Assembly (NCBI GenBank): GCA_002794465.1
Contig: MTSL01000086.1
Coordinates: 1-20,010 of the forward strand
DNA: 20,010 nt
Direction: 5' to 3'
From: Paramicrosporidium saccamoebae KSL3
Lineage: Eukaryota > Fungi > Cryptomycota
Part shown: piece after piece, positions 1 to 20,010 of the stretch
Position numbering within the stretch: position 1 is the first letter of the stretch
Layout: every line of letters starts with the position of its first letter
The notes under the pieces: model-generated
What the model saw: the letters and a program-made list of their open reading frames with translations, nothing else
Told to the model about the DNA's origin: nothing
The model's database searches: none
Made by a program: the position numbers and the translations under genes

Positions 1-80
1 GGGGGGGGGGAGGAGTAAAGTGGTATGAAGGGGGCAGGTGAAGAATAAACAAAGGACGAATGAGTGAAATATTAAACTTT

Positions 81-130
81 CGAACCACTCCGAACCACTT
101 CGAACCACTTTGAATCACTTTGAACCACTC
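81..130. repeat. 10-bp tandem repeat (CGAACCACTT consensus), 5 copies, more degenerate to about 150
   Basis: Units read directly: cgaaccactc, cgaaccactt, cgaaccactt, tgaatcactt, tgaaccactc. Confidence 0.85.
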
Positions 131-280
131 TGGAACGCCCTGGATCACCCTAAATAGCTCCAATAGTTTCCACACCTTAACAAGTGCAAATATAAGACAT
201 CTATTAAATCATTGTCCAGAACTCTCACAAGCACACTATCCCTTCTTTTCTTTACTTTCCAACTCCCGCTTTGCCGCTTG

Positions 281-528
281 CTAGTGGCTGTCAGCTACTT
301 TCAGCACCGGCGTCACAAGCGCGTGTATTTGTGAAATATACGTCGTCACCCACCTGCACATTAGCACCACTACCACCATATGTACATCAAATAACAGCAC
401 ACCAGCGTCAACACTATGCTCGTCTTGATGACGTCGCTGTTCTGGGACTGGGGAACGAGCACCCAGCTTACTCCACACAAAAACAGCACCACTCCTCCCA
501 CCACGGCAGCTATGACAGTGGGCAACAT
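281..528 (-). CDS. VMA9: V-type ATPase V0 subunit e, 2 exons (528-386, 353-281), 71 aa
   Basis: Removing a 32-nt GTACAT...GCTAAT...CAG intron (354-385) joins two ORF-track frames into MLPTVIAAVVGGVVLFLCGVSWVLVPQSQNSDVIKTSIVLTLVCCYLMWVTTYISQIHALVTPVLKVADSH. This has two hydrophobic helices and a YLMW..TY..Q.H.L..P pattern matching subunit e. Confidence 0.9.
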
Positions 529-592
529 GGCGTGCTGATTGGTCGGTTGGATTTCTTCTTGTACAAATGCAGTAAGGGACCTCTGTGGGACA
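529..592. promoter_or_regulatory. 64-bp divergent intergenic region with a CCAAT box (CTGATTGGTCG, 535-545)
   Basis: The VMA9 ATG (528, minus) and glycosyltransferase ATG (593, plus) face apart across 64 bp. The motif matches the NF-Y/HAP consensus, and the same 11-mer occurs at 6608-6618. Confidence 0.5.
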
Positions 593-3349
593 ATGCGTGG
601 ATGGTTATTGTCGATTGGCTTGGGCGTGCTAATCTGTTGGTGGGTGGGAGGACAAGAATGGGAATTGGAGGAGGAGGAGTGGATGGGATGGGGGTCAATA
701 GAAGATTCCTTAAGAACGCTCCAAATACTGCGAACATTGGCAACCTTGCGGATATTGGGTTTGCTCAAGGCTCCATTGCAGACACTGTTCAAGGATTCGC
801 AAAGTGATCTTCCAATAGACTCGTTGGGTGTGACACAGAGCTTCCACACGCGTCCCGATCCCGTTACAGTGTCCTCGGAGGGTTGGGTGCGCTGCGACCG
901 GACAGCCCTCACCTGTCTCTTTGGAAATCTAATGTATGTGCCTGGCGAGGGGTTTTCGGTACATGTGCGAGATTGGAGCACAGTAATTAAATGGAGTGGA
1001 GCCTTTATGCAGCCCGGGATCGGATCCCCCAGCGAGTACTTTTACTTGGACACGTGGACGTTTGCAGCCGAGGGGACTATTGATGGTCCGACAGTGGAGG
1101 AGGCGCTGCAAAGAATCAGACAGGAGCGAGAATGGACGCCTAATCGAGAGTTGCATCCCGTCTATGTGCGTCCTTCGTTGGAATCGCCCCTCCCCGCCAT
1201 GGTACTGGAAGAGGCTGCCATCCTTTTTTCCGTTTTGTGGCCCCGCAACTTTTTCCGCACACTCTATGCAGGAACAGCCGCCTTATTCTCTCTGTACGAA
1301 TGGAATGCCGTAGCACCAGCCCCCGTCTCTCGCATTAATGTCATTCTTCTCGACACTAACCTCCCCCGTACCGGACACTATCATCTCTTTCGTTCCTTCC
1401 ATCCCGCTAAACCGATCACAAAGCTTGTGGACCAAACCCAACCGATTCGTTTCCGAATTGCAGTGTTGGGATTATCGCGGAACGCATTGCTACAGGAAAT
1501 AGAGTTTTCCTATCCCGATGCAAATACTTCTCTGCGTTCTTCCACCTATAACTATTTTTCCAGCATTGTGCGACGATGGATTCAAGAAAAGAGTTTTAAA
1601 TTTGTGCGTGGAATCACTCCCGAGATCACGCCCGAAATTATGCCTGGAATTACGCCTGGAATCACGCCTGAAATCACGCCTGAAGTCTCTTTTCGTGACT
1701 TTTCACTTAGATATTCCAATTTTACTGCATCAAATCTTCTTAATTTAAGAGTACAAGGCCCATTGTCAGCCCCCCGGGTGGTTTTGGTGGTACGTAGGGA
1801 CACTCGTCGTCGGATCCTCAATCTCACCGAGGTATTGGACGTGATTAGAAGATATCCCGTGTCTTTGGAGGTAGTGGCGTTTGAGGATCATTCCTTAAAA
1901 GAACAGATTCAAATCGTCTCGCGGGCCGACATTATGATCGCCGTGCATGGTGCAGCATTGTCCCACATTTTGTTCATGCGCAATGGAGCTACAGTGGTAG
2001 AATTGTTTCCATATGGATTCCGAAAACGCATCTATCAGAACTTGGCCAACACTCTGGGGGTACATTATGCAATCTGGCAATGTCCACGTGCTTCTTGTTC
2101 TGTCCCCAATCTTCCAGGTCCAGGCGGAGTAGAGGTGGATTGGACGTCTCAAAGCAGCAAGGACTATTGGCGCAACCAGGATCTGCACGTGGATTTGGTA
2201 GAATTTTCTCAAATCTTTCGCTACATTTTTGACGGATTGCGACCCAAAACGACAAAAGTAACCATGGCTGCACCAAATAAGGATGAAAAGTATCTGATTC
2301 ATTTGCCGTGGGAGCAATTCAACAACCAATTGGTTGGCTTCAAGTCGGCCTGTGCTGTAGCACACTTTCTCAATCGTACATTAATTATTCCGCCTGTCGG
2401 ATTCCGCAAAACTCTTCCTCCCGAACTGCAAGTCCGATTGGCCCACACTGTACGCATCTTCCAACCGCGCGAGTTTGAGTGGCGACCCTTTGGGCGATAC
2501 TTTGACGTCGATTCATTGCAAACATTGCCCTGTCGTACTGTGCCCTTTGACTCCTTCACCGCCCTTACTCGTCGTGTGGGTGTCCTACTAATGCGTCGTT
2601 TGGGTCAATCAGTGCGCGTCATTCCCCAACAAATGGGCGACTATTTCCATTGGATTGCCAATCTCGAATACGAAAAGATTGCCGCCCTTCCTGTCTATGT
2701 GCCGCTCTACTTTGAACGTGTCGACATTGACCGTTATTTGCGACGGTATGATCGCGATCGCGTATTGAGTCTGGGCACCATGTTTTGGATGTACAGCTTT
2801 TCGGGGCCCTTGGAATTCCCCGCCCGTTCCTACCAAAACAAGCTGCATGATCCGCTCTATCGAAAAATTACTGCTGCAATGGCATTCCATCCCGATCTCC
2901 TTCGTCATGCCGCCGCCCTCAATCGGCGTTTGGGGGTCCATCATGCCGTACATTTGCGACGTGGCGATTATGCCCAGAAATGCTACGATGAAGGTATGGG
3001 GGCTTCACAAGAGTCTGAGATTCTGCGTGCCTGTTATCAAACCCCGCGGTATTTGGCCCAGCGTATTCGAAGTATCCAGAAGAGTCAACGACAGCGTCAT
3101 GTTCCCTGGTTTCTGGCCACCAATGACCCCAATCTGCAGCGTCTACGACAAATCCTGTCCATCCTGGGCATCCGCACCGTCATTCTCTCCGAAATCAATG
3201 ATATTGAGCTGGATCCCATTGAAACATGCATTATGGATCAGTTGCTCTGCATCCATGCCGTCGTCTTTATTGGCAACTTCTTCTCTTCCTTTACTCGCAC
3301 CATTGTTGAGCAACGTCATTTAAAGGACCAAGAATCGCTCTTTTTCTAA
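593..3349 (+). CDS. Two-domain glycosyltransferase: GT61/DUF563-like domain plus C-terminal O-fucosyltransferase-like (GT-B) domain, with N-terminal signal anchor
   Basis: Continuous ORF; the first ATG is 593 (the track start at 539 is TTG). GT61 motifs: RRILNLTEV, EQIQIVSRADIMIAVHGAALSHILFM, VVELFPYG. O-FucT motifs: EQFNNQL..RTLIIPP, AVHLRRGDY, FLATND, DQLLCIHAVVFIGNFFSSFT. Confidence 0.85.
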   Translation: MRGWLLSIGLGVLICWWVGGQEWELEEEEWMGWGSIEDSLRTLQILRTLATLRILGLLKAPLQTLFKDSQSDLPIDSLGVTQSFHTRPDPVTVSSEGWVRCDRTALTCLFGNLMYVPGEGFSVHVRDWSTVIKWSGAFMQPGIGSPSEYFYLDTWTFAAEGTIDGPTVEEALQRIRQEREWTPNRELHPVYVRPSLESPLPAMVLEEAAILFSVLWPRNFFRTLYAGTAALFSLYEWNAVAPAPVSRINVILLDTNLPRTGHYHLFRSFHPAKPITKLVDQTQPIRFRIAVLGLSRNALLQEIEFSYPDANTSLRSSTYNYFSSIVRRWIQEKSFKFVRGITPEITPEIMPGITPGITPEITPEVSFRDFSLRYSNFTASNLLNLRVQGPLSAPRVVLVVRRDTRRRILNLTEVLDVIRRYPVSLEVVAFEDHSLKEQIQIVSRADIMIAVHGAALSHILFMRNGATVVELFPYGFRKRIYQNLANTLGVHYAIWQCPRASCSVPNLPGPGGVEVDWTSQSSKDYWRNQDLHVDLVEFSQIFRYIFDGLRPKTTKVTMAAPNKDEKYLIHLPWEQFNNQLVGFKSACAVAHFLNRTLIIPPVGFRKTLPPELQVRLAHTVRIFQPREFEWRPFGRYFDVDSLQTLPCRTVPFDSFTALTRRVGVLLMRRLGQSVRVIPQQMGDYFHWIANLEYEKIAALPVYVPLYFERVDIDRYLRRYDRDRVLSLGTMFWMYSFSGPLEFPARSYQNKLHDPLYRKITAAMAFHPDLLRHAAALNRRLGVHHAVHLRRGDYAQKCYDEGMGASQESEILRACYQTPRYLAQRIRSIQKSQRQRHVPWFLATNDPNLQRLRQILSILGIRTVILSEINDIELDPIETCIMDQLLCIHAVVFIGNFFSSFTRTIVEQRHLKDQESLFF
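1613..1684 (+). repeat. In-frame 12-bp tandem repeat, 6 copies, encoding ITPE/IMPG/ITPG
   Basis: Units atcactcccgag, atcacgcccgaa, attatgcctgga, attacgcctgga, atcacgcctgaa, atcacgcctgaa. Confidence 0.9.
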
Positions 3350-3661
3350 CCGAATTAATGCATAGATCACACGTTGGTGGTCCATTTACGACGTAGAGGG
3401 TTGATTAGTTGCTGGGTATTTGAGGCCAGTGAGATGTGTATCCATACTATTATATGACTAGCAGTAAACAAACCCCTCCCTTTCCCGCCTGAAAAAGTCT
3501 GTAATATCATCCTACCCTACTACGTGACACATTTATGATCGGCTTTCTCCACGATATGAATCATTTCAATATGATAGAAATTAGTCTTGTTAATGCATTT
3601 ATTATTAGTTGTTTATCATGGTACCTGCCTTATCTATTTATAATCACATCTAAACCCCATT

Positions 3662-4681
3662 TTAGCTGTCATCTTCAATACCAGCGATTATCAACTTGAC
3701 TGGTTTAGTGCAAGTTATGGATCCCAGAGATTGGACCATCTGCGCTCCATACCGTTCACTTTGTTGTCCAAGATAGTCATACCAGCTCAGATTGGGATGG
3801 CGGGTTTTAGTAAACTCGTAGAACATGTAGAGAAAGGCGACTCGTTCGCGCACCCAATGTTCCTTGTATGTTCCCCGCATCTTTTCAATATCGGTCAAGT
3901 TCAGTCGTCCATACACATTGTTACGCTGAATGAGCGTCTGAGCAGGGAGTTGATGGTTGATCAGCATGTCACGCATTATCATAGCCATAGTTGTACGACC
4001 CTTTCCTGCCTTGCAGTGGAAATGCAGCCAGGTCGAGGCGGATTCATTCAGTTCCACAAATTGCTGTACCTCTCTATCCCGCGGGCGACGATGGTCCGGC
4101 ATGTAGATCCGCACATATTTGACGTTCCCAGCCTCCAGAAGTGATCCTTCGGTTCGGGCTGTGGTGAATTTCAGTTGGGTTCTGTTCTGTATTTTCTCCG
4201 AGTCGTGGGGCTTTTCATAAACAATCGCACTGTGTTGGCCAGCCAGTTTCTTAAAGTCGTCTAATTCGTTCTTTGTAAGGTCATCCATCTTTGTATGTAG
4301 TCGATCCCAATTTCGAGGGCAGAATAACCCCACTGCCTGGTCGTCCAAGAAGCCGTGCGACTCCATTCGCAAATCGACCACTGTGGTCTCTCCACCCCAT
4401 GCATTCTTCAGCCAGGTGAGGTGGTTGCCACAGAACTGTGCGCTTCCAGACATACGTGTCGCTTCGTAACCGGTCAGATCTAGGGGCGGTACTGGTCCTA
4501 CTTGCTCATGGTATGGTTTGAAGTGCATAGCCGGGTTGTCAGTGACAGAGCGGTAGCGACGCGGAGTGGGCGGGCACTCATTCAAGACCAACTCGCGAGT
4601 GGCATTTCCGGCCTCATTTTGACTATACGGTGGACACAGAGAGGCTCCAACCAGAGGTGATACTATAATAGAGAGTTTCAT
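3662..4681 (-). CDS. PTP-like phytase (cysteine phytase / inositol polyphosphate phosphatase), 339 aa, probable signal peptide, intronless
   Basis: Motifs SGSAQF, VVDLRMESHGFLD, YVRIYMPDHRRP and P-loop HFHCKAGKGRTT. The first ATG is 4681 (the track start at 4687 is GTG), giving the hydrophobic N-terminus MKLSIIVSPLVGASLC. Confidence 0.9.
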   Translation of the reverse strand: MKLSIIVSPLVGASLCPPYSQNEAGNATRELVLNECPPTPRRYRSVTDNPAMHFKPYHEQVGPVPPLDLTGYEATRMSGSAQFCGNHLTWLKNAWGGETTVVDLRMESHGFLDDQAVGLFCPRNWDRLHTKMDDLTKNELDDFKKLAGQHSAIVYEKPHDSEKIQNRTQLKFTTARTEGSLLEAGNVKYVRIYMPDHRRPRDREVQQFVELNESASTWLHFHCKAGKGRTTMAMIMRDMLINHQLPAQTLIQRNNVYGRLNLTDIEKMRGTYKEHWVRERVAFLYMFYEFTKTRHPNLSWYDYLGQQSERYGAQMVQSLGSITCTKPVKLIIAGIEDDS

Positions 4682-4732
4682 GCACACAGCCCCTGTCGAA
4701 GGGTTGAAGTAATTTATTAAAGTCGGTGGCGC

Positions 4733-4740
4733 CTTTTATA
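4733..4740 (-). promoter_or_regulatory. TATA box (TATAAAAG) about 52 nt upstream of the phytase ATG
   Basis: The minus strand reads cctataaaaggc, a canonical TATAWAWR match at a plausible distance. Confidence 0.5.
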
Positions 4741-5218
4741 GGTTCCCACCCTTACTATCTTCAACATGTCCTCCTATGAGATGGTACTTTGGAATAGGGA
4801 CCACCAATCATAAATTAGTACTGTCTGTTCGGTGGTGTTACAATAACATACGTACAGACTAAACGAGGGTTGTTATTATCGTGTGTCGAGGTCAGTTGTA
4901 TAATAGTGATCAATTAACTGCATAACAAATATTCCTTAAACGCGGGCTGACCCGCCACTTATCACTGTCCAACAGCCCCTCTTTGATCCGTCCATGTTAT
5001 GCGGGCTTCCAGAACAATAACATGCCCCGATATATTACTTGTGGATATATTCACTGGTGCATGAATGGTATGCAACCATGGTATTCAGCACTAATAGGTC
5101 CGGGCAGGTTATAACCAACCATGTTGTGCTTTGGCAATGGTGATTCGCCAGCTTATATTCCATCCAATGGCGCATTACACATACTTATGTAATCATCTGC
5201 GACTCTCTTCTTGGCATC

Positions 5219-5614
5219 ATGTTAGACTTTATCGAACGACACGATTACCAGACTTCCTTCTTCTCATGCTTTAGCGATATTCAGATTTGCTGTTTCACCT
5301 GCTGCTGCCTGCCTTGTGCCACCAGCAGATTGGTTGGCCAAATGTCCGGTGAAGCTTGTAACGTCCCTTCATGTTGCTGCCCCAGTTTGGGAGCGTATCG
5401 TGCTCGTCGAACCATTCAGTCTATGCATATGACGAAAGAAACGGAGGATGATTCTATGGTTGCTGCGAAATGTTTCCCTTGCTGCTCGTAAGTTTTTGAA
5501 AGTGTGCTGATTTGTAGGGTCATGCAAGATTATCGGGAATGGAAACGGTTAGGGACTCCACCAGAGAGCAGTGCTCCCCCAATGGCGGTTCAGCCGCCCT
5601 CCACTTCTCAATAA
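5219..5614 (+). CDS. PLAC8-family Cys-rich protein, copy 1, 2 exons (5219-5487, 5518-5614), 121 aa
   Basis: Motifs YQTSFFSCFSD, CCFTCCCLPC, R..IQ, EDD, CFPCCS-VMQDYRE. A 30-nt GTAAGT...GCTGAT...TAG intron (5488-5517) restores the frame. Confidence 0.85.
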
Positions 5615-5640
5615 AGTTAGTCTCTGTATTTAGCACTGCC

Positions 5641-5802
5641 ATCGTGTAATGTAAACACGTATCCATTATGGTGCAATCTAAATAGTTGCCCGCTATGGTG
5701 CAATCTAAACATCTATCTACTATGGTGCAATCTAAACAGTTACCCACTATGGTGCAATCTAAACATCTATCTACTATGGTGTAATCTAAATGCGTATACA
5801 CT
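5641..5802. repeat. 27-bp minisatellite, 6 copies, with an alternating 54-bp higher-order pattern
   Basis: Each unit has a core ATGGTGCAATCTAAA plus 12 variable nt. Units 3 and 5 share catctatctact; units 2 and 4 have tagttgcccgct and cagttacccact. Confidence 0.9.
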
Positions 5803-5989
5803 TTGCCATAAATTGACGGCTTCTCTAATTACCCATCCTATTAACTTTTAATATTTCAGGTGCTCCAGCTCGTACTCGTCGCTGCTGCGCACCAATGAAC
5901 ACTGATAGACAATACATGCAGCCCACCAATTGAAATCAACTCTCGGCGCGCCTTGGAATTAAGGACGAGCCCATCCCACTAGTACAGCA

Positions 5990-6574
5990 ATGTTTGACTG
6001 TTTTGATCGGCGTGACTATGGATCGGGCTTTTTTGGATGCACAGAGGACATTGGCGGGTGCTGTTACACATGGTATTGTCTGCCGTGCTCTGTGGGCTCG
6101 CTAGTTGGTCGCATGGAAGGCCAATCCTTCAATTGGGCTGTATGTCGGATGGTATTTCTCATGTTTAGTCGTGTTTGGTCCCTGGCGTGGGCGCTTATCG
6201 TGTGCGGCGTCATATCCAGAACTATCATCGGAACAAAGAGCCTGAAGATGACACTACCGCTGCCGTTTGCTGTTGTCCCCGGCTCGCGTATCTCTTTTAT
6301 TATATCGTTAACCTGTAGGGTAATGCAAGATAGACGCGAGTGGAAGCGTATCGTAGCCAGCGGCGCAGCTCATCGCATGCAATCCCCAATGATGATGCCG
6401 CCAACCACAATGATACCGCCTCATCATATGGCTCACTCCCCGGTAATGTCGCCCCATCACATGGCTCACTCTCCGGTAATGTCGCCCCATCATATGACTC
6501 CCTCTCCGGTAATGCCCCCACAGGCAGGACAACACCAGCCACCGGGCAATCATGCTCCCGATTCTAAAAAATAG
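5990..6574 (+). CDS. PLAC8-family Cys-rich protein, copy 2, 3 exons (5990-6139, 6169-6287, 6319-6574), 174 aa, with Pro/His/Met-rich tail
   Basis: Removing introns 6140-6168 (29 nt) and 6288-6318 (31 nt) gives FNWA-SCLVPGVGAYRVRRHIQNYHRNKEPEDDTTAAVCCCPRLA-VMQDRREWKR, collinear with copy 1. AATAAA is at 6581. Confidence 0.85.
   Translation: MFDCFDRRDYGSGFFGCTEDIGGCCYTWYCLPCSVGSLVGRMEGQSFNWAVCRMVFLMFSRVWSLAWALIVCGVISRTIIGTKSLKMTLPLPFAVVPGSRISFIISLTCRVMQDRREWKRIVASGAAHRMQSPMMMPPTTMIPPHHMAHSPVMSPHHMAHSPVMSPHHMTPSPVMPPQAGQHQPPGNHAPDSKK
6419..6517 (+). repeat. In-frame 33-bp tandem repeat, 3 copies (PHHMAHSPVMS)
   Basis: Three near-identical units, ccycatcayatgrctcmctcyccggtaatgycs. Confidence 0.9.
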
Positions 6575-6623
6575 ACCCTGAATAAAGACCCTCATTCTAG
6601 AGAATCTCTGATTGGTCGACCGG

Positions 6624-7057
6624 ATGCGTCTGTTCACTCACAACTTTTTGCAGTGCCACGTCAAGAACTGCACGACAGACAACTTTCCGCTGGCGCTCAC
6701 AGAAGTCGAGCTGGAAGTGCGCGAGTCGGAATACAACAAAGAGTTTATGTGCTCCTATCTTAGCAAACTCGACTATTCTGCTCTAAAGACTACGGTGCAG
6801 AGTGTATGAGACTGGTGTATGCTGACCGTTTAGTTGGGATTGTCGGTGCAGCTGCCTGAAGAGCTAGCAGATGAACCAGACGAGGAGACTCTACGCATCC
6901 TGCATACTGTTCTATTTCAAGTAATCCTCCAGCCGATCAGCTCATATTTTAGCATTGCGTAAAAAATGGAAAAATGACTTGTCGTGGCTGCGGACACATC
7001 TATTTAATCAGAGACGGAATTCCAAACCTTCTTCTGGGCGAGCATGAGATTCAGTAA
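6624..7057 (+). CDS. TRM112: Trm112 methyltransferase activator, 3 exons (6624-6803, 6834-6920, 6953-7057), 123 aa
   Basis: MRLFTHNFLQC..K......FPL at the N-terminus and GKMTCRGCGHIYLIRDGIPNLLLGEHE at the C-terminus. Two GT-AG introns (30 and 32 nt) restore one frame. Confidence 0.93.
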
Positions 7058-7162
7058 GCCACAAAAATAAAGTTTGGTTCTAGTCGAGGGTGATTGGTTA
7101 AGGGTGTTGGACGTCTCATCCTCAAGTTCATAGGAGCCTATTTCCATGGGAAGACTAATGAG

Positions 7163-8557
7163 ATGCAGGTAGCGACACTTTCCGTATATAAATGGCAACG
7201 GATATTGGGTCTAGTTCTGGCCGTCTTGGTGCCGTGTTTAATTCTGGCATGGCCAAAATACGATCCACCCACTGCAAACCGATGCTTCGCCCTACTAATC
7301 GGCGTCATCATTCTTTGGGTCAGCAACGCATTGCCCCTCTTTGTCACTGCACTGCTCATCCCCTTATTTGGGGTTGTAGGTCAGATAATGTTGGACGAGT
7401 CGGGAAAAGTATTGTATGCCCCAGTTGCCATGCAGCAATTGTTGTCAGTGATGCTTGGAACGGTCATTCCGGTTCTTCTGGCCTCTTTCTGCATTGCTCA
7501 CTGTCTCCTTCGTCGTCAACCGCGACTACCAGTCCAGCTGCCACCCACACTTTTCCTCCTCGTCCTCATGATCATCTCTCTCACCATGTGCATTGGCCTG
7601 GCCAACACCAGCTGTGCAATCTTTGCCCAAATGCTGCTGAGTGGGATGGATGGGATGCTAGAGGGTCGTTATTCAAAGGCGCTCCTAATGGGTGTGGCCG
7701 TGTCATGCAACCTCGGAGGTTACTTGTCACCAGTCAGTAGTGGACAGAGTGTTTTCATGTATACACTCGCTCCAGAAGAAATGGGGTTGACATGGTGGAT
7801 TTGGATGAGGGCGACAGTTCCTTGCGCATATCTCAGCATTTTCGTAGGATGGTTCTATATCTGCTGGCACTACGACCTGGGAAGCGTTGCATTGCCCAAA
7901 CGGAAATCGGTCCCAGTGTTAGTAGATTCACCCAAAGAAGAATCTATGCCAAAGTGGAAGTTGTACACTGCTATAGGGATCACATTTGCAACTGTCGTAT
8001 TATGGGCCACCAGTTCCTTGACCGAGGCATACCTTGGTGGAATGGGCTGCATTGCCTTTATCCCAATTATCCTGCTCTTTGCACTTGACATTCTGACTCT
8101 TCCCGATCTGCACAAAATTCCGTGGGATTTCATTCTATTCATGATGGGTGCCTTGGCCTTGGTCGAGGTAGTTCGTTCCTCGGGTCTCCTTCAGGAGCTG
8201 ACCGTTGAACTCTCTGCTCTCCTCAAAGGACATTCGCCTCTCATCAGACTCTTCATCATCAGTGCCTGCCTCTTTCTCGCCTCGACTATCAAGTCACACA
8301 CTATTGCAGGCATGGTTTTCATGCCAATAGTGGTGAATTACATTGCAGAGGACCGGGCAACATTCATGGCTGCCGTGACGGCCACCTGCAGTGGAATGAT
8401 CTTTCATTTTTCGTCCCTGACTAACATGGCACTAATGTCAGCTACGGATGGGGATGGCAACGCCGTTCTCGCCCAGAGAGACTTTTTAACAGTGGCTGGC
8501 CCCATATCCCTAATTTCCTTTATAATCTCCATTACAGTCATCCCGCTGTTGCTCTAG
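7163..8557 (+). CDS. DASS/SLC13-family multi-TM anion transporter, Pho87/Pho90/Pho91-like, lacking the N-terminal SPX domain
   Basis: CFALLIGVIILWVSNALPLFVTALLIP, KALLMGVAVSCNLGGYLSPVSS and IPWDFILFMMGALALVEVVRSSGLL align by eye to the Pho87 membrane region. The first ATG is 7163 (the track start at 7094 is TTG), so the exact start is uncertain. Confidence 0.8.
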   Translation: MQVATLSVYKWQRILGLVLAVLVPCLILAWPKYDPPTANRCFALLIGVIILWVSNALPLFVTALLIPLFGVVGQIMLDESGKVLYAPVAMQQLLSVMLGTVIPVLLASFCIAHCLLRRQPRLPVQLPPTLFLLVLMIISLTMCIGLANTSCAIFAQMLLSGMDGMLEGRYSKALLMGVAVSCNLGGYLSPVSSGQSVFMYTLAPEEMGLTWWIWMRATVPCAYLSIFVGWFYICWHYDLGSVALPKRKSVPVLVDSPKEESMPKWKLYTAIGITFATVVLWATSSLTEAYLGGMGCIAFIPIILLFALDILTLPDLHKIPWDFILFMMGALALVEVVRSSGLLQELTVELSALLKGHSPLIRLFIISACLFLASTIKSHTIAGMVFMPIVVNYIAEDRATFMAAVTATCSGMIFHFSSLTNMALMSATDGDGNAVLAQRDFLTVAGPISLISFIISITVIPLLL

Positions 8558-8700
8558 GCGCACAACACTGGTACTTTTAAGAATAAATCAATGTTTATCA
8601 GCAGCAGACATTCCTACTATAAATGGCAGAGTGCATGAAACTAAATAAGATTGTCTTCTTAACTATCAAACTGGAGTCCACTAAACCCCATAGCCGTGCC

Positions 8701-10374
8701 ATGTCTCCCAGTCGCCTCCGGGAACTCTACGACATGCTTAGTCACGAAACCGGTCTCGACACGAGCCGTGTTTTCCGCAACTCCAGCGTCGCCACTCTCT
8801 ACGAGGACGCGCTGCGGTACGAAGAGGGCACGGTCATAACTCTGTCGGGAGCACTGGCAACATTCAGTGGAAGCCGCACAGGAAGGAGCCCCAAAGACAA
8901 GAGAATTGTGGACGAAGAGGGCAGCGCAGGAGATGTTTGGTGGGGTCCCGTAAACATTAAGATGGACGAGCATACATTCATGGTGAACCATGAGAGATCG
9001 GTGGATTATCTAAAGACGAGAAAGAGGATCTATGTGTTTGACGGATTTGCCGGATGGGACCCCGAACATCGCATCAAGATCCGCGTCATTTGTGCACGTG
9101 CTTACCACGGTATCAAAGTATGGTATAGTCTTAGACCCTTTAGCATTGTTTATGCACAACATGTTGATAAGACCCACCGACGAAGAATTGGAAAACTTTG
9201 GAAGACCCGACTTTACCATTCTGAACGCTGGCGAGTTCCCGGCGAATCGCTACACTACCGGAATGACCAGTCCCACCAGCGTGGCCATTAACTTTAAAAA
9301 GCGCGAAATGGGTAAAGTCTGGGCATTCCTCACGCTTTAGTCATTTTGGGCACTCAGTATGCGGGAGAGATGAAAAAGGGAGTCTTTACCGTGATGAATT
9401 ATCTGATGCCCAAGGCAGGGATCCTGTCTATGCACTCGAGTGCCAATGTTGGCTCGGATCCTGCCGATGTCACCCTCTTCTTTGGCCTCTCTGGCACAGG
9501 AAAGACCACTCTCTCTGCGGATCCCAAACGCAATCTGATTGGCGATGACGAGCACTGTTGGAGCGACAATGGAATCTTTAACATTGAGGGTGGGTGTTAT
9601 GCCAAGTGCATCGATTTGAGCCACGAGAAGGAGCCTGAAATCTTTGATGCTATTCGCTTTGGTTCAGTGTTGGAAAATGTTGTCTATGATCCCGTCACTC
9701 GCGAGGTTGACTATACCAACAAGAGTATTACGGAGAATACCCGTTGCGCCTATCCCATTGAGCACATTCCGCATGCAAAGATTCCATGTGTTGCTGGGCA
9801 TCCAAAGAACATTATCATGTTAACCTGTGATGCTTTTGGAGTGCTGCCCCCCGTCTCAAAACTGACTACTGCACAGGCCATGTACCATTTCATCAGCGGC
9901 TATACGGCCAAGATTGCTGGAACTGAAGACGGCGTCACAGAACCGTCGGCCACCTTTTCCGCCTGCTTCGGTCAGCCCTTCCTGGTGTGGCACCCCACAA
10001 AATATGCCGAAATGTTGGCTGATCGCATGCACAAGCACCAGGCCGACGCTTGGCTGATCAACACTGGCTGGTGCGGCGGCAAGTTTGGTGTGGGATCACG
10101 CTGTCCTCTCAAGTATACCCGTGCCATCATTGATGCCATTCATTCGGGAGAATTGGCACAGGCAGAGTATGAATTGTATCCAATCTTCAATCTCCACGTT
10201 CCAAAGACCTGCTCGAACGTGCCCTCCGAGATACTGCACCCCGAACGCTCTTGGAAGGACGAGTCGTTGTTTGAGGAGACTCGGAGTAAGGTGGCCGCTT
10301 TGTTTGTTGAGAACTTTGCTCAATATGCCAAATTGGCCTCTGAGGAGACAATCTCTGCCAGCCCTCAGATCTAA
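8701..10374 (+). CDS. PCK1: Phosphoenolpyruvate carboxykinase (ATP), 3 exons (8701-9109, 9144-9311, 9341-10374), 536 aa
   Basis: Motifs [59 protein letters not shown]. Introns 9110-9143 (34 nt) and 9312-9340 (29 nt) explain the three ORF-track pieces. The 8623 ATG overlaps a TATAAA (8618-8623), so I prefer 8701. Confidence 0.95.
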
Positions 10375-10424
10375 GGATGTAATAAAAACCTGTGAACATT
10401 AAGCCCATGCCCAGGATCCCAAGT

Positions 10425-10655
10425 GGAATTTGAATGTTTATTATACACAAGGGTGGATCCTATGGCCCATTTTAGGACATAAAGACGAGCAATGCAAAAC
10501 TTTCATTTTGGCCGTAAACCCGCCTCACCCTAACATTGGGATTTGGATGTTTATTGTACACAAGGATTGGTCTCTACGGCCCATTTTAGGAGATAAATAT
10601 GGGCAATGCAAAAAACTCTTCCATTTTGGCCGTAAACCCACCCGGCCCTAGCATT
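10425..10655. repeat. Imperfect direct duplication of about 113-118 bp, 2 copies (10425-10537, 10538-10655), containing the BET5 3' end
   Basis: Both copies share atgtttatt-tacacaagg, ggcccattttagga, gcaatgcaaaa and cattttggccgtaaaccc. Confidence 0.85.
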
Positions 10656-11029
10656 TCTCCATCCAAAGGAGCCACCATTGGATTTTTCACCACCCAGTCC
10701 ACAAAAGGCCCAGCATAAAACGTCTTCAATGCCGTCGTCTCGGTTACAGTCGTACCCGCATAGACACAGCTTCCGGTCGGCCCACCCATCAGCATCACAA
10801 ACCGCCATCCAGAGGGCGACTCGTAGTAATGCAGGCGGTATCGGTTGGTGCGGTAAGAAAAGGACGAGGAGGGGGAGGGTGCCAATTTCCGGAGAGTGCC
10901 GCGGAGGGAATGGCAGAGGCCGAGGAGGAGAGACATACTGTCCTCGTCAGGAAGGTTGCCCCGTGGACCAAAGTGGCGGTCGAGACGGCAGCGGTATTGC
11001 CGGTCAAAGATGAGCAATCGATAGATCAT
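10586..11029 (-). CDS. BET5: TRAPP complex subunit Bet5/TRAPPC1 (longin-like), 147 aa
   Basis: Motifs MIYRLLIFDR, LLLGLCHSLR..LRKLAP, FSYRTNRYRLHYYESPSGWRFVM, FVDWVVKNP. The first ATG is 11029 (the track start at 11038 is TTG). Confidence 0.88.
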   Translation of the reverse strand: MIYRLLIFDRQYRCRLDRHFGPRGNLPDEDSMSLLLGLCHSLRGTLRKLAPSPSSSFSYRTNRYRLHYYESPSGWRFVMLMGGPTGSCVYAGTTVTETTALKTFYAGPFVDWVVKNPMVAPLDGEMLGPGGFTAKMEEFFALPIFIS

Positions 11030-11149
11030 CAAAAACAAAGAAAATGATATTGCTTTGAGCCAACTAATTGAAATGACTAACTATCAGCCCTTGCAAGATG
11101 TACACATAGCTACGCTGCAGCCATTGGAGCTTGAAACTTGTTGTACTGA

Positions 11150-11608
11150 CTCGAGCAATGTCATTTATTATACGGATTATAATGTACAAGAGTTAAGGTT
11201 CTCCCAGACTGAGGATAGAAACTCGCGATACTAAGTGGCTTTGACAGTCTTTCCAGTGCCGATCAGTGGGTCAAAATCTAGCGGCTAGAAGTGAACGGAT
11301 TATGACACGGTGAATGAAACATAATAAGAATGAATGCGAGACGATGCTGGTCCAAACAGATACAAAGGTGGTCCGGCTTCAACAGAGACATGACAAATTA
11401 ACAACACTCCATTCCAGTAATAAGACCAGGAATGCTGAAGCACTGTACTAGATTTTGGATGGATACACTGTCCCTTGAAGGCCTCAATGCCACGCACGTT
11501 GTCAGGTAGGTAATCAAGAGTAGCCAGAATCCATTTATTGTCCAGTAATCTTCCTTGTGAAAAGGATGTGTCGTGCTATTTCGACTATGCCAAGACGACG
11601 TCAATTGA
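11150..11608 (-). pseudogene. Degenerate 5'-half remnant of family A (cassette 1)
   Basis: Nucleotide homology to the A copies: tcatttattatacggattata and ttctcccagactga (11161-11212; compare 14261-14313), and EDYWTINGFWLLLITYLTTCVALRPSRD versus GYWTVNRYKLLLDTRMAMYLIFRPAKG. It has frameshifts and stops, and the conserved ATG reads ACG. Confidence 0.75.
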
Positions 11609-11899
11609 CTGCAAAGTCAAATTTCGGGCCGCTTGGGAGGCGCCTTTACAATGGGTTTCGTGGAGCGATTCAGAAGCCGATCACGAGAGCAAATTATTCC
11701 GATAGCTGCTACTGACGTCTATATAATTGATTATACAACAAATCTAAGAATTGGTCGCATTGTAAAAAGTTCCTGTTGGAAGAGCAGCTCCATAGGGGTC
11801 AATACAAAGATACATAGGCGGTTAACTTTGAAAACAATAGTGACCGGCTTTTATGGTTTTTATAATGCGGGGCTTGTGTACGTCGGACTCTGAATCCGC

Positions 11900-11962
11900 C
11901 CAATCGTTTACATTAAAACGCAATTTGGCTTGTTTGAGTCGACTCTTTGTTGCCTATAAATA
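11900..11962 (+). promoter_or_regulatory. Family B promoter, copy 1: CCAAT (11900) and TATAAATA (11955)
   Basis: Same spacing to the ATG as in the other two B promoters. Confidence 0.65.
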
Positions 11963-11990
11963 TCGCAATAGATACGGCCCGACAGCAAAC

Positions 11991-12780
11991 ATGCACCAAC
12001 TAGCAAAAATCATCGGTATCATCTTTGCTGATCTCTCTGCTTTCCGCGTGGCCACAAAGAACTTGGAAAAGCTGCAATCTACAAACCGGTGCTCCATTAT
12101 CGTCTCCTTGCTCTTTCTCTCCGGAATTGAGTATCTTGGCTGCCCTGGGCGTACCTTGGTGGGAGTTGATTGCCAGACTTGGTTCAATCGCTTTGTCGCT
12201 TGCAGTGCTTTGGTGCCGCTATGGATGGCACTGTCGCAAACAGTTGAAGTTGATTGAAAGATACGCAAGGCTATGCCCGCCAGATGCACTGCGGTGCAGA
12301 GTTTCGTGTTTGGAGACAGTATTGGTACATTGAATGCGACCCTACTTAAACCCTAGATCGCATTTCACCAATATGGTCAAGGGATTGACGCTTCCATTTT
12401 GTCCCACATCTCACTGCCCCAGACCTGCAGCAAGCGTTTGCTACCATCAGCCTTTACAGAGGCCAATGGCTGTCGTATCAAGCCTTCCAAACGGCATACC
12501 TCTCCAAAGACACATTCCGGGACGTGGAAACGTTTCGAGGGCGTGCCTTTTTGTTGATCTTCACAGATCCCACCGTTTCAGCGCGGTGCCGTGAATGGTT
12601 TGTGGAGACCGTAATCGTCTTAAAACTATGCCGCGTCTTGCGTGGCGACAAGGCCAGTGACCTTGTTAGGTACATATGAAAAAACTCTGGGCTCGATAGA
12701 GGGACGCGAATTGTAGCCTATGTGCACTACTGCCTGAAGACCGAATTCAACCTGGTGAGATCTTTGTGCTAATTTACGAC
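11991..12780 (+). pseudogene. Family B pseudogene (cassette 1), frameshifted, retaining a 32-nt intron at 12325-12356; may extend to about 13150
   Basis: Pieces MHQLAKIIGII..ATK, AALGVPWWELIARLG, QQAFATISLYRGQWLSY, LLIFTDPTVSARCREWFVE and SDLVRYI*K align with the intact B. A frameshift lies near 12140, and TGA replaces Trp at 12677-12679. Confidence 0.8.
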
Positions 12781-13799
12781 TATTCTGAGAATCCGTGATT
12801 TGTACAACGCATCGAGATGGTCCTTGAATTTCATGGAGACGCCCAAGGAGATAACGTGCCCGTTTCAAGCCCGGCCTGTGACATATTGAAGGGACATGCA
12901 ATGTAATGTGGTTTCCAGGTGAATCGAAAACCTGTATAGACCTTTTTGAGACTCTATTGGCAGCCCATTCAAAGTCCCTATTATTATGAGGTCTGTTATT
13001 CGGTCATCATTGACGAAACGGCTGTTAAGAAACGTCGCTTGTGGGCCTGTGAAATTAGAGTCAAAAATAACTTGTTGCGTCAAAACTCTCCAAGCGTCTA
13101 TAGGTGCATGAGGGCTACAGATGTTTGGAAAGTTTTGACGCAAATGTAAAAAACCATTAATAGCAATGTGTGTCTTAAAAGACATTGAATCTATAGTCAA
13201 AAAGACCTTTGCACGTGTTAATTCGATCATTCTGAGATGTTGATCGGTAAATATATCAGTTTGACAAGTCGGGATAAACAAAAGCGACCCTAATAGACCT
13301 ATAGCACGATATTAAATGGAACGGGCATGAATCAGGCTCATTTTAGAACATTAATCAAAGTAAATATTCACTAACAGTAATGATAAGGTATTGCGTCAAT
13401 CGTGCAACAGTATATAGTCAAGTAAATGTTGTTCTGAATACATAAAAGTCGTTTGAAGATTGATTGCGAGAGACAAAGTAGTGGTCGTGAAATCGATAGT
13501 TCAATGCATTAGGGTATCATTAGGTCACAGTTACTCAAGCCCAAATATTGAGTCGTGAGCTTGCTGCCGCTATTTTATTTAATCCAAATTATACCAACTA
13601 GTTTGAACTCGGCATTTCTGGGTCCTCCAGATCGGATTCTTAATTTTCGGTCTATTCCAAATCCAAGAGTCTGCTTGTCTCTTCATCTAGTGCTATCAAG
13701 ATCCATATAAACGATCAGAGCATCCTCTGATATGACATTGTGCTCTACAAGCACTCTTGCTAAAGTGCACAGCGACTATAAAGCGTTGTCTATATTACA

Positions 13800-14624
13800 T
13801 CATACATTCTCCCCAGGTAGGACCAGGTCTGAAATTGAACTGCAGCATCCACAGCTCACTCGATTAGCTAATAAAAACCACGGATGTCGCACATCGTTGT
13901 CATATTCCGCCACTTCTATCGGCGTGAGAAAGAGTTCGTCTTCAGGTCCTCTCAAGATGCACATCATTGCGCCCAGAGATTCGACTGTGCACTTCTTCTC
14001 GTTCAGAAACACCCCATCTTCCCAGCGAGACCTGATATCGCCAACTCGAAGGAGAAACGTGTACAGCTGCGCTGCAACGATAAAGCCCATAACAAAAAAT
14101 ACAATGGAACCAATTCCGAGAAAGTATCCAGCGCTGAAGAACCCAGCCAGTACTACTATCGGAATGGCATCGGTGAGCACGACGATGAGCCAGCCAAGCC
14201 ATTTACCATATTCTTTGTCGTAGTAAAGACTGACGAGTCGTCTCCTCGGACAATGCCATTTATCATACGGACTATACAATGCCAGGGAGAGAGAGTCAGG
14301 ATTCTCCCAGACTGAAAACAAAAACCCGAAATGTCTGAGGTGATTGACTTTAGTTGAAATATTTCTGTCTGTGGAATGGAATTTGGCAGCTACGAATGAC
14401 CGAAGAATGATGCAATCAACGAAAATGAAGGGCAATGGATGCAAAACGAAACCAACCCAAATGGAAACAAAAGTGGTGCGGCTCCAAAACGGATAACAGA
14501 GGTTAACAACATTCCATGCCAGTAGCAAAATCAGGAAGGCATCAGCAGCAATGCTGAGACATCGGACCAGCCTTGGAATGAATATGCTACCCTTGGCAGG
14601 CCTAAATATCAAGTACATCGCCAT
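13800..14624 (-). CDS. Family A uncharacterised membrane protein of about 4 TM, copy A1 (cassette 2), 274 aa
   Basis: Intact ORF with four hydrophobic segments and a C-terminal CGCC. About 89% identical to A3 (31 differences by manual count). A possible upstream micro-exon lies at 14727-14717. Confidence 0.75.
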   Translation of the reverse strand: MAMYLIFRPAKGSIFIPRLVRCLSIAADAFLILLLAWNVVNLCYPFWSRTTFVSIWVGFVLHPLPFIFVDCIILRSFVAAKFHSTDRNISTKVNHLRHFGFLFSVWENPDSLSLALYSPYDKWHCPRRRLVSLYYDKEYGKWLGWLIVVLTDAIPIVVLAGFFSAGYFLGIGSIVFFVMGFIVAAQLYTFLLRVGDIRSRWEDGVFLNEKKCTVESLGAMMCILRGPEDELFLTPIEVAEYDNDVRHPWFLLANRVSCGCCSSISDLVLPGENV

Positions 14625-14733
14625 GCGGGTATCCAGGAGTAGCTTGTATCTATTTACTGTCCAATAGCCGTCACTCCTGAGGAGGAGGATGTGTTAGTGC
14701 TATTTTTAGAATATACCAAGAAGGCATCAATTG

Positions 14734-15060
14734 CACCGTCGCCGCGTCCTACTGAAGTTGGCGAAGCACTATCTCGCACTGTGCCCTTTCGGAACCCTGA
14801 AGAGAGAAGCAATGTTCAGTGAAGCTATCTCGGTATGTTGCAGACGGGCTTACTCATCTACTTAGATCGCCTGTAGGCAGCATGGGCGTACTGATGCGTC
14901 CTCGCTTTCGCAGTTTCCATTCCCTGCACCATAAAAGGTTTTTATCATCAGCAGCCTTTACAAGGTCAATGGTTGGGCATTGAAAAGTGCCTTGTCGACT
15001 TGGACATTGTGAGAGTAGCCTTATGGTGTTATGTTGTCAACTAAAGACTGATCCACAAAT
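14734..15060 (+). pseudogene. 5'-truncated family B fragment (cassette 2), retaining a 33-nt intron at 14833-14865
   Basis: HRRRVLLKLAKHYLALCPFGTLKREAMFSEAIS-[intron]-IACRQHGRTDAS aligns with YRHCALLKAAERYLTLSPLGTLTESTTFSEAVS-IALQQYGLTDAS, then decays. The 3' end is approximate. Confidence 0.75.
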
Positions 15061-15294
15061 ATGCTATATGACCACTTTTATTTCATGTCAAGGGCTTAAT
15101 TGCTAGAGTCGTAGAAGCGGATGATTCGATACATTGCTGAGTCTTATCTTATTCGATTTTTTTACCTGGATATTCATTCATCTGATGGCATCAAGATTCA
15201 TAAAATCAATCGGAGCGTTCTCTGATAAATTATCATGTTCTACACATACTCTTAAGAAAATGCGCGGCAACTATAAAGAGTGGTTTATAGCGCA

Positions 15295-16113
15295 TTACAC
15301 ATTGTTATCGGGTGGAGTAAAAGCAAGAATTAAAGTGCAACATGCGCAGCCCGTTTTCTCCGCTGTGTTAAACCAACGACACCTTTCGTAGTGATCATAG
15401 AGCACCACCTCAATGAAGGTTAAGAACAGCTCGCCTTCTGGTCCATTCAGAACACACATCATCACTCCGAGGGATTTGCTGGTACAAGTTTTCCCGTCCA
15501 GGAACCTATAGTTCCCCCAATGATCGCACGCATCACAAACGCGAAAGAAAAGTGTGTTCAACTGCAGTAGCAAAAGAACCCCCATAAAGAAAAACAGGAT
15601 AGAGCTGATTCCGAGGAAGTAACCGGCACATAGAAGAACAAATAATATTACCGCCGGGATGGCGTCAGTGGACAATACGATGAGCCAGCCCAGCCATTTC
15701 TTATAGGTTCTTGGACAACCAAGGTCTATAAGACGTCTCTTAGGGCAATAGACGGTGTCAAATGCATCGTAGTAGCCAAGTGTTAGAGCGTCAGAGCCCT
15801 CCCAGACTGAGAATAAAAACCCGCGGTACTTTAAGCGGCTTTGGCAGGCTGTCCAGCGCTGGTCAGCGGGTTGAAGCCGAGATAATATAAAAGAGCGAAG
15901 TCTAAAGCGTTCAATAAGCCAGAAGAAGATAGGGCTCAGAATGAGGCCGACCCAAATGGACGCAAAGGTAGTCCAGCTCCAAATTGGATAGCAGGTATTT
16001 ATGACACTCCACCCCATTATCAGGAGCAGGAATGCATCAGCGGCAGCACTGATACAGTGAACCAGCCTCGAAATAAATACATCCCCCTTGGAAGGTCTAA
16101 ATGTCAAGTACAT
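15295..16113 (-). CDS. Family A membrane protein, divergent copy A2 (cassette 3), 272 aa from the first ATG
   Basis: Intact ORF collinear with A1/A3 and roughly half identical (GFLFSVWE, CP.RRL, KWLGWLIVL.TDAIP, GPE.ELFL). The track start at 16119 is TTG. Confidence 0.75.
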   Translation of the reverse strand: MYLTFRPSKGDVFISRLVHCISAAADAFLLLIMGWSVINTCYPIWSWTTFASIWVGLILSPIFFWLIERFRLRSFILSRLQPADQRWTACQSRLKYRGFLFSVWEGSDALTLGYYDAFDTVYCPKRRLIDLGCPRTYKKWLGWLIVLSTDAIPAVILFVLLCAGYFLGISSILFFFMGVLLLLQLNTLFFRVCDACDHWGNYRFLDGKTCTSKSLGVMMCVLNGPEGELFLTFIEVVLYDHYERCRWFNTAEKTGCACCTLILAFTPPDNNV

Positions 16114-16508
16114 CGTCAAGTAGGTAGTCTGGAGTCGCCTGCACCCATTTATTGTCCAATGACCGCTACTCCTGAGGAAGCCGTGTTAGTGCTAGTTTTA
16201 GAACATGCCAAAAGGGTATCAATTAGTCTTATTTCTGCACTTTAGCCTGCCCAAAAGCTACACTAACTACCAATTTCATGGAGGCCCCAGAAATAGATCA
16301 AGAGGACACTTTCTCGCCAATAGATCTTTTCACAGGGTTTGATTGGCCTATTGGTCAGAATTGGCCATCATCCGCATCGCATTAGGCATTTACTATACAA
16401 AGAATCCATAGCATTAATATCGATCGCACAGCCATTAAATTGTCAAACCACATTAGATCAGTTCTCTCATCTCATTCAATCAGTACGTCACAACCCATCA
16501 ACGAGCGT

Positions 16509-16598
16509 CCAATCAGCATCGGGCAATTGTTGCTGTTTGTTGCTGTCGACTCGTTGACAACGCCTATAAATACCGCAACGGATGCGACTCGACAGCAA
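16509..16598 (+). promoter_or_regulatory. Family B promoter, cassette 3: CCAAT (16509), TATAAATA (16565), flanked by a 14-bp imperfect inverted repeat
   Basis: CCAAT to TATA is 56 nt and TATA to ATG is 36 nt. Inverted-repeat arms are 16540-16553 and 16585-16598. Confidence 0.65.
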
Positions 16599-16600
16599 AC

Positions 16601-17734
16601 ATGAACACCGTCGCGCAAGTATTCGGTGCTATTGTCGCCAGCTTTGCCACTGTCCACGTTGCAACCAAAGACCCCCAGTCTTTGGAAGGTACTTACCGGG
16701 GCTTTCACCTTTTAGGTTTGCTGGCCTCCTCCTTGACGGGGTACCTCGGAACCATCGCCGCCTTCGATGCCTCCTGGTGGGCTTTCCTCGCTGGTCTCGG
16801 ACCAGTGGCCATCGCAGCTTTGGTGCTGTTCGTGCGCCACGAGTACCGCCACTGTGCCCTCCTCAAGGCGGCTGAGCGCTATCTCACCTTGTCCCCCCTC
16901 GGCACGCTGACAGAAAGCACGACGTTCAGCGAGGCTGTCTCTATTGCCCTCCAGCAATATGGACTCACTGATGCCTCCCGTCTCACCCGCTTCAGTTTCG
17001 ACACCCTGCAAAGGGCGTTCGCTACCACCAGTCTGCGTCTCGGCCGTTGGCTGAGCTATGCGGAGTTCCGTGCGGAGTGCACTTCCTCAAGTGCACTTCA
17101 TGGCGATTACGACTTTGGGGCGAAAGCCGCACTGCTCGTTTTTGTTGACCCTACAGCGGCGATTCAATGCCGTAGGTGGTTTGTGGAGTACTCAGTGCTC
17201 CTAAAGCCGGCCTATTCCCTGAAGGGCATGGAGCTGGTGGACCTAATTCGGTTCATCTGGAAGAGTGGGGTCCTCGACCGGGGGATCCAGTTGGATTGCA
17301 CTCTTCGGGCATTCAAGTGCCTTGAATCCGAGCCCATGATGGCCAAGTCCCTATGTGTCGCATTACTCTGCGAACATCCAGACGACATCTGGATTCATCG
17401 GCAGCTTTTTTCAAAGCTGGCCTACCTCGGGAGGGAGTTGAAGCTGGAGAGCATTGTCCCCCATGAGACACTGGACATAGCCCAATGGTATGCCCCAGGA
17501 AGTAAGAAGGAGTGTCAATTCTGTAAATATCGCCCGCCTGCTAGTCAACCCGCTCGGATGAGATTCTTTCGATCCGCTTTAGCACAATCAATTCAGTTTT
17601 TCCGTTCCCCCTACTGTAAAATTTGCCGTGTAGAGACTTTGGAGAAGTTGAAGGTTGAAGATGGTCCGCCTGCGAGATTAGATGAACAGCTTCATGAAGA
17701 AACGCCGTTGAGTGGAATTGCAACCCAAGCCTAG
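16601..17734 (+). CDS. Family B uncharacterised protein, only intact copy, 377 aa: about 3 N-terminal TM, soluble region, two C-terminal CxxC motifs
   Basis: Long intronless ORF directly after a conserved TATA and gacagcaaacATG. Three paralogous remnants lie in the window. The CxxC motifs are ECQFC and YCKIC. Confidence 0.8.
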   Translation: MNTVAQVFGAIVASFATVHVATKDPQSLEGTYRGFHLLGLLASSLTGYLGTIAAFDASWWAFLAGLGPVAIAALVLFVRHEYRHCALLKAAERYLTLSPLGTLTESTTFSEAVSIALQQYGLTDASRLTRFSFDTLQRAFATTSLRLGRWLSYAEFRAECTSSSALHGDYDFGAKAALLVFVDPTAAIQCRRWFVEYSVLLKPAYSLKGMELVDLIRFIWKSGVLDRGIQLDCTLRAFKCLESEPMMAKSLCVALLCEHPDDIWIHRQLFSKLAYLGRELKLESIVPHETLDIAQWYAPGSKKECQFCKYRPPASQPARMRFFRSALAQSIQFFRSPYCKICRVETLEKLKVEDGPPARLDEQLHEETPLSGIATQA

Positions 17735-18215
17735 ATATAGTGGAATAAACCAGCGCCATGCGCACTTTATCGACATTATGGAAGTATTAGTAGCAGTGTT
17801 GAAATATCGCATTAATTACTAAAATGCTGAAGCAATCCTATGGTGATGGTGTCAGGTAGATGATGACAAAATAAATGTACAAGGCCATCACTTTTAGCAC
17901 AAGACAGAGCTGGATACATTGGGACAACACAGATGGGTACAGGATGTCAAAAGCTCAATGTATTGAGTCGCTATTAGTTTGGAGTGACTTGTATTCAATG
18001 CTCGTTTGTATCCCCACTGGCGCTATATTTGCCTTTAAATTAATTAGCCCCCTTTAACGTCGATGCTCTTGAAACCATTGGATAGAATAGAAGCAATCCC
18101 ACGTACAAGATCCATGTACTATGACCTGAAAAATCCTCTGATCTGCGCTACCATACTTTTCACTAGACCTGTTTATTGACAAACTTCTATACCAAAGCAA
18201 TTTGGATACAATGCA

Positions 18216-19040
18216 TCATACATTCTCCCCAGGTGGGACCAGATCTGAAATTGAAGTGCAGCATCCACAGCTCACTCGATTAGCTAATACAAACCACGGA
18301 TGTCGCACATCGTTGTCATATTCCGCCACCACTATCGGTACGAGAACAAGTTCGTCTTCAGGTCCTTTCAAAATACACATTAGTACCCCCAAGGATTCGA
18401 CTGTGCACATTTTCTCGTTCAGAAACACCCCGTCTTCCCAGCGAAACCTGATATCGCCAATTCGAAAGAGAAGTGTATACAGCTGCATTGAGAGAGCAAA
18501 ACCCATCACAAAAAATACAATGGAACCGATCCCGAGAAAATAGCCAGCGCTGAAGAATCCAATCAACACTGCAGTTGGAATAGCATCGGTGAGCACGACG
18601 ATGAGCCAGCCAAGCCATTTACTATACTCTTTGTTGTAGTAAAGACTGACGAGTCGTCTCCTCGGACAATGCCATTTATCATACGGACTATACAATGCCA
18701 GGGAGAGAGAGTCAGGATTCTCCCAGACTGAAAACAAAAACCCGAAATGTCTGAGGTGATTGGCTTTAGTTGAAATATTTCTGTCTGTTGGATGGAATTT
18801 GGCAGCTACGAATGACCGAAGAATGATGCAATCAACGAAAAGGAAGGGCAATGGATGCAAAACGAAACCAACCCAAATGGAGACAAAAGCGGTGCGGCTC
18901 CAAAACGGGTAACAAAGATTAACAACGTTCCATGCCAGTAGCAGAATCAGGAAGGCATCAGCAGCAATGCTGAGGCATTGGACCAGCCTTGGAATAAATA
19001 TGCTACCTTTGGAAGGTCTAAATGTCAAGTGCATCGCCAT
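18216..19040 (-). CDS. Family A membrane protein, copy A3 (cassette 4), 274 aa
   Basis: Intact ORF, near-identical to A1 including upstream DNA as far as 19149. Confidence 0.75.
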   Translation of the reverse strand: MAMHLTFRPSKGSIFIPRLVQCLSIAADAFLILLLAWNVVNLCYPFWSRTAFVSIWVGFVLHPLPFLFVDCIILRSFVAAKFHPTDRNISTKANHLRHFGFLFSVWENPDSLSLALYSPYDKWHCPRRRLVSLYYNKEYSKWLGWLIVVLTDAIPTAVLIGFFSAGYFLGIGSIVFFVMGFALSMQLYTLLFRIGDIRFRWEDGVFLNEKMCTVESLGVLMCILKGPEDELVLVPIVVAEYDNDVRHPWFVLANRVSCGCCTSISDLVPPGENV

Positions 19041-19432
19041 ACGGACATCCAGGAGTAGCTTGTATCAATTTACTGTCCAATAGCCGTCACTCCTGAGGAG
19101 GAGGATGTGTTAGTGCTATTTTTAGAATATGCCAAGAAGGCATCAATTGGATGCATTAGCCAACTCTGGCCTACTCAAAAGGCACATTAGCTATTGATTT
19201 TGTAAAAAATATCCAAAAGCCTCTCGAGAGGAAAAATTCTTTCGGCAATTACTGCTGATGCTCTTATAACTAATAAAAATAGTCGATCTGCCAATTAACC
19301 GCTTCACACAAAATCCCTTCTGGGTGAGCAGTTTCATGATGGCTGGACACAGATAGCGAAACTGTAAAGAAACAAATAATGGCCGACTCTTATCATGCAA
19401 TAGTTCGAGAGCGCGTCAAACTCCGACTTTGA

Positions 19433-19521
19433 CCAATCACGTACATGAAAACATAATTTAGCTCTTTTGGGTCGACTCTTTTTTGCCTATAAATACCGCA
19501 GCGGATGCGAGTCGACAGCAA
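19433..19521 (+). promoter_or_regulatory. Family B promoter, cassette 4: CCAAT (19433) and TATAAATA (19488)
   Basis: Same 55/36-nt spacing. gtcgactc (19471-19478) and gagtcgac (19509-19516) form an inverted pair around the TATA. Confidence 0.65.
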
Positions 19522-19523
19522 AC

Positions 19524-20010
19524 ATGAACATCGTCGCGCAAGTATTCGGTGCTATTGTCGCCAGCTTTGCCATTGTCCACGTTGCGACCAAAGACTCCCA
19601 GTCTTTGGAAGGTACTTACCGGGGCTTTCACATTGTAGGTTTGCTGGCCTACTCCCTGGCGGGGTACCTCGGAACCATCGCCGCCCTCGATGCCTCCTGG
19701 TGGGCTTTCCTCGCTGGTCTTGGACCAGTTGCCATCGCGACTTCAGTACTATTAGTGCGCTGCAAGTACCGCCACCGTGCCCTTCTCAAGGCGGCTGAGC
19801 GTTATCTCGCTTTATCTCCCTGTGGCACTCTGACGGAGGGCATAGCTTGTAATGAGGCTGTCTCTATTGCCCTCCGGCAGTATGGACTCACGGATGCCTC
19901 ATCCGCTTCAGTTTCGGCACCCTGCAAAGGGCGTTTGCTGCCACCAGTCTGCGTCTCGGCCGTTGGCTGAGCTATGCGGAGTTCCGTGCGGAGTGCACTT
20001 CCTCAAGTGC
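19524..20010 (+). pseudogene. Family B copy (cassette 4) with a 7-bp frameshifting deletion; runs off the window
   Basis: About 83% identical to intact B over the first 126 aa (22 differences by manual count). ccgtctc is missing between 19900 and 19901, giving a stop at 19968-19970, and the DNA beyond stays near-identical to intact B. Confidence 0.75.

Follow-up and report, generated by a model that had tools for sequence, protein, structure and literature searches.

In the peel-1/zeel-1 element both products are membrane proteins: the toxin crosses the membrane four times, and the antidote joins a soluble domain to a membrane domain through which it acts (PMC3144186). Natural toxin-null alleles of this element, which carry a frameshift or a stop, keep the antidote (PMC3144186). 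The wtf genes of Schizosaccharomyces, for which drive has been demonstrated, encode poison and antidote in one gene through overlapping transcripts with alternative starts (PMC5478261). Two further accounts of wtf describe antidote-like suppressors and persistence of the family for more than 100 My (PMC6283613, PMC9562144). Closest in taxonomic neighbourhood are the host-exposed families of microsporidia, such as Nematocida NemLGF (PMC5423893). These families are expanded and restricted to their lineage, carry membrane or targeting segments and often decay, within a parasite genome that is itself reduced.

[quoted passage not shown] The 7.3-Mb genome contains 0.53% repeats, and its assembly was binned out of a metagenome (PMC5701793). 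The organism is diploid and has a full meiotic gene set; a sexual cycle has never been observed in Rozellomycota, and no compatibility loci have been found in P. saccamoebae to date (PMC5701793).

Like peel-1 and zeel-1, A and B are adjacent, tightly linked genes for two novel multi-pass membrane proteins, and some copies have one partner broken and the other retained. They lack sequence or fold similarity to either, however, and the shapes are reversed – the often-broken B bears the large soluble domain, whereas the retained A is a four-helix protein. Whereas peel-1/zeel-1 is a single insertion/deletion locus, multiple copies of A and B are spread over no fewer than eight loci, and toxicity here is putative. 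With wtf, A and B share a multi-copy, multi-pass membrane family in a compact fungal genome, a mixture of complete units, protective-only copies (the protective role of A being putative) and pseudogenes, and long persistence accompanied by non-allelic recombination or gene conversion. Unlike wtf, they are unrelated ORFs on opposite strands, and any drive by them is hypothetical. The wtf genes are associated with LTRs or 5S rDNA, whereas the stretch of DNA studied here has no Rfam match and so no 5S rRNA.

An alternating array of A and B

The window analysed – 20,010 nucleotides – is the entire contig MTSL01000086.1 of assembly GCA_002794465.1. A sequence-only reading of this DNA had reported four alternating cassettes of A (minus strand) and B (plus strand) between positions 11150 and 20010, and we recovered all four by tblastn with A2 and B3, a profile-HMM scan and ORF lists. 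The features, by position and strand, are:

11199-11568, minus: A' remnant, codons 11-107 only, 34% identity by tblastn; the N-terminal third in two short ORFs in different frames, the 3' part gone (HMM match 11274-11378)
11881-11996, plus: relic of the conserved B promoter/start region, 5' of B1, 77% identical to 19414-19529 and to 16537-16606
About 11991-12877, plus: B1 pseudogene, codons 1-252 across three frames with in-frame stops
13800-14624, minus: A1, intact ORF, 274 aa
14682-14732, minus: A-upstream element before A1, 51 nt, three-copy direct repeat family D5
14698-14958, plus: B2 fragment, codons 79-145 only, with one real in-frame stop
15295-16119, minus: A2, intact, ATG at 16113, 272 aa
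16174-16224, minus: copy of the 51-nt element before A2
16562-16600, plus: B3 proximal promoter, by alignment; conserved 5' of B4 too
16601-17734, plus: B3, the sole intact B in the window, 377 aa, of an intron-less lineage
18216-19040, minus: A3, intact, 274 aa, a near-copy of A1
19098-19148, minus: copy of the 51-nt element before A3
19524-20010, plus: B4, 89-93% nucleotide identity to B3, cut by the contig end

A is thus present as three intact genes and one remnant, and B as one intact gene and three copies, each broken differently, as had been claimed. B1 has lost its C-terminal third, zinc ribbon included, in addition to its frame changes and stops. B2 is reduced to a fragment that holds a relic 33-nt intron at approximately 14833-14865. 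B4 lacks 7 bp between 19897 and 19898 (CTCCCGT, B3 positions 16975-16981), which shifts the frame at codon 127, as read from one assembly. GenBank gene models bridge B lesions with invented introns and leave A without annotation. The A' remnant adjoins a sybindin gene at 10586-11038 on the minus strand.

A1 and A3 share 91% nucleotide identity across 13798-14733, and the second ATG of A1 (14618) carries the family-consensus start MYLxF. A2 represents a different A lineage, since its amino acid identity to A1 and A3 is ~50%. A3 is the convergent partner of B3. At A1 the conserved 51-nt element lies 58-108 nt 5' of the start and is TATA-like on the A strand; it is probably the A core promoter. 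The B3 promoter contains CCTATAAATACC ~37 nt ahead of the ATG.

Properties of the A and B proteins

Profile and structure searches with A and B returned no Pfam, NCBIfam, PADLOC, PDB-sequence or Foldseek match, in agreement with the proposal that both families are undescribed. We identified 21 relatives of A, all in JGI or Logan assemblies, and 44 representatives of B in 1.84 billion by exhaustive HMMER search; none of either set has a Pfam domain. Of the 44 B relatives, 22 were traced to their origin, in every case P. saccamoebae or a JGI/Logan assembly. Profile-profile comparison found A and B unrelated to one another, and no wtf homology was detected among the 44 B proteins or the 21 A relatives. 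Neither an Ig/IPT domain nor a homeodomain was detected in A or B. Foldseek pointed to an MscS-like channel as a lead for A, but the best match, 6pwn_A, was not significant (E=0.18, TM 0.19, rmsd 21.6 Å). The Foldseek matches to MscS-type proteins are local, covering 88 residues with a probability of at most 0.54, and the A profile matched nothing among PDB sequences.

A proteins are ~272 aa long and consist of four membrane helices, visible as four hydrophobic segments, and a beta domain, with a conserved CxCC close to the C-terminus. Hydropathy and K/R distribution predict that the N-terminus, the central beta domain and the C-terminal domain lie on the cytoplasmic side. The single short outer loop is the most conserved segment of the protein (0.86 mean pairwise identity). 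B proteins, at 370-460 aa, have two or three hydrophobic segments within the first 80 residues, a helical domain and a four-cysteine CxxC...CxxC ribbon (C305/C308...C339/C342 in B3); the same measures predict a cytoplasmic location for the entire C-terminal domain. AlphaFold2 models of A2 (pLDDT 81.5) and B3 (pLDDT 78.2) agree with the membrane segments drawn from hydropathy, N-terminal in the case of B3, which supports the earlier assignment of both families as membrane proteins. The B3 model also contains a helical core at residues ~150-310 with pLDDT >90. Predicted outer loops in both proteins are conserved and measure ~5-10 residues each, and neither protein has a signal peptide.

In many B copies elsewhere, a real intron of 32-35 nt lies at codon 114/115. 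A reading of many B relatives as frameshifted was rejected, the cause being this tiny intron.

Linkage, decay and selection

P. saccamoebae carries at least 13 copies or remnants of A and at least 16 of B, at eight loci or more. A directly adjoins B on seven of the eight P. saccamoebae scaffolds, with 6 kb between them on the eighth (L014), and a B is present on each of the five JGI contigs that extend far enough downstream of A. The expectation that A and B always co-occur therefore holds wherever it could be checked. At its smallest, the unit consists of B and A tail to tail (B>/<A) on opposite strands with ~330-600 bp between the genes, as seen on those seven scaffolds and five contigs; no A precedes the B in the single pairs of L010 and L012. 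The head-to-head unit favoured by the sequence-only reading is thus one possible parse of an alternating array, but not the minimal arrangement found elsewhere.

We observed whole-unit duplications in L013 and L001. Recent high-identity tracts of the window span single gene bodies rather than cassettes. Arrays very probably expand through tandem duplication of a ~2.9-kb unit, with later rearrangement by deletions and by conversion or duplication tracts the size of a gene body. In the window, L011 and L013 they are situated at or close to the end of a scaffold; the scaffold ends that were checked showed no telomere repeats. We consider it very likely that A and B constitute a two-gene module specific to the lineage of Paramicrosporidium and its close relatives, with the anatomy, convergent smallest unit and array growth described here.

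The 3:1 ratio of intact to broken A copies in the window, against 1:3 for B, is real, and the asymmetry reaches six further scaffolds. Counting these together with the window, 12 A copies are intact and one is dead, versus 6 intact and 8 degenerate B copies (Fisher p=0.013) – a census of loci found through B or metagenome A matches rather than of the whole genome, in one short-read metagenome-derived assembly. Each degenerate B has a different lesion. Large lesions outside the window include a fragmented B0 in L012, an internal deletion of ~160 codons in L013 B2 and a truncated L011 B2, and the premature stop of the L002 B was found again in the independent sample L003. Single-base frameshifts in L011 B1 and the L014 B could be assembly errors. 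At least one intact B is kept in each multi-copy array examined (the window, L011, L012 and L013).

A is under purifying selection. Its pairwise dN/dS is 0.18-0.24, reaching 0.24 for A1 versus A3 although A1 is flanked by two dead B copies, and the two families together give values of 0.18-0.33, below 1 for both genes. Three pair lineages are common to P. saccamoebae and a second organism. A view of A as fast-evolving is at odds with its dN/dS values and with these common lineages. Distances between A copies co-vary with those between their B partners (Mantel r=0.80, permutation p=2e-4, n=13); physical linkage alone can explain this co-divergence.

Possible roles of the A/B module

By analogy with described elements, we infer a mechanism in which a cognate A neutralises B, itself a membrane protein that would be costly or harmful. 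Of the mechanisms considered we rate this one highest, though tentatively; toxicity and rescue are putative properties of B and A, and the setting is putative too. A would neutralise B within the membrane or at its cytoplasmic face, and tight linkage would hold the pair together. A type of B that no longer paid its way would decay through whichever lesion came first, whereas the A copies would stay selected for protection from a matching B elsewhere in the genome or population. Linkage, undescribed families, the asymmetry of decay and co-divergence are what such a model predicts. A and B are as tightly linked as would be expected of a unit inherited together, in the manner of elements of the peel-1/zeel-1 type, and, if B is assumed to be the toxin, the 12/1 versus 6/8 census is a pattern of toxin-null copies that retain the antidote. 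Given the diploidy and complete meiotic gene set of P. saccamoebae, spore killing after meiosis is a possible setting; competition among co-infecting genotypes may be another. Values of dN/dS below 1 for both genes, and pair lineages old enough to be shared between species, are explained by an ordinary conserved function no less readily than by an arms race.

Nearly as likely as the poison-antidote mechanism, and so itself tentative, is a non-selfish two-subunit membrane complex under birth-and-death evolution. A would be the core subunit, for instance channel- or transporter-like, and B an accessory or regulatory subunit able to serve several A paralogues; redundant B copies would be lost neutrally, and A retained for dosage or specialisation. 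Purifying selection on both genes, the retention of ancient pair lineages in two organisms and the persistence of intact B in every multi-copy array examined are consistent with this arrangement. The weak but recurrent top Foldseek matches of A are to MscS-type channels, which likewise combine membrane helices with a beta domain, though at non-significant scores (E of 0.18 or more, TM ~0.2). Strong co-divergence of specific partners speaks against a freely shared B, the decay asymmetry would be unusual in obligate partners, and a genome this small and repeat-poor rarely tolerates more than 25 redundant copies.

It is improbable that A and B are a host-interaction family, located at the parasite's surface membrane towards the amoeba nucleoplasm and varying to track or evade host factors, with B as the recognised and repeatedly lost partner, much like the large and rapidly evolving families that Nematocida exposes to its host. 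Expanded, lineage-restricted families with common pseudogenes in an obligate intranuclear parasite, and arrays near scaffold ends, would suit such a role, and large species-specific families are enriched among microsporidian host-exposed proteins (PMC5423893). The predicted topology, however, leaves little of either protein exposed to a host, the outer loop of A is conserved rather than variable, dN/dS nowhere exceeds 1, and both signal peptides and telomere repeats at the checked ends are absent. Strict pairing is also foreign to such families – they are single-gene families, whereas A and B have an obligate partner, alternating opposite-strand arrays and co-divergence.

A and B are very unlikely to be a self/non-self recognition or mating-compatibility pair, in which matching A and B of different cells would decide fusion or compatibility in the manner of Dictyostelium tgrB1/tgrC1 or the divergently arranged HD1/HD2 pairs at basidiomycete mating loci. 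Dictyostelium Tgr proteins cross the membrane once, carry large Ig-like domains outside the cell and show extreme polymorphism among the alleles of a single locus. A and B share with tgrB1/tgrC1 an adjacent opposite-strand pair of two membrane proteins in several diverged lineages, here in tandem arrays, and a diploid with meiosis genes and no compatibility loci found could accommodate such a system. But A and B are polytopic, and hydropathy and K/R prediction place nearly all of their soluble mass on the cytoplasmic side and yield no large polymorphic extracellular recognition domain. Ig/IPT domains and homeodomains went undetected, the paralogues are dispersed over at least eight loci rather than forming an allelic series at one, and B is often dead beside a retained A although both partners would be needed. 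The receptor-ligand alternative of the earlier reading accordingly fits poorly.

It is most improbable that faulty assembly or collapse of a repeated region, in a diploid, metagenome-derived assembly, produced the B lesions and that both genes are in truth equally intact: binning, scaffolds broken by arrays, two lesions that are single small frameshifts and gene models that bridge lesions by invented introns would allow it, but most lesions are large (B1, the 260-bp B2 fragment, L012 B0, L013 B2 and L011 B2), the L002 stop recurs in L003, and equally repeated A genes would suffer too, yet 12 of 13 are clean.

The strongest form of the poison-antidote reading – that A and B are a true two-gene selfish element, whether spore killer or weapon against co-infection, that has spread to at least eight loci in a repeat-poor genome – is possible but unlikely. 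If it is true, B and A would represent new kinds of membrane toxin and membrane antidote, respectively, and recognition by the antidote would be pair-specific. No earlier system of this sort would then precede theirs in the Rozellomycota/Microsporidia lineage, and it would be made of two folds without known relatives.

Gene content of the window

Paramicrosporidium saccamoebae is a Rozellomycota parasite that lives in the nuclei of Saccamoeba; its genome spans 7.3 Mb in 221 scaffolds (47% GC, 76% gene space, 0.53% repeats), and it is diploid and has a complete meiosis gene set, with sex never observed (PMC5701793). Contig MTSL01000086.1 (GCA_002794465.1), 20,010 bp long, is the window in full. 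Its left 11 kb carry ordinary genes, and a region of paired membrane-protein genes, termed A and B, begins immediately past a sybindin gene. Ordering the copies by tblastn, profile HMMs, and ORF lists bore out the four-cassette array described in the sequence-only reading, including its three differing B lesions.

Features of the window
Left 11 kb: long ORF of 936 aa
3662-4687, minus: putative PTP-like phytase relative; intron-less ORF with a signal-like N-terminus and an HCxxGxxRT motif
5990-6574: PLAC8/PCR-like protein with a His/Pro/Met-rich tail encoded by a repeat
7094-8557: DASS/CitMHS permease ORF, ending in a stop
8623-10374: ATP-dependent PEPCK
Ahead of the cassette region: sybindin gene, the last ordinary gene
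11199-11568, minus: A' remnant, codons 11-107 only, in two frames
~11991-12877, plus: B1 pseudogene, in three frames with in-frame stops, last third gone
13800-14624, minus: A1, intact ORF
14698-14958, plus: B2 fragment, 260 bp covering codons 79-145 and containing a single real stop
15295-16119, minus: A2, intact ORF
16601-17734, plus: B3, intact
18216-19040, minus: A3, intact ORF
19524-20010, plus: B4, frameshifted, running off the contig end

The three intact A ORFs encode 272-274 aa each. B4 is 89-93% identical to B3, and a 7-bp deletion at 19897/19898 shifts its frame at codon 127. Recent high-identity tracts in the window (13798-14733 with 18214-19149 at 91%; 16562-17094 with 19485-20010 at 89%) span only single gene bodies and their proximal promoters; this restriction points to gene conversion, or replacement of single genes, at a later stage. 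An annotated 182-aa, domain-less gene (12626-13230, minus) lies antisense over the 3' portion of pseudogene B1 and is a doubtful model.

Several features of the ordinary portion merit description. The ORF at 3662-4687 matches the PTP-like phytase family (NCBIfam name XopH, E=1.5e-33) far under the equivalog cut-off, and is a relative at the family level only. An in-frame 33-nt repeat (6417-6514) encodes the tail of the PLAC8/PCR-like protein, and an intergenic 27/54-nt tandem repeat occupies 5644-5791. The public gene model at 7094-10374 joins the permease and PEPCK as a single 1190-aa product, which is probably a merged annotation and not a real fusion. A ~114-nt tandem duplication (10424-10655, 81.5% identity) lies in the spacer that separates the PEPCK stop from the sybindin gene. 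At the contig start (1-129), a G10 run precedes five copies of a 10-nt repeat, TTCGAACCAC, that does not correspond to a canonical telomere repeat. None of the scaffold ends checked carried telomere repeats, which leaves a subtelomeric position unsupported.

Mini-introns and annotation of the pair

We observed that several B relatives appear to switch frame exactly at codon 115. A mutational hotspot or phase variation was considered for four of these (L002 and L004, contigs from the organism behind the related JGI metagenome sequences, and the P. saccamoebae scaffolds L008 and L010) and rejected, because a conserved intron of 32-35 nt with the form GT(A/T)T...TAG separates codons 114 and 115; such copies are therefore not pseudogenes on that account. 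The intron was mapped by script in ten B copies (L002, L004, L006, L008, L010, both B2 and B3 of L011, L012, L013, and the window B2 fragment) and added by inspection in L014 B; example positions are L002 ~1932-1965, L008 361-394, L010 ~10497-10528, and window B2 ~14833-14865. B3, B4, the L001 copies, and L009 make up an intron-less B lineage. Two introns of the B mini-intron class interrupt PEPCK (34 nt at ~9109-9142 and 29 nt at ~9313-9341, GT...TTTAG), and excising both restores the conserved protein. Their presence in a housekeeping gene shows that mini-introns like those of microsporidia are normal in this genome.

A cryptic 32-nt GT...CAG stretch spans the B4 deletion, and its splicing would restore the B4 frame. 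This rescue is unlikely: TAG closes all ten script-mapped B introns as well as the two in PEPCK, and B3 codes through the equivalent stretch, so we treated B4 as broken. Separately, a B gene from the JGI organism (L002 ~1311-1313, also L003) has an in-frame stop straight after the first CxxC, with homology extending beyond it without a frame change. Two independent samples share this identical stop, which represents either a recent nonsense mutation or a case of read-through or a second intron.

Public annotation obscures both families. None of the 12 intact A ORFs across seven P. saccamoebae scaffolds is annotated in GenBank, neighboring B genes are, and A is consequently missing from reference protein databases. 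The genome authors' pipeline masked sequence with a RepeatScout library ahead of MAKER gene calling, and repeat masking probably hid the A family, the better conserved of the two. For B, GenBank models misplace the intron and bridge real frameshifts with invented introns (for example in products P0027, P0029, and P0047). The analysis exposes an apparently masked gene family, misplaced 29-35 nt introns, and frameshifts covered by invented ones.

Pairing, co-divergence, and unequal decay

Beyond the window, each JGI contig with room downstream of A has an opposite-strand B, and L001 is an A-B-A-B array. The P. saccamoebae scaffolds are arranged as follows.

Arrangement of A and B on other P. saccamoebae scaffolds
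L008: B> <A B>
L010: single B> <A, directly after leucyl-tRNA synthetase
L011: (B fragment) B> <A B> B> <A
L012: B remnant, B> <A
L013: <A B> <A B> <A, reaching the scaffold end
L014: lone broken B, with A 6 kb off

A and B are adjacent on opposite strands at most loci; in L014 A lies 6 kb from B. Since single pairs are convergent, the smallest conserved unit is not the head-to-head cassette first proposed but a tail-to-tail B> <A pair. Whole units have been duplicated in tandem in L013 (2157 nt at 79%) and L001 (1949 nt at 76%). Beside the single pair in L010 are tandem ~688-aa paralogues (13691-15754 and 15940-18009, minus) with no Pfam match, which the public model merges into one 517-aa product; they make up a further lineage-specific duplicated family.

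A-A and B-B protein distances were correlated across 13 convergent pairs (r=0.80, permutation p=2e-4) and across seven divergent pairs (r=0.56), with divergence consistently greater in B than in A. Three pair lineages are common to P. saccamoebae and the JGI organism (window B3/A3 with L001; L008 with L006; L013 B1/A2 with L004), indicating that A/B pairs are old and were inherited as pairs.

We next consider the state of each copy. Our census covered P. saccamoebae loci reached via protein look-ups (the window, L008, and L010-L014). Across these loci A was intact in 12 of 13 copies. Six B copies were intact (window B3, L008, L010, L011 B3, L012 B1, and L013 B1) and eight were degenerate, each with a different lesion: window B1, B2, and B4, L011 B1 (1-nt frameshift), L011 B2 (truncated), L012 B0 (fragments only), L013 B2 (internal deletion of ~160 codons), and L014 B (frameshift). 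The difference between families (Fisher's exact test p=0.013) extends the pattern of kept A and broken B, proposed from the window array, to the family as a whole. A1 is under constraint despite two dead B neighbors, as judged from its dN/dS of 0.24 against A3 (dS 0.25); dN/dS was 0.18 for A1-A2 and A2-A3, where dS is saturated. A value of 0.33 over codons 1-126 of B3-B4 indicates that the B4 lesion is recent.

Orphan families and candidate functions

Hydropathy and charge were used to assign topology. A has four hydrophobic segments (residues ~14-40, 49-78, 144-164, and 174-192), a K/R-rich N-terminus and central loop, and a CxCC motif near its C-terminus; its most conserved segment is the short TM1-TM2 loop (YPxW). 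An AlphaFold2 model (pLDDT 81.5, alignment of 24 sequences) contains two helical hairpins plus beta segments at 95-140 and 204-235, predicted on the same membrane side, and the charge distribution suggests that these segments are cytoplasmic. B has two or three hydrophobic helices within its first 80 residues, then an all-helical domain (pLDDT >90 at ~150-310) followed by four invariant cysteines (C305, C308, C339, and C342) in a zinc-ribbon-like arrangement.

Both families had been flagged as unrecognized, and profile and structure searches (PDB, Foldseek, NCBIfam, PADLOC) likewise gave no known relatives. Neither matched PDB in sequence and profile searches. Foldseek returned nothing below E=1.7 in PDB or 0.16 in BFVD for the B model and nothing below E=0.1 in PDB for A; an MscS identity for A was rejected (best match non-significant, E=0.18, TM 0.19). 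NCBIfam, PADLOC, and Rfam had no match for the cassette region, and precomputed Pfam domains were absent from every relative of A or B. A and B are not distant paralogues of one another (hhalign probability 0.3%).

Among 5.8 billion proteins A had 21 relatives, every one from a JGI or Logan assembly, and an exhaustive HMMER search of 1.84 billion representatives found 44 B proteins. The B relatives checked were 'hypothetical protein PSACC_...' entries of P. saccamoebae or unnamed JGI/Logan ORFs; a word-indexed protein search with B and its alignment returned only the window B3/B4 products and two short JGI fragments. All JGI contigs fetched came from samples 3300042203 and 3300042204, which the literature searched does not mention. 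Scans of a JGI metagenome contig collection, apparently without these samples, found neither family. A giant-virus or bacterial origin is unsupported, as viral contigs (scanned with A and B) and GTDB genomes (scanned with A) had no match.

Anatomy, linkage, co-divergence, and asymmetric decay are thus established for the pair, and from them we tentatively infer a poison-antidote or toxin-immunity module, a possible reading and the one we place first. Such a module, in which A would act as the protective partner, predicts the pattern observed: tightly linked membrane-protein genes that co-diverge as specific pairs, an A that is always retained under constraint, a B destroyed again and again through unrelated lesions, and spread to at least eight loci within a genome otherwise nearly repeat-free. 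The peel-1/zeel-1 products are likewise both novel membrane proteins with multiple passes, and toxin alleles broken by a frameshift or stop, with the antidote retained, occur in wild strains (PMC3144186). The wtf family, with its antidote-like suppressors and long persistence (PMC6283613, PMC9562144), offers a further resemblance.

Nearly as likely is a heteromeric, non-selfish complex in the membrane whose redundant B subunits are left to decay, a reading favored by the low dN/dS and the great age of the pair lineages. A host-exposed variant family is less likely, given that the predicted topology leaves nearly nothing outside the cell and the sole outer loop of note is conserved, not variable. 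The same near-absence of a predicted extracellular part, with its one notable outer loop conserved, makes an allorecognition pair still harder to credit. Least credible is an assembly artefact, which fails to explain the large B lesions, the identical stop shared by the independent samples L002 and L003, or A genes that are equally repeated yet clean.

A and B have no detectable relatives or fold matches and together may form the largest repeated gene set in this 7.3-Mb, 0.53%-repeat genome, where something actively maintains or spreads the pair. Were the poison-antidote reading true, eukaryotic toxin-antidote elements would reach the deepest fungal parasite lineage, in the form of a compact membrane toxin/antidote system that is pair-specific and comes with natural variants in specificity, and the pair would provide indirect evidence of sex or genotype competition in Rozellomycota. 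Were it wrong, A and B would still constitute a conserved membrane module of two subunits, peculiar to these parasites.
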